Shown here: positions 1 through 64,000 of the stretch, one piece after another
How the letters are laid out: every line of letters begins with the position of its first letter
Numbering within the stretch: position 1 is the stretch's first letter
NCBI RefSeq assembly: GCF_053078305.1
Contig: NZ_CP166879.1
Reading direction: 5' to 3' (one strand)
DNA length: 64,000 nucleotides
The notes under the pieces: generated by a model
Database searches by the model: none
What the model was told of the DNA's origin: nothing
The model's input: the letters and a program-made list of their open reading frames with translations, nothing else
Made by a program: the position numbers and the translations under genes

Positions 1-9766: not shown

Positions 9767-10342
9767 TCAAAGCAATTTTTTCGCTAACGTCCAGACTCCG
9801 GTATTCGTGGTGGAAAGCGCCACGACACCCGCGTTAATCGCATTACGCGCATCTTCTTCATCGCATACCAGCCCGCCAGCAATCAGCGGTTGGCGGATTT
9901 TTTCCGTCACCCAGCCCAGCACTTTGGGCATGCAGCCTGGCAGGATCTCAATACAATCCGGATTCGATTGCGCAACTTGCTTATCAATGTTGTGAAACGA
10001 AATCGAATCAACAATAAACAGGCGATGAATACAGAAAAAACCTTCCGCTCTTGCCGCTTTCAACATTGAGGCTTTGGTACTGATAATGCCGTCCGCCTCG
10101 GTCACCAGTTTCAAAAACTGAATCACGACTTCTTTATTTGACGCGCCTTCCAGCAAATCAACATGAATAAAAGCATATTTCCCGGCGTTCTTAATCTTTT
10201 TAACGATATTACTGATGGTGCAGATATTGCCGTACAACACGGAAATAAATTGGCATTCAGAATCGATTGCCAGTTGCAGGCTGGCATTATCTTTAACGGC
10301 AGCAATCACCGGATTCTGGCGGAGCAGGTGTAAGAGGGGCAT
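9767..10342 (-). CDS. ygcP: GlpP-family (glycerol-3-phosphate-responsive-type) antiterminator-like protein
   Basis: 191-aa ORF; synteny with the K-12 ygc cluster. Confidence 0.75.
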   Translation of the reverse strand: MPLLHLLRQNPVIAAVKDNASLQLAIDSECQFISVLYGNICTISNIVKKIKNAGKYAFIHVDLLEGASNKEVVIQFLKLVTEADGIISTKASMLKAARAEGFFCIHRLFIVDSISFHNIDKQVAQSNPDCIEILPGCMPKVLGWVTEKIRQPLIAGGLVCDEEDARNAINAGVVALSTTNTGVWTLAKKLL

Positions 10343-10358
10343 AAATTATCCTTATTAT

Positions 10359-10619
10359 TTATCCAAAGCGGTAGGTGATGCCGAATCCGGAAGGTGGATA
10401 GCGCCACTGTTGTAGTGTTGATTCGTCGCACAGCAAACGGCAGGTGCCACACTCAAGGCAACCGCGATAATCAACACGCAAGTCGCCTTCCGGCGTGAGC
10501 GCAAAAAGACCTGCCGGGCAGGCGTTAATTAATCGTTCTGCCGTCTGGCGCTCAACGGAGTCAGCCGGAACAATATGCGGCGCATCAGCAGCGCGCCAGA
10601 GATTACGGGCTACAGACAT
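10359..10619 (-). CDS. ygcO: FixX-like ferredoxin
   Basis: 86 aa from the internal ATG; Cys-rich (CLECGTCRLLC) ferredoxin-like motif; overlaps ygcN end. Confidence 0.75.
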   Translation of the reverse strand: MSVARNLWRAADAPHIVPADSVERQTAERLINACPAGLFALTPEGDLRVDYRGCLECGTCRLLCDESTLQQWRYPPSGFGITYRFG

Positions 10620-11881
10620 CGAACACTCCTGATAACATCGCCCGCCAGATTCCACAAGCCATGACGACGTAAATGACGCCAGAGTAACTGGCGCAGCGGT
10701 GGAACAGGTTTATCACCCTGATCCCATAAATCGCGGGAAATATCCTGCATTAACGCAGGCCACGTACGGTACCATCCCGGGCGTTGCAAAAGCGCCGGAA
10801 CATGCTGATAACGCTGTAGAACTTCCCACAGCAGGCTGCGCTCTACGTTGTGATGATAAAGCGGAAACAGATTTTGCGGCTCGCGGTGCTGGCAGGCGCT
10901 TATCAGTGTTTGTGCCGCCGCCTGCGCGCCAGTTAGCGCCGTATCCATGCCGCGCACAGAAATTCCGGTATTGACGCAACTGCGCAACGCATCGCCCACC
11001 AGCAGCCAGCCGTTACCGGCGTATTGTACCGGCATACTGTGCAAGCCACCTTCTGGCACCAGATGCGCACCATACTCCAGTGATTCCGTGTTTTTGATAA
11101 GCGGGCGCACTGCCGGATGCGTTTTAAAGCGAGCAAGCAGCTCGCTTGCCGGAACACGACTTTGCGTAAGGGAAGAGAGTGGGCAAACAATCCCTAACGA
11201 GAGCGTTTGTTGATTAGTATAAAGAAATGCGCCGCCGGGTAAGTCATCACAGATTCCGCCGCTGAACAGCAACGCTGCGCCTTCGTTATTCTCCAGATGA
11301 AAACGTTCTTCAATAGCGGATGTTTCCAGCGACAGCACTTCTTTGATCCCCAACGCCATCGCTTCGCCAGCAGGACGAGTCACTAACCCGTGACGTTCAG
11401 CCAGGACGCTGTTGGCACCTTCTGCCAGCACCACATAACGGGCGCGGAGAATATCGTCACCACAAATGACACCACACACCCTGCCGTTTTCTTCATACAG
11501 TGCATCCACCGTCGCACCAGGGATGCATTCGACACCTTCTTTTTCGGCTTCGGCAACCAGCCACGGATCGAACCGTGCACGTAATACACTCCAGGATTCA
11601 CCGCCGGGCTGTAAGCTGGAAAACGTCGTTGCGCAATCCGGCGTTAACAGGGAAAGGCTTTCGTGAGTGATGCGTCGTTCAAGAGGCGCGGTCAGATGAA
11701 ATTGAGGGAGGAGTTCCGCGAGTGCATGGGTATATAACCGCCCGCCGGAAAGATTTTTGCTGCCGGGGATTTCAGCGCGTTCCAGTAACAAAACGGATAA
11801 ACCCGCTCGCGCGCAGCGTAACGCGCAAGCGGTGCCTGCAATACCGGCACCAATAATAATAATGTCGCAGTCGTCTTCCAT
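10610..11881 (-). CDS. ygcN: FixC-like FAD-dependent oxidoreductase (ETF-quinone oxidoreductase-like)
   Basis: N-terminal dinucleotide-binding motif DIIIIGAGIAG; 423 aa from the internal ATG. Confidence 0.85.
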   Translation of the reverse strand: MEDDCDIIIIGAGIAGTACALRCARAGLSVLLLERAEIPGSKNLSGGRLYTHALAELLPQFHLTAPLERRITHESLSLLTPDCATTFSSLQPGGESWSVLRARFDPWLVAEAEKEGVECIPGATVDALYEENGRVCGVICGDDILRARYVVLAEGANSVLAERHGLVTRPAGEAMALGIKEVLSLETSAIEERFHLENNEGAALLFSGGICDDLPGGAFLYTNQQTLSLGIVCPLSSLTQSRVPASELLARFKTHPAVRPLIKNTESLEYGAHLVPEGGLHSMPVQYAGNGWLLVGDALRSCVNTGISVRGMDTALTGAQAAAQTLISACQHREPQNLFPLYHHNVERSLLWEVLQRYQHVPALLQRPGWYRTWPALMQDISRDLWDQGDKPVPPLRQLLWRHLRRHGLWNLAGDVIRSVRCL

Positions 11882-11958
11882 GTCATGCCCCAGATATCCT
11901 GAACACAACACCCTAACATAGCGTTACTTAAGGGAAATTGACCGCCGCCACACTCTTA

Positions 11959-12324
11959 TCATTCGCCGCGATAGATACAACCAGCGGTGCAGGTTTCTTT
12001 TACCATCACCGCACTTAACAGCGGCACAACGGGTTTAACCTGATCCCAAATCCATTTTGCTAAAACTTCGCTAGTTGGGTTTTCCAGACCTGGAATATCA
12101 TTGAGATAATGGTGATCGAGGCGCTCATAAGTTGGCTTAAACGCCGCTTTTAGTTCAGCGAAATCGATAATCCAGCCCGTATGCGGATCGACTTCCCCGG
12201 TAATTTCCAGTCGCACCATAAAGGAATGCCCGTGCAGGCGACCACATTTATGCCCTTTCGGGACGTGTGGTAAGCGGTGAGCGGCTTCGAAGGTGAAATC
12301 TTTAAATAACGTGGTGGACATCAT
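11959..12324 (-). CDS. queD: 6-carboxy-5,6,7,8-tetrahydropterin synthase
   Basis: 121 aa from [19 protein letters not shown]...; His/Cys zinc-site motifs typical of the QueD/PTPS family. Confidence 0.9.
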
Positions 12325-12639
12325 AATTTCTCTACAGGACGATAAAACCGCCGTAGAGTACCGGAAAGGCTGTTTTTTCGCATTATCTAAAACGACTTTG
12401 TTGCGCAAAATCGCTGATTTATCTTAATGATTGGCTAAATTCATTTGTTTTTCATTAGGTTGGTTAATCTATTTTGTTGTTAAAGACTATTGCTAAAACA
12501 GGTTAGTCGATTTGGTTATTAGTTATCGCTATCCCGTCTTTAATCCACACCGTTCACCCCGTTAACCTTACCTTCTCTTCTGTTTTATGGGCGCTGACAG
12601 GGCGCAGAAACAGCTTTGCTTACTGGAACATAACGACGC

Positions 12640-14439
12640 ATGACGACACAGGTCCCACCTTCCGCGTTGCTTCCGTTGAACCCGGAGCAACTGGCACGCC
12701 TTCAGGCGGCCACGACCGATTTAACTCCCACCCAGCTTGCCTGGGTTTCTGGCTATTTCTGGGGCGTGCTCAATCAGCAGCCTGCTGCGCTTGCAGCAAC
12801 GCCAGCGCCAGCCGCAGAAATGCCGGGTATAACTATTATCTCCGCCTCGCAAACCGGCAATGCGCGCCGGGTTGCTGAAGCATTACGCGATGATTTATTG
12901 ACGGCAAAACTGAACGTTAAGCTGGTGAACGCGGGCGACTATAAATTCAAACAAATCGCCAGCGAAAAACTGCTTATCGTGGTGACGTCAACGCAAGGAG
13001 AAGGGGAACCGCCGGAAGAAGCCGTCGCGCTGCATAAGTTCCTGTTCTCCAAAAAAGCGCCGAAGCTGGAAAACACCGCATTTGCCGTGTTTAGCCTCGG
13101 CGATAGCTCTTATGAATTTTTCTGCCAGTCCGGGAAAGATTTTGACAGCAAGCTGGCGGAACTGGGCGGTGAACGCCTGCTCGACCGTGTCGATGCCGAC
13201 GTTGAATACCAGACCGCTGCCAGCGAGTGGCGCGCTCGCGTGGTTGATGCGCTTAAATCGCGTGCGCCTGTCGCGGCACCTTCGCAATCCGTCGCTACTG
13301 GCGCGGTAAATGAAATCCACACCAGCCCGTACAGCAAAGACTCGCCGCTGGTGGCGAGCCTCTCTGTTAACCAGAAAATTACCGGGCGTAACTCTGAAAA
13401 AGACGTTCGCCATATCGAAATTGACTTAGGTGACTCGGGCCTGCGTTACCAGCCGGGTGACGCGCTGGGTGTCTGGTATCAGAACGATCCGGCACTGGTG
13501 AAAGAACTTGTCGAACTGCTGTGGCTGAAAGGCGATGAACCTGTCACCGTCGAGGGCAAAACGTTGCCTCTGAACGAAGCGCTACAGTGGCACTTCGAAC
13601 TGACCGTCAACACCGCCAACATTGTTGAGAATTACGCCACGCTTACCCGCAGTGAAACACTGCTGCCGCTGGTGGGCGATAAAGCGAAGTTACAGCATTA
13701 CGCCGCGACGACGCCGATTGTTGACATGGTGCGTTTCTCCCCGGCACAGCTTGATGCCGAAGCGCTAATTAATCTGCTGCGCCCGCTGACGCCGCGTCTC
13801 TATTCCATTGCCTCCTCGCAGGCGGAAGTCGAGAACGAAGTACACGTCACCGTTGGTGTGGTGCGTTACGACGTGGAAGGCCGCGCCCGTGCCGGGGGGG
13901 CCTCCAGCTTCCTTGCGGACCGCGTGGAAGAAGAGGGCGAACTCCGCGTATTTATCGAACATAACGATAACTTCCGCCTACCAGCCAATCCAGAAACCCC
14001 GGTGATTATGATTGGCCCAGGCACCGGTATCGCGCCGTTCCGCGCCTTTATGCAGCAACGTGCTGCCGATGAAGCACCGGGTAAAAACTGGCTGTTCTTT
14101 GGCAACCCGCATTTTACGGAAGATTTCCTCTACCAGGTGGAGTGGCAGCGCTACGTCAAAGAGGGTGTGCTGACACGTATCGATCTCGCCTGGTCGCGCG
14201 ATCAAAAAGAAAAAGTTTACGTACAAGACAAACTACGCGAACAGGGCGCGGAGCTGTGGCGCTGGATCAATGACGGTGCCCACATTTATGTCTGCGGCGA
14301 CGCTAATCGCATGGCGAAAGACGTTGAGCAGGCACTTCTGGAAGTGATTGCCGAATTTGGTGGTATGGACACCGAAGCGGCGGATGAATTTTTAAGTGAG
14401 CTGCGCGTAGAGCGCCGTTATCAGCGAGATGTCTACTAA
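12640..14439 (+). CDS. cysJ: Sulfite reductase [NADPH] flavoprotein alpha component
   Basis: 599-aa ORF with flavodoxin and FAD/NADPH domains; [18 protein letters not shown]-terminus. Confidence 0.95.
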
Positions 14440-16151
14440 TGAGCGAAAAACATCCAGGGCCTTTAGTGGTCGAAGGAAAACTGACAGACGCCGAGCGCAT
14501 GAAGCTTGAAAGCAACTACCTGCGCGGCACCATTGCGGAAGATTTAAACGACGGTCTGACCGGCGGCTTTAAGGGCGACAACTTCCTGCTGATCCGCTTC
14601 CACGGCATGTATCAGCAGGATGACCGCGACATCCGCGCCGAACGTGCTGAACAGAAGCTGGAGCCGCGCCACGCGATGCTGTTGCGCTGCCGTCTGCCGG
14701 GTGGGGTGATTACCACTAAACAGTGGCAGGCGATAGACAAATTTGCCGGTGAAAACACCATCTATGGCAGCATTCGCCTGACCAACCGCCAGACGTTTCA
14801 GTTCCACGGCATTCTGAAAAAGAACGTCAAACCGGTGCACCAGATGCTGCACTCGGTTGGTCTTGATGCGCTGGCGACCGCTAACGACATGAACCGTAAC
14901 GTACTCTGCACCTCGAACCCTTACGAGTCGCAGCTACACGCGGAAGCGTATGAATGGGCGAAGAAAATCTCTGAACATCTGCTGCCGCGTACCCGCGCGT
15001 ATGCGGAGATCTGGCTCGATCAGGAAAAAGTCGCCACCACTGATGAAGAACCGATCCTCGGCCAGACCTACCTGCCGCGTAAATTCAAAACCACGGTAGT
15101 GATCCCGCCACAGAACGATATCGATCTGCACGCCAACGACATGAACTTCGTGGCGATCGCCGAAAACGGCAAGCTGGTGGGCTTTAACCTGTTGGTGGGC
15201 GGTGGGCTTTCCATCGAACACGGCAACAAGAAAACCTACGCCCGCACCGCGAGTGAGTTTGGCTATCTGCCGCTAGAGCATACGCTAGCGGTGGCGGAAG
15301 CCGTCGTGACAACTCAGCGTGACTGGGGTAACCGAACCGATCGTAAAAATGCCAAAACCAAATACACGCTGGAGCGCGTGGGGGTTGAGACGTTTAAAGC
15401 GGAAGTGGAGCGTCGCGCGGGGATCAAATTTGAACCGATCCGTCCGTATGAGTTCACCGGACGCGGAGATCGTATTGGCTGGGTTAAGGGCATTGATGAT
15501 AACTGGCACCTGACGCTGTTTATCGAAAATGGTCGCATCCTTGATTATCCGGGGCGTCCGCTGAAAACCGGCCTGCTGGAGATCGCGAAGATCCACAAAG
15601 GTGATTTCCGCATTACGGCGAACCAGAATCTGATCATCGCCGGTGTGCCGGAAAGCGAGAAAGCGAAGATCGAGAAGATCGCCAAAGAGAGCGGGTTAAT
15701 GAATGCCGTCACGCCGCAGCGTGAAAACTCAATGGCCTGCGTCTCGTTTCCGACTTGCCCGCTGGCGATGGCGGAAGCGGAGCGTTTCCTACCGTCTTTT
15801 ATCGACAACATCGATAATTTAATGGCGAAACATGGTGTTAGCGATGAGTATATCGTGATGCGTGTAACAGGCTGCCCGAACGGTTGTGGTCGCGCGATGC
15901 TGGCGGAAGTGGGCCTGGTGGGTAAAGCGCCGGGTCGCTACAACCTGCATCTTGGCGGCAACCGTATTGGGACACGTATCCCACGGATGTATAAAGAAAA
16001 CATCACCGAGCCGGAAATCCTGGCGTCGCTTGATGAACTGATAGGGCGCTGGGCGAAAGAGCGCGAAGCGGGTGAAGGCTTCGGCGACTTTACGGTGCGT
16101 GCGGGCATCATTCGCCCGGTGCTCGATCCGGCGCGCGATTTGTGGGATTAA
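14439..16151 (+). CDS. cysI: Sulfite reductase hemoprotein beta component
   Basis: 570-aa ORF; start overlaps the cysJ stop; siroheme/4Fe-4S Cys motifs. Confidence 0.95.
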
Positions 16152-16166
16152 CCATCAGCCCGGTCT

Positions 16167-16203
16167 TGTAGGCCTGATAAGACGCGTGAGCGTCGCATCA
16201 GGC
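16167..16203. repeat. REP element
   Basis: TGTAGGCCTGATAAGACGCGTGAGCGTCGCATCAGGC between cysI and cysH. Confidence 0.8.
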
Positions 16204-16224
16204 AAGGCAAACAGTGAGGAATCT

Positions 16225-16959
16225 ATGCCCAAACTCGATCTAAACGCCCTGAACGAACTGCCGAAGGTAGATCGCATTCTGGCGCTGGCAGAAACTAACG
16301 CCCAACTGGAAAAACTGGACGCTGAAGGCCGCGTAGCCTGGGCGCTGGATAATCTGCCCGGTGAATATGTGCTTTCTTCCAGCTTCGGCATTCAGGCGGC
16401 GGTGAGCCTGCATCTGGTGAATCAGATTCGCCCGGATATTCCAGTGATCCTCACCGATACCGGTTACTTGTTCCCGGAAACCTACCGCTTTATTGACGAG
16501 TTAACGGACAAACTCAAGCTCAACCTGAAAGTGTACCGTGCTACCGAAAGCGCAGCCTGGCAGGAAGCACGCTACGGAAAACTGTGGGAACAGGGCGTTG
16601 AAGGCATTGAAAAGTACAATGACATCAACAAAGTCGAACCGATGAACCGGGCGCTGAAAGAACTTAACGCGCAAACGTGGTTTGCTGGCCTGCGCCGCGA
16701 ACAATCCGGCAGCCGCGCCAATTTACCGGTGCTGGCAATTCAGCGTGGCGTATTTAAAGTGCTGCCGATTATCGACTGGGATAACCGAACTATTTATCAG
16801 TACCTGCAAAAACATGGCCTTAAATATCACCCATTATGGGATGAAGGATATTTATCGGTTGGTGATACCCATACAACCCGTAAATGGGAACCCGGCATGG
16901 CTGAAGAAGAAACGCGTTTCTTTGGCTTAAAAAGGGAATGTGGGTTACACGAAGGGTAA
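16225..16959 (+). CDS. cysH: Phosphoadenosine phosphosulfate (PAPS) reductase
   Basis: 244 aa from ATG 16225 ([14 protein letters not shown]...); C-terminal ECGLH motif. Confidence 0.95.
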
Positions 16960-17223
16960 ATATTGCCGGATAAATTAAACGCCTCTGTCAGAAATGATGG
17001 GGGCGTTTTTATTTTGCGAGCAGCATTCCTGATTTTAAACGTGAACGCCGCTGGAAGAATTAACAGGTATAGAATGGTGTTGGGTGCTTGAGGCTGTCTG
17101 GCGTTAAGCATTCGCGAGGTTCCAGATGGACAAAAGCCCCAGGCGATATTTCTATCAACCTGAGGCCAGCGTTCGAACCTAAGCAATTCGAATGTTAGTC
17201 TCTTCTTTGCAGGGAGGCAAGAC

Positions 17224-17376
17224 ATGCTGACAAAATATGCCCTTGTGGCAATCATCGTACTGTGTTGTACAGTACTGGGATTCACGCTGATGGTAGGCGA
17301 CTCGTTGTGTGAGTTGAGTATCAGAGAACGTGGTATGGAGTTTAAGGCTGTTCTCGCTTACGAATCGAAGAAGTAG
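17224..17376 (+). CDS. Hok/Gef-family type I toxin (50 aa), intact
   Basis: Translation [50 protein letters not shown]: hydrophobic N-terminal helix, conserved SLCE and AYES motifs of the Hok family; GGAGG 9 nt upstream of ATG. Below the track's 60-aa cutoff. Confidence 0.85.
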
Positions 17377-17381
17377 CCACC

Positions 17382-17403
17382 ACGCGGGGGTAAAACCCCG
17401 CGT
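17382..17403 (+). terminator. GC-rich hairpin directly after the hok-like ORF (mRNA 3' structure or terminator)
   Basis: ACGCGGGGG-TAAAA-CCCCGCGT perfect 8-bp stem; the following T-tract is weak. Confidence 0.4.
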
Positions 17404-17568
17404 ATTGAATTGTGATGGTTTGGTCTCCTGCACCCTTTTTTAAATTTATATTTTTTATGTGAATATATTGTCTCTATTTATTATTATGAATTTCAAATGA
17501 AAATCATAAATTTATTCACAATATAAATGTTTTATTGGCTGATATATATCACAGATAATTTTTAAAAT

Positions 17569-20268
17569 ATGCGTAAATATCCTTTAAGTTTACTGAAGGA
17601 TAAAAATATTGTGACTTTCTTTGATTTCTGGGGAAAAACCCGACGCGACGAGAAAGAAGGGGGTGACGACTATCACCTTCTTTGCTGGCATTCGCTGGAT
17701 GTGGCCGCGATGGGCTATTTAATGGTTAAAAGAAATTGCTTCGGGCTGGCTGATTATTTTCGTCAATTAGGGATTTCTGACAAGGAACAGGCGGCTCAAT
17801 TTTTCGCCTGGTTGTTGTGCTGGCACGATATTGGAAAATTTGCCCGCTCATTTCAGCAACTTTACCTGCACCCACAACTCAAGGTTCTGGAAGGCGCAAG
17901 AAAGAATTACGAAAAGATCTCTCATTCAACGCTGGGCTACTGGTTGTGGCATCATTATTTAAGTGAATGCGAAGAATTGCTTCCTGCCTCTTCACTCTCT
18001 ACTCGCAAACTTAAACGTGTAATAGCGATGTGGATGCCCATGACTACCGGGCATCATGGTCGGCCCCCTGACCGTATTGATGAACTGGATAATTTTCTGC
18101 CTGAAGACAAAGCTGCCGCACGAGATTTTCTCCTTGAAATCAAGTCACTGTTTCCGCTCATAGAGATTCCCACATTCTGGGATGATGACGAGGGCGTTGA
18201 ACTTTTAAAACAACTTTCCTGGTATATCTCTGCAACAGTCGTACTCGCAGACTGGACGGGTTCGTCAACGCGATTTTTTCCACGCGTCGCACAGACAATG
18301 AATATTAAAGATTACTGGCAGAAAACTTTAGTTCAGGCTCAAAACGCCTTAACCGTCTTTCCTCCAAAAGCAGAAACCGCACCTTTCACCGGAATTAATA
18401 CGCTGTTTCCTTTTATTGAGCACCCGACACCATTACAGCAAAAGGTACTGGATCTGGATATCAGCCAGCCAGGGCCACAGTTATTTATTCTGGAAGATGT
18501 GACTGGCGCAGGTAAAACAGAAGCGGCGCTTATCCTGGCGCACAGGTTGATGGCTGAGAATAAAGCTCAGGGTTTGTTTTTTGGCCTGCCAACAATGGCA
18601 ACGGCCAATGCCATGTACGATCGGCTGGTCAAAACCTGGCTTGCTTTCTTTTCGCCAGAATCCCGCCCCAGCCTGGTGCTGGCACACAGCGCCCGTACAT
18701 TAATGGAACGCTTTAATGAATCACTCTGGTCCGGTGATTTAGTCGGGTCAGAAGAACCGGATGAACAAGCGTTCAGTCAAGGATGTGCAGCCTGGTTTGC
18801 CGACAGTAACAAGAAGGCTTTACTGGCTGAAATTGGCGTCGGCACGCTGGATCAGGCGATGATGGCAGTGATGCCGTTTAAACATAATAATCTGCGGCTT
18901 CTGGGGTTGAGTAACAAAATCCTGCTGGCTGATGAGATCCACGCCTGTGACGCTTACATGTCGTACATTCTTGAAGGGTTGATTGAGCGACAGGTGCGTG
19001 GCGGAAACAGCGTCATTTTGCTTTCTGCTACGTTATCTCAACAGCAGCGCGACAAACTTGTCGCCGCCTTTGCGCGTGGCACAGAGGGCCAGCAAGAAGC
19101 TCCGTTCCTGGAAAAGGATGATTACCCCTGGCTGACGCATGTCACGAAATCCGATGTGCATTCGCACCGGGTAGCGACGCGCAAAGACGTTGAGCGTAGC
19201 GTGAGCGTGGGTTGGCTTCATAGCGAACAAGAATGTATTGCGCGTATCGAATCAGCGGTAAGTCAGGGGAAATGCATCGCCTGGATCCGGAATTCTGTCG
19301 ATGACGCTATTAAGGTTTATCGTCAGTTACTTGCCCGCGGCGTCATTCCTGCTTCCAGCCTTTCACTTTTTCATAGCCGCTTTGCTTTTAGCGATCGCCA
19401 GCGAATTGAAACGGAAACGCTGGCACGCTTTGGTAAAAATTGTAGTTTAAAAAGATCATCTCAAGTCATTGTTTGTACACAAGTAATTGAGCAAAGTGTG
19501 GATATTGACCTGGACGAAATGATCTCCGACCTGGCCCCCATTGATTTGCTGATCCAGCGAGCGGGGCGATTACAACGGCATATTCGTGATATTAATGGTC
19601 AGTTAAAACGTGATGGAAAAGACGAGCGTTCCCCTCCTGAATTGCTGATTCTGGCCCCCGTCTGGGACGACTCTCCGGGTGACGAATGGTTTGGTAGTGC
19701 GATGCGTAACAGCGCATATGTCTACCCCGATCATGGGCGAATCTGGCTGACGCAGCGAGTATTGCGTGAGCAAGGCGCTATTCAGATGCCACACGCAGCC
19801 CGGCTTCTTATTGAATCCGTCTACGGTGAGGACGTGGTAATGCCGGAAGGATTTGCCCGCAGCGAGCAGGAGCAAGTGGGCAAATATTACTGCGATCGCG
19901 CAATGGCTAAAAAGTTTATGCTGAACTTCAGGCCCGGCTATGCCGCCAATATCAACGATTACCTCCCGGAAAAGCTGTCGACACGTCTGGCTGAAGAGTC
20001 TGTTTCCCTGTGGCTGGCTACCTGTATTGACGGTGTGGTGAAGCCTTATGCCAGCGGTGCTCACGCATGGGAAATGAGCGTTGCCAGAGTGCGTCGAAGC
20101 TGGTGGAAAAAACATCGGGATGAATTTTCTTTACTGGAAGGGGAAGCGTTCAGGCAGTGGTGCATTGAACAACGGCAAGATCCGGAGATGGCAAACGTGA
20201 TTTTAGTCACCGATGACGAAAGCTGCGGGTATTCGGCTACGGAAGGATTGATTGGCAAGGTTGATTGA
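17569..20268 (+). CDS. cas3: Cas3 helicase-nuclease (type I-E)
   Basis: 899-aa ORF; N-terminal HD domain region, DExH helicase motifs (GAGKTEAAL, DEIH). Confidence 0.95.
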   Translation: MRKYPLSLLKDKNIVTFFDFWGKTRRDEKEGGDDYHLLCWHSLDVAAMGYLMVKRNCFGLADYFRQLGISDKEQAAQFFAWLLCWHDIGKFARSFQQLYLHPQLKVLEGARKNYEKISHSTLGYWLWHHYLSECEELLPASSLSTRKLKRVIAMWMPMTTGHHGRPPDRIDELDNFLPEDKAAARDFLLEIKSLFPLIEIPTFWDDDEGVELLKQLSWYISATVVLADWTGSSTRFFPRVAQTMNIKDYWQKTLVQAQNALTVFPPKAETAPFTGINTLFPFIEHPTPLQQKVLDLDISQPGPQLFILEDVTGAGKTEAALILAHRLMAENKAQGLFFGLPTMATANAMYDRLVKTWLAFFSPESRPSLVLAHSARTLMERFNESLWSGDLVGSEEPDEQAFSQGCAAWFADSNKKALLAEIGVGTLDQAMMAVMPFKHNNLRLLGLSNKILLADEIHACDAYMSYILEGLIERQVRGGNSVILLSATLSQQQRDKLVAAFARGTEGQQEAPFLEKDDYPWLTHVTKSDVHSHRVATRKDVERSVSVGWLHSEQECIARIESAVSQGKCIAWIRNSVDDAIKVYRQLLARGVIPASSLSLFHSRFAFSDRQRIETETLARFGKNCSLKRSSQVIVCTQVIEQSVDIDLDEMISDLAPIDLLIQRAGRLQRHIRDINGQLKRDGKDERSPPELLILAPVWDDSPGDEWFGSAMRNSAYVYPDHGRIWLTQRVLREQGAIQMPHAARLLIESVYGEDVVMPEGFARSEQEQVGKYYCDRAMAKKFMLNFRPGYAANINDYLPEKLSTRLAEESVSLWLATCIDGVVKPYASGAHAWEMSVARVRRSWWKKHRDEFSLLEGEAFRQWCIEQRQDPEMANVILVTDDESCGYSATEGLIGKVD

Positions 20269-20297
20269 GATGCCCTGGCGTCGGATGACGCCAGGGC

Positions 20298-20321
20298 TTA
20301 TCCCCGCTGACGCGGGGAACA
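20298..20321 (-). repeat. Solitary CRISPR repeat-like sequence, inverted relative to the arrays
   Basis: TTATCCCCGCTGACGCGGGGAACA matches the reverse complement of the array repeat (TTATCCCCGCTGGCGCGGGGAACA) at 23 of 24 positions; preceded by an 11-bp-stem hairpin at 20272-20297. Confidence 0.7.
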
Positions 20322-20712
20322 GGAACCAATTTTTGTATCTCACTAACTTGGTTAATCCCTAGAATCAGGGAATGGATTTATTTTATCAATGCTATTGTGA
20401 TTATGATAGATGGGTAATTGCTATGAGTTAATGAGAAACAAAAATTTTAAATAATGTCCGGATCCGGAGTTGAGTCACACCGTTACAAGGCGTATTTTCG
20501 TGACCGGTGAAAAGCTGCGGTGAAGAGGACTACGATGTTGTCGATTTTTTTGCTTCAACTTGTGCTAAGTCTGCTTTCAAAACGACAAACTAAGTTCGAT
20601 TTTCGTATCACATTCAACGTCTTTTCTTTTATCCGACTCAGATTAAGTCTCCAACTAAATCTGAAAATATGGTGATGGACAACCGACCAGGGATGGTCTT
20701 TTCTACGAGAGG

Positions 20713-22281
20713 ATGCGTATGAACTCGTTTTCACTTCTGACAACCCCGTGGTTGCCCGTTCGTTTTAAAGACGGAACGACAGGCAAACTGGCGCCAGTCG
20801 ATCTGGCTGATGAAAATGTTGTCGATATCGCTGCGCCACGAGCAGATCTCCAGGGAGCAGCATGGCAGTTTTTACTGGGGCTACTACAAACCAGTTTCGC
20901 GCCCAAAAATCATGGTCGTTGGGATGATATCTGGCAAGACGGACTGGAAGCCGAAAAGCTACGGGAAGCATTGCTGTCTTTAGAACATGCTTTCCAGTTT
21001 GGGCCAGATTCCCCTTCATTTATGCAGGATTTCGAGGCGCTCACGGGAGATAAAGTTCAGGTTGCTTCATTACTGCCTGAGATTCCCGGCGCTCAAACAA
21101 CGAAGTTTAATAAAGACCACTTTATTAAGCGTGGCGTGACTGAACACGTATGCCCTCATTGTTCCGCGTTAGCTCTGTTCTCCCTACAGTTAAATGCACC
21201 GTCAGGCGGCAAAGGCTACCGAACCGGTTTACGCGGCGGTGGGCCGATGACGACTCTGATTGAATTGCAGGAGTATCAGGGCAATCAACAAGCCCCCTTG
21301 TGGCGCAAACTGTGGCTCAACGTGATGCCGCAGGATGAAGCCGACTTACCGCTACCCAAAAAATTTGACGATCTGGTTTTCCCCTGGCTTGGCCCGACGC
21401 GTACCAGCGAACTGGCCGGTGCGGTGGTAACCGATGATCAGGTCAATAAACTCCAGGCGTACTGGGGAATGCCGCGGCGTATTCGTATTGATTTTAATAC
21501 CACGACAGTCGGCAACTGCGATATTTGCGGTGAGCAGGACGACGCGCTTCTGAGCCTGATGACGACCAAAAATTACGGTGCGAATTATGCCATGTGGCAG
21601 CATCCATTAACGCCTTACCGTGTACCACTTAAAGAGGGTGGCGAGTTTTACTCAGTTAAACCACAACCAGGCGGTTTAATTTGGCGCGACTGGTTAGGCC
21701 TTATCGAAACGGGTAAGTCAGAAAACAATACGGAACTTCCCGCTCTGGTGGTGAAACTCTTTAATGCCAGCAGTCTCAAGCAGGCAAAAGTAGGCCTATG
21801 GGGATTTGGCTATGATTTCGACAACATGAAAGCCCGCTGTTGGTACGAACACCGTTTCCCGCTGCTGCTCAATAAAAAAGAAGGCCAGATACCGAAACTG
21901 CGGCTGGCTGCGCAAACGGCTTCACGCATTCTAAGTCTGTTACGGAGTGCATTGAAAGAAGCATGGTTCTCCGATCCAAAAGGTGCACGGGGTGATTTCA
22001 GTTTTGTGGATATCGACTTCTGGAACAAAACTCAGCATCGCTTCCTGAGGTTAGTGCGCCAAATTGAAGAAGGTCAGGATGCGGATGAATTACTCAGCAA
22101 ATGGAATAAGGAGATTTGGTTATTCTCGCGTCAGGATTTTGACGAGCGTGTATTCACCAATCCTTATGAGCCCGTTGATTTAAAACGCGTCATGACCGCG
22201 CGCAAAAAATATTTTACAACATCGGCGGAGAAGCAAAATGCTAAAGCCGCCAGGGAGAAAAAGCAGGAGGCTGCTGAATGA
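20713..22281 (+). CDS. casA: Cascade large subunit Cse1 (CasA)
   Basis: 522-aa ORF; start could be the ATG at 20719; first gene after the AT-rich intergenic region. Confidence 0.9.
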   Translation: MRMNSFSLLTTPWLPVRFKDGTTGKLAPVDLADENVVDIAAPRADLQGAAWQFLLGLLQTSFAPKNHGRWDDIWQDGLEAEKLREALLSLEHAFQFGPDSPSFMQDFEALTGDKVQVASLLPEIPGAQTTKFNKDHFIKRGVTEHVCPHCSALALFSLQLNAPSGGKGYRTGLRGGGPMTTLIELQEYQGNQQAPLWRKLWLNVMPQDEADLPLPKKFDDLVFPWLGPTRTSELAGAVVTDDQVNKLQAYWGMPRRIRIDFNTTTVGNCDICGEQDDALLSLMTTKNYGANYAMWQHPLTPYRVPLKEGGEFYSVKPQPGGLIWRDWLGLIETGKSENNTELPALVVKLFNASSLKQAKVGLWGFGYDFDNMKARCWYEHRFPLLLNKKEGQIPKLRLAAQTASRILSLLRSALKEAWFSDPKGARGDFSFVDIDFWNKTQHRFLRLVRQIEEGQDADELLSKWNKEIWLFSRQDFDERVFTNPYEPVDLKRVMTARKKYFTTSAEKQNAKAAREKKQEAAE

Positions 22282-22814
22282 GTATTGTAAAAGAGGAGCA
22301 CAAAGCCACGCTGCGTAAATGGCACGAAGAGTTGCAGGCTAAACGCGGCAATCGTGCCAGTCTGCGGCGTAGCACAACGGTTAATGATGTTTGCTTGTCA
22401 GAAGGGTTTCGTTCTCTGCTGATGCAGACCCACACTTTGTGGAAAATTGAAGCACAAGAGTGGCGTTTTACCGCACTGGCGCTGGTCGCCGCAGTTAGCG
22501 CCAATGTAAAAGCCATTGATGAACGGCAGCCTTTTGCCGCGCAGCTGGCGGCGGTAATGTCGGAGGGGCGTTTTACTCGCCTGTCGGCAGTAAAAACGCC
22601 GGATGATTTACTGCGTCAGTTACGTCGCGCGGTCAAATTATTAAACGGTTCCGTCAATCTTATCTCTTTGGCAGAAGATATTTTCCGCTGGTGCCAGGAG
22701 AGCGACGACCTGCTCAATCATCACCGCCGCCAGCAGCGGCCAACCGAATTTATCCGTATCCGCTGGGCACTGGAATATTACCAGGCTGGCGACGCCGATA
22801 ACGAACAAAATTAA
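22278..22814 (+). CDS. casB: Cascade small subunit Cse2 (CasB)
   Basis: 178-aa ORF overlapping the casA stop. Confidence 0.9.
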   Translation: MSIVKEEHKATLRKWHEELQAKRGNRASLRRSTTVNDVCLSEGFRSLLMQTHTLWKIEAQEWRFTALALVAAVSANVKAIDERQPFAAQLAAVMSEGRFTRLSAVKTPDDLLRQLRRAVKLLNGSVNLISLAEDIFRWCQESDDLLNHHRRQQRPTEFIRIRWALEYYQAGDADNEQN

Positions 22815-22828
22815 TAAAGGACTATCTC

Positions 22829-23884
22829 ATGACAACATTTATTCAGCTTCATTTGTTAACCGCTTACCCTGCTGCCAACCTTAACCGTGATGATACTGGT
22901 GCGCCAAAAACTGTGGTACTGGGTGGTGCAACGCGTCTGCGCGTTTCCTCACAAAGTCTGAAACGTGCGTGGCGCACTTCTGCACTTTTTGAACAGGCAC
23001 TGGCGGGCCATATTGGTATTCGCAGTGGGCGAATTGCGCGTGAGGCGGCAACTATCCTGATTGAGAAAGGAATCGAAGAGAAAAAAGCCATCGAATGGGC
23101 GGCAAAAATTGCGGATTATCTTGGGAAAGCTAAAAACGACAAAAAACCAAAAGATCCGCTCACTAACGCCGAAACTGAACAATTAGTTCATATCAGCCCG
23201 GCAGAATTTGACGCCGTAAAAGCGCTGGCCCATCAACTGGCAGAAGAAAAGCGCGCGCCAAAAGAGGAAGATCTCGCGTTGTTACGTAAAGACCGTATAG
23301 CGGTAGATATCGCTATGTTTGGTCGTATGCTGGCGAATAAACCTGAGTTTAATGTTGAAGCCGCCTGCCAGGTCGCGCATGCGTTTGGTGTCAGTGAAAC
23401 GATTGTCGAAGATGATTTTTTCACCGCCGTTGATGATTTGCGCCAGGCCTCTGAAGATGCCGGTGCCGGGCATCTCGGAGAAACCGGATTCGGTTCAGCA
23501 CTTTTCTACACCTATATCTGCATTGATAAAGATCTGCTGGTAGAAAACCTCGGCGGTGACGAAGCGTTAGCTAATCAGACCATACGCGCTTTTACGGAAG
23601 CCGCGCTTAAAGTTTCCCCAACCGGTAAACAAAATAGCTTTGCCAGCCGTGCCTACGCCTCCTGGGCGCTGGCGGAAAAAGGCACTGATCAACCGCGTTC
23701 TCTGGCGGCGGCTTTCTATGAACCCATTAATGGTACCCGTCAGTTAGATGTGGCGGTGCAGCGTATTACAACGCTTCGCGAAAACATGAATACGGTCTAC
23801 GAACAGAAGACTGAATGCGCAAGTTTTGACGTGATGAACAAACAGGGAAGCATGAAGGACGTACTGGACTTTATCTGCGCGTAA
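22829..23884 (+). CDS. casC: Cascade backbone Cas7e (CasC)
   Basis: 351-aa ORF; N-terminal MTTFIQLHLLTAYPAANLNRDDTGAPK. Confidence 0.9.
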   Translation: MTTFIQLHLLTAYPAANLNRDDTGAPKTVVLGGATRLRVSSQSLKRAWRTSALFEQALAGHIGIRSGRIAREAATILIEKGIEEKKAIEWAAKIADYLGKAKNDKKPKDPLTNAETEQLVHISPAEFDAVKALAHQLAEEKRAPKEEDLALLRKDRIAVDIAMFGRMLANKPEFNVEAACQVAHAFGVSETIVEDDFFTAVDDLRQASEDAGAGHLGETGFGSALFYTYICIDKDLLVENLGGDEALANQTIRAFTEAALKVSPTGKQNSFASRAYASWALAEKGTDQPRSLAAAFYEPINGTRQLDVAVQRITTLRENMNTVYEQKTECASFDVMNKQGSMKDVLDFICA

Positions 23885-23894
23885 GGGGCGGCTT

Positions 23895-24641
23895 ATGAGC
23901 CAATATCTGATTTTTCAGCTTCATGGGCCAATGGCATCCTGGGGCGTCGATGCCCCCGGCGAAGTGCGTCATACCCATGAACTGCCTTCGCGCTCAGCAT
24001 TGCTGGGTCTGCTGGCTGCCGGGGTAGGGATTCGGCGTGATGATACCGAACGCTTAAACGCGTTTAATCGCCACTATTCACTGGTGGTTTGCGCCAGCCG
24101 TAACCCGCGCTGGGCACGGGATTATCACACGATCCAGATGCCAAAAGAGGTGCGCAAAGCGCGTTATTTCAGCCGTCGCGAAGAGTTGAGCGACTCTGAT
24201 CTTCTGAGCGCGATTATCTCCCGGCGCGACTACTACACCGACGCCTGGTGGATGGTGGCGGTGGCAACAACAGCCGATGCGCCTTACAGCCTCGAACAGT
24301 TGCAGGGCGGTTTACGCCATCCAGTTTTTCCTCTTTATCTGGGGCGAAAAAGTCATCCGCTGGCATTACCACTTGCGCCGTTACTGCTCGAAGGCAACGC
24401 GTCTGATGTTTTACGTAACGCATACCAACAGTATCAGGATCATTTCCACGACCTGAAAGTCTCACTCCCGAAACTTCAGGATGAATGCTGGTGGGAAGGG
24501 GAGCACGACGGCCTGGTCGTGAGCAAAATATTACGCCGCCGGGATGTTCCTTTAAATCGCCAGCAGTGGCTGTTTGGGGAACGCACCGTCAATCAGGGGC
24601 CGTGGCTCAGCAAGGAGGAACCATGTACCTCTCAAGAATAA
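23895..24641 (+). CDS. casD: Cascade Cas5e (CasD)
   Basis: 248-aa ORF at the expected position in the operon. Confidence 0.9.
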   Translation: MSQYLIFQLHGPMASWGVDAPGEVRHTHELPSRSALLGLLAAGVGIRRDDTERLNAFNRHYSLVVCASRNPRWARDYHTIQMPKEVRKARYFSRREELSDSDLLSAIISRRDYYTDAWWMVAVATTADAPYSLEQLQGGLRHPVFPLYLGRKSHPLALPLAPLLLEGNASDVLRNAYQQYQDHFHDLKVSLPKLQDECWWEGEHDGLVVSKILRRRDVPLNRQQWLFGERTVNQGPWLSKEEPCTSQE

Positions 24642-25269
24642 CCTTACATACCGCTCAGCTTTTGCCTGCGCAGTTGCTGCATCTGGTGGATCGCGGTGAA
24701 TATGTGATGCATCAGTGGCTGTGGGATCTCTTCCCTGGCGGCAAAGAAAGGCAATTTCTTTATCGTCGGGAGGAACTTCAGGGTGCGTTTCGCTTTTTTG
24801 TCCTCTCGCAGGAACGCCCGGCGGAAAGTGAAACTTTCACTATCGAATGCCGGTCATTTGCTCCGGAGCTGCGTACCGGACAATCCCTTTGTTTCAACCT
24901 GCGGGCGAATCCCACAATTTGTAAAGCGGGCAAGCGCCACGATCTGCTGATGGAGGCGAAACGGCAGGTGAGGGGACAGGCGGAAGGGCGTGATGTCTGG
25001 TTGCATCAACAACAGGCGGCGCTGGACTGGCTGGCAGCGCAGGGGGAGAGAAGCGGTTTTACACTGCTGGATACCTCGGTTGATGCCTACCGACAACAGC
25101 AACTGCGGCGGGAAAACTCCCGGCAACTGATCCAGTTCAGTAGCGTGGATTATACGGGGATGCTTACGGTCACCGATCCCGGGTTATTTCTGCAACGTCT
25201 CAGTCAGGGGTATGGCAAAAGCCGCGCGTTCGGCTGTGGTCTGATGCTGATCAAACCCGGAGCAGAGGT

Positions 25270-25273
<4 letters not shown>
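24623..25273 (+). CDS. casE: Cas6e (CasE) pre-crRNA endoribonuclease
   Basis: 216 aa from ATG 24623 (MYLSRITLHTAQLL...); the track ORF starts upstream at 24485; overlaps casD end. Confidence 0.9.
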
Positions 25274-26483
<1,210 letters not shown>

Positions 26484-26580
26484 GTTATGTGTTCTTTAAA
26501 AATAAGGAAATGTTTGAATTTAGTTGGTAGATTGTTGATGTGGAATAAATTTGTTTAAAAACAGATATGTATGCTTAGTG
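26484..26580 (+). promoter_or_regulatory. CRISPR leader (AT-rich) between cas2 and the first repeat
   Basis: 97-bp AT-rich stretch ending ...AACAGATATGTATGCTTAGT directly before the first repeat. Confidence 0.8.
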
Positions 26581-27579
26581 TGTTCCCCGCGCCAGCGGGG
26601 ATAAACCGGGGGGGCAATAATATGTGCGGCGGATCACCAGGTGTTCCCCGCGCCAGCGGGGATAAACCGTCGGAAAAATGGCTGGCCTCAACGGTGAAAA
26701 CGTGTTCCCCGCGCCAGCGGGGATAAACCGCCAGGGTGAAACTTTTCGCTGACGTAAATAAAGTGTTCCCCGCGCCAGCGGGGATAAACCGACAATCACA
26801 TATACGACGCGAGACGGAGATCGGTGTTCCCCGCGCCAGCGGGGATAAACCGTGATGGGCGAATACAAGCGCTGGCGCAACGAGGTGTTCCCCGCGCCAG
26901 CGGGGATAAACCCGGCATTCTTAACCGGCGCAACAAGGGGGGCGCGTGTTCCCCGCGCCAGCGGGGATAAACCGGTTAACTCCAGGTGGCGCGGCAGTGT
27001 TCAGAAGTGTTCCCCGCGCCAGCGGGGATAAACCGTGCTCTCATTTGTGTCGGCATCACTCGCGTCGGTGTTCCCCGCGCCAGCGGGGATAAACCGTCTG
27101 CCGCGAGCTGGTCTACGCCTACGCCATGGTGTTCCCCGCGCCAGCGGGGATAAACCGACATATGCCACAACCAGGCGAAGAAAAGTGTTCCCCGCGCCAG
27201 CGGGGATAAACCGCCCGTCACCGACGCGCAGTGGCGCTACCGTGAGTGTTCCCCGCGCCAGCGGGGATAAACCGGTCGCTGGGTTATTTTGTGTTGTGGG
27301 GCGATCGTGTTCCCCGCGCCAGCGGGGATAAACCGCTCATATTCGGATTGATCGTGTGTTTCGGTTTGTGTTCCCCGCGCCAGCGGGGATAAACCTGCGT
27401 ATATCTGTTGATGCGCACGGCGTGGCGGGTGTTCCCCGCGCCAGCGGGGATAAACCGAATGATTTAATACCAGACGCAGAGTGCCACACGTGTTCCCCGC
27501 GCCAGCGGGGATAAACCGGGCGCACTGGATGCGATGATGGATATCACTTAGAATTCCCCGCCCCTGCGGTAGAACACCC
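26581..27579 (+). CRISPR. cas-proximal CRISPR array (type I-E): 16 intact repeats plus 1 degenerate terminal repeat, 16 spacers
   Basis: Repeat GTGTTCCCCGCGCCAGCGGGGATAAACCG starting at 26581, 26642, 26702, 26763, 26824, 26885, 26946, 27007, 27068, 27129, 27185, 27246, 27307, 27368, 27429, 27490; degenerate GAATTCCCCGCCCCTGCGGTAGAACACCC at 27551-27579. Confidence 0.97.
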
Positions 27580-27599
27580 AGCTCCCATTTTCCAACCCA

Positions 27600-28637
27600 T
27601 CAAGACGCCTTCGCCAACTCCTTCACCAGCGGTAGCATTATCCGCATAACGTCACGGCAACGACGTTCTATTCTTCCAGGAAGTGCTTTATCAATATGTT
27701 GCTGATTATCCAGTCTTACGTCATGCCAGCTATTTCCCGCAGGGAATGCGGCTGTTTTTGCGCGTTGCTGATAACCATCCTTATTCCCAAGATTCCAGTT
27801 AGTCGCTTCCACCGAAAGTACAGCAATGCCCGCTTTGTCGAATATTTCTGCGTCATTACAACACCCAGTGCCTTTCGGATAATTTTTATTCAAACCCGGA
27901 TTGGTCGTTGCGGCAATTCCATGACTACGCGCAATTGCCAGCGCCCTGTCGCGCGTTAATTTCCTTACTGCTTCAGGGGTTTTTACACCGCTGTTGAAAT
28001 ACAATTTATCGCCAACAATTAAGTTATCGAGATTAATCACCAGCAGCGTATTTTTCTTTTCGGTGTCACTCATCCGCTTGAGTAAATTCTCAGCGCCTAA
28101 TTTCCCTTCCTCTTCGCCGCTGGTCGCCACAAATCGAATACCATACTCGGTAGGCGTATTTTTCAGGCGTTCTGCCAATTCCAGCATGACACCTAAACCT
28201 GCGGCGTTATCATCCATTCCTTGTAACGTCAGCCCGCCGAGATTGGCATCGGCGTCAGCATCGCTCAGCGGGGCGTAAGTATCCAGATGCGCCATAATGA
28301 TGATCTGCTGCGGCGCTTTGCCTTCATGAGCGGCAATCACCGTACTTCCCGTCACGTTATGCCAGCTCTTGCGATTATCGCGGGCGGTATAAATATACCG
28401 ACTATTAAATGTCCGAATATCACTGCGATAACCCATTTGCTGAAACTGTTGGCGAATATAATCGGCAGATAACATTTCTGCAGGAGTTCCGGTCATGCGT
28501 CCCGGAAAGAAAGTAGCAATATGTCGTGCCTGGGTATTAGCAAAATCGCCAGGTTTAGGTGACGAGGCGTGTACGGGGAGAATAAAGCATACGCCGAGCG
28601 CCAGGGCAGCGGTACGGTGGCGCAATGCGGAAAACAT
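27600..28637 (-). CDS. iap: Alkaline phosphatase isozyme conversion aminopeptidase
   Basis: 345-aa ORF with signal-peptide-like N-terminus; flanks the CRISPR array. Confidence 0.85.
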   Translation of the reverse strand: MFSALRHRTAALALGVCFILPVHASSPKPGDFANTQARHIATFFPGRMTGTPAEMLSADYIRQQFQQMGYRSDIRTFNSRYIYTARDNRKSWHNVTGSTVIAAHEGKAPQQIIIMAHLDTYAPLSDADADANLGGLTLQGMDDNAAGLGVMLELAERLKNTPTEYGIRFVATSGEEEGKLGAENLLKRMSDTEKKNTLLVINLDNLIVGDKLYFNSGVKTPEAVRKLTRDRALAIARSHGIAATTNPGLNKNYPKGTGCCNDAEIFDKAGIAVLSVEATNWNLGNKDGYQQRAKTAAFPAGNSWHDVRLDNQQHIDKALPGRIERRCRDVMRIMLPLVKELAKAS

Positions 28638-28888
28638 AGTGAGTCCTTAAATACCATGCAAATTTTTTTACCGCCATAGTATGAAACTGCCGCTGCGCTA
28701 AAACAATTTCAAATCTTCCTAAACGCCCGAAATCCGGTGCCTTAAGCACTTTTTGATATTAGCTTTGCCAAATCGTTATTCCGTTAAGGAACTACTCATT
28801 CTAATTGGTAATTTCATTCGTTCTCTTACGCTCCCTATAGTCGAAACATCTGATGGCAAGAAAATAGCGGTATTGCAAAGGAACGGTT

Positions 28889-29797
28889 ATGGATCAAATA
28901 CGACTTACTCACCTGCGGCAACTGGAGGCGGAAAGCATCCACATTATTCGCGAGGTGGCGGCAGAATTCTCAAATCCGGTGATGCTCTACTCTATCGGTA
29001 AAGATTCCAGCGTCATGCTGCATCTGGCGCGCAAGGCGTTTTATCCAGGTACGCTACCTTTCCCGTTGCTGCATGTCGATACCGGCTGGAAATTCCGCGA
29101 GATGTATGAGTTCCGCGATCGTACGGCGAAAGCCTACGGCTGCGAGCTGCTGGTGCATAAAAACCCGGAAGGCGTGGCGATGGGGATTAATCCATTCGTG
29201 CACGGCAGCGCGAAACATACCGATATTATGAAAACTGAAGGTCTGAAACAGGCACTGAACAAATACGGTTTTGATGCCGCCTTCGGTGGTGCGCGCCGTG
29301 ACGAAGAGAAATCCCGTGCTAAAGAGCGTATCTACTCTTTCCGTGATCGCTTCCATCGCTGGGACCCGAAAAATCAGCGCCCGGAGCTGTGGCACAACTA
29401 TAACGGGCAGATTAACAAAGGCGAAAGCATCCGCGTTTTCCCGCTCTCTAACTGGACCGAGCAGGATATCTGGCAATACATCTGGCTGGAAAATATCGAC
29501 ATTGTTCCGTTGTATCTCGCTGCGGAACGTCCGGTTCTGGAACGCGACGGTATGTTGATGATGATTGATGACAACCGTATCGACCTGCAACCGGGCGAAG
29601 TGATTAAAAAACGGATGGTGCGTTTCCGTACGCTGGGCTGCTGGCCGCTGACCGGTGCGGTGGAGTCAAATGCACAAACGCTGCCGGAGATCATCGAAGA
29701 GATGCTGGTTTCCACCACCAGTGAACGTCAGGGGCGTGTGATTGACCGCGACCAGGCTGGTTCTATGGAGCTGAAAAAACGTCAGGGGTATTTTTAA
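28889..29797 (+). CDS. cysD: Sulfate adenylyltransferase subunit 2
   Basis: 302-aa ORF of the PAPS-reductase-like ATP pyrophosphatase family. Confidence 0.95.
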
Positions 29798-29798
29798 G

Positions 29799-31226
29799 AT
29801 GAACACCGCACTTGCACAACAAATCGCCAATGAAGGCGGCGTCGAAGCCTGGATGATTGCGCAACAACATAAAAGCCTGCTGCGTTTTCTGACCTGTGGT
29901 AGCGTCGATGACGGCAAAAGTACCCTGATTGGTCGTCTGCTGCACGATACCCGCCAAATCTATGAAGATCAGCTCTCATCGCTGCATAACGACAGCAAAC
30001 GACACGGTACCCAGGGCGAGAAACTGGATTTGGCGTTGCTGGTGGATGGCCTGCAAGCTGAACGCGAACAGGGTATTACTATCGACGTGGCTTACCGTTA
30101 TTTCTCTACCGAGAAGCGTAAATTTATTATCGCCGACACCCCCGGGCACGAGCAGTATACCCGCAATATGGCGACCGGCGCCTCAACGTGTGAGCTGGCG
30201 ATCTTATTGATCGACGCCCGTAAAGGCGTGCTCGATCAAACCCGTCGTCACAGTTTTATCTCCACGCTGCTGGGGATCAAACATCTGGTCGTAGCGATCA
30301 ACAAAATGGATCTGGTGGATTACAGTGAAGAGACATTCACCCGCATTCGTGAAGACTACCTGACTTTCGCCGAACAGTTACCTGGCAATCTGGATATTCG
30401 CTTTGTGCCGCTCTCTGCGCTGGAAGGCGACAACGTGGCTTCGCAAAGTGAAAGTATGCCGTGGTACAGCGGTCCGACACTGCTCGAAGTGCTGGAAACC
30501 GTGGAGATCCAGCGAGTGGTGGATGTCCAGCCAATGCGCTTCCCAGTGCAGTACGTTAACCGCCCAAATCTCGATTTTCGTGGCTACGCCGGAACGCTGG
30601 CATCCGGTCGCGTGGAAGTCGGGCAACGTGTAAAAGTGCTGCCCTCTGGTGTGGAATCAAACGTCGCGCGGATCGTGACTTTTGATGGTGATCGCGAAGA
30701 AGCCTTTGCCGGAGAAGCGATCACCCTGGTGCTGACGGATGAGATCGACATCAGCCGTGGCGATCTGCTGCTGGCGGCAGACGAAGCGTTACCAGCTGTG
30801 CAGAGCGCGTCGGTGGATGTGGTATGGATGGCGGAACAGCCGCTTTCCCCGGGCCAGAGTTATGACATCAAAATTGCCGGTAAGAAGACGCGTGCTCGTG
30901 TTGATGGCATTCGTTATCAGGTTGATATTAATAACCTTACCCAACGCGAAGTTGAAAACCTGCCGCTGAACGGCATCGGCCTGGTGGATCTCACTTTTGA
31001 CGAGCCACTGGTGTTAGATCGTTATCAGCAAAACCCGGTTACCGGTGGGCTGATTTTTATCGATCGCCTGAGCAATGTGACCGTAGGTGCCGGTATGGTG
31101 CATGAGCCAGTTAGCCAGGTAACTGCTGCGCCATCTGAATTTAGTGCATTCGAACTGGAATTGAATGCCCTGGTTCGCCGCCACTTTCCACACTGGGGCG
31201 CGCGCGATTTGCTGGGGGATAAATAA
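29799..31226 (+). CDS. cysN: Sulfate adenylyltransferase subunit 1 (GTPase)
   Basis: 475-aa ORF; GTP-binding motifs GSVDDGKST and DTPGH. Confidence 0.95.
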
Positions 31227-31831
31227 TGGCGCTGCATGACGAAAACGTCGTCTGGCATAGCCATCCGGTCACTGTGCAACAACGCGAGCTACACCACGGT
31301 CATCGTGGTGTAGTGCTGTGGTTTACCGGCCTCTCCGGGTCCGGTAAATCAACGGTCGCCGGGGCGCTGGAGGAGGCGTTACATAAACTCGGCGTTAGTA
31401 CGTATCTGCTGGATGGCGATAATGTTCGCCACGGATTATGCAGCGATCTCGGTTTTAGCGATGCCGATCGTAAAGAGAATATCCGTCGCGTCGGTGAAGT
31501 GGCGAATTTGATGGTTGAAGCCGGACTGGTGGTGCTGACCGCATTTATCTCGCCACACCGCGCCGAACGCCAGATGGTTCGCGAACGCGTAGGAGAAGGG
31601 CGCTTTATCGAAGTGTTTGTCGATACGCCGCTGGCGATTTGCGAAGCCCGCGATCCAAAAGGCTTATATAAGAAAGCGCGTGCCGGTGAACTGCGCAACT
31701 TTACGGGAATAGATTCCGTTTACGAAGCGCCTGAATCGGCAGAAATTCATCTCAATGGTGAACAATTAGTAACAAATTTGGTACAGCAATTATTAGATCT
31801 GTTGAGACAGAACGATATTATCAGATCCTGA
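31226..31831 (+). CDS. cysC: Adenylylsulfate (APS) kinase
   Basis: 201-aa ORF; P-loop GLSGSGKST. Confidence 0.95.
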
Positions 31832-31880
31832 GACACCACCGGGTTTCCATGCCCGGTTCGTCAAAGTAACAGGATCAAAT

Positions 31881-32204
31881 ATGCGTAATAGCCATAACAT
31901 TACACTAACAAATAACGACAGCCTTACTGAGGATGAAGAAACCACATGGTCACTGCCTGGTGCCGTGGTCGGTTTTATCTCTTGGTTATTTGCGCTGGCG
32001 ATGCCGATGTTGATTTATGGCTCTAACACGCTGTTCTTCTTTATCTACACCTGGCCTTTCTTTCTGGCACTGATGCCTGTCGCGGTAGTGGTGGGGATTG
32101 CGCTGCATTCATTGATGGACGGAAAGCTACGCTACAGTATTGTTTTCACCCTGGTGACAGTAGGCATTATGTTTGGCGCACTGTTTATGTGGCTACTGGG
32201 CTAA
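31881..32204 (+). CDS. ygbE: Small inner-membrane protein
   Basis: 107-aa hydrophobic ORF; synteny. Confidence 0.7.
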   Translation: MRNSHNITLTNNDSLTEDEETTWSLPGAVVGFISWLFALAMPMLIYGSNTLFFFIYTWPFFLALMPVAVVVGIALHSLMDGKLRYSIVFTLVTVGIMFGALFMWLLG

Positions 32205-32397
32205 TTTGTACTTTCTCGTCTCCTCTGTTCATAATTCAAACCGTAACTAATAATGAGATTATGTTCTGCACGCCCTGGGTATACGTAACAATGGACAAAT
32301 GTGGTACATTTGCCCGCGTTGTCGCGGTATCCCCAACAGAGGATGTAGAGTCGTCTTCGGATGCATGGGATGATGATGCCGTTTTTCAGGGGGCAGG

Positions 32398-32709
32398 ATG
32401 GGTAAACTAACGCTGCTGTTGCTGGCTATTCTGGTCTGGCTACAGTATTCGCTGTGGTTCGGTAAGAACGGTATACATGACTATACCCGCGTCAATGATG
32501 ATGTGGCGGCACAGCAAGCTACAAACGCGAAACTTAAAGCGCGAAACGATCAACTTTTTGCCGAAATTGACGATCTCAATGGCGGCCAGGAGGCGCTCGA
32601 AGAGCGTGCGCGTAATGAACTCAGCATGACCAGGCCGGGCGAAACTTTTTATCGTCTGGTACCTGACGCGTCGAAGCGCGCACAGTCTGCGGGGCAAAAC
32701 AATCGATAA
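32398..32709 (+). CDS. ftsB: Cell division protein FtsB
   Basis: 103-aa ORF with N-terminal transmembrane segment followed by a coiled-coil-like region. Confidence 0.9.
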
Positions 32710-32727
32710 ATCAGCCCGGGAATTAAC

Positions 32728-33438
32728 ATGGCAACCACTCATTTGGATGTTTGCGCCGTGGTTCCGGCGGCCGGATTTGGCCGTCGAATGCAAACGGAAT
32801 GTCCTAAGCAATATCTCTCAATCGGTAATCAAACCATTCTTGAACACTCGGTGCATGCGCTGCTGGCGCATCCCCGGGTGAAACGTGTCGTCATTGCCAT
32901 AAGTCCTGGCGATAGCCGTTTTGCACAACTTCCTCTGGCGAATCATCCGCAAATCACCGTTGTAGATGGCGGTGATGAGCGTGCCGATTCCGTGCTGGCA
33001 GGTTTGAAAGCCGCTGGCGACGCGCAGTGGGTATTGGTGCATGACGCCGCTCGTCCTTGTCTGCATCAGGATGACCTCGCGCGATTGTTGGCGTTGAGCG
33101 AAACCAGCCGCACGGGAGGGATCCTAGCAGCACCAGTGCGCGATACTATGAAACGTGCCGAACCGGGCAAAAATGCCATTGCTCATACCGTTGATCGCAA
33201 CGGCTTATGGCACGCGCTGACGCCGCAATTTTTCCCTCGTGAGCTGTTACATGACTGTCTGACGCGCGCTCTAAATGAAGGCGCGACTATTACCGACGAA
33301 GCCTCGGCGCTGGAATATTGCGGATTCCATCCTCAGTTGGTCGAAGGCCGTGCGGATAACATTAAAGTCACGCGCCCGGAGGATTTGGCACTGGCCGAGT
33401 TTTACCTCACCCGAACCATCCATCAGGAGAATACATAA
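32728..33438 (+). CDS. ispD: 2-C-methyl-D-erythritol 4-phosphate cytidylyltransferase
   Basis: 236-aa [13 protein letters not shown]-terminal motif. Confidence 0.95.
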
Positions 33439-33917
33439 TGCGAATTGGACACGGTTTTGACGTACACGCCTTTGGCGGTGAAGGCCCAATTATCATTGGT
33501 GGCGTACGCATTCCTTACGAAAAAGGATTGCTGGCGCATTCTGATGGCGACGTGGCGCTCCATGCGTTGACCGATGCATTGCTTGGCGCGGCGGCGCTGG
33601 GGGATATCGGCAAACTGTTCCCGGATACCGATCCGGCATTTAAAGGTGCCGATAGCCGCGAGCTGCTACGCGAAGCCTGGCGTCGTATTCAGGCGAAGGG
33701 TTATACCCTTGGCAACGTCGATGTCACTATCATAGCTCAGGCACCGAAGATGTTGCCGCACATTCCACAAATGCGCGTGTTTATTGCCGAAGATCTCGGC
33801 TGCCATATGGATGATGTTAACGTGAAAGCCACTACTACGGAAAAACTTGGATTTACCGGACGTGGGGAAGGGATAGCCTGTGAAGCGGTGGCGCTACTCA
33901 TTAAGGCAACAAAATGA
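33438..33917 (+). CDS. ispF: 2-C-methyl-D-erythritol 2,4-cyclodiphosphate synthase
   Basis: 159-aa [15 protein letters not shown]... N-terminus. Confidence 0.95.
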
Positions 33918-34943
33918 TTGAGTTTGATAATCTCACTTACCTCCACGGTAAACCGCAAGGCACCGGGCTGCTGAAAGCCAATCCGGAAGACTTTGTGGTG
34001 GTGGAAGATTTGGGCTTTGAGCCTGATGGTGAAGGTGAGCATATTCTGGTTAGAATCCTCAAAAACGGCTGCAATACCCGTTTTGTGGCGGATGCACTGG
34101 CGAAATTCCTGAAAATTCATGCCCGTGAAGTCAGCTTCGCTGGGCAAAAAGACAAACATGCTGTAACGGAACAGTGGTTATGTGCTCGCGTGCCGGGCAA
34201 GGAAATGCCCGATCTGAGCGCCTTTCAATTGGAAGGCTGCCAGGTGCTGGAGTATGCGCGGCACAAGCGCAAGCTGCGTTTAGGGGCGCTGAAAGGTAAC
34301 GCCTTTACCCTGGTTCTGCGCGAAGTGAGCAATCGCGATGACGTTGAACAACGTCTGATCGATATTTGCGTAAAAGGTGTACCGAACTACTTCGGTGCCC
34401 AACGTTTTGGGATTGGCGGTAGCAACTTGCAGGGCGCGCTGCGCTGGGCGCAAACCAATACTCCGGTGCGCGATCGCAATAAACGGAGTTTTTGGTTGTC
34501 GGCAGCCCGCAGTGCGTTGTTTAATCAGATTGTTGCTGAGCGCCTCAAAAAAGCAGACGTTAATCAAGTTGTTGACGGCGATGCGCTACAATTAGCCGGA
34601 CGTGGTAGCTGGTTTGTAGCAACCACCGAAGAACTGGCGGAATTACAGCGTCGCGTCAACGATAAAGAGCTGATGATAACCGCCGCATTGCCGGGCAGTG
34701 GCGAATGGGGAACTCAGCGTGAAGCGTTGGCATTCGAACAAGCAGCGGTCGCCGCAGAAACTGAATTACAAACCTTACTGGTGCGCGAAAAAGTTGAAGC
34801 CGCGCGCAGAGCGATGCTGCTGTATCCGCAACAATTAAGCTGGAACTGGTGGGATGACGTCACCGTAGAGATCCGTTTCTGGCTTCCGGCGGGTAGTTTT
34901 GCAACCAGCGTTGTCAGGGAACTTATCAACACAACAGGTGATT

Positions 34944-34963
<20 letters not shown>
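33914..34963 (+). CDS. truD: tRNA pseudouridine(13) synthase
   Basis: 349-aa ORF; synteny. Confidence 0.9.
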
Positions 34964-36325
<1,362 letters not shown>

Positions 36326-36464
36326 AACGTGAGGAAATACCTGGATTTTTCCTGGTTATTTTGCCGCAGGTCAGCGTATCGTGAACATCTTTTCCAGTGT
36401 TCAGTATGGTGCCTTGCACGGTAATTATGTCACTGGTTATTAACCAATTTTTCCTGGGGGATAA

Positions 36465-37604
36465 ATGAGCGCGGGAAGCCCAAAATTCACCGTTCGCCGC
36501 ATTGCGGCTTTGTCACTGGTTTCGCTATGGCTGGCAGGCTGTTCTGACACTTCAAATCCACCGGCACCGGTCAGCTCCGTTAATGGCAATGCGCCTGCAA
36601 ATACCAATTCTGGTATGTTGATTACGCCGCCGCCGAAAATGGGGACGACGTCTACAGCGCAGCAACCGCAAATTCAGCCGGTACAGCAGCCACAAATTCA
36701 GGCCACTCAACAACCGCAAATCCAGCCAGTGCAGCCAGTAGCTCAGCAGCCGGTACAGATGGAAAACGGACGCATCGTCTATAACCGTCAGTATGGGAAC
36801 ATTCCGAAAGGCAGTTATAGCGGCAGTACCTATACCGTGAAAAAAGGCGACACGCTTTTCTATATCGCCTGGATTACTGGCAACGATTTCCGTGACCTTG
36901 CTCAGCGCAACAATATTCAGGCACCATACGCGCTGAACGTCGGTCAGACCTTACAGGTGGGGAATGCTTCCGGTACGCCAATCACTGGCGGAAATGCCAT
37001 TACCCAGGCCGACGCAGCAGAGCAAGGAGTTGTGATCAAGCCTGCACAAAATTCCACCGTTGCTGTTGCGTCGCAACCGACAATTACGTATTCTGATTCT
37101 TCGGGTGAACAGAGTGCTAACAAAATGTTGCCGAACAACAAGCCAACTGCGACCACGGTCACAGCGCCTGTAACGGTACCAACAGCAAGCACAACCGAGC
37201 CGACTGTCAGCAGTACATCAACCAGTACGCCTATCTCCACCTGGCGCTGGCCGACTGAGGGCAAAGTGATCGAAACCTTTGGCGCTTCTGAGGGGGGCAA
37301 CAAGGGGATTGATATCGCAGGCAGCAAAGGACAGGCAATTATCGCGACCGCAGATGGCCGCGTTGTTTATGCCGGTAACGCGCTGCGCGGCTACGGTAAT
37401 CTGATTATCATCAAACATAATGATGATTACCTGAGTGCCTACGCCCATAACGACACAATGCTGGTCCGGGAACAACAAGAAGTGAAGGCGGGGCAAAAAA
37501 TAGCAACCATGGGTAGCACCGGAACCAGTTCAACACGCTTGCATTTTGAAATTCGTTACAAGGGGAAATCCGTAAACCCGCTGCGTTATTTGCCGCAGCG
37601 ATAA
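36465..37604 (+). CDS. nlpD: Murein hydrolase activator lipoprotein NlpD (LysM + M23 peptidase domains)
   Basis: 379-aa ORF; lipobox LAGCS; Q/P-rich repeat linker; M23-like C-terminus. Confidence 0.95.
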
Positions 37605-37666
37605 ATCGGCGGAACCAGGCTTTTGCTTGAATGTTCCGTCAAGGGATCACGGGTAGGAGCCACCTT

Positions 37667-38659
37667 ATGAGTCAGAATACGCTGAAAGTTCATGATTTAA
37701 ATGAAGATGCGGAATTTGATGAGAACGGAGTTGAGGTTTTTGACGAAAAGGCCTTAGTAGAAGAGGAACCCAGTGATAACGATTTGGCCGAAGAGGAACT
37801 GTTATCGCAGGGAGCCACACAGCGTGTGTTGGACGCGACTCAGCTTTACCTTGGTGAGATTGGTTATTCACCACTGTTAACGGCCGAAGAAGAAGTTTAT
37901 TTTGCGCGTCGCGCACTGCGTGGAGATGTCGCCTCTCGCCGCCGGATGATCGAGAGTAACTTGCGTCTAGTGGTAAAAATTGCCCGCCGTTATGGCAATC
38001 GTGGTCTGGCGTTGCTGGACCTTATCGAAGAGGGCAACCTGGGGCTGATCCGCGCGGTAGAGAAGTTTGACCCGGAACGTGGTTTCCGCTTCTCAACATA
38101 CGCAACCTGGTGGATTCGCCAGACGATTGAACGGGCGATTATGAACCAAACCCGTACTATTCGTTTGCCGATTCACATCGTAAAGGAGCTGAACGTTTAC
38201 CTGCGAACCGCACGTGAGTTGTCCCATAAGCTGGACCATGAACCAAGTGCGGAAGAGATCGCAGAGCAACTGGATAAGCCAGTTGATGACGTCAGCCGTA
38301 TGCTTCGTCTTAACGAGCGCATTACCTCGGTAGACACCCCGCTGGGTGGTGATTCCGAAAAAGCGTTGCTGGACATCCTGGCCGATGAAAAAGAGAACGG
38401 TCCGGAAGATACCACGCAAGATGACGATATGAAGCAGAGCATCGTCAAATGGCTGTTCGAGCTGAACGCCAAACAGCGTGAAGTGCTGGCACGTCGATTC
38501 GGTTTGCTGGGGTACGAAGCGGCAACACTGGAAGATGTAGGTCGTGAAATTGGCCTCACCCGTGAACGTGTTCGCCAGATTCAGGTTGAAGGCCTGCGCC
38601 GTTTGCGCGAAATCCTGCAAACGCAGGGGCTGAATATCGAAGCGCTGTTCCGCGAGTAA
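37667..38659 (+). CDS. rpoS: RNA polymerase sigma factor RpoS (sigma-38), full length
   Basis: 330 aa from [17 protein letters not shown]... with no internal stop or frameshift; the track ORF starts upstream at 37631. Confidence 0.97.
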
Positions 38660-38676
38660 GTAAGCATCTGTCAGAA

Positions 38677-38710
38677 AGGCCAGTCTCAAGCGAGGCTGGC
38701 CTTTTTTCTT
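38677..38710 (+). terminator. Rho-independent terminator after rpoS
   Basis: AGGCCAGTCTC-AAGC-GAGGCTGGCCT stem-loop followed by TTTTTCTTTTG. Confidence 0.8.
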
Positions 38711-38779
38711 TTGTTTGGGAAGCATGTGTTTTTGTCGCCTGGATAAGACACGTCAGCGTCCTACCCGGCAATCAGCATT

Positions 38780-39187
38780 CTATGTGCTCATCATCTTGCG
38801 CACCAGCTGCACAAACAGCTCCTGCTCTTCTGCACTCAAACGCCCCAAAAATTCCTCATCCACGCTGTCACCAATCGGTATCGCCGCAGCAAGTACCTTT
38901 TCTCCTTCGGCAGTCAGCCAGACAAAGCGTCGCCGCTTGTCAGCGGCGTCATGTTCACGTCTGACTAAGCCACGATTCTCCATTCTTGCCAACATTTCTG
39001 CCAACGTTGCTTTGGTGCTGACTGCTGCTTCTATCAGTGCCACCTGTTCGATACCAGGCTTATCAGCAATGGCGCGCATCACCGCATACTGTGGTTTGGT
39101 CAGGTCAGGTAACTCGTGCTGCCAGCGAGCCGTGTGCTGCTGAAAAAGCTGTCGTAACTGATGGAACGCTTTATTTCGTAACGCCAT
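38780..39187 (-). CDS. MarR/SlyA-family transcriptional regulator
   Basis: 135-aa ORF with winged-helix MarR character; divergent from the decarboxylase genes. Confidence 0.8.
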   Translation of the reverse strand: MALRNKAFHQLRQLFQQHTARWQHELPDLTKPQYAVMRAIADKPGIEQVALIEAAVSTKATLAEMLARMENRGLVRREHDAADKRRRFVWLTAEGEKVLAAAIPIGDSVDEEFLGRLSAEEQELFVQLVRKMMST

Positions 39188-39333
39188 GTAAACTCCGGGC
39201 TAATTCTCTGTCGCTATCATAGCGGTTTTTTAGTGACGAAGAAGATGTTGTTACTTTTCAATCCTTGCCGCTGTGGAAATGAAGGAGTATGTTAATAATA
39301 ACGTTCGTATACGAACAATTAAGAGAGTAAGCA

Positions 39334-39927
39334 ATGAAACTGATCGTCGGGATGACAGGGGCTACCGGTGCGCCTCTTGGTGTGGCATTACTGCAAGCGC
39401 TGCGGGAGATGCCGAATGTCGAGACTCATCTGGTGATGTCGAAGTGGGCGAAAACCACCATTGAACTGGAAACGCCTTACAGCGCCCGCGATGTTGCTGC
39501 CCTCGCAGACTTCAGCCATAACCCGGCGGATCAGGCGGCGACCATCTCCTCAGGTTCCTTTCGTACCGACGGCATGATCGTTATTCCGTGCAGTATGAAA
39601 ACGCTCGCCGGTATCCGTGCCGGTTACGCCGATGGCCTGGTAGGGCGCGGGGCGGACGTCGTGCTCAAAGAAGGCCGCAAACTGGTGCTGGTACCGCGTG
39701 AAATGCCGCTTAGCACCATCCATCTCGAAAATATGCTCGCACTTTCACGCATGGGCGTGGCGATGTTGCCGCCGATGCCTGCCTTTTATAACCATCCCGA
39801 AACGGTAGATGACATTGTCCACCATGTGGTAGCCCGCGTGCTGGATCAATTTGGCCTCGAACATCCCCACGCCAGGCGCTGGCAAGGATTGCCGCAGGCC
39901 CGGAATTTTTCTCAGGAGAATGAATAA
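39334..39927 (+). CDS. ecdB: UbiX/Pad1-family flavin prenyltransferase (decarboxylase B subunit)
   Basis: 197-aa ORF; MKLIVGMTGATGAPLGVALLQAL flavoprotein N-terminus. Confidence 0.85.
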   Translation: MKLIVGMTGATGAPLGVALLQALREMPNVETHLVMSKWAKTTIELETPYSARDVAALADFSHNPADQAATISSGSFRTDGMIVIPCSMKTLAGIRAGYADGLVGRGADVVLKEGRKLVLVPREMPLSTIHLENMLALSRMGVAMLPPMPAFYNHPETVDDIVHHVVARVLDQFGLEHPHARRWQGLPQARNFSQENE

Positions 39928-41354
39928 TGGCATTTGATGATTTACGCAGCTTTTTACAGGCGCTTGATGACCACGGCCAGTTACTGAAAATCAGCGAAGA
40001 GGTGAACGCGGAACCGGATCTGGCTGCCGCTGCCAACGCCACCGGGCGTATCGGCGATGGTGCACCGGCGCTGTGGTTTGATAATATTCGCGGTTTTACC
40101 GATGCCCGCGTGGCGATGAATACCATCGGTTCCTGGCAGAACCACGCGATTTCCTTGGGCCTGCCGCCAAACACCCCGGTTAAAAAACAGATTGATGAGT
40201 TTATCCGCCGCTGGGATAACTTCCCGATTGCCCCGGAGCGCCGCGCCAATCCAGCCTGGGCGCAGAACACCGTCGATGGTGACGAGATTAATCTGTTCGA
40301 TATCCTGCCGCTGTTTCGTTTAAACGACGGTGATGGCGGTTTCTATCTCGACAAAGCGTGCGTGGTTTCCCGCGATCCGCTCGACCCGGATAACTTCGGC
40401 AAGCAGAACGTCGGCATCTACCGCATGGAAGTGAAGGGCAAGCGTAAGCTCGGCCTGCAACCGGTGCCGATGCACGATATCGCCCTGCATCTGCATAAAG
40501 CAGAAGAGCGCGGTGAAGATCTACCGATTGCGATCACGCTCGGTAACGATCCGATCATCACGCTGATGGGCGCAACGCCACTGAAATACGATCAATCTGA
40601 GTACGAAATGGCAGGCGCGCTGCGTGAAAGCTCGTACCCGATCGCCACCGCCCCGCTGACCGGTTTTGATGTGCCGTGGGGTTCAGAAGTGATCCTCGAA
40701 GGGGTCATCGAAAGCCGTAAACGCGAAATCGAGGGGCCGTTCGGTGAGTTTACCGGACACTACTCCGGCGGGCGTAACATGACCGTGGTGCGCATCGATA
40801 AAGTCTCTTACCGCACCAGGCCGATTTTCGAATCGCTGTACCTCGGCATGCCGTGGACCGAAATCGACTACCTGATGGGGCCAGCCACCTGTGTGCCGCT
40901 GTATCAGCAACTGAAAGCCGAGTTCCCGGAAGTGCAGGCGGTAAACGCCATGTACACCCACGGCCTGCTGGCGATTATCTCCACCAAAAAACGCTACGGC
41001 GGCTTTGCCCGCGCGGTGGGCCTGCGTGCGATGACCACGCCGCACGGTCTGGGCTACGTAAAGATGGTGATTATGGTCGATGAAGACGTTGACCCGTTCA
41101 ACCTGCCGCAGGTGATGTGGGCGCTCTCCTCGAAAGTAAATCCGGCAGGGGATTTGGTGCAGTTGCCGAATATGTCCGTGCTGGAACTCGACCCAGGCTC
41201 AAGCCCGGCGGGGATCACCGACAAGCTGATTATCGACGCCACCACGCCTGTCGCCCCGGACAACCGTGGTCACTACAGCCAGCCGGTGGTGGATTTGCCG
41301 GAAACCAAAGCCTGGGCTGAAAAACTGACCGCTATGCTGGCCGCACGTAAATAA
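39927..41354 (+). CDS. ecdC: UbiD-family hydroxyaromatic acid decarboxylase (C subunit, YclC-like)
   Basis: 475-aa ORF with UbiD-family character; start overlaps the upstream stop. Confidence 0.85.
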   Translation: MAFDDLRSFLQALDDHGQLLKISEEVNAEPDLAAAANATGRIGDGAPALWFDNIRGFTDARVAMNTIGSWQNHAISLGLPPNTPVKKQIDEFIRRWDNFPIAPERRANPAWAQNTVDGDEINLFDILPLFRLNDGDGGFYLDKACVVSRDPLDPDNFGKQNVGIYRMEVKGKRKLGLQPVPMHDIALHLHKAEERGEDLPIAITLGNDPIITLMGATPLKYDQSEYEMAGALRESSYPIATAPLTGFDVPWGSEVILEGVIESRKREIEGPFGEFTGHYSGGRNMTVVRIDKVSYRTRPIFESLYLGMPWTEIDYLMGPATCVPLYQQLKAEFPEVQAVNAMYTHGLLAIISTKKRYGGFARAVGLRAMTTPHGLGYVKMVIMVDEDVDPFNLPQVMWALSSKVNPAGDLVQLPNMSVLELDPGSSPAGITDKLIIDATTPVAPDNRGHYSQPVVDLPETKAWAEKLTAMLAARK

Positions 41355-41364
41355 GGAGAACAAG

Positions 41365-41601
41365 ATGATTTGTCCACGTTGTGCCGATGAACAGATTGAA
41401 GTGATGGCGAAATCGCCGGTGAAAGATGTCTGGACGGTATATCAGTGCCAGCATTGCCTTTATACCTGGCGCGATACCGAACCGCTGCGCCGTACCAGCC
41501 GCGAACATTATCCCGAAGCGTTCCGCATGACGCAGAAAGATATTGATGACGCGCCAATGGTGCCGAGCATCCCGCCGCTGCTGGCGGAAGGTAAGCGCTA
41601 A
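41365..41601 (+). CDS. ecdD: Small Cys-rich decarboxylase D subunit (YclD-like)
   Basis: 78-aa ORF with CPRC...CQHC zinc-ribbon-like motif; follows the UbiD gene. Confidence 0.75.
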   Translation: MICPRCADEQIEVMAKSPVKDVWTVYQCQHCLYTWRDTEPLRRTSREHYPEAFRMTQKDIDDAPMVPSIPPLLAEGKR

Positions 41602-41609
41602 TAAAAAGT

Positions 41610-41637
41610 GCCGGGTAGTGGCTTTGCTTTACCCGGC
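41610..41637. terminator. Putative bidirectional terminator hairpin between convergent ecdD and pphB
   Basis: GCCGGGTA...TACCCGGC 8-bp perfect stem, A-run upstream and T-rich downstream. Confidence 0.4.
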
Positions 41638-41641
41638 CTCA

Positions 41642-42298
41642 TTACTTTATTTTATAAAATGACAGCCGCCCGCTTTTCGGCGATCCGGTATCAATATAAA
41701 TCTGGTTAGCGAACGTCTGAATGTTATCAAACATCATATGTCCAAATATAAAATAATCAGCGCCGTTTATTTGTTGTAACTCGCCATTAAGCGATTTCTG
41801 CACACGATCAACAGGCCAGAGTAATTCGCTCTCCGCTATTTCTTTACCAAAGAGATATTCACTCCCCGGATAATCTGCATGTGCGATGACATATTTTATG
41901 TTGTCGTTAGTGATTTCAATAATATGTGGAAGGTGATGGAATTTCAGCAACAGATCTGTAGCTTCTTTTTGCTCTGAATCATTTAAATCGAAAAACCAGT
42001 CACCACCGCTGGCAAGCCACATATTGCCATCGCCGGTCGCGAACGCATCCAGCGCCATTGCTTCGTGGTTGCCTTTAACGGAGATAAACCAGGGCTGGTT
42101 TAGCAGGCGCAGGACGTTAAGACTCTCCGGCCCACGATCAATATTATCGCCGACAGAAATAAGTAAGTCGGTTTCGGGGAAAAAAGAGAGTTGATGTAAG
42201 CGGGATTGTAATAACTGATATTCACCATGAATATCACCAACGACCCATATATGGCGATAGTGATGGGCATTGATTTTTTGATAGCGTGTAGATGGCAT
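41642..42298 (-). CDS. pphB: Serine/threonine protein phosphatase 2
   Basis: 218-aa ORF with calcineurin-like metallophosphatase motifs (GDIHG, GNHE). Confidence 0.9.
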   Translation of the reverse strand: MPSTRYQKINAHHYRHIWVVGDIHGEYQLLQSRLHQLSFFPETDLLISVGDNIDRGPESLNVLRLLNQPWFISVKGNHEAMALDAFATGDGNMWLASGGDWFFDLNDSEQKEATDLLLKFHHLPHIIEITNDNIKYVIAHADYPGSEYLFGKEIAESELLWPVDRVQKSLNGELQQINGADYFIFGHMMFDNIQTFANQIYIDTGSPKSGRLSFYKIK

Positions 42299-42403
42299 GG
42301 TTTTACCCTGTAAAATAAGCTTTCCTATTATACAGGGTATTTTTATTTGATTCGTCAGCTGTAGATAATATTCCCGATAGTATTTTTCTACCGGGAATTA
42401 TAA

Positions 42404-44965
42404 TTACACCAGACTCTTCAAGCGATAAATCCACTCCAGCGCCTGACGCGGGGTGAGTGAATCCGGATCGAGGTTTTCCAGTGCCTCGACAGCAGGCGAG
42501 GTTTCTTCCGGTACGGACAGCAAAGACATTTGCGTACCATCCACTTGTGTAGCGGCGGCGTTCGGCGAAATGCTCTCCAGCTCACGCAGTTTCTGCCGCG
42601 CGCGTTTGATCACCTCTTTTGGCACGCCCGCAAGGGCTGCAACCGCCAGGCCGTAGCTTTTGCTCGCCGCGCCATCCTGCACGCTATGCATAAAGGCAAT
42701 GGTGTCGCCGTGCTCCAGTGCATCGAGATGCACGTTGGCGACGCCTTCCATTTTCTCCGGTAACTGGGTCAGCTCGAAATAGTGGGTAGCAAACAGCGTC
42801 AACGCTTTAATCTTATTCGCCAGATTTTCCGCGCACGCCCACGCCAGCGACAGACCATCGTAAGTGGAAGTTCCGCGCCCAATCTCATCCATCAGCACCA
42901 GACTGTACTCGGTGGCGTTATGCAGAATATTAGCGGTTTCGGTCATCTCCACCATAAAGGTTGAACGCCCGGAAGCCAGATCATCCGCTGCCCCTACGCG
43001 GGTAAAGATACGGTCAATCGGGCCAATCTCGACTTTTTGTGCCGGTACATAGCTGCCGATGTAGGCCATCAACGCAATCAGTGCGGTCTGGCGCATATAG
43101 GTACTTTTACCGCCCATGTTCGGGCCGGTAATAATCAACATCCGGCGCTGCGGTGACAGATTCAGCGGGTTGGCGATAAATGGCTCGTTCAGCACCTGTT
43201 CAACCACCGGATGGCGGCCTTCGGTAATGCGAATGCCCGGTTTATCAATAAAGGTCGGGCAGGTGTAGTTCAGGGTATAGGCCCGTTCCGCCAGGTTCAC
43301 CAGCACGTCGAGTTCCGCCAGCGCGCTCGCGCTCTGTTGCAACGCTTCCAGATGCGGCAACAGCAGGTCGAACAACTCTTCATAAAGCTGTTTTTCCAGT
43401 GCCAGTGCTTTGCCTTTTGAGGTGAGAACTTTATCTTCGTACTCTTTTAGCTCTGGAATGATGTAGCGCTCGGCGTTTTTCAGCGTCTGGCGACGCATGT
43501 AGTTGATGGGTGCCAGATGGCTTTGCCCACGGCTGATTTGAATGTAGTAGCCGTGCACCGCATTAAAGCCAACTTTCAGCGTGTCCAGGCCGGTACGTTC
43601 ACGCTCGCGGACTTCCAGACGCTCCAGATAATCGGTCGCGCCGTCAGCCAGCGCGCGCCACTCATCCAGCTCTTCGTTATAGCCCGATGCGATAACACCA
43701 CCGTCGCGTACCAGCACCGGCGGTGTGTCGATGATTGCTCGCTCCAGCAGATCGCGCAGCTCGGCAAACTCGCCCATCTTCTCACGTAGCGCCTGTACCG
43801 GTGCACTATCGACAGTTTCTAACTGCGCACGCAGCTCCGGCAGTTGCTGGAAAGCGTGGCGCATACGGGCCAGATCGCGTGGGCGAGCAGTTCGTAAAGC
43901 CAGACGTGCCAGAATACGTTCCAGGTCGCCGACCTGACGCAGTACCGGCTGTAGCCCGGCGGTGAAATCCTGCAATGCGCCAATAGTTTGCTGGCGCTCA
44001 AGCAACACGCGGGTATCGCGCACTGGCATATGCAGCCAGCGTTTCAGCATACGGCTGCCCATCGGCGTGACGGTGCAGTCGAGCACAGAAGCCAGCGTAT
44101 TTTCCGCACCACCCGCCAGGTTCTGGGTGATTTCCAGATTACGACGCGTCGCGGCATCCATAATGATGCTGTCCTGCTCACGTTCCATGGTGATGGAACG
44201 AATATGCGGCAGAGTCGTACGTTGGGTATCTTTCGCATACTGCAACAGACAACCGGCAGCACAAAGTCCGCGCGGCGCGTTCTCGACGCCAAAACCGACC
44301 AGATCGCGGGTCCCAAATTGCAGATTCAACTGCTGGCGCGCGGTGTCGATTTCAAACTCCCACAGCGGGCGACGGCGCAGGCCGCGACGGCCTTCAATTA
44401 ACGACATTTCAGCAAAATCTTCTGCATACAGCAGTTCCGCAGGATTAGTGCGTTGCAGTTCTGCCGCCATCGTTTCCCGGTCAGCCGGTTCGCTCAGGCG
44501 AAAACGCCCGGAACTGATATCCAGCGTCGCGTAGCCGAAACCTTTGCTGTCCTGCCAGATAGCCGCCAGCAGGTTGTCCTGACGCTCCTGCAACAGGGCT
44601 TCATCGCTGATGGTGCCTGGCGTAACGATACGCACAACTTTGCGCTCAACCGGACCTTTGCTGGTCGCCGGATCGCCAATTTGTTCGCAGATGGCAACGG
44701 ACTCACCCTGATTCACCAGTTTGGCGAGGTAGTTTTCCACCGCATGGTAGGGAATCCCCGCCATCGGGATCGGCTCTCCCGCCGAAGCACCGCGTTTGGT
44801 CAGTGAAATATCCAGCAGTTGCGACGCGCGTTTTGCGTCGTCATAAAACAGTTCATAAAAATCACCCATCCGGTAAAACAGCAGGATCTCGGGATGCTGG
44901 GCTTTCAGCTTGAGATACTGCTGCATCATGGGCGTATGGGCGTCGAAATTTTCTATTGCACTCAT
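42404..44965 (-). CDS. mutS: DNA mismatch repair protein MutS
   Basis: 853-aa ORF; Walker [10 protein letters not shown]; full length. Confidence 0.97.
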
Positions 44966-45211
44966 GGGGTTATGTCCGGTTCCCTGATATTAAATGGGGT
45001 GTGATGGTTTTTATTTTCGTTGTAATCACATAAGGCGCACATGATACCGGAGTTAATCATTTCAGGGGAAGAAGCGAACGGCGAGTTCTTGATGCTGGTT
45101 CCGGGAAAGATGCTGTTTTGCAGCTTTTGCGTGATGCTTATGAAGCAAGTACGCAAAATTGCGTCGGTTGAATAAACCACCTCCTTCAGAGCCATAGTCC
45201 CCTTTCAAATT

Positions 45212-45234
45212 AAGTTGTAGTATAAATACACCTT
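45212..45234 (+). promoter_or_regulatory. Candidate operator/-10 region upstream of ygbA (possible NsrR site)
   Basis: Partial palindrome AAGTTGTAGTATAAATACACCTT overlapping a TATAAAT -10-like hexamer about 25 bp before the start codon; ygbA is known to be NsrR-regulated in K-12. Confidence 0.3.
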
Positions 45235-45251
45235 AAGAGTATGGAGGCAGC

Positions 45252-45596
45252 ATGTCCGGCAAGCGTATCTCTCGTGAAAAACTGACGATTAAAAAAATGA
45301 TCGATCTTTATCAAGCGAAATGCCCGCAGGCGTCAGCGGAGCCGGAGCATTACGACGCGCTGTTTGCCTACGCGCAAAAGCGGCTGGATAAATGTGTGTT
45401 CGGCGAAGAGAAACCAGCCTGTAAGCAGTGTCCGGTGCACTGTTACCAGCCTGCAAAGCGTGAAGAGATGAAACAGATTATGCGTTGGGCCGGGCCGAGA
45501 ATGCTGTGGCGTCATCCGATCTTAACCGTGCGTCATCTCATCGATGACAAGCGTCCGGTGCCGGAGTTGCCAGAAAAATATCGTCCAAAGAAATAA
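45252..45596 (+). CDS. ygbA: Cys-rich small protein YgbA
   Basis: 114-aa ORF; position between mutS and fhlA. Confidence 0.8.
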   Translation: MSGKRISREKLTIKKMIDLYQAKCPQASAEPEHYDALFAYAQKRLDKCVFGEEKPACKQCPVHCYQPAKREEMKQIMRWAGPRMLWRHPILTVRHLIDDKRPVPELPEKYRPKK

Positions 45597-45634
45597 ATCT
45601 GCCGGAGAGCCATACTCTCCGGCAAATAAGGCGT

Positions 45635-46063
45635 TTACGCTTTGGTGGCAATCAGGATGGCTGATGCTTTGATCAATGCAATAACGCGTGAGCCAGTGGT
45701 GAGTTTCATTTCATCCTGACTTTCATTTGTTACCACTGCCACAATTTCAAAACCCGCATCCGTTTTGATATGGACAGTGGCGTTCACTGCGCCTTCGGTG
45801 ATTGTCGACACGCTGCCAGCAAACTGGTTGCGAGCAGAGAATTTCAGTCCACAGTCTTCCGTGGCCAGCGTTACCCACGGGGCTTTAATCAGGGCAATCG
45901 CTTCTTTCCCTTTTGCCAGCCCCAGAGCCTGTTGGCTGCTGTGTGTAACAATCGCCACCAGTTTTGCACCACCTGCCAGCGTCAGTTCTACTTCGTCATT
46001 CACCGCGCCCATTGCTACTGCGCTAACTGTTCCGGTTAATTGATTTCTTGCTGAAACTGCCAT
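45635..46063 (-). CDS. Tandem Mop/TOBE-domain molybdate-binding protein (molbindin-like)
   Basis: 142 aa from the ATG at 46063, preceded by AAGGAGG; two repeats of about 70 aa each (...LTGTVSAV...VELTLAGGAKLVAIVT... / ...FAGSVSTI...VHIKTDAGFEIVAVVT...). Lies 44 bp downstream of the fhlA stop, same strand. Confidence 0.75.
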   Translation of the reverse strand: MAVSARNQLTGTVSAVAMGAVNDEVELTLAGGAKLVAIVTHSSQQALGLAKGKEAIALIKAPWVTLATEDCGLKFSARNQFAGSVSTITEGAVNATVHIKTDAGFEIVAVVTNESQDEMKLTTGSRVIALIKASAILIATKA

Positions 46064-46107
46064 ACTGCCTCCTTTCATTGAATGTTGATCGAGTATAACC
46101 ACATCTG

Positions 46108-48186
46108 TTAAATCAATGCCGATTTATCAATTCCCAGTCGCTTCATCCGTGACAGCAGGGTCGTGCGTTTCAGCCCCAGACGTTGCGCAGCGCCTTTAGG
46201 CCCGGCAACCACGCCGTTAGTTTCTTTCAGCACGCGAACAATCAACTGATATTCATCTTCGCCCTCCTGAGCGACAACCGTTGCGGCAGGCGGCGTTTCA
46301 GGTTCCGGTAAAGCAATATCTGGCAATGACAGCTGCAGCACGTTGCCGCGTGTTAGCAATACTGCGCGCTCAATGACGTTTTCCAGTTCGCGTACGTTAC
46401 CCGGCCACTCCATGTTGCTCAAGGTGCGCAGCGTCTCGGCAGGAATGCTGTCGATATTGCGCCCCAGACGACGGGCAATTTTGAAGGTAAAGGCTTTCGC
46501 CAGCAGCGGAATATCTTCCGGACGCTCGCGTAGTGGCGGAAGGTGAATCGGAAATACGTTCAGGCGGTAATAGAGATCGCTACGGAACTCTCGGTCGGCG
46601 ACCATTTTTTTCAGATCGCGGTTAGTCGCGGCGATTAGACGCACGTCCGTCTGAATGATTTTGTTGCTGCCGAGGCGTTCAAACTCCTGTTCCTGCAATA
46701 CACGCAGCAACTTCGGCTGTAACTCCAGTGGCATATCGCCCACTTCGTCGAGGAACAGGGAGCTTTTATCCGCCAGTTCAAAACGACCGATACGCTGGGC
46801 GCTGGCACCGGTAAAAGCCCCACGCTCATGACCAAACAGATCGCTCTCCAGCAATCCGGCAGGCATCGCCGCGCAGTTCATTTTGACCATGCGGCGATTA
46901 TTACGCCCACTGAGATTATGGATAGCACGGGCAATCAGCTCTTTACCCGTGCCAGTTTCACCGAGGATCAGCACGGTACTGTCACTTTGCGCCACCATTT
47001 CAACTTGTTTAAGCACGCTGTACATGGCTTCGCTGCGGCCAATAATCTCGCCAAATTCACTATCAACATTGTTGAGCTGCTCGGTCAGGGCGAGGTTTTC
47101 ATCAACCAGCCGTTCTTTCAGACGATGGATTTCCTGATAGGCGAGGGCGTTATCGACAGCGATTGCCACACGTTCGGCAATCTGGCGCAGTAAATTCAGA
47201 TTGGTAGTGGTAAACACTTTCTCTTCACATTGCGCCAGTTTCAGCACGCCCAGCATGGTGTCGCCAGACATCAGCGGTAACAGGCACAAGGTTTGAATCT
47301 GGTTGCCCCAGGTATCGAACAACATGCGTTCATAGGGGGCTAAATCATCCCGCTCGTGGAGATTAATCAGCAGCATCTCTTTACTTTTGAACACGCGTTC
47401 GGTGAGGGTTCCGGCTTCATCGACTTCGCTCTGTTCGTGGGCGGGATGCTGTTTATCAAGATAGTGAGTGGAGTAGATGTTGAGTTTGTTTTTACGGTGG
47501 CTGCGTAAGACAATGCTGATATCGTCAATGTCGAAATAGTAATGGATTTCTTTGGCGACTTCGCTGACCAGTTCGTCCATATCCAGGCGGGAAAGCACCG
47601 CGTTGGTGATGGCGACCAGGATGCGGAAGTTATCGCGTTCCCGGCATAACAACTCATAGTCGACATTGTTAACGACGCGACTCTGGATTTGTTCGGTGAC
47701 GACAGAAACGATTTGCGTAAATGTTTGCAGACGATTGAACTCTTTTTCGCTCCAGGGGCGATCGTCATAACGAATAAATTCACAGCCACCAAAAATATGC
47801 CCTTCCGCCGCCAGTGGCATCAGGCAATAGTGACCAAATTTTGGGTATAGCCCACCTGCGGCCAGCTGCGGCCAGGTTTCACAAAATTCTTCGTAACTGC
47901 AATGCAGCGTATCAGGGCGCGACAAAATGCTGCGTACCGGACCGTGTGCCAGAACAGTTTCGTCTTCATATTTAATGGGGGTGTCTTTTTCACGCGATGC
48001 GTAATAAGACGCACGTTGAGTCTGCGCTTGCCACAACACAATAGCCGCGTTGTCGGCGAGCGCAGAACGCTTTACCAGTTGCGAAAGAGCCTCACACAGC
48101 GAGGCCAGATCGGGCTGCTGCAATAGTGTCCGAGTGATGTCGAACAACCCTTGCTGTCCGAGATCACTCATCGGTGTATATGACAT
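46108..48186 (-). CDS. fhlA: Formate hydrogenlyase transcriptional activator (sigma-54 enhancer-binding protein)
   Basis: 692 aa from MSYTPMSDLGQQG...; AAA+ sigma-54 activation domain (GETGTGKE, GAFTGA) and C-terminal HTH. Confidence 0.95.
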   Translation of the reverse strand: MSYTPMSDLGQQGLFDITRTLLQQPDLASLCEALSQLVKRSALADNAAIVLWQAQTQRASYYASREKDTPIKYEDETVLAHGPVRSILSRPDTLHCSYEEFCETWPQLAAGGLYPKFGHYCLMPLAAEGHIFGGCEFIRYDDRPWSEKEFNRLQTFTQIVSVVTEQIQSRVVNNVDYELLCRERDNFRILVAITNAVLSRLDMDELVSEVAKEIHYYFDIDDISIVLRSHRKNKLNIYSTHYLDKQHPAHEQSEVDEAGTLTERVFKSKEMLLINLHERDDLAPYERMLFDTWGNQIQTLCLLPLMSGDTMLGVLKLAQCEEKVFTTTNLNLLRQIAERVAIAVDNALAYQEIHRLKERLVDENLALTEQLNNVDSEFGEIIGRSEAMYSVLKQVEMVAQSDSTVLILGETGTGKELIARAIHNLSGRNNRRMVKMNCAAMPAGLLESDLFGHERGAFTGASAQRIGRFELADKSSLFLDEVGDMPLELQPKLLRVLQEQEFERLGSNKIIQTDVRLIAATNRDLKKMVADREFRSDLYYRLNVFPIHLPPLRERPEDIPLLAKAFTFKIARRLGRNIDSIPAETLRTLSNMEWPGNVRELENVIERAVLLTRGNVLQLSLPDIALPEPETPPAATVVAQEGEDEYQLIVRVLKETNGVVAGPKGAAQRLGLKRTTLLSRMKRLGIDKSALI

Positions 48187-48259
48187 TTTGTTCTTCCAGG
48201 AAAGCACCGCAAAGCGGTGCAAAAGGTCATTGACTAACTATAGGAGATTTAGAATTTTA

Positions 48260-49270
48260 TTAGCATATACGCGGAAGCGGTTCGGCGTGTGGTAAATCGA
48301 GGGTTCGTTTCACGCCATACAGACCGGCAAGACGAACACCTTTACGTTCCACCACTTCACCAATCAGCGCCGCGTCTTTCCCCAGTGGATGGGAATGTAA
48401 CGCTGCCAGCACTTGCTCTGCCGCGTTGCGTTCAACGGCGATCACCAGTTTGCCTTCGTTGGCAAAGTTCAGGGCGTCCAGTCCCAGCAATTCGCAAACG
48501 CCGCGCACGGCAGGTTTAACCGGCAGTGCCGCTTCTGAAATTTCAATACCGCAACCGCAGGCTGCCGCGAACTCATGAACCACCGCGTTTACACCACCAC
48601 GGGTGGCATCACGCAGCGCTTTCACGCCGGGAATGTCACGCAGCGTCTGAATAAGCGGCGTCAGCACCGCGCAGTCGCTGACCAGTTCGCCATCCAGCCC
48701 CAGCTGCTCACGCAGGTTAAGGATAGTCGCCCCGTGGTCGCCGAGTGTACCGCTAACCAGCAATACATCGCCTGCGGTTAGCGTCTGTGCGCCCCAGTGA
48801 ATATTCGCCGGAATTGCGCCCATGCCCGCGGTGTTGATAAACAGTTTATCTGCCGCGCCGCGCTGCACCACTTTAGTATCGCCAGTAACGATGGCAATGC
48901 CTGCCGTGCGGGCGGTTTCTGCCATGCTGGTCACTACGGCTTTCAGTGTCTCCATCGGCAATCCTTCTTCGAGGATAAAGCCACAGGAGAGATAGCGCGG
49001 AATAGCGCCACTGACCGCAACGTCATTGGCGGTGCCGCAAATCGCCAGCTTGCCGATATTACCGCCAGGGAAGAACAGCGGGTCAATAACGTAACTGTCG
49101 GTGGAGAACGCCAGACGGTCGCCTTCCGCTACCAGTTGCGCCAGATCAAGACGTGCCTGATCTTCCTGCTCTGCCAGCCACGGGTTGGCAAAGGCTTCCA
49201 TAAACAGGCTGTTGATTAATTGCTGCATCGCCTGGCCGCCGCTGCCGTGGGCGAGTTGGATATTATTCAC
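48260..49270 (-). CDS. hypE: Hydrogenase maturation carbamoyl dehydratase HypE
   Basis: 336-aa ORF ending ...PRIC. Confidence 0.95.
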   Translation of the reverse strand: MNNIQLAHGSGGQAMQQLINSLFMEAFANPWLAEQEDQARLDLAQLVAEGDRLAFSTDSYVIDPLFFPGGNIGKLAICGTANDVAVSGAIPRYLSCGFILEEGLPMETLKAVVTSMAETARTAGIAIVTGDTKVVQRGAADKLFINTAGMGAIPANIHWGAQTLTAGDVLLVSGTLGDHGATILNLREQLGLDGELVSDCAVLTPLIQTLRDIPGVKALRDATRGGVNAVVHEFAAACGCGIEISEAALPVKPAVRGVCELLGLDALNFANEGKLVIAVERNAAEQVLAALHSHPLGKDAALIGEVVERKGVRLAGLYGVKRTLDLPHAEPLPRIC

Positions 49271-50388
49271 GCTTCACTCTCCTGCTGACGATACTGATAC
49301 CACGCGGCGCACGCTCCTTCGGAGGAAACCATCAGCGCACCAAACGCGGTTTGAGGATTACAGGTGTTACCAAACAGCGGGCATTGATGCGGCTTACATT
49401 TGCCCGTCAAGACTTCGCCACAACGCGCGCGCGGGTCATCGCAGACCTGCTGCGGTGCCGGGCGGAAATGTGCTTCGGCATCGAATCGTTGATAATCCGG
49501 CGTCAGGTGCACGCCAGAAGATTCAATCACGCCTAAGCCGCGCCATTCGCTGTCGCCGTTGACACAGAACACATCGGCAATCGCCTGTTGCGCCAGCAGG
49601 TTACCGGCATCCGGTACCACCCGACGATACTGATTCTCTACCTTGCTGTGGGCCGCTATTTTCTGCTCCACCAGCATCACCACGCCTTGCAGTAGATCAA
49701 GGGGTTCGAAACCAGCGACCACCAGCGGACGCTGAAAATCGCTGGCGATAAAATTATAGGCATCAGTGCCGATAACCATACTAACGTGGCCCGGCGCGAG
49801 GAACGCGTCGATACCGTTATCCGGCTGTTCCAGCAAACTGCGAAGCGTCGGGATAAGCGTAATGTGCTGGCAGAAGAAGTAAAAATTCTGCACATCACGC
49901 GCTTTCGCCTGTTGCAGAGTGATAGCGGTGGTCGGCATGGTGGTTTCAAAACCTAAGCCGAAGAACACCACTTTGCGGGTTGGATTCTCCTGCGCCAGTT
50001 TCAACGCATCCATCGGCGAGTAAACGATGCGCACATCGGCACCGCGTGCTTTTGCCTGCAACAGCGATCCCTGTTTCCCCGGCACGCGCATGGCGTCGCC
50101 AAAGGTACAGAAGATGACTTCCGGATGGCTGGCAATCTCCACGCAGGTGTCGATTCTGCCCATCGGCAGTACGCACACCGGGCAACCCGGACCGTGGATA
50201 AACTCAACGTTTTCAGGCAGTAACTGGTCGAGGCCGAATTTAAAAATGGCGTGGGTATGACCACCGCACACTTCCATAATCCGCAGAGGGCGTTCGGCGG
50301 TGTAAGAGAGATGTGAAGCACGTTCGCGCAGATGCTCAATTAACTGCATCACCTGTTCCGGCGCGCGATATTCATCAACAAAACGCAT
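49267..50388 (-). CDS. hypD: Hydrogenase maturation factor HypD
   Basis: 373-aa ORF with conserved Cys motifs. Confidence 0.95.
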   Translation of the reverse strand: MRFVDEYRAPEQVMQLIEHLRERASHLSYTAERPLRIMEVCGGHTHAIFKFGLDQLLPENVEFIHGPGCPVCVLPMGRIDTCVEIASHPEVIFCTFGDAMRVPGKQGSLLQAKARGADVRIVYSPMDALKLAQENPTRKVVFFGLGFETTMPTTAITLQQAKARDVQNFYFFCQHITLIPTLRSLLEQPDNGIDAFLAPGHVSMVIGTDAYNFIASDFQRPLVVAGFEPLDLLQGVVMLVEQKIAAHSKVENQYRRVVPDAGNLLAQQAIADVFCVNGDSEWRGLGVIESSGVHLTPDYQRFDAEAHFRPAPQQVCDDPRARCGEVLTGKCKPHQCPLFGNTCNPQTAFGALMVSSEGACAAWYQYRQQESEA

Positions 50389-50660
50389 TATTTTTCCTCG
50401 CCATACAACAGCGCGCCGACATCCGGCTCAACGTCAAACATGTTTTGTAAGGCGTCGAGAGTGTCGCGTGCTTCGGCTTCATTAATTACGCTCATGGCAA
50501 AGCCAACGTGTACCAGTACCCACTGGCCCACGCGCGGCTGACCGTTTTCATCGCAGCTGCCGACTAACGTTAAATCGACATCGCGCTGAATGCCGCAGAC
50601 GTCGACTTTCGCCTGGTTGCCGTCAATGGTGCGGATCTGGCCGGGAACGCCTATGCACAT
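50388..50660 (-). CDS. hypC: Hydrogenase maturation chaperone HypC
   Basis: 90 aa from MCIGVPGQI... Confidence 0.9.
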
Positions 50661-51523
50661 CGCTGTGTCTCCAGCCAGTTCAGCCACTGGTCCATCCCTT
50701 CGCCGCTGGTGGCGGAAATAAGGATGATTTCAATTTCTGGATTGACTTCGCGGGCGCAGGCGATGCACTTCTCAACGTCAAAGTTGAGATACGGCAACAG
50801 GTCAACTTTGTTGAGCAGCATCAGCGAGGCGGCGGCAAACATATGCGGATATTTCAGCGGTTTGTCTTCACCTTCGGTAACGGAAAGCACCGCCACTTTG
50901 TGTTTTTCACCGAGATCGAAGCTGGCCGGGCATACGAGGTTGCCAACGTTTTCGATAAACAGAATACCGTTATCGTCCAGTGGCAGGCGCGGTGCGGCGT
51001 CAGCAATCATCTGTGCGTCAAGATGGCAGCCTTTACCGGTATTCACCTGAATCGCTGGTGTGCCGGTAGCGCGAATGCGTGCGGCATCGTTCACGGTTTG
51101 CTGATCGCCTTCAATAACCGCGCACGGAACGCTGTCTTTCAGGCGCATTAAGGTTTCCGTCAGCAGGGTGGTTTTACCGGAACCAGGGCTGGAAACCAGG
51201 TTGAGCACCAGTTGCTTGCGGGCAGCAAAGCGCGCGCGGTTGCGTTCAGCCAGACGGTTGTTTTTGTCCAGCACGTCAATTTCGACTTCCAGCATCCGGC
51301 GCTGGCTCATGCCCGGTGCGTGAGTGCCCGCTTCGCCATGACCGTAATGCAGGTCGCCTTCTTCAGTCTGGCTGGGGGTAAATTCAGGCGCTTTAATGCC
51401 GGTGATTTTCATCTTCGGGCGTGCCGCCGGGGCAAATGGCGCGCTACGAAACGCGGAATGAGGGTTATGTTCATCACCCTCGATATACAGGTTGCCTTCA
51501 CCGCAACCGCATGTTGTACACAT
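50651..51523 (-). CDS. hypB: Hydrogenase nickel-incorporation GTPase HypB
   Basis: 290-aa ORF; His/Cys-rich N-terminus; P-loop GSGKTT. Confidence 0.95.
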
Positions 51524-51526
51524 CGC

Positions 51527-51877
51527 TCACTCCTGGTCTATTTCTATCCGCCGAATCTGTAAACCGTCGTCTGCCACAATCTGTAGCATGTCACCATGAC
51601 ACTGTGGACAGCGGCGGACGCGCTGGGTCAGTAGCGTCACATACTGTTGGCATGTTTCACACCAGCATTCGGCCTCTTGTTCTTCGAGGTGCAGTTTACA
51701 ACCTTCCGCCACGCTGCCGCGGCAAACCAGATCAAAACAAAAGGCAAGAGAGCTGGTTTCGACACAAGAAAATGCGCCAATTTTGAGCCAGACCCCAGTT
51801 ACGCGTTTTGCGCCGTGTTTTGCGGCCTGCTGTTCGATCAATTCCAGTGCCCGTTGGCAGAGGGTTATTTCGTGCAT
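51527..51877 (-). CDS. hypA: Hydrogenase nickel-incorporation protein HypA
   Basis: 116 aa from MHEITLCQRALELIE...; C-terminal CxxC...CxxC zinc site. Confidence 0.95.
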   Translation of the reverse strand: MHEITLCQRALELIEQQAAKHGAKRVTGVWLKIGAFSCVETSSLAFCFDLVCRGSVAEGCKLHLEEQEAECWCETCQQYVTLLTQRVRRCPQCHGDMLQIVADDGLQIRRIEIDQE

Positions 51878-51918
51878 ATCGCCTCCCATTAACTATTGCC
51901 AGCTACAAGCAATAATTG

Positions 51919-51933
51919 TGCCAGTGTTGATTA
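51919..51933 (-). promoter_or_regulatory. Sigma-54 (-24/-12) promoter for the hyp operon
   Basis: The bottom strand reads TGGCACAATTATTGC (TGGCAC-N5-TTGC), about 30 bp upstream of the hypA start. Confidence 0.6.
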
Positions 51934-52036
51934 TCCCTGCAGTGAATAATGTCGATGATGTCGAAATGACACGTCGACACGGCGACGAAATTCACCAAAA
52001 TCTTAAAAATCGCTTTAATAACAATAAATTAAAAGT

Positions 52037-52051
52037 TGGCACAAAAAATGC
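52037..52051 (+). promoter_or_regulatory. Sigma-54 (-24/-12) promoter for the hyc operon
   Basis: TGGCACAAAAAATGC with GG/GC spacing as in the sigma-54 consensus, about 38 bp upstream of the hycA start. Confidence 0.55.
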
Positions 52052-52088
52052 TTAAAGCTGGCATCTCTGTTAAACGGGTAACCTGACA

Positions 52089-52550
52089 ATGACTATTTGG
52101 GAAATAAGCGAGAAAGCCGATTACATCGCACAGCGGCATCGTCGCCTACAGGACCAGTGGCACATCTACTGCAATTCGCTGGTTCAGGGGATCACGTTAT
52201 CGAAAGCTCGCCTGCATCACGCCATGAGCTGCGCGCCGGACAAAGAACTCTGTTTCGTCCTTTTTGAACATTTTCGTATTTACGTCACCCTGGCGGATGG
52301 CTTTAACAGCCACACCATCGAGTATTACGTCGAAACAAAAGATGGCGAAGACAAACAGCGGATTGCGCAGGCACAACTGAGCATTGACGGCATGATTGAT
52401 GGCAAGGTCAACATCCGCGATCGCGAACAGGTTCTGGAACACTATCTCGAAAAAATCGCTGGCGTTTACGACAGCTTATACACCGCTATTGAAAACAATG
52501 TGCCGGTGAATTTAAGCCAACTGGTAAAGGGACAAAGCCCGGCAGCATGA
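52089..52550 (+). CDS. hycA: Formate hydrogenlyase regulatory protein HycA
   Basis: 153-aa ORF, first gene of the hyc operon. Confidence 0.9.
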   Translation: MTIWEISEKADYIAQRHRRLQDQWHIYCNSLVQGITLSKARLHHAMSCAPDKELCFVLFEHFRIYVTLADGFNSHTIEYYVETKDGEDKQRIAQAQLSIDGMIDGKVNIRDREQVLEHYLEKIAGVYDSLYTAIENNVPVNLSQLVKGQSPAA

Positions 52551-52674
52551 GCTGAGGCTTTGCCCGTTTTGCAGGCGTTACGCCTGTTTGGGGATGGGCG
52601 TGTCGATGAGTGTCGAAAATGACATTTCATCGGCATGTTTTCGTCAAAAATGACAATCACCTGAGGAATGCCTG

Positions 52675-53286
52675 GTGAATCGTTTTGTAATTGCTGACTC
52701 CACGCTCTGTATCGGCTGCCACACTTGTGAGGCCGCCTGTTCAGAGACGCATCGCCAGCACGGCCTGCAATCAATGCCGCGCCTGAGAGTGATGCTAAAT
52801 GAAAAAGAATCTGCGCCGCAGCTCTGTCACCACTGTGAAGATGCACCCTGCGCGGTGGTCTGCCCGGTTAACGCCATCACCCGCGTTGATGGGGCCGTGC
52901 AGTTGAATGAAAGCCTGTGCGTAAGCTGCAAACTGTGCGGCATCGCCTGCCCGTTTGGCGCAATTGAATTTTCCGGCAGCCGTCCGCTGGATATTCCGGC
53001 AAACGCCAATACCCCGAAAGCGCCACCGGCACCGCCTGCTCCGGCGCGTGTCAGCACATTGCTTGACTGGGTGCCAGGTATTCGCGCGATCGCCGTCAAA
53101 TGTGACCTTTGTAGCTTTGATGAACAAGGTCCGGCCTGCGTGCGGATGTGCCCGACTAAAGCCCTGCATCTGGTGGATAACACCGATATCGCCCGCGTCA
53201 GCAAACGTAAGCGTGAGCTGACCTTTAACACGGACTTTGGCGATCTCACCTTGTTTCAGCAGGCTCAAAGTGGAGAGGCTAAATGA
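52675..53286 (+). CDS. hycB: FHL complex 4Fe-4S ferredoxin subunit
   Basis: 203-aa ORF with multiple CxxCxxCxxxCP motifs. Confidence 0.95.
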   Translation: MNRFVIADSTLCIGCHTCEAACSETHRQHGLQSMPRLRVMLNEKESAPQLCHHCEDAPCAVVCPVNAITRVDGAVQLNESLCVSCKLCGIACPFGAIEFSGSRPLDIPANANTPKAPPAPPAPARVSTLLDWVPGIRAIAVKCDLCSFDEQGPACVRMCPTKALHLVDNTDIARVSKRKRELTFNTDFGDLTLFQQAQSGEAK

Positions 53287-55109
53287 GCGCAATTTCCCTG
53301 ATCAATAGCGGCGTGGCGTGGTTTGTCGCCGCCGCTGTTCTGGCATTTCTCTTTTCTTTTCAAAAGGCGCTAAGCGGCTGGATAGCCGGAATTGGCGGCG
53401 TTGTTGGTAGTCTGTATACGGCAGCCGCGGGCTTCACTGTACTGACTGGCGCGGTTGGCGTGAGCGGTGCGCTGTCGCTGGTAAGCTACGATGTGCAAAT
53501 CTCTCCGCTTAACGCGATTTGGCTGATTACGCTCGGTCTGTGCGGTCTGTTTGTCAGCCTCTACAACATTGACTGGCATCGCCACGCGCAGGTGAAGTGC
53601 AACGGCTTGCAGATCAATATGTTGATGGCTGCCGCCGTCTGCGCCGTCATCGCCAGCAACCTCGGCATGTTCGTGGTAATGGCTGAAGTCATGGCCTTGT
53701 GTGCGGTGTTCCTCACCAACAACAGCAAAGAGGGCAAACTGTGGTTTGCGCTGGGGCGTCTTGGCACTCTGCTGCTGGCGATTGCTTGCTGGCTGCTGTG
53801 GCAGCGTTACGGCACGCTGGATCTGCGCCTGCTGGATATGCGTATGCAACAGCTGCCGCTCGGTTCCGATATCTGGCTGCTCGGTGTGATTGGCTTTGGC
53901 CTGCTGGCCGGGATTATTCCGCTGCACGGCTGGGTGCCGCAGGCACATGCGAACGCCTCTGCGCCAGCTGCCGCGTTGTTTTCTACGGTAGTCATGAAAA
54001 TTGGCCTGCTGGGCATTTTAACCCTGTCACTGCTGGGCGGTAATGCACCGCTGTGGTGGGGGATCGCGCTGCTGGTGCTCGGTATGATCACCGCGTTCGT
54101 CGGTGGTCTGTATGCGCTGATGGAGCATAACATCCAGCGTCTACTGGCTTACCACACCCTGGAAAATATCGGCATTATCCTGCTGGGGCTGGGCGCTGGC
54201 GTAACGGGTATCGCGCTCGAACAACCGGCGCTGATTGCTCTTGGCCTGGTCGGTGGTCTGTACCATCTGCTTAACCATAGCCTGTTCAAAAGCGTACTGT
54301 TCCTCGGGGCGGGGAGCGTCTGGTTCCGTACCGGTCATCGCGATATCGAAAAACTCGGTGGTATTGGCAAGAAAATGCCGGTTATCTCCATCGCTATGTT
54401 AGTCGGGCTGATGGCAATGGCTGCACTGCCGCCGCTGAACGGTTTTGCCGGGGAATGGGTTATCTATCAATCCTTCTTCAAACTGAGCAATAGTGGCGCG
54501 TTTATTGCCCGTCTGCTGGGGCCGCTGCTCGCTGTGGGTCTGGCAATTACCGGTGCGCTGGCGGTGATGTGTATGGCGAAAGTCTATGGCGTCACGTTCC
54601 TCGGCGCGCCGCGTACCAAAGAAGCCGAAAACGCCACCTGTGCGCCGCTCCTGATGAGCGTAAGCGTAGTGGCACTGGCGATTTGCTGCGTAATTGGCGG
54701 TGTTGCTGCGCCGTGGCTGCTGCCGATGCTGTCTGCTGCTGTACCTCTGCCGCTGGAGCCTGCTAACACCACCGTTTCTCAACCGATGATCACGTTGCTG
54801 CTGATTGCCTGCCCGCTGCTGCCATTCATCATTATGGCGATTTGCAAAGGCGATCGTTTGCCATCGCGTTCCCGCGGCGCGGCCTGGGTGTGCGGCTACG
54901 ACCACGAAAAATCAATGGTGATTACCGCTCACGGTTTTGCCATGCCGGTGAAACAGGCGTTTGCGCCGGTGCTGAAACTACGCAAATGGCTGAATCCGGT
55001 GTCTCTGGTGCCGGGCTGGCAGTGCGAGGGGAGTGCGTTGCTGTTCCGCCGGATGGCGCTGGTTGAACTGGCGGTACTGGTGGTGATTATTGTTTCACGA
55101 GGAGCCTGA
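53283..55109 (+). CDS. hycC: FHL complex membrane subunit (NuoL-like antiporter module)
   Basis: 608-aa polytopic membrane ORF. Confidence 0.95.
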   Translation: MSAISLINSGVAWFVAAAVLAFLFSFQKALSGWIAGIGGVVGSLYTAAAGFTVLTGAVGVSGALSLVSYDVQISPLNAIWLITLGLCGLFVSLYNIDWHRHAQVKCNGLQINMLMAAAVCAVIASNLGMFVVMAEVMALCAVFLTNNSKEGKLWFALGRLGTLLLAIACWLLWQRYGTLDLRLLDMRMQQLPLGSDIWLLGVIGFGLLAGIIPLHGWVPQAHANASAPAAALFSTVVMKIGLLGILTLSLLGGNAPLWWGIALLVLGMITAFVGGLYALMEHNIQRLLAYHTLENIGIILLGLGAGVTGIALEQPALIALGLVGGLYHLLNHSLFKSVLFLGAGSVWFRTGHRDIEKLGGIGKKMPVISIAMLVGLMAMAALPPLNGFAGEWVIYQSFFKLSNSGAFIARLLGPLLAVGLAITGALAVMCMAKVYGVTFLGAPRTKEAENATCAPLLMSVSVVALAICCVIGGVAAPWLLPMLSAAVPLPLEPANTTVSQPMITLLLIACPLLPFIIMAICKGDRLPSRSRGAAWVCGYDHEKSMVITAHGFAMPVKQAFAPVLKLRKWLNPVSLVPGWQCEGSALLFRRMALVELAVLVVIIVSRGA

Positions 55110-55111
55110 GA

Positions 55112-56035
55112 ATGAGTGTTTTATATCCGTTAATTCAGGCGCTGGTGTTATTTGCCGTTGCGCCGCTGCTCTCCGGTATTACCCGCGTGGCGCGCGCCCG
55201 TCTGCATAACCGTCGTGGGCCGGGTGTGTTGCAGGAGTATCGTGACATTTTCAAACTGCTGGGCCGCCAGAGCGTTGGCCCGGATGCCTCCGGCTGGGTG
55301 TTCCGCCTGACGCCGTATGTGATGGTGGGCGTCATGCTGACTATCGCTACTGCGCTGCCGGTGGTGACCGTCGGTTCTCCGCTGCCGCAACTGGGTGATT
55401 TGATCACCTTACTGTATCTCTTTGCCATCGCGCGTTTCTTCTTTGCCATTTCTGGTCTGGATACCGGTAGCCCGTTTACCGCTATCGGCGCGAGCCGTGA
55501 AGCGATGCTTGGCGTGCTGGTCGAACCGATGCTGCTGCTTGGTCTGTGGGTTGCCGCACAGGTTGCCGGTTCCACCAACATCAGCAACATCACCGACACC
55601 GTTTATCACTGGCCGCTGAGCCAGAGCATCCCGCTGGTGCTGGCGCTTTGTGCCTGTGCGTTCGCCACTTTTATCGAAATGGGCAAACTGCCGTTCGACC
55701 TGGCGGAAGCCGAGCAGGAGTTGCAGGAAGGTCCGCTCTCTGAGTATAGCGGCAGCGGCTTTGGCGTCATGAAATGGGGTATCAGCCTGAAACAGCTGGT
55801 GGTGCTGCAGATGTTCGTCGGGGTGTTTATTCCGTGGGGACAAATGGAAACCTTCACCGTCGGTGGGCTGCTGCTGGCGCTGGTGATTGCCATCGTCAAA
55901 CTGGTCGTCGGCGTCCTGGTTATCGCGCTGTTCGAAAACAGCATGGCCCGTCTGCGTCTTGATATTACTCCGCGCATTACCTGGGCTGGGTTTGGCTTTG
56001 CATTTTTAGCGTTCGTCTCCTTGCTGGCGGCGTGA
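55112..56035 (+). CDS. hycD: FHL complex membrane subunit (NuoH-like)
   Basis: 307-aa membrane ORF. Confidence 0.95.
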   Translation: MSVLYPLIQALVLFAVAPLLSGITRVARARLHNRRGPGVLQEYRDIFKLLGRQSVGPDASGWVFRLTPYVMVGVMLTIATALPVVTVGSPLPQLGDLITLLYLFAIARFFFAISGLDTGSPFTAIGASREAMLGVLVEPMLLLGLWVAAQVAGSTNISNITDTVYHWPLSQSIPLVLALCACAFATFIEMGKLPFDLAEAEQELQEGPLSEYSGSGFGVMKWGISLKQLVVLQMFVGVFIPWGQMETFTVGGLLLALVIAIVKLVVGVLVIALFENSMARLRLDITPRITWAGFGFAFLAFVSLLAA

Positions 56036-56052
56036 TTAAAGAGAGTTTGAGC

Positions 56053-57762
56053 ATGTCTGAAGAAAAATTAGGTCAACATTATCTCGCCGCGCTGAATGAG
56101 GCATTTCCGGGCGTCGTGCTGGACCACGCCTGGCAGACCAAAGATCAGCTGACTGTTACCGTAAAGGTGAACTATCTGCCGGAAGTGGTGGAGTTTCTCT
56201 ACTACAAGCAGGGGGGCTGGCTGTCGGTGCTTTTTGGTAACGACGAACGCAAACTGAATGGTCATTACGCCGTTTATTACGTGCTGTCGATGGAGAAGGG
56301 TACCAAGTGCTGGATTACGGTGCGCGTCGAAGTTGATGCCAACAAACCGGAGTATCCGTCCGTGACGCCGCGCGTTCCGGCGGCGGTGTGGGGCGAGCGC
56401 GAAGTGCGCGATATGTACGGTTTGATTCCGGTTGGTCTGCCGGATGAACGTCGTCTGGTGCTGCCGGATGACTGGCCGGATGAACTTTATCCGCTGCGTA
56501 AAGACAGCATGGATTACCGTCAGCGTCCGGCACCAACTACTGATGCTGAAACCTACGAGTTCATCAACGAACTGGGCGACAAGAAAAACAACGTCGTGCC
56601 GATTGGTCCGTTGCACGTCACTTCCGACGAACCGGGTCACTTCCGTCTGTTCGTCGATGGCGAAAACATTATCGACGCCGACTACCGTCTGTTCTACGTC
56701 CATCGCGGCATGGAAAAACTGGCGGAAACCCGCATGGGTTACAACGAAGTGACCTTCCTCTCTGACCGTGTGTGCGGGATCTGCGGCTTTGCTCACAGCA
56801 CCGCCTACACCACGTCGGTGGAAAACGCGATGGGTATTCAGGTGCCAGAACGTGCGCAGATGATCCGCGCCATTCTGCTGGAGGTGGAACGCCTGCACTC
56901 GCATCTGCTCAACCTCGGTCTTGCCTGCCACTTTACCGGCTTTGACTCCGGCTTTATGCAGTTCTTCCGCGTGCGTGAAACCTCCATGAAAATGGCAGAG
57001 ATCCTTACCGGTGCGCGTAAAACCTACGGCCTGAACCTGATCGGCGGGATTCGTCGCGATCTGCTGAAAGATGACATGATCCAGACCCGCCAGCTGGCGC
57101 AACAGATGCGTCGTGAAGTGCAGGAGCTGGTGGATGTGCTGTTGAGCACACCGAACATGGAACAACGCACTGTCGGCATTGGTCGTCTGGACCCGGAAAT
57201 CGCTCGCGACTTCAGTAACGTCGGCCCGATGGTCCGTGCCAGCGGTCACGCTCGCGATACTCGCGCCGATCACCCGTTTGTTGGTTATGGCCTGCTGCCA
57301 ATGGAAGTCCACAGCGAGCAGGGCTGCGACGTTATTTCCCGTCTGAAAGTGCGTATCAACGAAGTCTATACCGCGCTGAACATGATCGACTACGGTCTGG
57401 ATAACCTGCCGGGTGGCCCACTGATGGTGGAAGGCTTTACCTACATTCCGCACCGCTTTGCGCTGGGCTTTGCCGAAGCGCCGCGCGGCGATGATATCCA
57501 CTGGAGCATGACCGGCGACAACCAGAAGCTGTACCGCTGGCGCTGCCGTGCCGCGACTTACGCGAACTGGCCGACCCTGCGCTACATGCTGCGTGGCAAT
57601 ACCGTTTCCGATGCGCCGCTGATTATCGGTAGCCTCGACCCTTGCTACTCCTGTACCGACCGCATGACCGTGGTCGATGTGCGTAAGAAGAAGAGCAAAG
57701 TGGTGCCGTACAAAGAACTCGAGCGTTACAGCATTGAGCGTAAAAACTCGCCGCTGAAATAA
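56053..57762 (+). CDS. hycE: Hydrogenase 3 large subunit
   Basis: 569 aa from MSEEKLGQHYL...; NiFe-binding RVCGICGFAH and DPCYSCTDR motifs. Confidence 0.95.
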   Translation: MSEEKLGQHYLAALNEAFPGVVLDHAWQTKDQLTVTVKVNYLPEVVEFLYYKQGGWLSVLFGNDERKLNGHYAVYYVLSMEKGTKCWITVRVEVDANKPEYPSVTPRVPAAVWGEREVRDMYGLIPVGLPDERRLVLPDDWPDELYPLRKDSMDYRQRPAPTTDAETYEFINELGDKKNNVVPIGPLHVTSDEPGHFRLFVDGENIIDADYRLFYVHRGMEKLAETRMGYNEVTFLSDRVCGICGFAHSTAYTTSVENAMGIQVPERAQMIRAILLEVERLHSHLLNLGLACHFTGFDSGFMQFFRVRETSMKMAEILTGARKTYGLNLIGGIRRDLLKDDMIQTRQLAQQMRREVQELVDVLLSTPNMEQRTVGIGRLDPEIARDFSNVGPMVRASGHARDTRADHPFVGYGLLPMEVHSEQGCDVISRLKVRINEVYTALNMIDYGLDNLPGGPLMVEGFTYIPHRFALGFAEAPRGDDIHWSMTGDNQKLYRWRCRAATYANWPTLRYMLRGNTVSDAPLIIGSLDPCYSCTDRMTVVDVRKKKSKVVPYKELERYSIERKNSPLK

Positions 57763-57771
57763 GGAATCGCC

Positions 57772-58314
57772 ATGTTTACCTTTATCAAAAAAGTCATCAA
57801 AACCGGCACGGCGACCTCGTCTTATCCGCTGGAGCCGATTGCGGTTGATAAAAACTTCCGTGGTAAGCCAGAGCAGAACCCGCAGCAGTGCATCGGCTGC
57901 GCGGCCTGCGTCAATGCCTGCCCGTCAAACGCCTTAACGGTTGAAACTGACCTCGCCACAGGAGAGCTTGCGTGGGAGTTTAATCTCGGGCGTTGCATCT
58001 TCTGTGGACGCTGCGAAGAAGTTTGCCCGACGGCGGCGATTAAGCTGTCGCAAGAGTACGAACTGGCGGTGTGGAAGAAAGAAGACTTCCTGCAACAGTC
58101 CCGCTTCGCGCTGTGCAACTGTCGCGTCTGCAATCGTCCTTTCGCCGTCCAGAAAGAGATCGACTACGCCATTGCGCTGCTTAAGCACAACGGCGACAGC
58201 CGCGCGGAAAACCACCGCGAAAGCTTTGAGACTTGCCCGGAATGTAAGCGCCAGAAATGCCTGGTGCCGTCCGACCGTATTGAACTGACTCGCCATATGA
58301 AAGAGGCCATCTGA
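57772..58314 (+). CDS. hycF: FHL complex iron-sulfur subunit
   Basis: 180-aa ORF with 4Fe-4S Cys clusters. Confidence 0.95.
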
Positions 58315-59081
58315 TGAGCAATTTATTAGGCCCCCGTGACGCCAACGGCATTCCGGTCCCGATGACGGTGGATGAATCCATCGCCAGTATGAAGGCGTCG
58401 TTACTGAAAAAAATCAAACGCTCTGCCTACGTTTACCGCGTGGACTGCGGCGGCTGCAACGGCTGCGAAATCGAAATTTTCGCCACGCTTTCGCCGCTGT
58501 TTGATGCAGAACGCTTCGGCATTAAAGTCGTTCCTTCACCGCGTCATGCGGATATTTTACTGTTTACCGGCGCGGTCACCCGTGCAATGCGATCCCCTGC
58601 GCTGCGTGCGTGGCAGTCCGCGCTGGACCCGAAAATTTGTATCTCCTACGGTGCCTGCGGTAACAGCGGCGGGATCTTCCACGATCTCTACTGCGTGTGG
58701 GGCGGTACGGATAAAATCGTCCCGGTGGATGTTTATATCCCTGGCTGCCCGCCAACGCCTGCCGCCACGCTGTACGGCTTTGCAATGGCGCTCGGCCTGC
58801 TGGAGCAGAAAATTCACGCCCGTGGGCCGGGTGAGCAGGATGAACAACCGGCAGAAATTCTGCATGGCGATATGGTGCAGCCGCTGCGTGTGAAAGTGGA
58901 TCGCGAAGCACGTCGACTGGCGGGTTATCGTTACGGTCGTCAGATTGCCGATGATTACCTTACACAGTTAGGGCAGGGCGAAGAACAGGTTGCACGCTGG
59001 CTGGAAGCGGAAAACGATCCGCGTCTGAACGAGATTGTCAGCCATCTGAATCATGTTGTAGAAGAGGCGCGTATCCGATGA
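58314..59081 (+). CDS. hycG: Hydrogenase 3 small subunit
   Basis: 255-aa ORF (NuoB-like; GCPP motif). Confidence 0.95.
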
Positions 59082-59488
59082 GTGAAAAGGTGGTGTTCAG
59101 TCAACTGAGCCGTAAATTTATTGATGAGAACGATGCCACGCCCGCCGAGGCGCAGCAGGTGGTCTATTACAGCCTGGCGATTGGTCACCACCTTGGGGTT
59201 ATCGATTGCCTGGAAGCGGCGCTCACCTGCCCGTGGGATGAATATCTGGCATGGATTGCCACTCTGGAGGCGGGCAGCGAAGCCCGCCGCAAAATGGAAG
59301 GTGTGCCGAAATATGGTGAGATCGTCATCGACATTAACCATGTGCCGATGCTGGCCAATGCATTCGATAAAGCCCGGGCAGCGCAAACTTCGCAGCAGCA
59401 GGAATGGAGTACAATGCTGTTAAGTATGCTGCATGATATTCATCAGGAAAACGCCATCTATTTGATGGTGAGGAGACTGCGTGACTGA
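59078..59488 (+). CDS. hycH: FHL maturation protein HycH
   Basis: 136-aa ORF; operon position. Confidence 0.9.
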
Positions 59489-59951
59489 CGTTTTACTCTG
59501 TGTTGGCAATAGCATGATGGGCGATGATGGCGCAGGTCCGCTGCTGGCGGAAAAGTGCGCCGCCGCGCCGAAAGGTAACTGGGTGGTGATTGACGGCGGT
59601 AGCGCACCGGAAAACGACATCGTCGCTATCCGTGAACTGCGCCCGACACGACTGCTGATTGTCGACGCCACGGATATGGGGCTAAACCCCGGCGAAATCC
59701 GCATCATCGACCCGGATGATATCGCCGAGATGTTTATGATGACTACCCATAACATGCCGTTGAACTACCTTATCGACCAGTTAAAAGAAGACATTGGCGA
59801 AGTGATTTTCCTCGGCATCCAGCCGGATATCGTCGGCTTTTACTACCCGATGACTCAGCCGATTAAAGATGCGGTAGAAACCGTTTATCAACGACTGGAA
59901 GGCTGGGAAGGGAACGGCGGCTTCGCGCAGTTAGCGGTGGAAGAAGAGTAG
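59481..59951 (+). CDS. hycI: Hydrogenase 3 maturation endopeptidase
   Basis: 156-aa ORF; operon position. Confidence 0.9.
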   Translation: MTDVLLCVGNSMMGDDGAGPLLAEKCAAAPKGNWVVIDGGSAPENDIVAIRELRPTRLLIVDATDMGLNPGEIRIIDPDDIAEMFMMTTHNMPLNYLIDQLKEDIGEVIFLGIQPDIVGFYYPMTQPIKDAVETVYQRLEGWEGNGGFAQLAVEEE

Positions 59952-60021
59952 TTTTTCAATAAGGAATCAGGACAGGGATGTTCTTGATGGGGTGAACCAG
60001 CTCTGATGCCAAATGCTAAAT

Positions 60022-60103
60022 TGCCCGATGCGCTGCGCTTATCGGGCCTACATGTCGCACGAACTATGTAGGCCGGATAAGGCGTTCACGCCGCATCCGG
60101 CAC
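60022..60103. repeat. BIME (pair of REP palindromic units)
   Basis: GCCCGATGCGCTGCGCTTATCGGGCCTACA and TGTAGGCCGGATAAGGCGTTCACGCCGCATCCGGCA between hycI and ascB. Confidence 0.85.
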
Positions 60104-60109
60104 GGTTAC

Positions 60110-63000
<2,891 letters not shown>

Positions 63001-63250
63001 CGGATTTTATCCTGTTATCAGTAGGGTAGATGTAGTTGTTATCAGTCGACGTGACGGAAAAATGCCGATGCTGAAACGGAATTAAGAAACCGGTTTCACA
63101 AAATCATGAATAGTTGTCACCAAATAAGCAAGAGAGTTAATTGTTCATTTTTTATATTTGTGAAACCGGTCACCTGAATATTTTTCCCGCCGATTGCGCA
63201 AGGACAATCGGCAAACGGTGCAGTACACTGCGTTGATTGCGTGTAAAGGG

Positions 63251-64000
63251 ATGAAAATGATGACGACGATGCTGGAAGTGGCGAAGCGCGCCGGGGTTTC
63301 AAAAGCGACCGTTTCCCGCGTGCTTTCAGGTAATGGCTACGTCAGCCAGGAGACTAAAGATCGCGTGTTTCAGGCGGTAGAAGAGAGCGGTTACCGTCCA
63401 AACTTGCTGGCGCGCAATCTGTCGGCGAAGAGTACTCAGACGCTGGGGCTGGTAGTGACCAACACGCTTTACCACGGCATTTATTTTAGTGAATTACTGT
63501 TTCATGCCGCGCGAATGGCGGAAGAGAAAGGGCGGCAGTTGCTATTGGCAGATGGTAAACACAGCGCCGAAGAAGAGCGCCAGGCGATTCAGTATCTGCT
63601 GGATTTGCGCTGCGACGCCATTATGATTTACCCGCGTTTTTTAAGCGTGGATGAGATCGATGACATTATTGACGCGCACAGTCAGCCGATAATGGTGCTT
63701 AATCGCCGCCTGCGCAAAAATAGCAGCCATAGCGTCTGGTGCGATCATAAACAGACCAGCTTTAACGCCGTGGCAGAGTTGATAAACGCCGGGCATCAGG
63801 AGATTGCTTTCCTTACCGGCTCGATGGATTCCCCCACCAGCGTTGAACGTCTTGCCGGGTATAAAGACGCGCTGGCGCAGCATGGTATTGCGCTCAATGA
63901 AAAACTTATCGCTAACGGTAAATGGACGCCCGCCAGCGGGGCCGAAGGGGTAGAAACGTTGCTCGAACGTGGGGCTAAATTTAGCGCGTTAGTTGCCAGT
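63251..64000 (+). CDS. ascG: LacI-family repressor of the asc operon (3' end truncated by window)
   Basis: N-terminal HTH (TMLEVAKRAGVSKATVSRVLSG) followed by a periplasmic-binding-protein-like domain; runs to the window end without a stop. Confidence 0.9.
   Translation, partial: MKMMTTMLEVAKRAGVSKATVSRVLSGNGYVSQETKDRVFQAVEESGYRPNLLARNLSAKSTQTLGLVVTNTLYHGIYFSELLFHAARMAEEKGRQLLLADGKHSAEEERQAIQYLLDLRCDAIMIYPRFLSVDEIDDIIDAHSQPIMVLNRRLRKNSSHSVWCDHKQTSFNAVAELINAGHQEIAFLTGSMDSPTSVERLAGYKDALAQHGIALNEKLIANGKWTPASGAEGVETLLERGAKFSALVAS

Follow-up and report, generated by a model that had tools for sequence, protein, structure and literature searches.

The interval between cysH (16225–16959) and the type I-E cas3 gene (17569–20268), within the 64,000-nt stretch of DNA analyzed here (hereafter the window), raises the question of whether a complete type I toxin–antitoxin locus resides there and, if so, whether its presence is unusual and whether it bears any relation to the neighboring CRISPR-Cas genes. 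An earlier note, made from the sequence alone, had read a 50-codon open reading frame (ORF) in this interval as an intact Hok/Gef-family toxin gene, and this reading is borne out by a Pfam match and by the flanking annotation. The ORF and its surroundings very probably constitute a complete chromosomal hokX/sokX locus (hokG in UniProt), which is a close paralogue of the hokE/sokE locus of K-12 and would employ a mechanism resembling that of hok/sok from plasmid R1. The locus is already known: the literature calls it hokX/sokX, thousands of genomes carry a PGAP annotation for it, and recent surveys of Hok diversity have covered it. The exact 50-aa protein occurs on at least 1000 contigs, bears the UniRef name “Putative protein HokG” (HOKG_ECO57), and is variously called HokG, HokE, or Hok/Gef by different sources. 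Annotation tracks with a size cut-off will nevertheless hide 50-codon genes such as hokX.

The evidence for the toxin begins with the peptide itself. In a profile search, residues 5–46 matched the whole of Pfam PF01848 (HOK_GEF; model positions 1–42 of 42) with an E value of 6.3e-10, and both the SLCE and AYES motifs reported for the peptide are found in its translation. The predicted hydrophobic helix is reflected in a mean hydropathy above 2 across residues 1–28. The Shine–Dalgarno site described earlier is a GGAGG located 6 nt 5′ of the hok ATG, and the G+C-rich hairpin that had been seen past the stop codon has a stem of 8 bp (Table 1). A scan of one genome per species for relatives yielded 56 loci with peptides 72–100% identical, from Escherichia, Pseudocitrobacter, Kluyvera, Klebsiella, Citrobacter, Enterobacter, Lelliottia, and other genera. 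Among 47 aligned relatives, the Hok logo residues C14, T16, L28-C29-E30, and E39 of HokX are invariant or nearly so, with C14, L28, C29, E30, and E39 strictly invariant. Moreover, the third position varies in 42 of the 50 codons, as compared to the second position in 17 of 50. Variation dominated by third positions, together with invariant key residues, argues that the HokX peptide is under purifying selection, and the Pfam match and codon-position pattern rule out a chance ORF.

Assignment of HokX to a named Hok family is less straightforward. The nearest NCBIfam models are the HokA equivalog (NF007290) and the Hok subfamily (NF007279), and HokX falls short of the curated cut-off of each, scoring 53 bits against the required 89 and 39.5 bits against the required 73, respectively. 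Because of these two scores, PGAP names the product merely “Hok/Gef family protein”, and this is the feature that lies under the match in every gene-holding genome among those listed. HokX belongs to a separate HokX/HokE-like branch that PGAP names at the Pfam level only. No solved structure of the HokX peptide was found. In published tests, 42 of 45 Hok homologues were toxic, HokE among them.

Table 1. Features of the hokX/sokX locus, with positions numbered from the first nucleotide of the window.
Feature	Coordinates	Strand	Details
Candidate hok promoter, -10 box	17070–17075	+	TAGAAT; predicts a start at G17082
Full-length hokX mRNA (about 360 nt)	17082–17441	+	Ends inferred from the RF01794 start, fold, and limits of conservation (47 relatives)
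tac-like 5′ element	17082–17095	+	GGGUGCUUGAGGCU; alternative folds, pairing with fbi or forming a 5′ hairpin (17082–17113)
Sok-target stem-loop of the hok leader	17162–17202	+	Loop CCUAAGCAA (17178–17186) with CUAA, YUNR-type; seen in the 3′-shortened fold
12-codon upstream ORF	17192–17230	+	TGA stop overlaps the hok start (ATGCTGA)
hok Shine–Dalgarno site	17213–17217	+	GGAGG; GGAGGCAA nearly invariant in relatives
hokX (hokG) CDS	17224–17376	+	ATG start, TAG stop, 50 aa; N-terminal hydrophobic helix, Cys29, Tyr46
Hairpin presenting the Tyr46 codon	17346–17378	+	UAC (17359–17361) plus G17362 form TACG in a 9-nt loop
G+C-rich 3′ hairpin	17382–17403	+	ACGCGGGG-GUAAAA-CCCCGCGU; predicted by folding; core stem (helix 13) 100% paired in 47 relatives
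fbi-like 3′ element and T-run	17422–17435; 17436–17441	+	GGUCUC..GCACCC, then T6; pairs with 17082–17095 in the minimum-free-energy fold
SokX antisense RNA (59 nt by homology)	17184→17126	-	Single-stranded 5′ tail, terminator hairpin (17166→17136), U-run (17135→17132)
Candidate sok promoter	17192–17220	-	-35 TTGCCT (17220→17215), 17-nt spacer, -10 TAACAT (17197→17192)

The antisense RNA, which could not be found by eye in the initial reading, can now be placed on the minus strand through its homology to the annotated K-12 ncRNA sokX (b4701), with which 57 of its 59 bases match. Its position relative to hok is the same as that of annotated K-12 sokE relative to hokE. The terminator hairpin predicted for Sok by folding is 93.7% paired when the 47 relatives are read on the minus strand, as compared to 83.8% on the plus strand, and in 39 of the 47 relatives it includes a U-G wobble that would become a C-A mismatch if read on the other strand. 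This strand asymmetry argues that a minus-strand RNA is the structure under selection. The candidate sok promoter predicts a start at about 17185, in agreement with the 5′ end of K-12 sokX. All 47 relatives retain the -10 bases A17192, T17193, T17196, and A17197 of this promoter (TA..AT) as well as the GGCAA within its -35 box. The -35 box overlaps the hok Shine–Dalgarno site, an arrangement that is likewise seen in other hok/sok loci. Among paralogues, no part of the leader varies more than the 5′ tail of Sok, which is complementary to the loop of the target and to the 5′ arm of that loop, and this variability would fit locus-specific recognition.

A second line of evidence for a hok/sok-type leader comes from Rfam. 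Family RF01794 (“sok”) matched positions 17082–17239 of the plus strand over its full model (1–157), scoring 111.7 bits where the gathering score is 59, and no other Rfam family reached its own gathering score anywhere in the 64-kb window. Control loci (K-12 hokE/sokE, K-12 sokX, and plasmid srnB) demonstrated that RF01794 marks the hok-sense leader, with the annotated Sok RNAs lying inside it on the opposite strand. Matches to ctRNA_p42d and Spot_42 (16917–17017) were set aside, as they fall far under the respective gathering scores and coincide with the cysH terminator.

A scan with consensus promoter and terminator models called neither the hok nor the sok promoter and reported only the cysH terminator (16977–17008); the sok promoter matches 8 of 12 consensus positions and so falls under the threshold of the scan. 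It was through conservation, and through homology to annotated sokX and sokE, that both promoters could be located. Upstream of hok, a TAnnAT sequence occurs 6 nt before GGGTGC in the window and in all 53 relatives listed, and the context further upstream is unrelated between them. This conserved spacing places the hok 5′ end at about 17082. No good -35 box accompanies the hok -10 box, which would fit a weak promoter. As a side observation, a partly palindromic motif (TTTTGCGAGCAG.. or TTTACGAG..CTCGTAAA) is found at 17008–17030 of the window and upstream of seven relatives in otherwise unrelated contexts, so that the start of the mobile or duplicated unit may lie upstream of the hok promoter.

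In the alignment of the 47 relatives, conservation starts and ends at the same two positions (17082 and 17441) that delimit the predicted mRNA. The functional unit, at about 17070–17441, exceeds the extent first assigned to the locus (17100–17410). When folded in full, the RNA is more stable than expected (z = -4.5) and its 5′ end closes on its 3′ end, with GGGUGC and GAGGCU of the former pairing with GGUCUC..GCACCC of the latter, as would be required for the fold-back elements (tac/fbi) that had been proposed for checking. The six-pair core of this interaction (GGGUGC/GCACCC) is 100% paired in the 47 relatives, and a second helix is 82% paired. The core is near invariant, showing only G-C/G-U changes, so its support comes from conservation rather than from covariation.

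Removal of about 40 nt from the 3′ end changes the predicted fold, such that the 5′ end pairs locally (17082–17113) and the Sok-target stem-loop forms. The structure of the shortened RNA is 87.4% paired in the 47 relatives, as compared to 38–43% for slid controls, and its covariation score is 0.196, as compared to at most 0.08 in slid controls. Furthermore, 164 cells are changed on both sides of a pair, as compared to 69 ± 10 in shuffles. The structures tested were derived from the window sequence itself, which favors them over the slid controls. The target helix (columns 99–115/125–140) is 88.8% paired, with six pairs changed on both sides (for example, GC in 25 and AU in 18 sequences, or CG in 34 and UA in 8), and the target stem-loop is also part of the Rfam consensus structure. 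Columns 18 and 38 of the 5′ hairpin covary as well (UA in 22, CG in 15, and UG in 10 of the 47 relatives). In the 15 sequences where column 18 is C, column 38 is always G, and so is the fbi partner in 10 of them. From the sequences, this pattern is as would be expected if one base alternated between two partners.

Plasmid R1 encodes a long mok frame that overlaps hok and must be translated for hok itself to be translated, and a corresponding frame was sought at this locus. No R1-like long mok ORF exists in any frame of the window or of 46 relatives, nor does a mok frame overlap the hok start; what is present is a 12-codon upstream ORF that ends at +7. This short ORF is a candidate substitute for mok that could provide translational coupling. 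Its ATG is found at -32 in 26 of the 47 relatives, while an ATG at -33, in frame with hok, is found in 13 of 47. Several loci of Klebsiella and Kluyvera additionally possess an ATG at -50 or -51, situated 8–9 nt after a GAGG, much like the position of mok in R1. Since the upstream ATG coincides with the sok -10 box when read on the minus strand, the conservation of this ATG is ambiguous. A second upstream start, ATG 17126, was considered as mok and rejected, as it opens an ORF of only 18 codons with a TAA stop at 17180–17182 and is absent in most relatives. In the K-12 remnant, the target loop reads CCCAAACAA rather than the CCUAAGCAA of the window; the K-12 loop has lost the U of its CUAA motif and thereby also the TAA stop of the 17126 ORF. 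On the whole, the HokX/HokE branch seems to have exchanged the long mok for a very short upstream ORF or an in-frame extension.

Another feature of potential consequence is the codon for Tyr46, which is presented in the loop of a hairpin (helix 12) that is 93.8% paired in the 47 relatives. The TACG sequence is kept in 45 of the 47, and the other two hard-code Cys as TGCG. According to a recent survey, Tyr-to-Cys recoding at the corresponding position has been observed for hokC, hokD, and hokE, the Tyr codon followed by GAA there is conserved as a TadA editing site, and a disulfide between Cys29 and Cys46 is essential for the toxicity of HokB (bioRxiv 10.1101/2025.08.07.668861). By analogy, A17360 is likely a putative TadA A-to-I site at which Tyr46 would be recoded to Cys. 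HokX possesses both Cys29 and Tyr46, so the same editing safeguard probably applies to it. Details of the short ORF and of Tyr46 may be of interest to specialists, and they extend known biology rather than define new kinds of systems.

The sequences directly show the family membership, the sequence and structure elements, their conservation, and the distribution of the locus, and a likely mechanism can be proposed from them by analogy with R1 hok/sok, covering where the transcripts start and stop, how they are processed, and how coupling, editing, and toxicity would come about. In this proposal, transcription from a weak, constitutive promoter (-10 TAGAAT) would yield a hok mRNA of about 360 nt, whose 5′ end (GGGUGC..GAGGCU) would pair with its 3′ end (GGUCUC..GCACCC) to keep the RNA closed to both ribosomes and Sok. 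Slow trimming from the 3′ end would subsequently remove the 3′ partner, allowing the local 5′ hairpin and the Sok-target stem-loop to form in the trimmed mRNA. The 59-nt Sok, transcribed from the opposite-strand promoter that overlaps the hok ribosome-binding site, would then pair with its target and block ribosome entry upstream of hok. Where Sok is lacking, ribosomes could reach hok, possibly by way of the 12-codon ORF with its stop overlapping the hok AUG, and the 50-aa membrane peptide would be made and damage the inner membrane. Full toxicity may also require TadA editing of Tyr46 to Cys.

One of the nearest counterparts of the locus is hokE/sokE of K-12. HokE is identical to HokX at 39 of 50 residues, and the two loci have in common their leader architecture, the position of Sok, the 3′ hairpin, and the TACG motif at Tyr46. 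They differ in chromosomal site, hokE being near ybdK, and the hokE-type loci fetched from other Escherichia genomes possess a LexA-box-like sequence (CTGTATAAATAAACAG) about 60 nt upstream of GGGTGC that hokX lacks. LexA control of hokX was considered in connection with CTGGAAGAATTAACAG at 17051–17066 and rejected as a chance match, since this sequence lies at a different distance from the -10 box and neither K-12 nor the other hokX alleles conserve it. Between hokE and hokX, the target loop and the 5′ tail of Sok differ in sequence, so cross-regulation of the two loci is unlikely.

Plasmid-borne relatives, namely hok/sok of R1 and srnB of F-type plasmids, share with hokX a Hok/Gef peptide, a cis-antisense Sok over the leader, a fold-back of the mRNA between its 5′ and 3′ ends, a target hairpin whose loop contains a YUNR motif, and overlap of the sok promoter with the hok ribosome-binding site. 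The srnB locus matches RF01794 in the same register as hokX. Peptide identity between HokX and plasmid Hok or SrnB is about 40–43%, and the long, overlapping mok of R1 has as its counterpart in hokX just the 12-codon ORF. Given its chromosomal, core-like location, hokX does not serve in plasmid maintenance.

As to whether an intact copy is unusual, the statement in the earlier note regarding K-12 was correct. Homology to MG1655 begins at the cysH stop and ends with the G of the hok ATG (17226), beyond which the sequences are unrelated; NC_000913.3 annotates just the ncRNA sokX (b4701) in this interval, with no intact hok. The leader and Sok region are 97–99% identical to K-12. What did not hold up is the implied rarity of the complete toxin gene, as most E. 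coli genomes have the complete locus. Of 5426 complete E. coli genomes, 4146 (~76%, the share with the toxin gene) contain 80% or more of the hok mRNA region (17082–17410), and 3416 (~63%) also have the 3′ part (17330–17445) unbroken and so the complete locus. The window region is 100% identical to that of strain PapM-32-1. A hok gene homologous to hokX of E. coli B has been described in the cysH–iap region (PMC7232551), and hok together with sokX adjoins cysH in 90% of 237 urinary isolates, the remainder having sokX only, like K-12 (PMC12736100). In E. coli, an intact locus is the rule and the truncated copy of K-12 the exception, and a practical value of these observations is as a reminder that K-12 is atypical at this locus.

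Within E. coli, hokX of strain B, HOKG_ECO57 of O157:H7, and sokX (b4701) of K-12 all occupy the same site downstream of cysH as the window copy. The K-12 locus lacks everything past the hok ATG, and the copies of E. coli B and ATCC 8739 contain insertion sequences (IS) that are absent from the complete copy in the window. In other strains, IS186/IS421 inserts into the hokX 3′ hairpin (GGGG-N6-CCCC). Homology breaks at 17398, for example, in ATCC 8739 and in derivatives of E. coli B, and is followed by an IS421-family transposase gene, and the leader of hokX in ATCC 8739 additionally carries IS150. In K-12, hokE is likewise cut by IS186 at the equivalent 3′ hairpin.

Such insertions bear on a second reading, namely that hokX/sokX is intact but silent, a domesticated or decaying locus kept by linkage or weak selection, as has been proposed for other chromosomal hok genes. 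About 1200 of the complete E. coli genomes possess the K-12-like deletion and about 800 are broken at 17398 inside the 3′ hairpin by IS186/IS421, and the IS150 in the ATCC 8739 leader adds a further route to inactivation. Destruction of hokX at this frequency shows that its loss is tolerated, and the lack of a long mok would also suit a silent locus. The chromosomal hokA, hokB, and hokC loci, moreover, failed to bring about post-segregational killing, which speaks against activity. Repeated inactivation by IS elements is, however, itself expected of a gene that is harmful when expressed. In addition, conservation across genera extends to the peptide and to every RNA element, variation falls mainly on third codon positions, and the stems covary, a pattern not expected of a relic, and the toxicity of nearly all Hok homologues tested also stands against silence. 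We therefore regard a silent locus as unlikely and prefer a complete hokX/sokX with an R1-like mechanism. In the searched literature, no experiments on the hokX/sokX locus were found beyond RNA-seq and Ribo-seq data from EDL933, in which coverage of “sok_15/sokX” was low to modest.

The final question concerns the neighboring cas3 gene. It had been suggested that transcription or antisense control of hok could overlap with CRISPR-Cas regulation. In its fullest form, this would tie hokX/sokX to type I-E CRISPR-Cas, with read-through or Sok modulating cas3, or with Hok serving as an abortive-infection back-up. Were it true, a type I toxin–antitoxin locus would be coupled to CRISPR-Cas immunity, and read-through would determine how much Cas3 is present in strains carrying this cas variant. 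The arrangement of the genes is suggestive in several respects: hokX and cas3 are co-directional, only ~127 nt of AT-rich DNA separate the predicted end of the hok mRNA (17441) from the cas3 ATG (17569), the consensus scan calls no canonical terminator between these two points, and the same exact hokX–cas3 junction occurs in 2239 of the 5426 complete E. coli genomes. On the other hand, the T6 run past fbi is a plausible stop signal. Synteny also points elsewhere, as cysH lies directly upstream in 12 of the 56 loci fetched from other species’ genomes, representing several genera, and cas3 lies downstream in just 3 of the 12. It is thus cysH that the hok locus accompanies, and its position next to cas3 is incidental. 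The hok gene is kept in E. coli B and ATCC 8739, where the stretch through iap has no annotated cas genes, while K-12 conversely retains cas3 without hok. In addition, a published survey found hok near defence systems in 12% of cases, as compared to 9.4% expected at random, and thus not enriched. The suggested regulatory overlap finds no support in these comparisons, and it is highly improbable that hokX transcription or Sok control reads into the AT-rich region upstream of cas3, or that the locus is tied to CRISPR-Cas in any of the ways described.

The CRISPR region of the window does hold some features of its own. Type I-E arrays are found as nine repeats at 14–528, two degenerate copies at 1033–1120, and 16 repeats at 26582–27518, after cas2e. 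A lone CRISPR-repeat-like 27-mer with three mismatches to the type I-E repeat is located on the minus strand at 20294–20320, in the cas3–casA intergenic region and away from the arrays. Finally, where the window has its second array, the otherwise identical PapM-32-1 shows an annotated iap gene, and the two records thus differ downstream of cas2e.

Follow-up and report, generated by a model that had tools for sequence, protein, structure and literature searches.

Antisense control exerted through a leader open reading frame has its textbook example in the hok/sok system, for which nearly all of the evidence has come from plasmid R1. In the R1 locus (parB) the leader frame, mok, starts with an ATG located 8 nt after a GAGG and at offset -58 from the hok ATG, covers 70 codons, overlaps most of hok and has its start under the Sok RNA. 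Translation of mok in R1 is needed only up to the hok start, and R1 hok depends on mok in spite of its good Shine-Dalgarno (SD) sequence (PMC9841398); the strong SD of the hok gene described below therefore proves nothing in this respect.

The locus studied here shares with the K-12 pairs mokC/hokC and mokB/hokB a chromosomal hok leader, the GAGG and hairpin architecture and an antisense Sok. The mokC ATG is found at -57, in frame with hokC (69 aa), and the mokB ATG at -58, out of frame with hokB (55 aa); both have canonical SD spacing and starts inside the Sok-complementary region, neither of which applies to the frame described below. The closest paralog is K-12 hokE/sokE, with a toxin of the same subfamily (MLTKYAL...) and likewise without a canonical mok ATG. 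According to a recent survey, Mok frames are hard to define in the homologs (bioRxiv 10.1101/2025.08.07.668861). In the accessible literature no description of a mok was found for hokX or hokE, and searches for mokE/hokE and for ribosome profiling gave unrelated papers.

The hokX/sokX locus and its short upstream frame

The stretch of DNA analysed (the window, 64,000 nt of contig NZ_CP166879.1) carries between cysH (16072-16959) and cas3 (17569-20268) the known hokX/sokX type I toxin-antitoxin locus of E. coli; in the literature this cysH-adjacent module is called hok/sokX, and K-12 keeps only its sokX (PMC12736100). The marks of a type I locus are present, namely a small membrane toxin of the Hok/Gef kind and a structured hok leader, recognised by Rfam and supported by covariation. 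The toxin gene (hokX; 17224-17376, plus strand, 50 aa) begins at the ATG that the first-pass annotation had assigned to it, is annotated in RefSeq and encodes a protein matching Pfam PF01848 HOK_GEF with E = 5.7e-10; in E. coli genomes it appears as Hok/Gef family protein, WP_000956458.1. Its SD, GGGAGG (17212-17217, plus strand), was read from the sequence 6 nt before the ATG, and the GGAGG part is nearly invariant in 52 aligned loci.

The hok mRNA would extend from 17082 to 17450 on the plus strand, as judged from the Rfam match and the minimum free energy (MFE) fold, its ends being placed by homology to R1. The tac element GGGTGCTTGAGGC (17082-17094) stands at its 5' end, the fbi element GGTCTCCTGCACCC (17422-17435), with a T-run after it, at its 3' end, and a GC-rich stem-loop, CGCGGGGGTAAAACCCCGCG (17383-17402, plus strand), is seen 3' of hok in the MFE folds. 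The leader was matched by Rfam RF01794 at 17082-17239 on the hok strand (111.7 bits, gathering score 59). The family bears the name 'sok antitoxin'; its 157 positions align to the sense strand of hok, over the entire leader, and not to the antisense RNA of about 59 nt on the opposite strand. The GC-rich stem-loop is an insertion site of an IS186/IS421-family element, at the junction of GCGGGGGTAAAACCC and ATAAGCGCTAACTTAAGGGTTG; the same site is used in the hokX allele of E. coli F8111-1SC3 (locus L066 of the comparison below), in K-12 hokE (L002) and in K-12 hokC (L003), where the insertion cuts off the 3' end with fbi, and in many E. coli records the homology stops at the same point (query 1-439).

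On the leader, on the same strand and inside the RF01794 match, a frame of 12 codons starts at ATG 17192-17194 and runs into the hok start (17192-17230 with its TGA), a candidate vestigial or minimal mok that we refer to as the uORF. Its existence, as reported in the first-pass annotation, was confirmed. The stop had been placed at 17226-17228; the TGA is present, 2 nt further on, at 17228-17230, and the overlap with the hok ATG that had been described does exist, in the form of the heptamer ATGCTGA at 17224-17230. The remark that the frame lacks a clear SD was also borne out, since none was found in the 18 nt upstream of ATG 17192 (cgaacctaagcaattcga). The nearest GAGG (17162-17165, plus strand) stands 26 nt from this ATG, and not at the 7-8 nt at which a mok has its own SD. 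The mok SD has its homolog in that GAGG, which shares its alignment columns with the GAGG ahead of the annotated mokB and mokC starts and of the R1 mok start, and G.GGC at this site is invariant in 52 of 52 aligned loci. In the column of the canonical mok ATG, 7 nt after the GAGG, the window has TCG (17173-17175, plus strand), the start codon having been lost in this lineage, and no near-cognate start could be read in the window at canonical spacing after the GAGG.

The analogy with mok drawn earlier thus holds for the position: as in R1, an upstream frame of the hok leader comes after a GAGG, which is paired to a complementary box further downstream, and crosses the hok initiation region. The two differ in that the ATG of the window stands at -32, 26 nt from the GAGG and 8 nt outside the Sok complement, and the stop falls 1 nt after the hok ATG. 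The coupling to hok translation that had been proposed along with the analogy is possible.

The arrangement by itself is weak as an observation, being little above what chance would give. When the 60 nt preceding hok were shuffled 5000 times with their dinucleotides preserved, 16% of the shuffles had an ORF that began with ATG and reached the hok start, and 5% had one that ended out of frame within -3 to +6, so that any significance must come from context and comparison.

Another ORF, of 18 codons, occupies 17126-17182 on the plus strand, with a good SD, GAGG (17116-17119), at 6-nt spacing and a TAA stop at 17180-17182. All of it falls in the stretch complementary to Sok (17126-17184), and 10 nt separate its end from the uORF ATG. 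ATG 17126 is confined to a near-identical Escherichia/Pseudocitrobacter hokX clade, other relatives having AGAAAG or AGATAG, and this ORF was rejected as the real mok, its ATG being unconserved outside that one clade.

Conservation across hokE/hokX-type loci

A scan of one genome per species gave 56 hokE/hokX-type loci from Escherichia, Pseudocitrobacter, Kluyvera, Klebsiella, Citrobacter, Enterobacter and others; 55 loci with a leader, including the window and K-12 hokE, were compared, and 52 loci were aligned. One intact hokX-type ORF, that of Escherichia albertii NBRC 107761 (L017), has an upstream region without hok-leader similarity, with neither the GAGG hairpin nor a Sok region, and its contig ends 121 nt upstream of the ORF.

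An ATG in the 3' arm of the leader hairpin, at the place of the uORF start, was found in 49 of the 55 loci, and the frame is open up to the hok ATG in 48 of these 49. The check by conservation in orthologous loci that the first-pass annotation had proposed gives a mixed result: most loci have the ATG and the open frame, but the phase relative to hok varies, and ATA variants and a premature stop occur. Thirty loci have the ATG at -32, in frame +1, with a stop 1 base after the hok ATG (TGA in 24, TAA in 6). Thirteen have it at -33 and five, K-12 hokE among them, at -36, both in frame with hok, and in a single locus it stands at -34, in the third frame, with a stop at +86. The exception to the open frame is the -33 locus of Yokenella (L055), with an in-frame TAG at -18. 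In K-12 hokE the distance from the annotated sokE 5' end to the ATG beyond it is 8 nt, as in the window, and a spacer longer by 4 nt puts it in frame with the toxin (MVVPSSHGGNIN-MLTKY...), without an ATGCTGA-type termination; no mokE is annotated. As an analogy, the varying phase is compatible with the R1 data, according to which only translation up to the hok start matters (PMC9841398).

A canonical ATG 7 nt after the GAGG was found in eight loci (L022, L023, L026, L027, L039, L041, L042 and L048), in a column that is also ATG in mokB, mokC and R1. In Enterobacter sp. ENT03 (L022) and Kluyvera genomosp. 1 (L023), which have ATG where the window has TCG, this start opens the frame of the uORF and gives an 18-codon mok with the same last 12 codons and the same ATGCTGA stop overlapping the hok ATG. 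In the other six the canonical mok is in frame with hok, and the 3'-arm ATG is retained in all of them in another frame. By alignment, then, relatives have a real short mok frame of which the uORF represents the 3' two-thirds and the phase of which to hok is not conserved.

Conservation of the stop was considered as evidence for the uORF and discarded as unspecific. ATGCT[GA]A is present in 30 of 30 loci where the frame uses it, and it is kept equally where the frame is in another phase and does not (22 of 25). The codon concerned, hok Leu2, is CTG in 43 loci and CTA in 9, and never CTC or CTT, while 33% of the other Leu codons end in C or T; a third base restricted to purines also keeps the pairing with U17196 (G-U or A-U) in the alternative hairpin described below.

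Six loci (L031, L032, L035, L036, L045, L061), belonging to the Klebsiella oxytoca complex, one Enterobacter and one Pseudocitrobacter copy, have ATA instead of the 3'-arm ATG and also lack the canonical mok ATG. Their hok genes show a dN/dS of 0.05-0.17 at a dS of 0.28-0.9, such low values indicating that Hok has long been maintained without a 3'-arm ATG. In these loci a 6-codon ATG frame (MEATRC) is found at -14, starting inside the hok SD (gcATGgagg) and having the same ATGCTGA end; it is probably accidental, to judge from the N of GCANGGAGG, which varies across loci. Several species have two or three hokE/hokX-type copies per genome with differing leaders, carrying a canonical mok ATG, a 3'-arm ATG only, or ATA (Pseudocitrobacter L013-L015, L019, L021, L025, L061 and L064; Klebsiella L027/L032, L031/L041, L035/L042 and L036/L048).

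Selection on the toxin itself was found to be purifying irrespective of the leader type, with a hok dN/dS of 0.15 where the canonical mok ATG is missing (45 loci) and of 0.12 where it is present (8 loci). As hok is thus maintained in the lack of a canonical mok start, something must drive its translation. The leader is carried by 5398 of 5426 complete E. coli genomes, and 90% of surveyed uropathogenic strains have both hok and sokX (PMC12736100).

The ATG is at -32 in all six E. coli allele representatives; each of them ends the frame with TGA or TAA, and their Hok proteins are identical. Within an 86-nt stretch nearly all differences among these alleles (L066-L071) fall at 17166-17186, a part of the Sok-target hairpin (5' arm and loop) that corresponds to the Sok 5' end (CCTAAGCAA, CCCAAACAA and CGTAGCAA); the part from the uORF to hok is otherwise identical, apart from G or A at 17191, just 5' of the uORF ATG, and CTG or CTA at Leu2. 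The differences may reflect a divergence of Sok-target recognition between paralogs. In K-12 (L001, L008) the homology ends exactly at the G of the hok ATG (window position 17226): the deletion has removed the toxin gene and spared the leader, sokX and the uORF start, and the uORF frame then enters unrelated sequence.

The predicted Sok promoter, leader folding and the uORF ATG

The annotated K-12 sokX (b4701) maps to 17184->17126, on the minus strand, with an identity of 57/59, and the SokX RNA of the window was assigned by this homology a 5' end at 17184 and a 3' end at about 17126. Its fold consists of a 5' tail and a GC-rich hairpin, which is followed by UUUUGU and is terminator-like. With the 5' end at 17184, ATGTTA at the uORF start becomes the complement of a -10 box, TAACAT (17192-17197, minus strand), situated 7 nt upstream of the annotated Sok 5' end and containing the uORF start codon. 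The matching -35 box would be TTGCCT (17215-17220, minus strand), separated by a 17-nt spacer, overlapping the hok SD and placed from the mapped Sok 5' end; on the plus strand it reads AGGCAA. A promoter scan did not call this promoter, which scored 8/12 at a threshold of 9/12, and the assignment consequently rests on the annotated 5' end of K-12 sokX. The same promoter geometry is found at K-12 sokE/hokE. A17192, T17193, T17196 and A17197, which together make a TANNAT pattern, are invariant in the 52 loci, and so is AGGCAA. Sok is thus a predicted cis-encoded antisense RNA with a putative promoter of its own.

The uORF start also takes part in the folding of the leader. The Sok-target hairpin (17162-17202, plus strand; -17.1 kcal/mol; loop CCUAAGCAA at 17178-17186) is formed by the arm with the SD homolog and the dcb arm, and in it the uORF AUG pairs with C17170-U17172, G17194 being opposite C17170. 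Across the 52 loci 89% of the cells are paired, six pairs have changed on both sides and 52 cells covary, a covariation score that was reached by 0 of 500 shuffles; the hairpin also appears in the centroid structure of the 3'-truncated mRNA. The letters of the ATG are accounted for by the putative -10 box together with this pairing, so its conservation is no evidence for coding. G17194 deserves separate mention. It is G in 46 of 52 loci, where a -10 consensus would favour the complement of T, and its pair with C17170 shows no covariation, while the neighbouring pairs covary; kept against the promoter consensus and without covariation, this base gives a hint of an additional constraint such as use as a start codon. 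ATG 17192 lies 8 nt outside the Sok-complementary stretch 17126-17184 and within the 30S footprint, whereas the mokB and mokC starts lie 6-10 nt inside theirs.

An alternative hairpin (17193-17232, plus strand; -11.2 kcal/mol), seen in the MFE folds, brings the start regions of the uORF and of hok together by pairing and makes the hok SD inaccessible. It and the hairpin at 17162-17202 are mutually exclusive; across the loci it is 92.5% pairable, in a sequence too conserved for covariation. In the MFE fold of 17082-17450 (z = -3.65) the 5' GGGUGC (17082-17087) pairs with the 3' GCACCC (17430-17435), so that the pairing of the tac and fbi ends expected to lock the full-length mRNA is present in the prediction. 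Both the full-length fold with its paired ends and the 3'-shortened centroid with the hairpin agree with the R1 model of PMC9841398. An RNAalifold consensus of the leader alone was set aside, giving a mixed structure that joins tac with the dcb region, and the named structures were tested in its place.

In the processed mRNA the predicted probability of being unpaired, a quantity derived from thermodynamic models only, was 0.13 for the uORF AUG 17192, 0.46 for the hok SD and 0.55 for the hok AUG. The same calculation gave 0.71 for the mok AUG and 0.00 for the hok AUG of R1, taken as a control. These model values fit the known mok dependence of R1, and the window shows the opposite pattern. Across the loci the predicted median was 0.09 for the 3'-arm ATG against 0.375 for the canonical mok ATGs. 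Whether or not a locus had a canonical mok ATG made no difference to the predicted openness of its hok region (0.385 with it, 0.44 without).

Possible roles of the upstream frame

We consider the anatomy of the locus, the pattern of conservation, the covariation of the hairpin and the purifying selection on hok to be established, and infer where ribosomes start. The explanation that we prefer, with a probability of roughly one half, is that the uORF is a vestigial mini-mok, whose ATG is maintained by the constraints of Sok promoter and hairpin, hok being translated mainly through refolding of the mRNA and from its own SD, with Sok acting on the 5' arm and the alternative hairpin closing hok. 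The uORF would be the leftover 3' part of the hokX/sokX mok leader frame, in which the canonical mok start has turned into TCG in the lineage and ATG 17192 is the only upstream ATG left. This ATG would have been kept mainly because its complement, CAT, ends the Sok -10 box of the opposite strand and because it belongs to the hairpin pairs, not for use as a start codon, and since it has no SD and is buried in a stem of -17 kcal/mol, it may be a weak initiation site at best. Translation of hok would start chiefly from its own strong SD (GGGAGG, 6 nt) when in the processed mRNA the 17198-17202 arm is held by the GAGGC arm. Sok would pair with 17126-17184 and create an RNase III substrate, and this pairing might at the same time free the 3' arm, upon which the hok initiation region could be closed by the alternative hairpin 17193-17232.

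It is less probable, although a substantial part of our expectation goes to it, that the uORF works as a functional minimal mok. Ribosomes would then start at AUG 17192 when the Sok-target hairpin breathes or opens, read the 12 codons through the structure around the hok SD, terminate at UGA 17228-17230 and re-initiate at AUG 17224; the Sok duplex, ending 8 nt upstream of the AUG and inside the 30S footprint, would block this start and trigger cleavage. Such a function would agree with the frame and stop shared with the 18-codon mok of L022 and L023, which has both SD and ATG, with R1 needing mok only as far as the hok initiation region (PMC9841398), and with the maintenance of hok in loci without a canonical mok start. 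The alternative hairpin encloses both the uORF and the hok SD, so a translating ribosome would open it. The wide occurrence of the ATG and of the open frame, including all six sampled E. coli alleles, and the conserved G17194 point in the same direction, but each conserved letter is explained otherwise, the conserved stop is not specific to the frame and the phase to hok varies. Furthermore the AUG has no SD and is predicted to be buried, and the ATA variants as well as the variant with a premature stop persist with a conserved hok. A role of the uORF in the switching on of the toxin is plausible. We regard it as improbable that the missing SD is replaced in the hokE/hokX subfamily by a 'split site', with the GAGG (17162-17165) and AUG 17192 of a 12-codon mok brought to an effective spacing of 7 nt by an upper hairpin (17173-17191). 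This upper hairpin starts exactly at the site of the lost canonical ATG. If the split site were true, ATGTTA/TAACAT would be leader start codon, hairpin stem and antitoxin -10 box at once, and pairing of Sok with the loop and the 5' arm would destroy the bridge.

Two further explanations appear very unlikely. Translation of the ORF at ATG 17126 might unwind the 5' arm of the hairpin and pass ribosomes on to AUG 17192, 10 nt downstream, and then to hok; this ORF does have an SD and is situated entirely in the Sok-complementary stretch, but its ATG is present only in the Escherichia/Pseudocitrobacter hokX clade, and in both predicted folds the segment of the leader that it occupies, belonging to the ucb/tac stem, is paired. 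Equally remote is a decaying locus, with an unexpressed hok and a functionless uORF. Tests of post-segregational killing and of rifampicin activation were not passed by chromosomal hok loci, as cited in bioRxiv 10.1101/2025.08.07.668861, K-12 has lost hokX and some strains carry the IS insertion. Decay is hardly reconciled with an identical Hok in the sampled E. coli alleles, a dN/dS of 0.15 across genera, a covarying leader and the presence of the leader, and of hok together with sokX, in the large majority of the E. coli genomes and surveyed uropathogenic strains.

The uORF of hokX is a small variation on a known theme. A canonical mok start is absent from 46 of 54 sampled hokE/hokX-type chromosomal loci, in which hok is still under purifying selection, and the comparison makes a narrow question testable, namely whether loci of this type use a minimal leader frame without an SD or are independent of mok. 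The general picture would be unchanged by the answer, which would bear on the annotation of type I toxin loci and on the view of how Sok acts.

Follow-up and report, generated by a model that had tools for sequence, protein, structure and literature searches.

The strongly AT-rich DNA that separates the hok/sok locus from cas3 in the analyzed window (a stretch of 64,000 nucleotides) is best interpreted, with a probability of about 0.72, as the cas3 control region, namely, a promoter that would be silenced by H-NS and modulated by CRP, an ordinary and expected arrangement. The limits of the regulatory tract most likely are 17443-17610, replacing the interval 17404-17568 that was originally predicted, because positions 17404-17442 are the 3' end of hok, and the cas3 start is most likely the GTG at 17611. 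The AT-rich stretch is a real compositional feature with the ordinary meaning of an expected regulatory region, and the general picture remains unchanged. The additions made here are a probable correction of the cas3 start codon, a candidate CRP-type site that is conserved in position across genera, and a rare, retained putative mini-array upstream of casA.

According to the RefSeq annotation of an identical strain, the window is a part of the E. coli chromosome that encompasses cysJ-cysI-cysH, a Hok/Gef gene, cas3, casA-casB-cas7e-cas5e-cas6e-cas1e-cas2e, a CRISPR array, iap and cysD. The cas locus belongs to type I-E and represents the cas-E1 variant, with the array known as CRISPR2.1; in this nomenclature, introduced by Almendros et al. 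2014 (PMC3903273), K-12 is cas-E2. Across 16960-17700, the identity is 100% with strain PapM-32-1 and 99.9% with JX21CE8. A probe covering 17377-17800, with matches required to span at least 80% of the probe length, was matched in 2,729 of the 5,426 complete E. coli genomes, each with E1 cas3, so that about half of the complete genomes searched carry this variant. The regulatory work, in contrast, is nearly all on K-12 (E2), whose cas3 upstream DNA is unrelated. The features of the interval between cysH and cas3 are the following.

16977-17008, plus strand: cysH intrinsic terminator (terminator scan; a 14-bp stem followed by a T-run, with the K-12 sequence identical)
17082-17239, plus strand: hok mRNA leader, from the tac 5' end via the Sok target region to the hok start (Rfam RF01794 'sok' and K-12 alignment)
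17126-17184, minus strand: equivalent of the Sok antisense RNA (K-12 ncRNA sokX, b4701, mapped via the gap-free alignment)
17224-17376, plus strand: hok toxin ORF of 50 amino acids, intact here and deleted in K-12 (ORF list; PGAP)
17382-17403, plus strand: GC-rich hairpin in the hok 3' UTR, ACGCGGGG-GTAAAA-CCCCGCGT (fold; no T-run follows)
17424-17441, plus strand: hok mRNA 3' end, consisting of the fbi element UCUCCUGCACCC (17424-17435) and then U6 (fold and conservation)
17443-17537, no strand assigned: distal AT-rich tract, cas-E1-specific, a proposed H-NS platform (composition, presence pattern and allele comparison)
17538-17553, no strand assigned: candidate CRP/FNR-family binding site GCTGAtatataTCACA (motif match and position in orthologues)
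17554-17583, plus strand: core-promoter zone with competing -10 candidates (promoter scan, -10 scoring and conservation)
17569-17571, plus strand: annotated cas3 ATG, probably not the start codon (no Shine-Dalgarno sequence; frame breaks in relatives)
17578-17602, plus strand: inverted repeat UAUCCUUUA / UGAAGGAUA, with the arms at 17578-17586 and 17594-17602 (fold)
17596-17600, plus strand: predicted Shine-Dalgarno sequence AAGGA for the GTG start (read from the sequence)
17611-20268, plus strand: cas3, E1 variant, 885 amino acids from GTG 17611 (PGAP annotation and orthologue starts)

The strong AT-richness between the hok 3' hairpin and the cas3 ATG, which is the core of the original prediction, is clearly confirmed: the 165 bp at 17404-17568 are 79.4% AT compared to 47.5% in the whole window, and only 0.18% of the 165-bp windows across the 64 kb are equally GC-poor. 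The flanks are also as described, with the GC hairpin at 17382-17403 located right after the hok stop and ATG 17569 opening the long cas3 ORF. The core of the stretch, 17437-17568, is 85.6% AT and represents the lowest-GC 130-bp stretch in the 64 kb, whereas the AT content is 84.9% in 17443-17568 and 82.7% in the 168 bp of the cas3-specific non-coding tract 17443-17610. In this tract, the density of TpA steps is 0.156 versus 0.042 in the window (3.7-fold), in agreement with the view that this is regulatory DNA upstream of cas3 with a composition favored by H-NS. The next three AT troughs are located at 26450-26579, 20328-20457 and 652-781; the first two lie in CRISPR-Cas non-coding DNA, that is, the CRISPR2.1 leader and the putative creR/casA-promoter zone, respectively, unlike the third, which sits between two repeat clusters. 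The phased A/T tracts that had also been ascribed to this DNA were not detected. The AA/TT Fourier power at 10-11.5 bp did not exceed that of shuffled sequences (the observed value was reached by 60% of 1000 dinucleotide shuffles), the best AA/TT period in the tract is 8 bp, and the centers of the A/T tracts are irregularly spaced, at 5-29 bp. Curvature caused by phased A-tracts is a frequent but not an obligatory feature of H-NS-silenced promoters.

The AT-rich composition of the DNA preceding cas3 is shared by the lineage as a whole. We compared 12 orthologous loci from other Escherichia, Citrobacter, Klebsiella, Phytobacter, Salmonella, Franconibacter and Chimaeribacter, and in 10 of these, the GC fraction of the 150 bp upstream of cas3 is 0.22-0.35, against 0.49-0.56 for the locus. 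The AT-rich DNA is independent of hok because it is found in orthologues that lack hok, namely, those from Citrobacter, Klebsiella, Phytobacter and Salmonella; in the first three of these genera, cysH is directly upstream of cas3. Within E. coli, the tract is confined to strains with E1 cas3, being present neither in E2 strains nor in those lacking cas genes. In strains without any cas genes, the match runs from 17377 exactly to 17442 and is followed by iap. The tract is therefore tied to cas3 rather than to hok, because the cas-less strains keep the hok DNA up to 17442 yet lose the tract.

The right limit of the tract depends on the cas3 start codon, which had been taken to be ATG 17569 but most likely is GTG 17611, judging by the comparison of related sequences. 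There is no Shine-Dalgarno sequence ahead of ATG 17569, and AAGGA is found ten nucleotides upstream of GTG 17611, where it is kept in E. coli alleles as GAAGGATAAA. In L010, L011 and T-HYM1, the ATG is out of frame with cas3 or is followed by in-frame stops, and in other genera, it is absent altogether. In all 12 orthologous loci, Cas3 starts at the equivalent of GTG 17611, with stops or frame changes just upstream. Furthermore, 1-bp indels between the ATG and the GTG were identified in three Escherichia lineages, and these leave the ORF that begins with the GTG intact. The practical consequence is that an ATG-based annotation labels an intact cas3 as a frameshifted pseudogene in strains with a 1-bp indel in the leader. 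Thus, cas3 of T-HYM1 is annotated as "frameshifted", yet its ORF from the GTG is intact, with 885 amino acids and 93% identity to the Cas3 of the window.

On the left, the tract borders a complete hok/sok locus, as indicated by the Hok ORF, the sok family match and the tac-fbi pairing. The Rfam family RF01794 'sok' matches 17082-17239 with 111.7 bits, compared to a gathering score of 59 (E=2.6e-25), and in a gap-free alignment, the hok leader is near-identical to that of K-12 up to the hok ATG. In the identical strain, PGAP annotates 17224-17376 as 'Hok/Gef family protein' WP_000956458.1. In the minimum-energy fold of 17082-17445, the fbi element UCUCCUGCACCC pairs with the 5' tac GGGUGCUUGAGG, closing the 5' end on the 3' end (-130.6 kcal/mol, z=-3.74, 0 of 100 shuffles); such tac-fbi closure is typical of hok mRNAs. 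The terminator scan found no canonical terminator within 17377-17445, and the local hairpin ahead of the U6 run is only -3.1 kcal/mol. The 5' end of Sok maps to 17184, and transcription runs to 17126, away from cas3 and toward cysH; a putative Sok promoter, TTGCCT-17-TAACAT on the minus strand at 17220-17192, was recognized by eye. The leader, the 50-amino-acid Hok ORF, tac-fbi, the putative Sok promoter and a site for IS186-family elements are all shared with the chromosomal hok/sok type I toxin-antitoxin loci. This insertion site is the hairpin at 17382-17403, which in strain CB209 is split by an IS421 element; the IG2-IG3 boundary is an IS186 hot spot (PMC3903273). K-12 diverges immediately past the hok ATG to E2-specific DNA that is unrelated to the window, and there the hok ORF and the 3' end are gone, in agreement with previous reports on the loss of the hok ORF (PMC3903273, PMC12736100). 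The hok/sok locus adjoins the cas3 control region without being a part of it, and shares only 17404-17442 with the interval originally delineated. A role of hok as a CreTA-like guardian of the cas locus was considered and rejected, given that hok is intact in strains devoid of cas genes and that cas3 persists in genera lacking hok.

The cas3 tract consists of two blocks that differ in conservation. The distal block, 17443-17537, likely corresponds to 'IG4', an E1-specific intergenic element described by Almendros et al. 2014 (PMC3903273). Among E. coli strains, there are two alleles of this block, with 22-23 differences in 98 columns, indels included. In the proximal block, 17538-17610 (73 bp), there are 0-6 differences in 73-74 columns among the E. 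coli alleles and 3-6 between the two alleles; by this measure, the proximal 73 bp are under clear constraint. We propose that the conserved proximal block would comprise a CRP-type operator, the core promoter, a short leader with AAGGA, and GTG 17611, and that the fast-evolving distal ~95 bp would be a loading platform for H-NS. H-NS would spread from the distal tract over the promoter and hold down cas3 expression, with CRP-cAMP modulating promoter activity. The permissive Rfam scan of 16000-28000 (E-value up to 1) yielded no match within 17404-17610, the only matches being the sok leader, a REP-like naRNA4 in the cysI-cysH spacer and the cysH terminator. Small ORFs in the cas3 upstream tract were not found either, except for unsupported, over-extended antisense or overlapping ORFs.

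The candidate CRP-type site, GCTGAtatataTCACA, opens the proximal block, matches 8 of the 10 core positions of TGTGA-N6-TCACA and is centered 65 nt before GTG 17611. When the 200 bp before the start codon were scanned in 11 enterobacterial lineages, the best CRP-like site was found at -63 to -67 in seven, an agreement that was reached in none of 2000 trials with a base-shuffle null and in none of 2000 trials with a circular-shift null. The cas3 upstream sequences from other genera do not align with those of E. coli, yet the position of the CRP-type site holds. Among the E. coli alleles, the right half-site is invariant, whereas the left half-site is degenerate and variable (GCTGA, AATGA, AACGA). 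Half-sites of the GTGA/TCAC type favor CRP. We therefore consider 17538-17553 a candidate CRP-type operator conserved in position, with the binding of CRP and the sign of its effect inferred from the sequence. In some species, FNR fits the candidate site about equally well.

Promoter prediction in the adjacent zone yielded a mixed result: -10-like hexamers are present in 17554-17583, which is nearly invariant among the E. coli alleles, but several candidates compete, namely, GATAAT (17554-59), TAAAAT (17563-68), TAAATA/AAATAT (17574-80) and TATCCT (17578-83). A -10-like hexamer follows the CRP core at a distance of 19-23 nt in 7 of 8 lineages (21-23 nt in six of these). This spacing in the orthologues, together with that in K-12, suggests by analogy that CRP would be centered near -41.5 of the presumed start site, compatible with class II activation. 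The window hexamer at the class II spacing is weak, with AAATAT ranking 12th of 51 and stronger hexamers found at +1, +10 and +25; the better -10 candidates, TAAAAT and GATAAT, are placed such that CRP would act as a repressor and not as an activator. On the minus strand, the promoter scan also picked up two promoter-like sites within the distal tract, at 17496-17467 and 17490-17462.

The inverted repeat at 17578-17602 folds into a hairpin of -8.2 kcal/mol (z=-2.64; 4 of 200 shuffles are as stable), with the 1-bp indels mentioned above located in its loop. The hairpin is kept across Escherichia, and in E. albertii, the equivalent stem is built from a different sequence; among the other genera, no equivalent was detected in Salmonella and Phytobacter. 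In transcripts starting upstream of 17578, the modeled hairpin would sequester the cas3 Shine-Dalgarno sequence, which we regard as a lead rather than a finding.

Silencing of the E1 cas3 promoter by H-NS is plausible given the composition of the tract and the precedents from K-12 and S. Typhi. An AT content of 83% over 168 bp is well within the range bound by H-NS in xenogeneic silencing. The high-affinity H-NS motif TCGATAAATT has a single 8/10 match in the tract, at 17509-17518, and no better one; across the window, there are 80 matches to this motif versus 59±9 expected, which is barely above chance. In K-12, the cas3 transcript is up 8-fold in Δhns, in stationary phase only (PMC4782391), another study reported about 5-fold derepression of cas3 in an hns mutant (PMC5394155), and according to Westra 2010, as cited in PMC4782391, the cas3 transcript is unchanged in log phase. 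The S. Typhi unit that contains cas3 is silenced by H-NS according to Medina-Aparicio 2017, as cited in PMC8039139. The K-12 cas3-casA spacer is a classic target of H-NS, documented by Pul 2010 (as cited in PMC3903273), and is listed as an H-NS-associated promoter island (PMC3661553). In the literature searched, we found no H-NS or expression results for the E1 variant. The findings on the K-12 cas promoters, to which the original prediction referred, do not carry over by homology, given that K-12 is E2 and its cas3 upstream DNA is unrelated past the hok ATG.

The likeness to the K-12 cas3 promoter is one of position and role. In both cases, a short AT-rich spacer between the hok/sokX leader and cas3 has the same job, and a CRP site, a candidate one in the E1 tract, is found about 60-65 nt before the start codon. 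In K-12, CRP binds the cas3 promoter and activates it about 3.5-4-fold, with mutational support for the site (PMC7019758); the published site precedes a GATAAT hexamer by 22 nt and the start codon by 59 nt. A -10-like hexamer about 22 nt past the CRP core is common to K-12 and most of the E1-type orthologues. The K-12 spacer, however, is 91 bp long and 66% AT compared to 168 bp and 83% AT here, and K-12 has lost the hok ORF and 3' UTR, which are both kept in the window, so that the hok leader directly abuts the cas3 promoter. The E1 and K-12 Cas3 proteins are only distant relatives, with 29-31% identity (PMC12736100). We considered whether the tract is homologous to the K-12 DNA preceding cas3 and discarded this possibility (local alignment, P=0.15). 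The Salmonella orthologue belongs to the same Cas3 lineage as that of E1 (64% identity over 300 amino acids) and is encoded downstream of cysH with another ORF in between. Its cas3 upstream DNA resembles that of E1 in having a GC fraction of 0.26 and a CRP-type site at -64, but is not alignable with the E. coli tract and lacks hok/sok. If the E1 promoter is both CRP-responsive and H-NS-silenced, the principle that Cas3 is limiting and linked to the nutritional state would be no peculiarity of K-12 but a conserved design.

Several other readings of the tract have to be weighed against this interpretation. A passive AT-rich spacer, that is, a junction left by hok/sok insertion or by exchange of the cas module, with a weak constitutive promoter and no control by H-NS or CRP, appears unlikely. 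Such a spacer would agree with the fast evolution of the distal part (two alleles that differ by ~23%, plus indels), the absence of A-tract phasing and of a strong H-NS nucleation motif, the location of the region exactly at a module boundary (PMC3903273), and the unchanged level of K-12 cas3 in Δhns cells in log phase (as cited in PMC4782391). However, AT-rich DNA also occurs in genera where hok was never located at this place and hence does not represent a scar of hok, constraint acts on the proximal block, the CRP-type site keeps its position where the flanks no longer align, and the 168 bp at 83% AT are well inside the H-NS binding range. Somewhat less probable than the passive spacer is an elaborate form of control, a two-level insulation of E1 cas3. 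The H-NS-coated tract, at ~85% AT, would block read-through from the constitutive hok promoter and silence spurious promoters arising in such DNA, the Shine-Dalgarno hairpin would silence the transcripts coming from upstream, and CRP-cAMP would switch the cas3 mRNA from an untranslatable to a translatable form. The 5' arm of the hairpin would lie just upstream of the expected class II start (about 17587-17590), such that only transcripts begun at ~17587-17590 would lack this arm and be translated. Read-through transcripts from hok and those from the TAAAAT/GATAAT promoters, which CRP would occlude, would be translationally silent.

Read-through from hok is the only way in which hok/sok could couple to cas3: the hok promoter might feed cas3 transcripts, or transcription from it might disturb the H-NS filaments and the cas3 promoter. 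The tandem arrangement of hok and cas3, with 234 bp from the hok stop to GTG 17611, is compatible with such coupling, as are the lack of a canonical terminator in the hok 3' region (17377-17445, with only -3.1 kcal/mol for the hairpin at U6), the fusion of the K-12 hok promoter and leader 91 bp upstream of cas3, and the finding that transcription entering H-NS patches can relieve silencing (PMC9335307). Nevertheless, the conserved promoter architecture is also found in genera without hok, the GC hairpin 17382-17403 and the tac-fbi helix with U6 may terminate transcription or stabilize the 3' end, and the cas3 Shine-Dalgarno sequence, locked in the 17578-17602 hairpin, would make for poor translation of read-through transcripts, so that this coupling seems improbable, slightly more so than two-level insulation. 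The original prediction, in which convergent or antisense transcription from hok/sok disturbs an H-NS-silenced cas3 promoter with phased A-tracts, is hardly credible. Its convergence is contradicted because hok is co-directional with cas3 on the plus strand, and Sok, on the minus strand, runs away from cas3; the tracts are not phased, and what speaks for this scheme is general AT-richness only. The minus-strand sites at 17496-17467 and 17490-17462 could give rise to RNA antisense to the hok 3' end, but such RNA would not come from hok/sok.

The second region to which the original prediction applied, 20330-20712 upstream of casA, turned out to be of a different kind. It is only 62% AT and hence not as AT-rich as the cas3 tract, although the sub-stretch 20328-20457 reaches 73%; the whole cas3-casA spacer, 20269-20712 (444 bp), is 58% AT. 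The comparison between the two upstream regions holds only by luck. The long spacer is unusual for E1: among the 5,426 genomes, it is present in 6, with three more carrying a diverged version, and it is missing from about 2,400 other genomes that were matched by a cas3-casA junction probe and have a spacer of roughly 97 bp instead. The orthologues in other genera also have short cas3-casA spacers. The long spacer contains the following features.

20294-20374, minus strand: creR-type regulatory mini-array, putative (repeat search and dissection)
20374-20349, minus strand: ψR1, a degenerate repeat
20348-20323, minus strand: ψspacer, 26 nt
20322-20294, minus strand: ψR2, a near-perfect repeat
20423-20446, plus strand: predicted target of the mini-array RNA, PAM ATG and AGTTAATGAGAAACAAAAATT, about 270 bp upstream of casA

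Over 21 nt, the ψspacer agrees with 20426-20446 at 18 of the 18 non-sixth positions, the mismatches being confined to positions 6 and 12. This target is unique in the window, and at least 17 of 18 matching positions were obtained in 0 of 20 shuffles; no match of the ψspacer was detected in the cas3 upstream tract, the sole target in the window being the one upstream of casA. The creR mini-array architecture is found in about a fifth of the I-E loci, and creR has been demonstrated experimentally in S. enterica and in a Pseudomonas I-F system (10.1101/2023.03.03.530964, 10.1101/2023.03.10.532045). Judged by these matches, 20294-20446 is a putative creR mini-array with its target, an element of a known kind in a rare retained copy, and the region upstream of casA is better called a creR/casA promoter zone than H-NS-type AT-rich DNA.

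The K-12 counterpart of this spacer, IGLB, carries Pcas and anti-Pcas and is the textbook case of silencing by H-NS, which LeuO relieves (Pul 2010 and Westra 2010, as cited in PMC3903273 and PMC4782391). Like the cas3 promoter, IGLB belongs to the CRISPR-Cas locus and is AT-rich and regulatory, but it controls casA rather than cas3 and is 70.5% AT compared to 83% in the E1 cas3 tract. The long cas3-casA spacer of the window follows the IGLB layout, in which AT-rich DNA separates casA from an inverted repeat-like element adjacent to cas3; homology between the two spacers was considered and rejected, the similarity being not significant beyond the repeat-like element (P≈0.04). In the K-12 cas3-casA spacer, a repeat-like palindrome occupies the equivalent place, and the anti-Pcas transcript arises there (PMC7074321). 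The putative mini-array has been lost in most E1 strains and kept in few lineages, so that autoregulation of Cascade may differ by strain.

The cas3 gene of the window probably starts at the GTG codon at 17611, in which case the annotated start, the ATG at 17569, is wrong. In some strains, a 1-bp indel lies between these two codons, and as a result, an intact cas3 is called a “frameshifted” pseudogene by PGAP. About 33 complete genomes match the allele of strain T-HYM1 at 99% identity or more. The features at and upstream of the start codon are as follows:

17382-17403, GC hairpin directly 3' of hok
17462-17496, pair of overlapping sigma-70-like sites within the AT-rich tract (minus strand)
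17569-17613, cas3 start-codon region (counterpart in T-HYM1, locus L022, 303-348; also in strain CB209, locus L008, and in the compared loci L010 and L011)
17578-17602, inverted repeat UAUCCUUUA/UGAAGGAUA

In transcripts that begin upstream of 17578, the inverted repeat would sequester the Shine-Dalgarno sequence of cas3. Escherichia retains this repeat, in E. albertii with a different sequence, whereas Salmonella and Phytobacter do not.

The two predicted minus-strand sites would be directed at the 3' end of hok, and may be spurious promoters of the sort that AT-rich DNA generates. In some strains, such as CB209, the GC hairpin is split by an IS421 element of the IS186 family, in agreement with the IS186 hot spot described previously (PMC3903273); in strains with this insertion, the match lacks about 10 bp on the left side of the hairpin.

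The cas3-casA spacer of the window (20269-20712) is a rare long form, present in 6 of 5,426 genomes; in the other genomes matched by the probe, this spacer is about 97 bp long. The long spacer contains two related elements:

20294-20374, minus strand, creR-type regulatory mini-array
20423-20446, predicted PAM-flanked target of the mini-array, about 270 bp upstream of casA

The pseudo-spacer of the mini-array matches this site, positions 6 and 12 being the only mismatches. Immediately 5' of the casA ribosome-binding site, there is a small hairpin with a downstream T-run (GACCAGGGATGGTC TTTT, 20685-20698), which is kept in short-spacer and long-spacer strains alike.

The cas3-casA spacer of K-12 contains a degenerate inverted CRISPR repeat, CGGTTTATCCCTACTTAAGTAGGGAAGG, 43-72 nt past the cas3 stop codon; its 5'-handle segment is perfect, and its stem shows compensatory changes. 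The repeat occupies the same place as the second pseudo-repeat of the window mini-array (20322-20294), and the published anti-Pcas transcript of K-12 arises at this site. From cysH up to the hok ATG (17224-17226), the window and K-12 are near-identical; beyond it they are unrelated, which indicates that the K-12 cas-E2 module took the place of all sequence from hok codon 2 onward. This replacement therefore left the hok promoter and leader facing cas3, 91 bp away.

Segment 652-781 (GC 0.16), the second most AT-rich in the window, lies between two groups of CRISPR repeats:

14-528, CRISPR array of nine repeats
1033-1120, two degenerate repeats

Together, these three segments presumably represent a second CRISPR locus (CRISPR-II, arrays CRISPR2.2-2.3) with a leader.

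Follow-up and report, generated by a model that had tools for sequence, protein, structure and literature searches.

Organization of the cas3–casA region

The window is a stretch of 64,000 nucleotides (contig NZ_CP166879.1, assembly GCF_053078305.1) that holds a complete type I-E CRISPR–Cas locus. Between the end of cas3 (20268) and the start of casA (20719) lies a degenerate mini-array, made of two repeat-like sequences, ΨR1 and ΨR2, with one spacer-like guide, ΨS, between them (Table 1). It is written on the minus strand, antisense to cas3 and casA, and is called creR below. The region is 99.9% identical to that of E. coli JX21CE8, where the RefSeq label of the upstream gene is CRISPR-associated helicase/endonuclease Cas3. 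The downstream operon is presumed to be the regulated one, and it would also supply Cascade and Cas6e for the RNA.

Table 1. Features of the type I-E locus that bear on the mini-array (window positions)
Feature	Position	Strand	Basis and remarks
cas3	17569..20268	+	ORF list; stop TGA at 20266-20268; convergent with the mini-array
11-bp GC-rich hairpin, GCCCTGGCGTC-GGAT-GACGCCAGGGC	20272..20297	-	Sequence and folds; directly 3' of ΨR2
ΨR2, well-preserved repeat copy, CTGTTCCCCGCGTCAGCGGGGATAAGCCC	20294..20322	-	25/29 against the array repeat GTGTTCCCCGCGCCAGCGGGGATAAACCG; 23/24 in the core
ΨS, 26-nt spacer-like guide, AGTTAGTGAGATACAAAAATTGGTTC	20323..20348	-	Sequence; co-varies with target
ΨR1, degenerate repeat, CCATTCCCTGATTCTAGGGATTAACCA	~20349..20375	-	Sequence, predicted hairpin, alignment of 7 relatives
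Candidate creR promoter (a), extended -10 TGATAAAAT	20380-20388 (reverse complement)	-	Read from alignments
Candidate creR promoter (b), -35 TTAACT, 17 nt, -10 TATCAT	20431-20426 (-35), 20408-20403 (-10)	-	Promoter scan
Predicted Cascade target, PAM ATG and protospacer AGTTAATGAGAAACAAAAATT	20423..20451 (PAM 20423-20425; matched 20426-20446)	+	ΨS match
Weak candidate casA promoter, -35 TTGAGT, 17 nt, -10 TATTTT	20470-75 (-35), 20493-98 (-10)	+	Read from sequence
casA(cse1)-casB-casC-casD-casE-cas1-cas2 operon	20719..26483	+	ORFs, RefSeq casA start; CasC retrieves type I-E loci
CRISPR array of the locus	26580..27515	+	

The first-pass annotation had described a hairpin immediately after cas3, followed by a solitary inverted repeat. 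The hairpin stands as described, starting at the fourth base past the TGA (3 nt between), with the loop GGAT on the plus strand and AUCC in minus-strand RNA. The likeness of 20298-20321 to the reverse complement of the array repeat (23 of 24 positions) was likewise confirmed in coordinates and sequence, but it spans the full 29 nt of the repeat and so takes in the final 4 nt of the hairpin. The repeat is not solitary, however, since a second, degenerate repeat sits 26 nt upstream on the minus strand.

No match as good as ΨR2 is expected by chance (0 in 100 shuffles), and it is the only one besides the array repeats and a degenerate repeat at 1092-1117, as well as the sole one on the plus strand. 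Across E. coli, Klebsiella and metagenomic relatives ΨR2 hardly changes, and it is set apart from the array repeat by diagnostic features of its own (loop GTCA, tail AAGCCC), which together indicate an old element rather than a recent copy. It would provide a Cas6e hairpin and a 21-nt 3' handle (20322-20302). In 7 relatives its hairpin pairs completely (100%), with a C-G to U-A change in E. coli 135. The related locus L088 has a U·G pair that would be a C·A mismatch if read on the plus strand; this wobble is valid only in minus-strand RNA, which favours an antisense transcript.

ΨR1 combines a 5-6-bp hairpin with the 5'-handle-like sequence ATTAACCA, which agrees with ATAAACCG at 6 of 8 positions (compare GGGATTAACCA with GGGATAAACCG). 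Among the 7 relatives the handle reads ATTAACCA, ATAAACCA or ATAGACCA, and the hairpin is 88% paired, with two pairs changed on both sides. Cas6e cleavage on the 5' side is uncertain because ΨR1 is strongly degenerate (a 5-bp stem of different sequence). The element is no canonical CRISPR array: it has two repeat copies only, one of them degenerate, and its spacer matches and co-varies with its own locus. An Rfam scan of 20100-20800 at an E-value of up to 1 matched no family.

The sequence that follows ΨR2 (TGGCGTCATCCG..., the hairpin itself) was considered as a second guide and rejected, as no PAM-flanked target was found for it. Its one match of 13 nt, at 45507-45519, has CTG where a PAM would stand, falls in apparent coding sequence and was treated as a chance match.

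Folding is predicted on both strands (z = -6.3 for the minus and -5.1 for the plus strand) for the hairpin of ΨR2 and the one next to cas3, the plus-strand fold reaching -48 kcal/mol over 106 nt. The hairpin next to cas3 shows compensatory changes at four stem pairs among the 7 relatives; in MS 69-1, GAGTC/GACTC replaces the GCGTC/GACGC of the window. These features would also suit a terminator and nothing more, in which two adjoining hairpins end cas3 transcription (or form a bidirectional stop) and the likeness to the repeat is incidental. The location 3 nt past the cas3 stop, the plus-strand stability, the compensatory changes and the persistence of a remnant of the first hairpin in short-form strains (see below) all speak for such a terminator. 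Nevertheless, it is a very unlikely account of the element. Past the stem the plus strand reads TTATCCCC and the minus strand ATCTCAAT, neither hairpin has a T-run after it on either strand in the window, and a terminator scan made no call. In L088 the run that does follow the hairpin, UUUUC, lies in the creR sense, and the U·G pair of ΨR2 there would be a mismatch in plus-strand RNA. ΨR1, ΨS and a PAM-flanked target that co-varies with ΨS would be left unexplained. A role for the first hairpin is, in any case, compatible with a CreR-type element and part of that explanation: we propose that it is a conserved 3' terminal structure or terminator of the creR transcript, which possibly also stops cas3 transcription.

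The guide and its PAM-flanked target

ΨS matches a site on the plus strand of the same spacer region, 78 bp away. Its positions 1-21 pair with the target except at positions 6 and 12, while positions 22-26 are mismatched. Guide positions 6 and 12 are not read by Cascade, so that effective pairing covers 21 nt. The guide start set by the ΨR1 handle corresponds exactly to the first base past the PAM of the target, and ATG and AAG are both interference-proficient type I-E PAMs. The target is unique in the 64 kb, with a runner-up of 9 nt that has no PAM, and none of 500 shuffled spacers equalled the match. It lies approximately 270-290 bp upstream of casA.

Covariation of guide and target in related loci

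Related loci (E. coli, Klebsiella, Pluralibacter, Pectobacterium, Halopseudomonas and others) differ in their ΨS sequences, yet most of them have a co-varying, PAM-flanked site within the same cas3–casA spacer region, giving 15 ΨS–site pairs. In E. coli 135/BEC1, ΨS and target share a change from A to T at position 15, and in L089 they share one from T to C at position 3. The 32-nt ΨS of E. coli N3 faces the target AAG-AGTTATTGATATACGTAA and is mismatched at positions 6, 12 and 18 only; L088 has 15 consecutive matches beside the PAM ATG, and MS 69-1 has the target AAG-GCAGTAAGAGG.AG. Compensatory changes across these five variants (E. coli 135/BEC1, N3, L088, L089 and MS 69-1) argue that guide and target are maintained together by selection.

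Independent type I-E loci with their own ΨS and an AAG- or ATG-flanked target occur in K. spallanzanii, Pluralibacter, Pectobacterium, Tenebrionibacter, Halopseudomonas, a gammaproteobacterial MAG, L045, L082 and K-12. Against the most diverged of the enterobacterial loci retrieved, Pluralibacter among them, the CasC of the window shows about 59% identity. No target was detectable for the mini-array spacers of L015b, L028, L057, L020 and L091. S. diarizonae (L010), the one Salmonella locus retrieved, has no cas3–casA spacer region at all.

Over the 15 pairs, mismatches occupy positions 6 and 12 in 22 of 30 cases and the other positions from 1 to 12 in 5 of 150, all five at position 9, just beyond the I-E seed, although these statistics are partly circular, since targets were picked for contiguous matches with every sixth position ignored. 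A systematic scan of the cas3–casA spacers of 80 loci found the repeat copies antisense to cas3 in 16 of 16 cases.

The strand of the target, by contrast, is not constant, and either strand occurs among the loci. This fits the recognition of dsDNA rather than an RNA stem, and it bears on the idea that, within a transcript reading through from cas3 or running antisense, the target (20426-20446) pairs over a distance with the complement of ΨS (20323-20348), and that the upkeep of this stem would explain the covariation. The two segments are indeed inverted repeats 78-110 nt apart in the window, E. coli 135, N3, L088 and L089, where they could pair. However, they are direct repeats, unable to pair, in K. 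spallanzanii, MS 69-1, Pluralibacter, Pectobacterium, Tenebrionibacter, Halopseudomonas and K-12. Neither the AAG or ATG adjacent to the site in every case nor the mismatches at every sixth position from the repeat handle would be predicted by a stem, which makes this a highly improbable explanation.

Guide lengths in the family and its analogues step by 6 nt. Pluralibacter, Pectobacterium, Halopseudomonas and L049 have guides of about 20-21 nt; those of the window, L088 and L089 measure 26-27 nt, and those of N3, K. spallanzanii, MS 69-1, L045, L080 and L082 measure 31-33 nt. The target lies 45-110 bp upstream of ΨR1 in every locus, and its distance to casA is not fixed.

Candidate promoters around the target

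Candidate promoters flank the target on both strands. On the minus strand, the extended -10 of candidate (a) is conserved in N3 (TGATATAAA) and K. spallanzanii (TGTTAAACT). Candidate (b) is the only sigma-70-like site that the scan found in 20200-20760, and it points towards creR; the first 6 nt of the target are the reverse complement of its -35, TTAACT. As the sole consensus promoter points to creR, the primary regulated promoter could be that of creR itself. The plus-strand candidates for a casA promoter are weak (8/12) and all stay below the scan threshold, and just one of them holds its spacing in N3. The -35 of this candidate starts 24 bp downstream of the matched target; the diverged spacer region of N3 retains its -35 and spacing (TTGAGA, 17 nt, TACTTT).

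A conserved block of about 30 bp follows the target, and it contains an ATG (20455) that opens an ORF of 18 codons; N3 has an 18-codon ORF at the same place. It can therefore be asked whether the RNA is a CreA antitoxin that silences an unrecognized small toxin gene (CreT) beside the target, guarding the cas genes against loss or anti-CRISPRs. This class of RNA was first found as CreTA, and the authors who described CreR state that coupled toxins may yet emerge. On the other hand, the ATG lacks a preceding Shine–Dalgarno sequence, L088 and L089 do not conserve the ORF, and the window and N3 versions are unrelated beyond 7 codons. An addiction module of this kind seems very improbable here. The deletion of about 340 bp that removes guide, target and block in the short-form strains analysed (see below) would be tolerable under either module and does not discriminate between them.

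Comparison with known mini-arrays

The mini-array is a real, selected element, of a kind already known (CreR type, 2023). The nearest tested example is the I-E CreR of S. enterica ATCC 51960, which repressed PcasA 8.6-fold through E. coli Cascade, a repression abolished by mutation of the guide (Liu, Li and co-workers 2023; bioRxiv 10.1101/2023.03.10.532045). It too is a degenerate mini-CRISPR between cas3 and casA in an enterobacterial I-E locus; its ΨR1 retains chiefly the 5' handle and its ΨR2 chiefly the 3' handle hairpin, its ΨS agrees in part, at the PAM-proximal end, with a PAM-flanked site upstream of casA, and it has no obvious coupled toxin. The guides are different: the ΨS of Salmonella starts with TAG and has 15 consecutive matches next to an AAG PAM, whereas that of the window starts with AGTTAG and has 21 effective matches next to an ATG PAM. 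The target is about 140 bp from casA in Salmonella, against the distance of about 270-290 bp given above, and the protospacer of the window, unlike that of Salmonella, is on the strand opposite to creR. Repression has been measured for the Salmonella CreR and is predicted by analogy for the window.

Some 19% of bacterial I-E loci were reported to have mini-arrays, which lie between cas3 and cas8e and are transcribed opposite to cas3, and mismatches at sixth positions were noted in them (Shmakov et al. 2023, PMC10120712). These mini-arrays, which include an E. coli locus (Fig. 4B of that study), resemble creR in position, in antisense orientation to cas3, in having a PAM-flanked target a short way upstream of the cas8e/casA promoter, in the sixth-position mismatches and in their sporadic distribution. 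Their upstream repeat is described as well preserved and the downstream one as degraded, while the reverse holds in the window, with ΨR2 preserved and ΨR1 degraded. The window also represents another E. coli cas variant than that E. coli locus, and its guide is unrelated. Cascade-dependent, Cas3-independent repression of cas promoters has been shown for examples from Salmonella (bioRxiv 10.1101/2023.03.10.532045) and P. aeruginosa (PMC10120712). The same kind of element is present in K-12, with a perfect ATAAACCG handle in ΨR1 and the target AAG-TTATTCGTTTTATTAT, and K-12 makes an antisense RNA of 150-200 nt from the cas3–casA region (anti-Pcas).

Two other groups are more distant. The CreA of CreTA systems (type I-B of Haloarcula and others) is also a crRNA-like RNA from a degenerate two-repeat array that turns Cascade into a repressor by partial complementarity; however, CreA silences a toxin gene, and comparison of the ORF after the target with its relatives gave no conserved toxin candidate in the window. 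Solitary repeat units, Racr and viral Cracr arrays are repeat-like sequences outside arrays that engage Cas proteins, but they are borne by phages or plasmids and act against the host, whereas the present element is chromosomal, lies in the cas locus and has a second repeat and a local target. No copy of the mini-array was found in 50,697 phage records, and none of mini-array plus target on plasmids, where only two 31-nt matches at the level of the repeat were seen.

Proposed mechanism of self-repression

The favoured explanation, with a probability of roughly 0.8, is that the repeat next to cas3 belongs, as ΨR2, to a regulatory mini-CRISPR of the CreR type, which lies in the cas3–casA spacer region and runs antisense to both genes. 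What is observed in these loci is the two-repeat anatomy, the unique PAM-flanked match, its covariation, the conservation of structure and the rule of antisense orientation. Transcription, processing, Cascade binding, repression and the identity of the promoter affected are predicted by analogy with the tested Salmonella CreR.

A minus-strand promoter just upstream of ΨR1 would produce a transcript from about 20375 to 20270, ending at the hairpin by the cas3 stop. Cas6e would cut after the ΨR1 and ΨR2 hairpins to release a crRNA-like RNA of about 55 nt, from 20356 to 20302, consisting of the 5' handle AUUAACCA, the 26-nt guide and the 21-nt 3' handle, to be loaded into Cascade. The first-pass suggestion of a Cas6e or Cascade site on an antisense transcript thus appears, from sequence, to be essentially right but incomplete, the repeat being the 3' handle of a two-repeat mini-array RNA. 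Cascade would then read the PAM and open an R-loop over 20426-20446. With the last five guide positions unpaired, the complex would be expected to bind without licensing cleavage by Cas3, although pairing of 21 of 26 guide positions leaves some recruitment of Cas3 possible.

Cascade bound in this way would occupy a divergent promoter region, overlapping the -35 of the predicted creR promoter and leaving 24 bp to the candidate casA -35 downstream. It would repress casABCDE and probably creR too. By analogy with Salmonella, Cascade guided by ΨS probably represses the casA promoter region, and possibly creR represses its own promoter. An effect on the casA promoter had been anticipated in the first-pass annotation and is probably right, but in trans, through Cascade at 20423-20446, and not through read-through from cas3 into casA. 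As normal crRNAs or anti-CRISPRs compete for the Cas proteins, repression should relax when these are abundant.

Shortened spacers still assemble into Cascade, and spacers of more than 20 nt can support interference. A tentative extension of the CreR explanation, which we consider possible but doubtful, is that the mini-array RNAs build a dedicated 'short' Cascade (with 4 or 5 Cas7) that binds without locking or recruiting Cas3, and that one such complex on the bidirectional promoter silences both casABCDE and creR. The element would then act as a self-limiting homeostat rather than a simple repressor.

Distribution and loss in E. coli

The mini-array is kept in 16 of the approximately 2450 E. 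coli genomes of this cas type (16 of 5426 complete genomes); long-form strains include JX21CE8, ECNB21-M121 and 23CRST027. The mini-array is absent from more than 99% of those with this cas type (about 2434 of 2450), with no obvious replacement, and is therefore dispensable. The short-form strains examined have a deletion of about 340 bp in the cas3–casA region, which removes the guide, the target and the block that follows. The alternative that the long spacer region arose by insertion was rejected: the two ends of the hairpin (GCCTG...CGACAGGGCT) survive in the short form, as does the right-hand junction, and Klebsiella and metagenomic relatives have the long form, which identifies the short form as the deletion.

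This rarity would suit a neutral relic, that is, a decayed and now functionless leftover of an inverted ancestral array or rearrangement. The first-pass annotation had taken a lack of conservation in related loci, together with the lack of a minus-strand transcript, as the sign of such a relic, and as to conservation the outcome is divided, as the element is missing from nearly all E. coli of this cas type yet shows covariation where it is present. Conservation of this kind marks the absence as loss, not as neutrality. The degeneracy of ΨR1, the mini-arrays of other genera without a detectable target and the frameshift in the cas3 that adjoins the MS 69-1 element also agree with decay. A relic, however, would not be expected to retain a ΨS and a PAM-flanked target that co-vary in at least five variants within one family, with mismatches confined to positions 6, 12 and 18, nor an old, almost invariant ΨR2 with its own differences from the array repeat, compensatory changes in the repeat hairpins and a single orientation in all 16 copies of the 80-locus scan. 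An origin of the ΨS–target identity by recent gene conversion is countered by the free sixth positions and by the same-strand targets of other loci. The relic explanation is thus unsupported and very improbable.

Implications for type I-E regulation

The regulation of type I-E systems in E. coli is discussed mostly in terms of H-NS, LeuO and CRP. The CreR explanation would mean that, in a minority of E. coli strains, this system is still held down by an RNA-guided circuit of self-repression, and a comparison of long-form with short-form strains could reveal the share of CreR in type I-E silence. For annotation, an apparently solitary inverted repeat by cas3 should prompt a search for a degenerate partner and for a local PAM-flanked target. 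Finally, the natural series of co-varying guides and targets, with its free sixth positions and tolerated position 9, serves as an evolutionary read-out of the seed rules of Cascade.

Organization of the cas3-casA Spacer Region

The type I-E locus is complete in the window, and the perfect hairpin that the first-pass annotation had described behind cas3 was confirmed, beginning three bases past the stop codon. Its last four bases are shared by ΨR2, a minus-strand repeat copy that matches the array repeat at 25 of 29 positions over the full length and at 23 of 24 in the core quoted earlier, while shuffled sequence yielded no match as good. The copy is not solitary, as had been thought, since a degenerate partner lies upstream on the minus strand. 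Judged by its sequence, this upstream element is a degenerate repeat (ΨR1), comprising a short hairpin followed by GGGATTAACCA (versus GGGATAAACCG in the array repeat) and retaining the future 8-nt 5′ handle. The 26 nt between both repeats form a spacer-like guide, ΨS, and the minus strand reads TGATAAAAT AAAT CCATTCCCTGATTCTAGGG ATTAACCA / AGTTAGTGAGATACAAAAATTGGTTC / CTGTTCCCCGCGTCAGCGGGG ATAAGCCC-hairpin. The predicted fold of the minus-strand RNA comprises three successive hairpins: ΨR1, ΨR2 and the terminal one (-55.7 kcal/mol, z = -6.3).

Features of the window discussed in this section
Feature	Position	Strand	Sequence or remark
cas3	17569-20268		
casA	from 20719		
Other cas genes	up to 26483		
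CRISPR array	26580-27515		16 repeats, GTGTTCCCCGCGCCAGCGGGGATAAACCG
Terminal hairpin	20272-20297		GCCCTGGCGTC-GGAT-GACGCCAGGGC
ΨR2	20322-20294	minus	CTGTTCCCCGCGTCAGCGGGGATAAGCCC
ΨS	20348-20323	minus	
ΨR1	~20375-20349	minus	
Likely RNA product	20356-20302	minus	~55 nt
PAM	20423-20425	plus	ATG
ΨS target	20426-20446	plus	AGTTAATGAGAAACAAAAATT
Consensus promoter, -35	20431-20426	minus	TTAACT
Consensus promoter, -10	20408-20403	minus	TATCAT
Alternative creR promoter candidate	20388-20380	minus	extended -10 TGATAAAAT
Weak casA promoter candidate	20470-20498		TTGAGT, 17 nt, TATTTT
Shared block	20447-20480		
Hairpin ahead of casA	20685-20698		GACCAGGGATGGTC, then TTTTCT
Second CRISPR array	1-530		runs off left edge
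Degenerate array	1031-1120		two repeats
Tandem repeat	36663-36725		24 nt, 2.6 copies, CAACCGCAAATTCAGGCCACTACAA
Match to sequence past ΨR2	45507-45519		TGGCGTCATCCGA

Other repeats were also observed in the window. The second CRISPR array has the loop CTAG in its first six repeats and CCAG in its last three, and is followed by an AT-rich stretch of ~500 bp and then the degenerate array, an arrangement resembling the known CRISPR2.2/2.3. The tandem repeat was detected with Tandem Repeats Finder.

Target of the Mini-Array Guide

In Cascade, every sixth guide base is flipped out, and ATG is one interference-proficient PAM of E. coli I-E. Both strands of the entire window were scanned, with matches counted from guide position 1 and sixth positions disregarded. 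Apart from the guide's own sequence, the sole match is the ATG-flanked target, which pairs with ΨS at positions 1-21 except 6 and 12, positions 22-26 being unpaired. The second-best match in the window spans 9 nt without a PAM, and none of 500 shuffled guides reached 21 within the spacer region. The first base of the match is also the first base past the handle, which had been set independently by the ΨR1 alignment. Sixth-position mismatches of mini-array guides have been reported (Shmakov et al. 2023, PMC10120712).

The sequence just past ΨR2 has a 13-nt exact match elsewhere in the window (~0.002 expected by chance); the triplet ahead of it, CTG, is not a PAM, and the match appears to fall within a gene.

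Guide-Target Covariation across Relatives

Guide and target change together among related loci. In E. coli 135/BEC1 (96% identity to the window), position 15 is changed from A to T in both ΨS and the target, and one ΨR2 stem pair from C-G to U-A. The N3 type carries a 32-nt ΨS (AGTTAGTGATACACGTAT...) and the target AAG-AGTTATTGATATACGTAA, with differences only at positions 6, 12 and 18, as does the metagenomic locus L090. In the MS 69-1 type, ΨS (GCAGTAAGAGGTAG...) matches AAG-GCAGTAAGAGGAAG on the same strand as creR, the putative minus-strand CreR-type RNA gene, and the terminal hairpin has a compensatory change; cas3 is annotated as frameshifted in this strain, with the adjoining mini-array and target intact. 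Among other metagenomic loci, L088 shows 15 consecutive guide-target matches and an ATG PAM, L089 has C at position 3 in both partners and two tandem ATG-flanked targets, and in L091 no target was found. The compensatory changes argue strongly against a neutral relic of an ancestral array, as had been suggested.

In other genera, one genome per species was retrieved with a CasC query, and each cas3-casA spacer region was searched with its own locus's repeat. Besides the window, 11 loci yielded repeat-like copies; the 16 copies are without exception antisense to cas3. Eight mini-arrays of these loci (K. spallanzanii, Pluralibacter, Pectobacterium, Tenebrionibacter, Halopseudomonas, a related MAG, L045 and L082) have an AAG- or ATG-flanked match to their own guide in the same spacer region; four spacers have no target. 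The mini-array of Pluralibacter gergoviae (7313-7451 of its locus) has three antisense repeats, the middle one a perfect 29/29 copy; its first guide, of 21 nt, has an AAG-flanked 13-nt target and starts with TAG, as does the published Salmonella CreR, and its second spacer has no target.

Among 15 guide-target pairs, 22 of the 30 bases at positions 6 and 12 are mismatched, about the random expectation, against 5 of 150 at the remaining positions 1-12, every one of them at position 9, which lies just beyond the I-E seed. Because targets were scored with sixth positions ignored, selection accounts in part for the perfect seed, but not for the free positions 6 and 12. Under gene conversion or an RNA stem, positions 6 and 12 would be homogenised too and no PAM would be needed, and neither is workable in loci whose guide and target form direct repeats (K. 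spallanzanii, MS 69-1, Pluralibacter, Pectobacterium, Halopseudomonas and K-12). We conclude that the mini-array is real and under selection.

Guide lengths (window, L009, L015, L030, L045, L046, L049, L080, L082, L085, L088, L089 and L092) cluster at 20-21, 26-27 and 31-33 nt, with boundaries uncertain by ~1 nt; the step of 6 nt equals the Cas7 repeat length. A 24-nt viral guide has been published.

Distribution in E. coli

E. coli JX21CE8 matches the window at 99.9% identity. A cas3/casA junction of its type occurs in 2450 of 5426 complete E. coli genomes. The conservation sought by the first-pass annotation is borne out in the covariation among the versions present and not in frequency: hairpin and ΨR2 are kept in only 16 genomes, in four versions, and the element is absent from ~2434 of the 2450. 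In the short-form strains examined, the spacer region measures only 97 bp. These lack ~340 bp (about 20298-20637), with which mini-array, target and the entire promoter region are gone, and also 12 nt of the hairpin. They represent a deletion derivative, because both hairpin ends remain.

Candidate Promoters and Proposed Mechanism

The mini-array likely yields an RNA composed of the 8-nt handle, the 26-nt guide (32 minus 6) and a 21-nt 3′ handle; shortened guides are known to assemble Cascade with fewer Cas7 subunits. The sole consensus promoter detected by a promoter scan of the spacer region lies on the minus strand; the first six bases of the target, read as their reverse complement, give its -35. 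The alternative creR promoter candidate is conserved, and the spacing of the casA candidate is kept in N3. Given these positions, Cascade guided to 20423-20451 would sit on a divergent promoter region. The earlier suggestion of an effect on the casA promoter was probably right in direction; which promoter would be repressed is inferred.

In L089 (contig ERZ1026852.342), the tandem targets AGCTAATGTCAA and AGCTAATGACAA lie in the spacer region after cas3. The first holds a perfect -35 (TTGACA) on the creR strand, and the second holds ATGACA and, 17 nt further on, AATAAT, both on the casA strand, which looks like one guide over two divergent promoters.

Right after the target, a block of ~30 bp is common to the otherwise diverged window and N3 spacer regions. 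Its consensus, A[AC/AT]AATGTCCGGA..C.GAGTTGAG, holds the palindrome TCCGGATCCGGA, and an 18-codon ORF begins in it; candidate roles are promoter, regulator site and small gene. A terminator-like hairpin 20 nt ahead of the casA start codon, kept in short-form strains, could be an attenuator or a 5′-UTR structure.

The Terminal Hairpin

The 11-bp stem is kept in seven relatives, with four pairs changed on both sides and a fifth added by MS 69-1; most loops read GGAT. L088 has several pairs that are G·U when read in the creR sense but would be A·C in that of cas3, and UUUUC comes right after its stem. We therefore assign the hairpin first of all to the creR transcript, at whose 3′ end it would act as a terminator or exonuclease block. 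Secondarily, it may help to stop transcription of the convergent cas3. A pure terminator leaves ΨR1, ΨS and the target unexplained, and no T-run follows either hairpin in the window.

Relation to Known Mini-Arrays

Mini-arrays have been reported for ~19% of the I-E loci of bacteria; they lie between cas3 and cas8e, antisense to cas3, and their targets adjoin the cas8e promoter (Shmakov et al. 2023, PMC10120712; Liu et al. 2023, bioRxiv 10.1101/2023.03.10.532045). All sequence-level features of this CreR/mini-array family are present in the window's element, and the earlier idea of a Cas6e or Cascade site on an antisense transcript appears to have pointed in the right direction. By its sequence the element is of the kind described in both studies. 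It departs from the published examples in guide, choice of PAM, strand of the target and distance to casA, and is part of the other E. coli cas variant; it is therefore a further member of the known family. In S. enterica, CreR repressed PcasA 8.6-fold via E. coli Cascade, and excess crRNA or AcrIE8 relieved the repression; by analogy, the mini-array would repress the window's locus. Distinct CreR variants, and phage mimics of them, have been published for Salmonella.

K-12 MG1655 (NC_000913.3, 2883900-2884900) carries an antisense mini-array at ~575-690 of this segment, in the cas3-casA spacer region, with the target at 454-472. Its ΨR1, ACCTTCCCTACTTAAGTAGGGATAAACCG, has a perfect 5′ handle, and its guide (TTATTGGTCTTATTAT...) corresponds to AAG-TTATTCGTTTTATTAT except at positions 6 and 9. 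Shmakov et al. probably had this mini-array as their E. coli example. The mini-array lies where an unexplained antisense RNA of 150-200 nt, 'anti-Pcas', is made.

After 2023, the element itself is no surprise to specialists. What is added is that E. coli has almost entirely lost the circuit, that guides and targets form a natural series of covarying pairs, and that guide lengths step by 6 nt.

Follow-up and report, generated by a model that had tools for sequence, protein, structure and literature searches.

The Cas1-Cas2 integrase of CRISPR-Cas systems belonging to type I-E measures incoming DNA with a fixed ruler geometry, and the last base of each repeat derives from the PAM of the incoming spacer. 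The closest described relative of the locus examined here is the iap-proximal type I-E array of Escherichia coli (CRISPR I, or CRISPR2.1), which lies between cas2 and iap, has a 29-bp repeat with a 61-bp period and follows cas genes arranged in the order cas3 to cas2. A survey of uropathogenic E. coli found 762 unique spacers of 29-35 bp (PMC12736100), and during primed adaptation in E. coli 98.6% of prespacers were 33 bp, 0.3% were 32 bp and 1.1% were 34 bp, as counted by a pipeline that dropped inserts shorter than 30 nt (bioRxiv 10.1101/2020.02.10.942821). Shortened guides have been engineered in K-12, where processing by Cas6e proved independent of spacer length; a spacer short by 3 nt yielded a five-Cas7 Cascade with full interference, and a spacer short by 6 nt gave no protection against phage or transformation, yet plasmid loss remained clear and priming stayed robust (Kuznedelov et al. 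2016, PMC5159557). In addition, CreR and CreA are natural type I guides, often with short spacers, that make use of Cascade, and autorepression of cas genes by CreR has been shown experimentally for the type I-E locus of Salmonella (bioRxiv 10.1101/2023.03.10.532045).

The array described here shares the cas2-iap locus, the repeat length, the period and the gene order of the known E. coli array, and many E. coli strains have trailer-end spacers 13-16 in common with it. It is an ordinary, well-known and already annotated iap-proximal E. coli type I-E array. Unlike the known arrays, however, it contains one 27-bp spacer among its 16 (spacer 10), which is a rare length variant of a known object. 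We assign a rough probability of 0.55 to the explanation as a whole, namely that this is an iap-proximal type I-E array with a genuine, inherited 27-bp spacer of the origin and function proposed below, in an array that serves as phage memory.

Array anatomy, cas operon and phage targets

We analysed a stretch of 64,000 nucleotides (hereafter, the window), in which the repeat GTGTTCCCCGCGCCAGCGGGGATAAACCG occurs in 16 perfect or near-perfect 29-bp copies, each with at most one mismatch, followed by a degenerate terminal copy (Table 1). With a 29-mer present 17 times at regular intervals and adjoining cas2, chance is of no concern. The repeats are tandem, partially palindromic and of the 28 + 1 bp form; they start 61 bp apart in 15 of the 16 units, the sole exception being the 56-bp step from 27129 to 27185, and the spacers between them are 32 bp long (33 bp with the PAM-derived base) in all cases but spacer 10. 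The position of the leader sets the orientation of the array, with the newest spacers at 26609 and the oldest at 27550, and a simple scan of the leader (26484-26579) found no consensus promoter. Growth has been polarised, in that spacers 13-16 are widely shared and the leader-end spacers vary between sister lineages (S1 in place of u7 and u12). Two of the 16 repeats depart from the consensus, both at the last base only, and the acquisition of spacers 6 and 14, which follow these repeats, probably involved PAMs that were slipped or other than AAG.

The initial annotation had described a cas-proximal array of 16 spacers that included a 56-bp unit with a 27-bp spacer at 27158-27184. Repeat mapping agrees on both counts, and when the window was searched with a gapped pattern that accepts up to 30 bp between repeat cores, 27158-27184 was the only spacer returned. 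Two of its details were displaced by a single base: the array starts at 26580 rather than 26581, and a supposed 31-bp spacer (26671-26701) in a 60-bp unit is an ordinary 32-bp spacer (26670-26701), the repeats on either side starting at 26641 and 26702, 61 bp apart.

Table 1. Coordinates of the array, the cas genes and associated elements in the window
Feature	Position	Strand	Remarks
cas3	17569-20268	+	899 aa; TIGR01587 and TIGR01596 above cut-off; exact protein in close relatives
psi-R2	20294-20322	-	25/29 identical to the repeat, hairpin intact
psi-spacer	20323-20348	-	26 nt, AGTTAGTGAGATACAAAAATTGGTTC
psi-R1	about 20349-20375	-	5'-handle-like sequence ATTAACCA
Putative target of psi-spacer	20426-20451 (with ATG PAM, 20423-20451)	+	matches guide positions 1-21 except 6 and 12
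cse1/casA	20713-22281	+	TIGR02547, 610 bits
cse2/casB	22278-22814	+	TIGR02548
cas7/casC	22829-23884	+	TIGR01869
cas5/casD	23895-24641	+	TIGR01868
cas6e/casE	24623-25273	+	TIGR01907
cas1e	25270-26193	+	TIGR03638; intact, 307 aa, without the internal stop of the sister lineage
cas2e	26190-26483	+	TIGR01873
Leader	26484-26579	+	96 bp, AT-rich, from cas2 to the first repeat
CRISPR array	26580-27579	+	16 repeats, degenerate terminal repeat and 16 spacers; equivalent arrays labelled 'CRISPR' in RefSeq relatives
Repeat starts	26580, 26641, 26702, 26763, 26824, 26885, 26946, 27007, 27068
Repeat starts, continued	27129, 27185, 27246, 27307, 27368, 27429, 27490
Variant last repeat base	26913	+	C, not G; repeat preceding spacer 6
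Spacer 7	26975-27006	+	match to lambdoid (pro)phage
Spacer 10	27158-27184	+	27 bp, ACATATGCCACAACCAGGCGAAGAAAA; flanked by perfect repeats at 27129-27157 and 27185-27213
Spacer 13	27336-27367	+	near-match to phage major capsid gene
Variant last repeat base	27396	+	T, not G; repeat preceding spacer 14
Degenerate terminal (17th) repeat	27551-27579	+	GAATTCCCCGCCCCTGCGGTAGAACACCC; about 19/29 identity to the consensus repeat

Upstream of the array, the cas3-cse1-cse2-cas7-cas5-cas6e-cas1-cas2 operon is intact (17569-26483), and all eight Cas proteins exceed the curated NCBIfam cut-offs for type I-E, the type to which the array had initially been assigned. By its repeat and protein lengths, the operon appears to be the non-K-12, 'Salmonella-like' cas variant ('var. 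B-8552'), whose Cas7, Cas5 and Cas6 proteins are only about 30% identical to those of K-12 (PMC12736100). Downstream of the array lie iap and cysDN, a flank that essentially every one of 5,426 complete E. coli genomes matches at 95-99.5% identity. Spacers 1-3, 6 and 8-10 are confined to a small lineage and absent from those 5,426 genomes.

The window also contains a second array on the ygcE side (12-528), with eight spacers of 32 bp. Its repeat occurs as the variant GAGTTCCCCGCGCTAGCGGGGATAAACCG in six copies, and the other three have C for T at position 14. A degenerate two-repeat remnant is located 500 bp beyond this array, at 1031-1120.

Spacer targets had initially been listed as unknown. 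This gap is now closed in part, by matches of spacers 7 and 13 to lambdoid phage. Spacer 7 is identical to a site in Escherichia phage vB_EcoM-705R4 over 33/33 positions including the PAM-derived G, next to an ATG PAM; this protospacer is intergenic, adjoins a Gifsy-2-like gene and lies two genes from the Q antiterminator. It also matches ten IMG/VR contigs at 32/32, all with ATG, so that ATG is the PAM at all 11 phage or viral loci. Most of the 500 complete E. coli genomes matched, ST131 among them, carry further 100% matches to spacer 7 outside CRISPR arrays, and these chromosomal sites are probably prophages. If the source genome carried the protospacer, spacer 7 would be self-targeting; inside the 64-kb window, the best self-matches of the spacers are 13-17 nt. 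Spacer 13 aligns at 30/32 positions plus the PAM-derived G, again next to an ATG PAM, with a gene for 'major capsid protein E' that is found in vB_EcoM-705R4 and in three phages related to it.

The initial annotation had proposed to search the spacers against phage, plasmid and host genomes and to look for an AAG-type PAM beside the hits. This yielded the phage matches described above and no plasmid protospacers in PLSDB. The AWG motif (AAG or ATG) of type I-E systems, whose G becomes the last repeat base, was found in its ATG form for spacers 7 and 13, and a weak 29/32 match of spacer 5 to a Klebsiella phage is flanked by CTG. The spacer 5 protospacer recurs, in shifted form, as a spacer in the ygcE-side array of ETEC1721; likewise, spacer 4 is a spacer in other strains and, in M1 (the one fetched), resides in the queE/ygcE-side array. 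Spacers 1-3 had no match in IMG/VR, where spacer 7 served as the positive control with its ten contigs. Taken by these matches, the rest of the array appears to be ordinary phage memory.

Inheritance and rarity of the 27-bp spacer

Relatives of the locus were identified by exact look-ups of the Cas3 and Cse1 proteins, exact Iap being too common to discriminate and truncated Cas1 leading to a single place only. GCA_000736735.1 (contig JPQG01000003.1), obtained with Cse1, is identical to positions 10719-32281 of the window over 21,563 of 21,563 nucleotides and carries the same array; it is therefore either the source genome itself or the same strain. Relative to two further assemblies (L035 and L036), the window shows four SNPs and no indels in the 17,011 bp that precede the array, and the 835 bp that follow it are identical throughout (835/835). 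The identical spacer 10 unit is present in the relatives L042, L046 and L047. L046 (GCA_030473905.1) and L047 (GCA_052552105.1) are separated from the window by 41-43 substitutions, with no indels, over the 9-kb cas operon, and their arrays depart from the one described here at the leader end, where they have u7 and u12, and in their internal content. In both, spacer 10 is present at the same 27 bp, with a perfect repeat on each side and spacers 11 and 12 after it. In L048 (GCA_016697025.1), spacer 9 stands directly before spacer 11, and this relative has thus lost the entire spacer 10 unit.

The presence of the same 27-bp spacer in diverged lineages with different arrays indicates that it is genuine and inherited, and the comparison shows that spacer 10 already measured 27 bp in the ancestor from which at least two lineages descend. 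Since the array grows at its leader end, spacer 10 is older than at least 11 later acquisitions, and its shortening is therefore a single old event. A sequencing or assembly artefact masking a true spacer of 32 bp is effectively excluded. The 3' end of spacer 10 is A-rich (GAAGAAAA), which is mildly error-prone on some platforms. However, where the initial annotation allowed that re-sequencing might reveal standard 32-bp spacing, the evidence points the opposite way, with the identical 27-bp unit recovered in assemblies of two other diverged lineages. Comparison with other assemblies moreover shows zero indels over 17.8 kb of flanking sequence, and the collapse of an array during assembly would drop multiples of 61 bp, not 5 bp.

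Spacer 10 is also rare in its length. We gathered 174 unique spacers from about 30 E. coli arrays; of these, 170 were 32 bp, two were 33 bp, one was 31 bp and one, spacer 10, was 27 bp. The description of this spacer as atypical for type I-E was well founded, as it is the sole 27-bp spacer in our collection and falls outside the 29-35 bp range of the published survey. Across 100,044 species-representative genomes, one per species, we found no spacer of 30 bp or less between copies of the array repeat, using a pattern validated on the window. Spacer 10 had no match in the 5,426 complete E. coli genomes (blastn, E up to 10), and array-spanning ORF queries for other assemblies with spacer 10 returned repeat-derived similarity only, at 73% identity or less.

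From the arrays of these lineages we reconstructed an ancestral order of about 29 spacers, with either u7 u12 or S1 at the leader end, followed by S2-S7 u1 S8 u13 S9 S10 S11 S12 u8-u11 u2-u6 S13-S16. The lineages differ from this order by separate in-register block losses, and the comparison provides a clean reconstruction of such losses in one E. coli lineage. Two further observations concern the sister lineage in which the 27-bp spacer is likewise present. In L047, spacer 14 occurs twice in tandem, a unit duplication, and L045-L048 share a nonsense mutation in cas1 (L264*), given which the sister-lineage arrays are probably frozen. The wider importance of the short spacer is limited and reaches little beyond bookkeeping: the case shows that an off-ruler spacer, though rare, does occur in a natural type I-E array and can outlast lineage splitting and many later acquisitions.

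Origin and predicted function of spacer 10

The initial annotation had put forward an internal deletion or aberrant integration. This was the correct pair of options, but neither is singled out, and the two are inseparable because no protospacer and no 32-bp allele was found. Searches for a spacer 10 protospacer came back empty in INPHARED phages and PLSDB plasmids, in IMG/VR (three patterns) and in GTDB representative genomes; the 5,426 complete E. coli genomes contained neither a protospacer nor a 32-bp allele, and that allele was absent from every related array examined. The one hit in JGI metagenomes (L007) lies on a contig of high GC content, matches spacer 10 at 22/27 positions and is flanked by CTC; it was rejected as chance, about two chance matches being expected for 20 specified bases. 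In the spacer searches against phages and plasmids, matches of 23-24 nt to Ralstonia, Pseudomonas, Deinococcus and Paracoccus (E values of 3-8) were also regarded as chance.

We favour, at roughly even odds, a 5-bp deletion that would have occurred after integration, within a spacer that was originally 32 bp long. The slight lean towards deletion reflects a Cas1-Cas2 ruler that is known to err by one base, not five. Somewhat short of even odds is a mis-sized acquisition, in which Cas1-Cas2 would have inserted a prespacer 5 bp too short (28 bp with the PAM-derived G), so that the spacer was never longer than it is today. The absence of a 32-bp allele from all relatives is consistent with such an event, as are the perfect flanking repeats and the canonical PAM-derived G at the end of the upstream repeat. 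Because this G is normal, the PAM-proximal end looks normally processed and the defect could be PAM-distal; a length of 28 bp would correspond to the 23-bp ruler duplex plus a single 5-nt overhang. Against mis-sized acquisition, length fidelity in vivo is very high, with known errors of plus or minus one base (bioRxiv 10.1101/2020.02.10.942821), although a 28-bp insert would have been invisible to that pipeline. Given the fixed geometry of Cas1-Cas2, moreover, a shift of one base is far easier to accommodate than a shortfall of 5 bp. It is unlikely that spacer 10 is instead a chimera, a 27-bp hybrid created by a microhomology-mediated deletion that fused the 5' portion of an ancestral spacer to the 3' portion of another located downstream, with the loss of the intervening repeat or repeats. 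Block losses of units are clearly frequent in the arrays of this lineage, yet every loss that we observed is in register with whole 61-bp units. Moreover, the longest substring that spacer 10 has in common with any of 174 other collected spacers is 7 nt, and the 5,426 E. coli genomes contain no match to it of about 19 nt or more.

If the results obtained in K-12 apply to spacer 10, Cas6e would still cut both flanking hairpins and release a 56-nt crRNA, where type I-E crRNAs are otherwise 61 nt, and Cascade assembled on this crRNA would hold five rather than six Cas7 subunits. Such a complex would bind its target more weakly, interfere partially and still prime adaptation. Spacer 10 should thus combine weakened interference with retained priming, a prediction for 5 nt drawn from K-12 tests of 3 and 6 nt. 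The engineered K-12 crRNAs were shortened at the leader-distal side (PMC5159557), and the 5 nt missing from spacer 10 fall between their two lengths. In contrast to those laboratory constructs with known targets, spacer 10 is natural and belongs to a diverged Cascade variant; the published work on Cascade with altered stoichiometry thus gains a test case from nature. When folded, the repeat-spacer 10-repeat segment forms inter-repeat pairing, as any two palindromic repeats would.

E. coli type I-E systems are commonly silenced. We consider it quite improbable that the short spacer has been kept because its crRNA builds a five-Cas7 Cascade that would act mainly in priming or as a binding-only guide. 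If true, the engineered shortened guides would have a natural equivalent in spacer 10, at a locus where a 26-nt CreR-like guide is already present. Still more improbable is a regulatory role, in which the short spacer would have been retained as a crRNA that binds cas3 or cse1 without cleavage, in the manner of CreR or CreA. The observation behind this idea is that 13-nt stretches of spacer 10 recur exactly at three places in the window, two in cas3 (17803-17815 and 17940-17952, minus strand) and one in cse1 (21661-21673, plus strand), with the common core CCACAACCAGGCG. At least three 13-mer matches arose in just 36 of 20,000 shuffles of spacer 10, and among 175 sequences collected as spacers it alone has three separate sites. 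The observation is, however, post hoc, and 8% of natural spacers show at least one 13-mer match in the window. The matches span spacer positions 5-22, off the PAM-proximal seed, and lie inside coding sequence; in full register, identity is only 16-18/27, and the cse1 site, the sole one whose flank was checked, is flanked by CAG rather than AAG or ATG. Spacer 10 resembles CreR and CreA in being a natural and short type I guide that would use Cascade (bioRxiv 10.1101/2023.03.10.532045). CreR, however, has degenerate repeats and pairs through a PAM-flanked seed with a cas promoter, whereas spacer 10 is flanked by perfect 29-mers rather than by degenerate elements of the psi-R1/psi-R2 kind and has no seed match. 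With neither of these two features found, we judged the matches in cas3 and cse1 to be chance; in addition, a separate CreR-like element is already present at the locus.

A CreR-like mini-CRISPR between cas3 and cse1

This element is a degenerate mini-CRISPR on the minus strand just past cas3 (20294-20375), composed of psi-R1, a psi-spacer and psi-R2 (Table 1). Type I-E crRNAs do not pair at positions 6 and 12, the two positions excepted in the match between the psi-spacer and its putative target. The version of the element in strain 135 has A15T in guide and target alike, together with a compensatory change in the psi-R2 stem. In strain N3 the guide is 32 nt long, the PAM is AAG and the target is matched over positions 1-17, again apart from 6 and 12. 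The guide thus co-varies with its target in all three of these diverged E. coli variants. The seed of the putative target is overlapped by a minus-strand site (20431-20403) that resembles a promoter at consensus level. Among the 5,426 complete E. coli genomes, only 16 have any similarity to the element.

On these sequence features, the element between cas3 and cse1 fits the CreR class of cas-autorepressing guides. If this assignment is true, RNA-guided autorepression of cas genes, which for type I-E has so far been tested only with the Salmonella element, would extend to E. coli. A Salmonella record labelled as a plasmid, retrieved for comparison, contained the queE-side array in place of the cas locus. 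The CreR-like mini-CRISPR is a more useful by-product of the analysis than the short spacer itself.

Other features were noted elsewhere in the window. A search of Rfam gave no family up to the gathering score. Mapping of the L035 gene calls placed a gene for a 50-aa toxin of the Hok/Gef family on the plus strand between cysH and cas3 (17224-17376), and Tandem Repeats Finder identified a 24-bp tandem repeat of 2.6 copies at 36663-36725.

What the first reader, a model, noticed from the sequence alone, without database searches (positions are those of the whole stretch)
38713..41641. rpoS-mutS variable segment carries a slyA-like regulator and ecdBCD-type decarboxylase genes instead of the K-12 ygbI-N block
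Between the rpoS terminator and pphB there is a roughly 2.9-kb segment encoding a MarR/SlyA-like regulator divergent from a UbiX-like, UbiD-like and small Cys-rich subunit operon (non-oxidative hydroxyarylic acid decarboxylase). This matches the polymorphic mutS-rpoS region described for O157:H7-like and some other E. coli lineages. A REP-like fragment (about 38733-38760) sits at the left junction, and rpoS and mutS are both full length.
Basis: partly seen in the sequence, partly recalled or inferred. Interest (0 to 1): 0.4.

Follow-up and report, generated by a model that had tools for sequence, protein, structure and literature searches.

The report
Known hosA–ecdBCD segment beside rpoS
This E. 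coli window carries, between rpoS and pphB, the already well-described regulator-plus-decarboxylase gene set that turns 4-hydroxybenzoate into phenol. K-12 has lost this set, so the finding is correct but ordinary.

Summary
Sequence shared with K-12 stops at window 38705, just after the rpoS terminator, and resumes at 41643, the pphB stop. The ~2.94 kb between holds four intact genes: a MarR-family regulator (38780-39187, -), ecdB (UbiX-like), ecdC (UbiD-like) and ecdD (4-Cys zinc ribbon). The K-12 ygbI-N block is absent.

This is the published "2.9-kb" O157:H7-type mutS-rpoS variant. The regulator is HosA, not SlyA: it is 133/135 identical to the HosA crystal structure. Its published 14-bp operator, GTTCGTATACGAAC, sits intact 18 nt upstream of ecdB. 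Published work shows that 4-hydroxybenzoate releases HosA from this DNA. EcdB/C/D pass the NCBIfam VdcB/C/D cut-offs and keep the catalytic and zinc-binding residues.

Among 5,426 complete E. coli genomes:
- 2,415 carry ecdBCD.
- 804 have the window's direct ecdD-pphB junction.
- 1,602 carry both the ecd and ygb blocks.
- 1,950 have the K-12 junction.

The order nlpD-rpoS-hosA-ecdBCD-mutS recurs in many genera of Enterobacteriaceae. The module is therefore ancestral and K-12 lost it.

Minor extras are a second REP-like hairpin at the right junction, a private EcdB A106G allele, and a tract unusually similar to Pseudocitrobacter. Verdict: already known, low interest.

The parts
37667..38659 (+). 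rpoS, full length (330 aa, E33)
   Evidence: ORF. Identical to the RpoS of strain D8; one difference from K-12 (E33 here, Q33 in K-12).
38673..38706 (+). rpoS intrinsic terminator; homology with K-12 ends at its T-run (left breakpoint about 38705/38706)
   Evidence: Terminator scan. Fold dG -24.5 kcal/mol, z -5.4. Alignment with K-12.
38733..38769 (-). Degenerate REP-like element at the left junction
   Evidence: Alignment with the better REP copy in 07-4299 and Escherichia sp. E1V33. Weak hairpin, z -0.9. The comparison with the REP consensus rests on my own knowledge.
38780..39187 (-). hosA, MarR-family repressor that responds to 4-hydroxybenzoate
   Evidence: 133/135 aa identical to PDB 8AGA 'Transcriptional regulator HosA'. 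Pfam MarR. Below the SlyA cut-off.
39212..39224 (.). Conserved palindrome CGCTATCATAGCG; the minus strand reads TATGAT, a candidate -10 of the hosA promoter (inferred)
   Evidence: The CTATCATAG core is conserved across Enterobacteriaceae in an otherwise diverged spacer. The promoter role is inference only.
39265..39293 (+). Candidate ecd promoter: -35 TTGCCG (39265-39270), 17-nt spacer, -10 TATGTT (39288-39293) (inferred)
   Evidence: Only the TTG of the -35 and TAnnnT of the -10 are conserved, at constant spacing, across genera. The consensus promoter scan did not report it.
39303..39316 (.). HosA operator, perfect 14-bp palindrome GTTCGTATACGAAC, 18 nt upstream of the ecdB ATG
   Evidence: Sequence. 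Matches the published HosA binding-site probe (PMC6261655 supplement). The core TTCG-N4-CGAA is present in 82/82 hosA-ecd spacers and only twice in the 64-kb window.
39334..39927 (+). ecdB, UbiX-type flavin prenyltransferase (makes prFMN); its stop overlaps the ecdC start
   Evidence: NCBIfam VdcB 308.8 bits, cut-off 290. 194/197 identical to PDB 1SBZ. A106G lies at a position that is A in the other 71 of 72 sequences compared.
39927..41354 (+). ecdC, UbiD-type prFMN-dependent (de)carboxylase
   Evidence: NCBIfam VdcC 787.8 bits, cut-off 650. Best solved relative is 7AE4 chain A, E 8e-160. N161, R166, E269 and E274 are invariant in 86/86 sequences.
41365..41601 (+). ecdD, zinc-ribbon activator subunit
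   Evidence: NCBIfam VdcD 121.2 bits, cut-off 30. Matches ShdD of 7AE4. C3, C6, C28 and C31 are invariant in 85/85 sequences and are the Zn ligands in ShVdcD (PMC8379154).
41607..41639 (.). REP-like hairpin filling the ecdD-pphB junction; probable two-way terminator for the convergent ecdD and pphB (inferred)
   Evidence: Fold dG -18.4 kcal/mol, z -3.0. The same element lies between ecdD and pphB in Escherichia sp. E1V33 and Pseudocitrobacter, where it is closer to the REP consensus.
41642..42298 (-). pphB, right flank; homology with K-12 resumes at 41643
   Evidence: NCBIfam PRK09968, 473 bits.. Low G+C, 43-44%.
42404..44965 (-). mutS, full length (853 aa)
   Evidence: ORF. One residue differs from K-12.

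Best explanation
The segment is the known hosA-ecdBCD locus, also called kpdR-kpdBCD, slyA-pad1-yclCD or the 'HAD operon'. Here it is in the O157:H7-type configuration of the mutS-rpoS polymorphic region.

Proposed mechanism:
1. HosA, a MarR-family dimer, sits on the 14-bp palindrome GTTCGTATACGAAC. The palindrome lies just downstream of the ecd promoter and 18 nt upstream of ecdB, so HosA blocks transcription of ecdBCD.
2. 4-Hydroxybenzoate binds HosA and releases it from the DNA.
3. EcdB, a UbiX-type flavin prenyltransferase, then makes prenylated FMN (prFMN).
4. EcdC, a UbiD-type enzyme, uses prFMN to decarboxylate 4-hydroxybenzoate reversibly to phenol plus CO2. Vanillate is probably also a substrate.
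5. EcdD, a four-cysteine zinc ribbon, binds EcdC and is required to activate it.

Shown here: gene identities, intact reading frames, conserved catalytic and zinc residues, the operator sequence and its conservation, the junctions, and the distribution across genomes.

Taken from the literature: HosA-DNA binding, release by 4-hydroxybenzoate, the requirement for VdcD, and substrate range. These were measured on close or moderately close homologues, not on this strain.

Evolutionary reading: the module is ancestral to Enterobacteriaceae at this position. K-12-type strains lost it. The ygbI-N block is a separate indel that the window's lineage lacks.
For: Gene identities:
- NCBIfam VdcB, VdcC and VdcD are all above their curated cut-offs.
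- EcdB is 194/197 identical to PDB 1SBZ, the O157:H7 protein.
- EcdC's best solved relative is the Sedimentibacter decarboxylase 7AE4, and EcdD matches its partner ShdD.
- HosA is 133/135 identical to PDB 8AGA.

Operator and regulation:
- The operator at 39303-39316 equals the published HosA binding-site probe.
- It is conserved in 82/82 loci, from E. coli to Vibrio and Shewanella.
- 4-Hydroxybenzoate dissociates HosA from this DNA, with a KD of 4.74 uM for the ligand (PMC6261655).
- HosA represses the HAD operon and itself, and the site lies downstream of the transcription start (Roy & Ranjan 2016 as summarised in bioRxiv 10.1101/2024.04.24.590444).

Enzyme features:
- VdcD is a Zn ribbon (C3, C6, C28, C31) strictly needed for VdcC activity on 4-hydroxybenzoate and vanillate (PMC8379154).
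- These cysteines and EcdC residues N161, R166, E269 and E274 are invariant.

Population and synteny:
- K-12 lacks the segment.
- The ecdD-pphB junction is 100% identical to O157:H7.
- The literature describes exactly this pattern (PMC4209514).
- Synteny nlpD-rpoS-hosA-ecdBCD-mutS holds in Citrobacter, Klebsiella, Enterobacter, Kluyvera, Kosakonia, Leclercia, Atlantibacter, Franconibacter, Mangrovibacter, Cedecea and others.
Against: - No experiment was done on this strain.
- EcdB carries A106G at a position that is alanine in the other 71 of 72 orthologues compared. The residue is next to R105, which by my recollection of the UbiX literature corresponds to a phosphate-binding arginine. The effect of the change is unknown.
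- The promoter is only a weak consensus match and the promoter scan did not report it.
- The physiological benefit of making phenol from 4-hydroxybenzoate is not established.
- HosA has also been linked to motility in EPEC. I know this from a paper title I recall and did not read here.
Confidence: 0.93

Rival explanations
1. The 2.9-kb segment is a horizontally acquired island inserted into a K-12-like backbone. This is the wording of the early literature ('2.9-kb insertion') and of a 2024 preprint that calls hosA 'horizontally acquired from Shigella dysenteriae'.
For: - The segment is absent from 55% of complete E. coli genomes.
- REP-like elements lie at both junctions.
- The region is a mosaic, with 91-100% identity per 500 bp against other E. 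coli.
- The ecdC-ecdD tract is 90-99% identical to Pseudocitrobacter, while hosA and ecdB are 64-89%.
- Literature wording.
Against: - The same gene order between rpoS and mutS is found in dozens of Enterobacteriaceae genera. Presence is therefore the ancestral state and absence the derived one.
- No integrase, transposase, tRNA or direct-repeat scar was seen.
- G+C of 52-60% resembles that of neighbouring mutS.
- Allelic replacement by recombination is likely, but that is not acquisition of the module.
Confidence: 0.07
2. The enzyme's main physiological substrate is not 4-hydroxybenzoate but another phenolic acid such as protocatechuate, vanillate or gallate. Alternatively, it works in the carboxylating direction (phenol to 4-hydroxybenzoate).
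For: - VdcCD homologues accept both 4-hydroxybenzoate and vanillate, and the reaction is reversible (PMC5779730).
Against: - The cognate regulator responds to 4-hydroxybenzoate.
- The protocatechuate decarboxylases AroY (5O3M, 5NY5) are only distant hits, E about 1e-24 to 1e-26, against 8e-160 for the 4-hydroxybenzoate/vanillate enzyme.
- NCBIfam places EcdC in VdcC.
Confidence: 0.2
3. The regulator is a SlyA orthologue whose main job is virulence or motility control, and its position next to the decarboxylase genes is incidental.
For: - It was historically annotated 'slyA'.
- It belongs to the MarR/SlyA family.
Against: - It scores 29.6 bits against the SlyA model, whose cut-off is 120.
- It is always divergently paired with ecd genes, in 82 loci.
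- Its operator sits in front of ecdB in all of those loci.
- The published regulon and ligand are the HAD operon and 4-hydroxybenzoate.
Confidence: 0.05
4. The operon in this window is a decaying, non-functional remnant.
For: - EcdB carries a private substitution, A106G, at an otherwise invariant position, and V145L in the window differs from all three E. coli comparators.
- The module is frequently lost in E. coli.
Against: - All four reading frames are intact and have the annotated lengths.
- Catalytic and zinc residues are conserved, and the operator is perfect.
- The exact EcdB allele occurs on 55 contigs, so it is a circulating lineage allele.
- Several genera lack ecdB in the module altogether. 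That fits the housekeeping UbiX supplying prFMN, which is my inference.
Confidence: 0.05

Closest known systems
E. coli O157:H7 (EDL933-type) mutS-rpoS intergenic '2.9-kb' segment: LeClerc et al. 1999, Herbelin et al. 2000 (both cited from the reference list of Ewers 2014, not read), and 'pattern I' of Ewers et al. 2014 (PMC4209514)
   Same: - Same gene set and order: rpoS, hosA, ecdBCD, pphB, mutS.
- No ygbI-N block.
- The ecdD-pphB junction is 100% identical over 501 bp.
   Different: - The window is not O157:H7 itself. hosA-ecdBC are 98.0-98.8% identical in nucleotides.
- The window carries a TOBE-domain gene between ygbA and fhlA that O157:H7 lacks.
- The best overall match is strain D8, a river-water isolate: 99.4% over 4.5 kb.
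HosA / HAD operon of UPEC UMN026 and EPEC E2348/69 (Roy & Ranjan 2016, known only through the summary; PDB 8AGA; biosensor work in PMC6261655)
   Same: - The regulator is 133/135 identical to 8AGA.
- The operator and its flanking sequence match the published probe.
- The divergent layout is the same.
   Different: - Two conservative C-terminal substitutions in the window relative to 8AGA (V126 for M, S134 for N).
- Those strains carry the ygb block as well (type B); the window does not.
VdcBCD / ShdBCD / BsdBCD non-oxidative hydroxyarylic acid decarboxylases (Sedimentibacter hydroxybenzoicus VdcCD, PDB 7AE4; Bacillus subtilis BsdBCD)
   Same: - B-C-D gene order.
- UbiX-like, UbiD-like and zinc-ribbon subunits.
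- ERE-type catalytic residues and four cysteines conserved.
   Different: - EcdC aligns to ShVdcC over its full length but is clearly diverged (E 8e-160). EcdD is more divergent from ShdD, with a longer linker.
- The regulator here is a MarR-family protein. From my own knowledge, B. subtilis uses the LysR-type BsdA.
UbiX/UbiD of ubiquinone biosynthesis
   Same: Same two enzyme families and the same prFMN chemistry.
   Different: - EcdC scores 174.6 bits against the UbiD equivalog, whose cut-off is 788.
- It needs a D subunit.
- Its substrate is a free phenolic acid, not a polyprenylated one.
AroY protocatechuate decarboxylase
   Same: UbiD family, prFMN-dependent aromatic acid decarboxylase.
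   Different: - Only a distant relative (E about 1e-24 to 1e-26).
- AroY is active without a D subunit (PMC5779730).

Membership tests
Non-oxidative hydroxyarylic acid decarboxylase VdcBCD/EcdBCD | Three clustered genes in the order B-C-D | tested here: met
   ecdB 39334-39927, ecdC 39927-41354, ecdD 41365-41601, all on the + strand. B and C overlap by 1 nt and the C-D gap is 10 nt.
Non-oxidative hydroxyarylic acid decarboxylase VdcBCD/EcdBCD | Each subunit scores above the curated family cut-off | tested here: met
   VdcB 308.8 bits against 290; VdcC 787.8 against 650; VdcD 121.2 against 30.
Non-oxidative hydroxyarylic acid decarboxylase VdcBCD/EcdBCD | C subunit keeps the UbiD catalytic Glu-Arg-Glu residues and a metal-site Asn | tested here: met
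   R166, E269, E274 (motif EGPFGE) and N161 are present and invariant in 86/86 homologues. The mapping of these residues to the ERE triad rests on motif knowledge plus PMC8379154.
Non-oxidative hydroxyarylic acid decarboxylase VdcBCD/EcdBCD | D subunit is a zinc ribbon with two CxxC knuckles | tested here: met
   C3, C6, C28 and C31 are present and invariant in 85/85 sequences. These are the same positions as the Zn ligands of ShVdcD.
Non-oxidative hydroxyarylic acid decarboxylase VdcBCD/EcdBCD | Decarboxylates 4-hydroxybenzoate or vanillate | not testable with these tools
   Needs an enzyme assay. Activity is shown in the literature for homologues.
HosA (MarR-family repressor responsive to 4-hydroxybenzoate) | Near-identity to characterised HosA | tested here: met
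   133/135 aa identical to PDB 8AGA.
HosA (MarR-family repressor responsive to 4-hydroxybenzoate) | Cognate 14-bp palindromic operator in front of the decarboxylase operon | tested here: met
   GTTCGTATACGAAC at 39303-39316 matches the published probe. The core is conserved in 82/82 loci.
HosA (MarR-family repressor responsive to 4-hydroxybenzoate) | 4-Hydroxybenzoate releases the protein from DNA | not testable with these tools
   Shown for UMN026 HosA (PMC6261655).
SlyA (the orthologue) | Scores above the SlyA equivalog cut-off | tested here: not met
   NF002926 gives 29.6 bits against a cut-off of 120. The solved SlyA structures are only weak hits, E about 1e-7.
O157:H7-type (pattern I) mutS-rpoS configuration | hosA-ecdBCD present, ygbI-N (o454) absent, ecdD directly next to pphB | tested here: met
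   pattern definition from PMC4209514.
REP (repetitive extragenic palindrome) elements at the junctions | Imperfect palindrome matching the REP consensus | tested here: inconclusive
   - Left element (38733-38769): degenerate, hairpin z -0.9, but homologous to a better REP in other strains.
- Right element (41607-41639): good hairpin, z -3.0, and the Pseudocitrobacter vendiensis copy reads GCCGGGTGGCGGCTACGCCTTACCCGGCCTAC.
- The consensus comparison is from memory; no REP model was run.
Horizontally acquired genomic island | Mobility genes, an att or tRNA site, atypical composition, patchy phylogenetic position | tested here: not met
   No mobility genes were seen. G+C resembles mutS. The position is conserved across genera.

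The most novel reading that the evidence does not exclude
Two modest points go beyond what I saw in the literature.
1. The HosA operator core TTCG-N4-CGAA and its position about 18 nt upstream of the first structural gene are conserved in all 82 loci examined, out to Vibrio and Shewanella. EcdC is also unusually conserved: 88-99% amino-acid identity, higher than MutS in the same loci. This suggests an ancient, strongly selected 4-hydroxybenzoate response module that E. coli lineages nevertheless lose repeatedly.
2. The 3' 1.35 kb of ecdC plus ecdD, and probably pphB, looks exchanged between the Escherichia and Pseudocitrobacter lineages. It is 90-99% identical in nucleotides, against 64-89% for hosA and ecdB and about 86% for mutS. 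That would extend the known recombination hot spot at mutS-rpoS across genus boundaries.
Probability: 0.5. Interest if true: 0.25.

Novelty: already known. Interest (0 to 1): 0.1.

Why it matters
It matters little as a discovery. The polymorphism was described in 1999-2003. The enzyme family was defined in 2005. The regulator and its operator were characterised in 2016, and crystal structures exist for HosA, for EcdB and for a homologous CD complex.

The practical value is correct annotation:
- The regulator should be called HosA, not SlyA.
- The operon is a 4-hydroxybenzoate-inducible phenol-forming decarboxylase.
- The locus is a typing marker that places this strain in the ygb-negative, ecd-positive class, which makes up 15% of complete E. 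coli genomes.

The cross-genus synteny also corrects the recurring claim that the module is a pathogen-specific horizontal acquisition.

Tried and rejected
- **Original papers not available.** I tried to read LeClerc 1999 (PMC94221) and Herbelin 2000 (PMC110980). Neither is held, so they are cited only through the reference list and text of Ewers 2014. Roy & Ranjan 2016 is known only through the summary in a preprint.
- **Promoter scan.** The consensus scan found no ecd or hosA promoter. The promoter I propose rests on cross-genus conservation only.
- **Repeat finder.** The repeat finder reported only a partial palindrome in the spacer. I read the 14-bp palindrome directly from the sequence.
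- **Rfam.** The gathering-threshold search found nothing in the segment; the only hit in the window is sok at 17082-17239.
- **False literature hit.** PMC13253662 matched 'HosA' only through the author name Hosaka.
- **SlyA orthology:** rejected.
- **Genomic-island reading:** rejected on synteny and composition.
- **Pseudogene reading:** rejected.
- **Sequencing error as the cause of EcdB A106G:** rejected, because the exact protein occurs on 55 contigs.
- **Structure prediction and fold search:** not run, because solved structures of the same or homologous proteins exist.
- **Remaining genomes:** I did not resolve the ~1,070 genomes that fit none of the three junction types. They presumably include the B2-type insert, as in Nissle 1917.


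Full report
**1. What is in the sequence**

The ORF list gives the following genes:
- rpoS, 37667-38659 (+). The longer ORF starting at 37631 contains the annotated 330-aa protein.
- A 135-aa MarR-family gene, 38780-39187 (-).
- A 197-aa gene, 39334-39927 (+).
- A 475-aa gene, 39927-41354 (+), whose start overlaps the previous stop by 1 nt.
- A 78-aa gene, 41365-41601 (+).
- pphB, 41642-42298 (-).
- mutS, 42404-44965 (-, 853 aa).

BLAST against K-12 MG1655 aligns window 34803-38705 and 41643-45625 and nothing in between. In K-12 that gap holds ygbN-M-L-otnK-ltnD-ygbI. The K-12-absent segment is therefore 38706-41642, 2,937 bp. RpoS differs from K-12 only at residue 33 (E here, Q in K-12) and MutS only at residue 19, so both are full length.

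**2. The junctions**

Left junction:
- Identity with K-12 ends in the T-run of the rpoS terminator. The terminator folds at dG -24.5 kcal/mol, z -5.4.
It spans 38733-38769 and is degenerate here (hairpin z -0.9).
- It aligns with a better REP copy at the same place in strain 07-4299 and in Escherichia sp. E1V33.

Right junction:
- The 40 bp between the ecdD stop and the pphB stop are filled by a second REP-like hairpin, 41607-41639 (dG -18.4 kcal/mol, z -3.0).
- On the minus strand it is followed by a T-run. It probably terminates the convergent pphB and ecd transcripts (inference).
- The same element lies between ecdD and pphB in Escherichia sp. E1V33 and in Pseudocitrobacter, where it is closer to the REP consensus. 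This junction is therefore old, not a recent deletion scar.

**3. What the genes are**

| Gene | Family evidence | Closest solved structure |
|---|---|---|
| ecdB | VdcB, 308.8 bits (cut-off 290) | 194/197 identical to PDB 1SBZ, the O157:H7 protein |
| ecdC | VdcC, 787.8 bits (cut-off 650) | Sedimentibacter decarboxylase 7AE4 chain A, E 8e-160 |
| ecdD | VdcD, 121.2 bits (cut-off 30) | ShdD, the partner chain of 7AE4 |
| regulator | MarR family | 133/135 identical to PDB 8AGA, 'Transcriptional regulator HosA' |

- Pfam agrees: Flavoprotein for ecdB, and UbiD_N, UbiD and UbiD_C for ecdC.
- The regulator scores only 29.6 bits on the SlyA model, whose cut-off is 120. 'SlyA-like' is therefore true only at the family level. 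The gene is hosA.
- EcdC keeps N161, R166, E269 and E274 (motif EGPFGE), and EcdD keeps C3, C6, C28 and C31.
- All of these residues are invariant in the 85-86 homologues I collected.
- The four cysteines are the zinc ligands of ShVdcD. That subunit is strictly required for VdcC activity on 4-hydroxybenzoate and vanillate (PMC8379154).

**4. Regulation**

The 146-bp hosA-ecdB spacer contains a perfect 14-bp palindrome, GTTCGTATACGAAC, at 39303-39316, 18 nt upstream of the ecdB ATG.

Match to published work:
- The HosA binding-site probe in the supplement of Cao et al. 2018 (PMC6261655) carries the same palindrome with the same natural flanks. The extracted text shows one extra T.
- That paper shows that 4-hydroxybenzoate releases HosA from this DNA and reports a KD of 4.74 uM for the ligand.
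- A 2024 preprint summarises Roy & Ranjan 2016. According to it, HosA represses the decarboxylase operon and itself, 4-hydroxybenzoate derepresses, and the palindrome lies downstream of the transcription start.

Cross-genus comparison:
- I aligned the spacer from 22 taxa and scanned all 82 loci.
- The core TTCG-N4-CGAA is present in 82/82 loci, at a median of 18 nt from the start codon.
- The rest of the spacer is largely unalignable beyond the family.
- The core occurs only twice in the whole 64-kb window.

Other conserved spacer features:
- A TTG (-35), 17 nt, then TAnnnT (-10) arrangement at 39265-39293. This would put the operator at about +3 to +16.
- A CTATCATAG palindrome at 39212-39224. 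It reads TATGAT on the hosA strand and is a candidate hosA -10.
- Both promoter assignments are inference; the consensus scan did not report them.
- Klebsiella, Enterobacter, Kluyvera, Vibrio and Shewanella have a second operator-like copy upstream that E. coli lacks.

**5. Distribution in E. coli**

Among 5,426 complete genomes, ecdBCD is present in 2,415 (44.5%). The junction types are:

| Type | Arrangement | Genomes |
|---|---|---|
| A (window, O157:H7, D8) | ecdD directly next to pphB | 804 (14.8%) |
| B (e.g. 07-4299) | ecd block and ygb block side by side | 1,602 |
| C (K-12) | rpoS directly next to ygbN | 1,950 |
| Unassigned | presumably includes the B2-type insert, e.g. Nissle 1917 | about 1,070 |

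This matches the four PCR patterns of Ewers et al. 2014. Their o454-negative 'pattern I' is the EDL933 type, and that paper traces the '2.9-kb insertion' to LeClerc et al. 1999.

The window is not O157:H7 itself:
- The junction piece is 100% identical to O157:H7, but hosA-ecdBC are 98.0-98.8% identical.
- Identity in 500-bp steps swings between 95% and 100%.
- The window has a TOBE-domain gene between ygbA and fhlA that O157:H7 and K-12 lack.
- The closest complete genome is the river isolate D8, at 99.4% over 4.5 kb.

**6. Insertion or loss?**

A scan of one genome per species with EcdC returned 80 loci. Mapping the window's proteins onto them shows:
- The order nlpD-rpoS-hosA-ecdBCD-(0-3 kb)-mutS holds in Citrobacter, Klebsiella, Enterobacter, Kluyvera, Kosakonia, Leclercia, Lelliottia, Atlantibacter, Franconibacter, Mangrovibacter, Cedecea, Pluralibacter, Pseudocitrobacter and others.
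- In Salmonella arizonae and diarizonae and in Phytobacter the module is inverted relative to rpoS.
- In Rahnella, Pantoea, Vibrio and Shewanella the module exists elsewhere in the genome.
- G+C of the segment (52-60%) resembles mutS, whereas pphB is the compositional outlier at 43-44%.
- No mobility genes are present.

The module is therefore ancestral at this position. K-12-type genomes have lost it, and the ygb block is a separate indel. The preprint's claim that hosA was acquired from Shigella is not supported by this synteny.

**7. Side observations**

- **EcdC conservation.** EcdC is 95-99% identical in amino acids across Enterobacteriaceae and 88-89% identical to Vibrio and Shewanella. 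In the same loci MutS is 88-96%, NlpD 71-89% and HosA 51-81%.
- **Modules without ecdB.** Eleven of the 80 loci show hosA next to ecdC-ecdD with no ecdB hit. That fits the housekeeping UbiX supplying prFMN (inference).
- **Private EcdB allele.** The window's EcdB has A106G in the invariant GRAADVVLKE motif; the other 71 of 72 sequences have A. The exact protein occurs on 55 E. coli contigs, so it is a real lineage allele of unknown effect.
- **Pseudocitrobacter tract.** From about 40000 to 41600 (most of ecdC plus ecdD, and to a lesser degree pphB) the window is 90-99% identical in nucleotides to Pseudocitrobacter. hosA and ecdB are 64-89% and mutS about 86%. Citrobacter and Klebsiella are 81-90% over the same tract. 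This suggests an old exchange across genera at this recombination hot spot.

**8. Verdict**

The finding is accurate and its interpretation is supported. The locus is fully described in the literature: the polymorphism, the enzyme family, the regulator with its operator and ligand, and the structures. Novelty is 'already known' and interest is low. No experiment was done on this strain, so inducibility and enzyme activity remain inferred from near-identical or homologous proteins.

Noticed in passing
window 45635-46102 (-): A TOBE-domain (molybdenum-pterin-binding-like) gene lies between ygbA and fhlA. It is present in the window, D8 and S1-ZIM-01-A but absent from K-12 and O157:H7 (alignment gap 45626-46106). 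This is a second small indel polymorphism in the same neighbourhood, probably the 'c3292' of Ewers 2014. It shows the window combines an O157-type rpoS-pphB junction with a non-O157 state here.
   Followed up: partly
window 39649-39651 (EcdB codon 106); also codon 145: EcdB has A106G in the invariant GRAADVVLKE motif; the other 71 of 72 sequences compared have A. V145L also differs from all three E. coli comparators. The exact protein occurs on 55 E. coli contigs, so this is a lineage allele and not a sequencing error. Its functional effect is unknown.
   Followed up: partly
window about 40000-41600 (ecdC 3' part and ecdD), extending into pphB; loci L009-L011: This tract is 90-99% identical in nucleotides to Pseudocitrobacter, whereas hosA and ecdB are 64-89% and mutS about 86%. 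Citrobacter and Klebsiella are 81-90% over the same tract. Among the 80 loci, pphB was found only in Escherichia and Pseudocitrobacter, in the Citrobacter-labelled MAG contig L007, and weakly in Klebsiella spallanzanii. This suggests an exchange across genera.
   Followed up: partly
loci L041, L055, L056, L064, L068, L069, L075, L076, L081, L083, L085: In these genera (Superficieibacter, Pluralibacter, Cedecea, Chimaeribacter, Mangrovibacter phragmitis, Siccibacter, Rouxiella, some Rahnella, Erwinia) the tblastn map shows hosA next to ecdC-ecdD with no ecdB hit. The HosA operator then sits in front of ecdC.
   Followed up: partly
hosA-ecd spacers of L025, L038, L046, L055, L077, L086 versus window 39250-39265: Klebsiella, Enterobacter, Kluyvera, Pluralibacter, Vibrio and Shewanella carry a second operator-like copy (CGTATACGAAC or GTTCGTnnACGAAC) upstream of the -35 region. 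E. coli has no recognisable second site there.
   Followed up: partly
locus L006 (E. coli S1-ZIM-01-A) 6264-7808: This is another variant of the region. Its pphB is only about 86% identical to the window's, and an extra tetratricopeptide-repeat gene lies between pphB and mutS.
   Followed up: no
window 41642-42298 (pphB): pphB is the compositional outlier of the region, at 43-44% G+C against 52-60% for its neighbours. It differs from K-12 PphB at 10 residues, far more than rpoS or mutS do.
   Followed up: no
window 17082-17239 (+): An Rfam sok antitoxin RNA (111.7 bits) lies in the interval that in strain D8 holds a Hok/Gef family gene, between cysH and cas3.
   Followed up: no
window about 26580-27460, and upstream cas genes: A type I-E CRISPR array (29-nt repeat GTGTTCCCCGCGCCAGCGGGGATAAACCG, period 61) lies downstream of a cas3-cas2 operon. 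In the closest genome, D8, cas2 is annotated as frameshifted. This was not checked in the window.
   Followed up: no
window 36663-36725 (nlpD): A 24-nt tandem repeat (2.6 copies) encodes the QQPQIQP(V/A) repeats of NlpD. The annotated nlpD length differs between strains (1089 nt in D8, 1095 nt in K-12, O157:H7 and 07-4299).
   Followed up: no

Follow-up and report, generated by a model that had tools for sequence, protein, structure and literature searches.

What is a hairpin with a run of T's doing in the spacer between mutS and pphB, when both genes are read in the direction opposite to that in which it resembles a terminator? The question comes from an original prediction on 64,000 nucleotides of an E. 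coli genome (all of it, at full length, here called the window), which described a terminator-like hairpin at 42305-42349, antisense to its neighbors, and offered that it might end an antisense transcript or be a structural element of the pphB 5' untranslated region. The neighbors were correctly named: mutS (42404-44965, stop codon 42406-42404) and pphB (41642-42298, ATG at 42298-42296) both lie on the - strand, and they are parted by a 105-nt spacer of 31% GC. The GC content of pphB is 42.5%, against 56.6% for mutS. Convergent with pphB, a hydroxyarylic acid decarboxylase B-C-D operon ends at 41601 on the + strand; K-12 carries ygbI where the window strain has this operon. The 301 nt around the hairpin are 100% identical in O157:H7 strain TR01 and 90-95% identical in most other complete genomes. 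A mechanically called 43-aa reading frame spanning the spacer (42303-42434, - strand) is unsupported and was disregarded. Elsewhere in the window, at 26580-27485, there is a CRISPR array of at least 14 repeats of GTGTTCCCCGCGCCAGCGGGGATAAACCG with a period of 61 nt and one 117-nt spacing gap; we take the repeat to resemble that of the E. coli type I-E system.

Both the hairpin and the T-run are present in the sequence as originally described. On the + strand, ACCCTGTA (42305-42312) pairs with TACAGGGT (42331-42338), ATTTTTATTTG comes next at 42339-42349, and a ninth pair, T42304-A42339, extends the 8-bp stem, so that the hairpin, which we term HP2, occupies 42304-42339. Read on the - strand, which is the sense strand of both genes, HP2 consists of a 5' arm UACCCUGUA (42339-42331), an inner stem of AAUAGG and CUUAUU around the loop AAAG, and a 3' arm UACAGGGUA (42312-42304). 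The long loop of the original prediction is accurate for the outer stem, but the loop is not an open one, as on the - strand it holds this 6-bp inner stem and its 4-nt loop. The - strand fold reaches -18.3 kcal/mol (z = -4.6, with 0 of 200 shuffles as good) and the + strand fold -14.5 kcal/mol (z = -2.9, 1 of 200 shuffles as good), the latter being weaker because the place of a G-U pair in the - strand RNA is taken by an A-C mismatch in the + strand RNA. Taken alone, an inverted repeat of 8 bp is nothing unusual: allowing loops of up to 30 nt, the 64-kb window contains about 59 perfect seeds, against about 28 in Markov simulations. That HP2 is more than a chance palindrome is partly borne out by its fold z-score and conservation and by the tail score and rank discussed below.

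Several familiar kinds of element were considered and set aside. A scan of 41000-43500 against Rfam 15 at E <= 10 returned no match on HP2 and two chance-level matches elsewhere. A repeated, REP-like element is rejected, the sequence occurring once per genome (median 1 place). The LexA consensus is CTGT-N8-ACAG, and the CTGT and ACAG found in the arms of HP2 are spaced by 20 nt, not 8 nt, which rejects a LexA box; an operator for a dimeric repressor is unlikely with arm centers about 26 bp apart. Known RNA thermometers are much less stable than -18 kcal/mol, and at that value HP2 seems too stable to be one.

At an identity of at least 95%, 5204 of 5426 complete E. coli genomes carry HP2 as a single copy. 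Its stems are almost invariant among 10 sequences drawn from E. coli lineages, E. albertii, Escherichia sp., and Citrobacter and Pseudocitrobacter records, and its loop takes the forms AAAG, AAAT, AGCG, TGGTT and GAGAG. The sense fold is the more stable of the two strands in all 10. The stem substitutions are less telling: two favor the sense RNA (a G-C to G-U change in E. albertii and the conserved inner G-U pair) and two the antisense RNA (U-A to C-A in K-12-type sequences and A-U to A-C in one Escherichia sp.), too few changes, split 2 to 2, for a covariation test of the strand in these 10 sequences. One single-strain variant (L022) has a G-to-A change that breaks a stem pair, and in E. coli strain 158274-3 (L024, ~1540-2380) an IS1A copy sits inside the 5' arm of HP2 with a 9-bp target duplication, CCCTGTATA, parting the A-rich tract that precedes the hairpin on the sense strand from the hairpin itself.

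Published transcript maps of K-12 bear directly on the function of HP2. The K-12 spacer carries the same hairpin with one flanking base different (the base 5' of the stem is C, not U), and the two sequences are related by K-12 coordinate = 2859753 - (window position - 42305), the K-12 + strand being the window - strand. SMRT-Cappable-seq lists a forward transcript of b2733 (mutS) with a start site (TSS) at 2857024 and a termination site (TTS) at 2859753, marked 'novelTTS' (Yan et al., 2018; PMC6131387, Supplementary Data 1). This TTS falls on the T that closes ...TACAGGGT, where pairing in the 8-bp stem ends, and corresponds to window position 42305 on the - strand. The TSS is supported by 246 reads; the TTS is where 23 reads stop, a further 4 stop no more than 50 bp past it, and 10 carry on into pphB, with a median 3' extension of 375 bp (PMC6131387). 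The method adds and then trims poly(A) (PMC6131387), and since the genome continues with AAAA, the actual K-12 end is somewhere from 2859753 to 2859757. The operon table contains b2733 and b2733|b2734, both from 2857024, and no separate start for pphB, which appears there only in the transcript from the mutS promoter (PMC6131387); the searchable tables of that study hold no other TSS or TTS within 2859600-2860599.

A Rho signal lies at about the same place. A Rho termination region classed as 'orphan' is reported at 2859755 on the K-12 + strand (Adams et al., 2021; PMC7815308, Supplementary file 2), with a Rho score of 4.54 (p 2.7e-10); reads upstream and downstream number 71 and 39 without bicyclomycin (BCM), an inhibitor of Rho, and 69 and 172 with it. 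This coordinate is approximate because the Rho score uses 800-nt windows (PMC7815308). Taken with the TTS at 2859753 (up to 2859757), it puts the equivalent of the K-12 mutS mRNA 3' end at 42301-42305 on the - strand of the window. The mapping of 3' ends had been named as the check on the antisense terminator, and the searchable K-12 tables list a sense end at the base of HP2 and no antisense end there.

We therefore consider it probable that HP2 acts in the sense RNA as the 3'-terminal stem-loop of the mutS mRNA, at a Rho-dependent site, and not as an antisense terminator. We propose that RNA polymerase, on its way out of mutS, passes through the AT-rich spacer of 105 nt and copies HP2 into RNA; having no U tract on the sense strand, the hairpin would not by itself release the polymerase. 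The 3' arm would hide the pphB ribosome-binding site, so that the C-rich start of pphB would stay largely untranslated; Rho would load onto this untranslated RNA and terminate within pphB, and 3'-to-5' exonucleases would trim the RNA back to the base of HP2, leaving a sharp and stable 3' end. A minority of transcripts would go on to form the mutS-pphB co-transcript. K-12 data record directly that the RNA ends at the hairpin base, what fraction reads through and that the region is sensitive to BCM; the trimming step, the location of the Rho loading site and the link to blocked translation we infer. We likewise infer that the K-12 data carry over to the window strain, whose hairpin is identical bar one flanking base.

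The sequence features on the sense strand are in keeping with this proposal. The stem is followed by AAAACCAUG, whose tail score of 1.54 amounts to no U tract, so that the form of an intrinsic terminator is missing in the direction of mutS and pphB, while the sense fold is strong in both strains (-17.0 kcal/mol in K-12, -18.3 in the window). Just downstream, the C-rich, G-poor beginning of pphB (42141-42300, - strand) is a candidate Rho loading (rut) region: in 80-nt windows over 42340-42141 the sense-strand C/G ratio is 1.4-2.75, and %C-%G over the pphB start peaks at 17.5, where the 95th and 99th percentiles of the window are 13.75 and 18.75. Rho-terminated E. coli transcripts have been found to possess precise steady-state 3' ends right after stable stem-loops, which are not followed by U-rich sequence, guard against PNPase and RNase II, and have C>G enrichment downstream (Dar and Sorek, 2018; PMC6061677). 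In HP2 we find the same arrangement, with a K-12 3' end (TTS 2859753, ambiguous by up to 4 nt through A-trimming) just after a stable stem-loop lacking a U tract, with more read-through on Rho inhibition in the published K-12 data, at a resolution bounded by the 800-nt windows, and with C exceeding G downstream. The AT-rich pphB gene and its H-NS-bound spacer also fit the usual setting of Rho silencing, which is that of AT-rich, H-NS-bound acquired genes. The alternative offered by the original prediction, a structural element of the pphB 5' untranslated region, came nearer the data in invoking a sense RNA structure, but what the K-12 experiments show is this structure at the 3' end of the mutS mRNA, in a Rho-sensitive region, and not as a leader of a pphB transcript of its own.

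Some observations pull against a role at the mutS 3' end. All transcript data come from K-12, whose neighbor beyond pphB is ygbI and not the decarboxylase operon, and both coordinates carry the uncertainties given above. In the curated Term-seq list of Adams et al., mutS, pphB and ygbI are missing and no coordinate on either strand starts with 28596 or 28597 (PMC7815308), so this list places no 3' end here. An upstream A tract is atypical of the stem-loops of Dar and Sorek, the stem substitutions among relatives are evenly divided between the strands, and the strong + strand T-run has no explanation in a sense role, except as AT-rich DNA upstream of a promoter.

A second hairpin lies closer to mutS. 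HP1 (42370-42398, - strand), with a stem of 11 bp, starts 5 nt beyond the stop codon of mutS, and the U tract behind it is poor (tail score 2.69 in the window, 2.36 in K-12). Its fold (42360-42410) is -17.6 kcal/mol, with a z-score of -4.6, and E. albertii has one compensatory pair change in it (U-A to A-U); the searchable K-12 SMRT-Cappable-seq tables contain no TTS at HP1. The 7-nt loop (42381-42387) reads AAAAATA here, TCTTTTG in most E. coli and CAAAATG in E. albertii. The window loop agrees with the common loop at 1 of 7 positions when the latter is read directly, and at 5 of 7 when it is reverse-complemented (CAAAAGA), which looks like lineage-specific flipping of the loop. A comparison of the window with a typical O157:H7 genome gives differences at 12 of the 105 bases of the spacer and 14 of the final 396 of mutS, against 1 of 399 in pphB, and this unevenness suggests a recombination patch at the mutS 3' end.

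The best surviving alternative, though we think it unlikely, is close to what was first claimed, that HP2 is a + strand intrinsic terminator that halts antisense transcripts crossing pphB before they reach mutS; such transcripts would originate either in the decarboxylase operon, which converges on pphB, or at spurious promoters within the AT-rich pphB gene, and the role could coexist with one in the sense RNA. The form is there: a 9-bp stem with 4 G-C pairs (-13.7 to -14.5 kcal/mol) is followed by UUUUUAUUU, and the T-run TTTTTATTTG (42340-42349) is on the sense strand the A-rich tract AAAUAAAAA ahead of HP2. The tail score of this run, 5.38, is reached by 0.02% of window positions, and in our own d'Aubenton-Carafa-type scan the hairpin and tail have a d score of 17.6 and come 12th among the 1332 terminator-like sites that the window yields over its two strands, level with the terminator of pphB (rank 13). 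The built-in terminator scan had missed HP2 because its loop limit is 8 nt. Given this high score the description 'terminator-like' was a fair one. The T-run is kept in 10 of 10 Escherichia-type sequences, and antisense RNA over pphB exists in K-12.

Several observations speak against the antisense terminator. No + strand gene ends near HP2, which therefore does not lie shortly downstream of a transcription unit on its own strand; the nearest + strand stop, at 41601, lies 703 nt upstream, and a separate hairpin (41610-41637) follows it. On the - strand, where it has a good U tract, that structure (about 41608-41638, GCCGGGTA...TACCCGGC) is the pphB terminator of rank 13; on the + strand its U tract is weaker and its rank 26, and it is probably a bidirectional terminator for the convergent decarboxylase D and pphB genes. 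In K-12, antisense RNA meets a second Rho region at 2860217 on the - strand, antisense to pphB (score 5.9; PMC7815308), equivalent to about 41841 on the window + strand and some 460 nt before HP2. The searchable K-12 supplementary tables of Adams et al. and Yan et al. list no 3' end on the reverse strand at coordinates that start with 28596 or 28597; antisense RNA may be too scarce at HP2 in K-12 because Rho acts upstream. The + strand fold, besides being the weaker one in the window, falls to -7.7 kcal/mol in E. albertii. Finally, the A/T tract is kept upstream of pphB in Salmonella (L018) and Klebsiella (L020), both of which lack the hairpin, so the T-run may simply be promoter-upstream DNA. 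Of the antisense claim, then, the terminator-like sequence stands and the searchable K-12 tables show no antisense 3' end at it, though HP2 might conceivably serve as a backstop for antisense RNA.

Somewhat less probable, and in our judgment doubtful, is that the conserved feature is DNA, namely the promoter of pphB, with its TATAAT (42332-42327) and H-NS-bound AT-rich tract, together with the ribosome-binding site, the inverted repeat being incidental. The 5' half of HP2 does contain a perfect sigma-70 -10 hexamer on the - strand (TATAAT, 42327-42332), 28 nt before the pphB ATG, which makes it a candidate pphB promoter, and a TATAAT box at 28-32 nt before the ATG is also present in E. albertii, E. 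marmotae-like loci, Salmonella and Superficieibacter, in several cases as TGnTATAAT; the box is kept across five genera or clades, hairpin-less loci included. Genomic SELEX also places a site for the RpoD holoenzyme and one for H-NS in the mutS>pphB spacer (Shimada et al., 2014; PMC3946193), and the variable hairpin loop would on this account be the discriminator and start-site region, normally free to vary. The hexamer of the window, however, lacks a usable -35 element, and its TG abuts the hexamer and is not spaced as in TGnTATAAT. A promoter scan found no -35 match and no - strand promoter in the spacer, and the searchable tables of SMRT-Cappable-seq, Kim et al. (2012) and Cappable-seq, which are possibly incomplete, list no pphB TSS. 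Nor does a promoter account for an RNA 3' end mapped to the hairpin base, and a complementarity of 9 + 6 bp (z -4.6) exceeds the need of two independent motifs.

Promoter and hairpin may also be combined. The likely Shine-Dalgarno sequence of pphB, AGGG (42306-42309, - strand), lies 7 nt before the ATG and within the 3' arm of HP2 (Salmonella has TATAGGAAC at this position). We entertain, with no more confidence than we give the DNA-only account, a dual-use 'transcript-origin switch', in which the 5' arm is the pphB -10 box, the 3' arm is the ribosome-binding site and the + strand U tract also stops antisense polymerases. RNA arriving from mutS would have both arms, fold, hide the ribosome-binding site, go untranslated and be passed to Rho, while RNA from the pphB promoter would begin inside the loop, without the 5' arm, and therefore could not form the strong hairpin. 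Fold computations suggest that HP2 could tell read-through from promoter-derived RNA in this way: the unpaired probability of the Shine-Dalgarno is about 0 in read-through RNA, and in RNA started 6-9 nt after TATAAT a structure of -4.1 kcal/mol replaces the strong hairpin, with the GGG still weakly paired (unpaired 0.01-0.36).

Least credible is that HP2 is a chance palindrome without function in an AT-rich spacer and the K-12 end merely the point where exonucleases stall. For it, chance alone yields about 28 such repeats per window, one strain has a broken stem pair and another has IS1 in the 5' arm without loss of the locus; against it, both arms barely change across 5204 genomes or in the E. 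albertii, Citrobacter and Pseudocitrobacter records, the loop and the linker between the two hairpins do vary, and the fold z-score is -4.6.

The locus is arranged differently in more distant relatives. A PphB peptide scan of the genome collection gave 6 close loci, and more distant ones were reached through protein homologues. In E. marmotae-like and cryptic-clade Escherichia, mutS and pphB are separated by an additional gene of 177 aa, which is divergent from pphB (L008, 926-1459; L017, 1375-1908; also L013) and has no Pfam match; these loci lack the pphB hairpin, and their mutS gene has a classical terminator, CCCGACGG...CCGTCGGG and then TTTATT. In Salmonella, pphB is not downstream of mutS. 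A Superficieibacter sp. (L019, ~1960-2000) has an unrelated 7-bp hairpin, CTCACCT...AGGTGAG, right after its TGATATAAT box; it covers the pphB ribosome-binding site, in a layout like that of E. coli and with a different sequence. In Klebsiella spallanzanii (L020) the pphB module sits between mutS and the decarboxylase operon, with 50-aa Hok/Gef toxin genes on both sides of the pphB homologue (1534-1686 and 2736-2888), an arrangement that hints at a mobile module.

We conclude that HP2 is real and conserved, and that its best-supported role is an ordinary one, most likely that of the mutS mRNA 3'-end stem-loop at a leaky Rho-dependent boundary with pphB. The K-12 end is already in a published supplementary table; the element itself is undescribed. 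While its practical value is modest, a role at the mutS 3' end accounts for how a mismatch-repair gene could obtain a defined, stable mRNA end without a classical terminator, and for how a horizontally acquired, H-NS-bound phosphatase gene, pphB, could be kept mostly silent with low-level co-transcription. It is also a caution for scans that work from sequence alone, as a hairpin with a T-run on one strand can be conserved for the sake of the other strand.

HP2 shares traits with three known kinds of structure. Bidirectional intrinsic terminators consist of a hairpin and a U tract, with an A tract upstream. Like canonical and bidirectional terminators, HP2 has on its + strand a G-C-containing stem followed by UUUUUAUUU, with a score equal to that of the pphB terminator; it differs from them in having no gene ahead of it on that strand and no + strand 3' end in the searchable K-12 tables and, from the bidirectional ones, in lacking a sense U tract and in lying between tandem rather than convergent genes. 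It is also similar to leader hairpins that sequester a ribosome-binding site, in that its 3' arm holds the probable pphB Shine-Dalgarno, fully paired in read-through RNA, but unlike sequestering leaders and RNA thermometers it has no evident ligand or temperature logic and matches no Rfam family. The protective stem-loops of Rho-terminated transcripts show no association with an upstream A tract (Dar and Sorek, 2018; PMC6061677), and HP2 departs from them by the A-rich tract ahead of it and by its overlap with the -10 box and ribosome-binding site of the next gene. It is nevertheless to these that HP2 bears the likeness, in its stability, its lack of a sense U tract, the 3' end at its base, BCM-sensitive read-through and the excess of C over G downstream.
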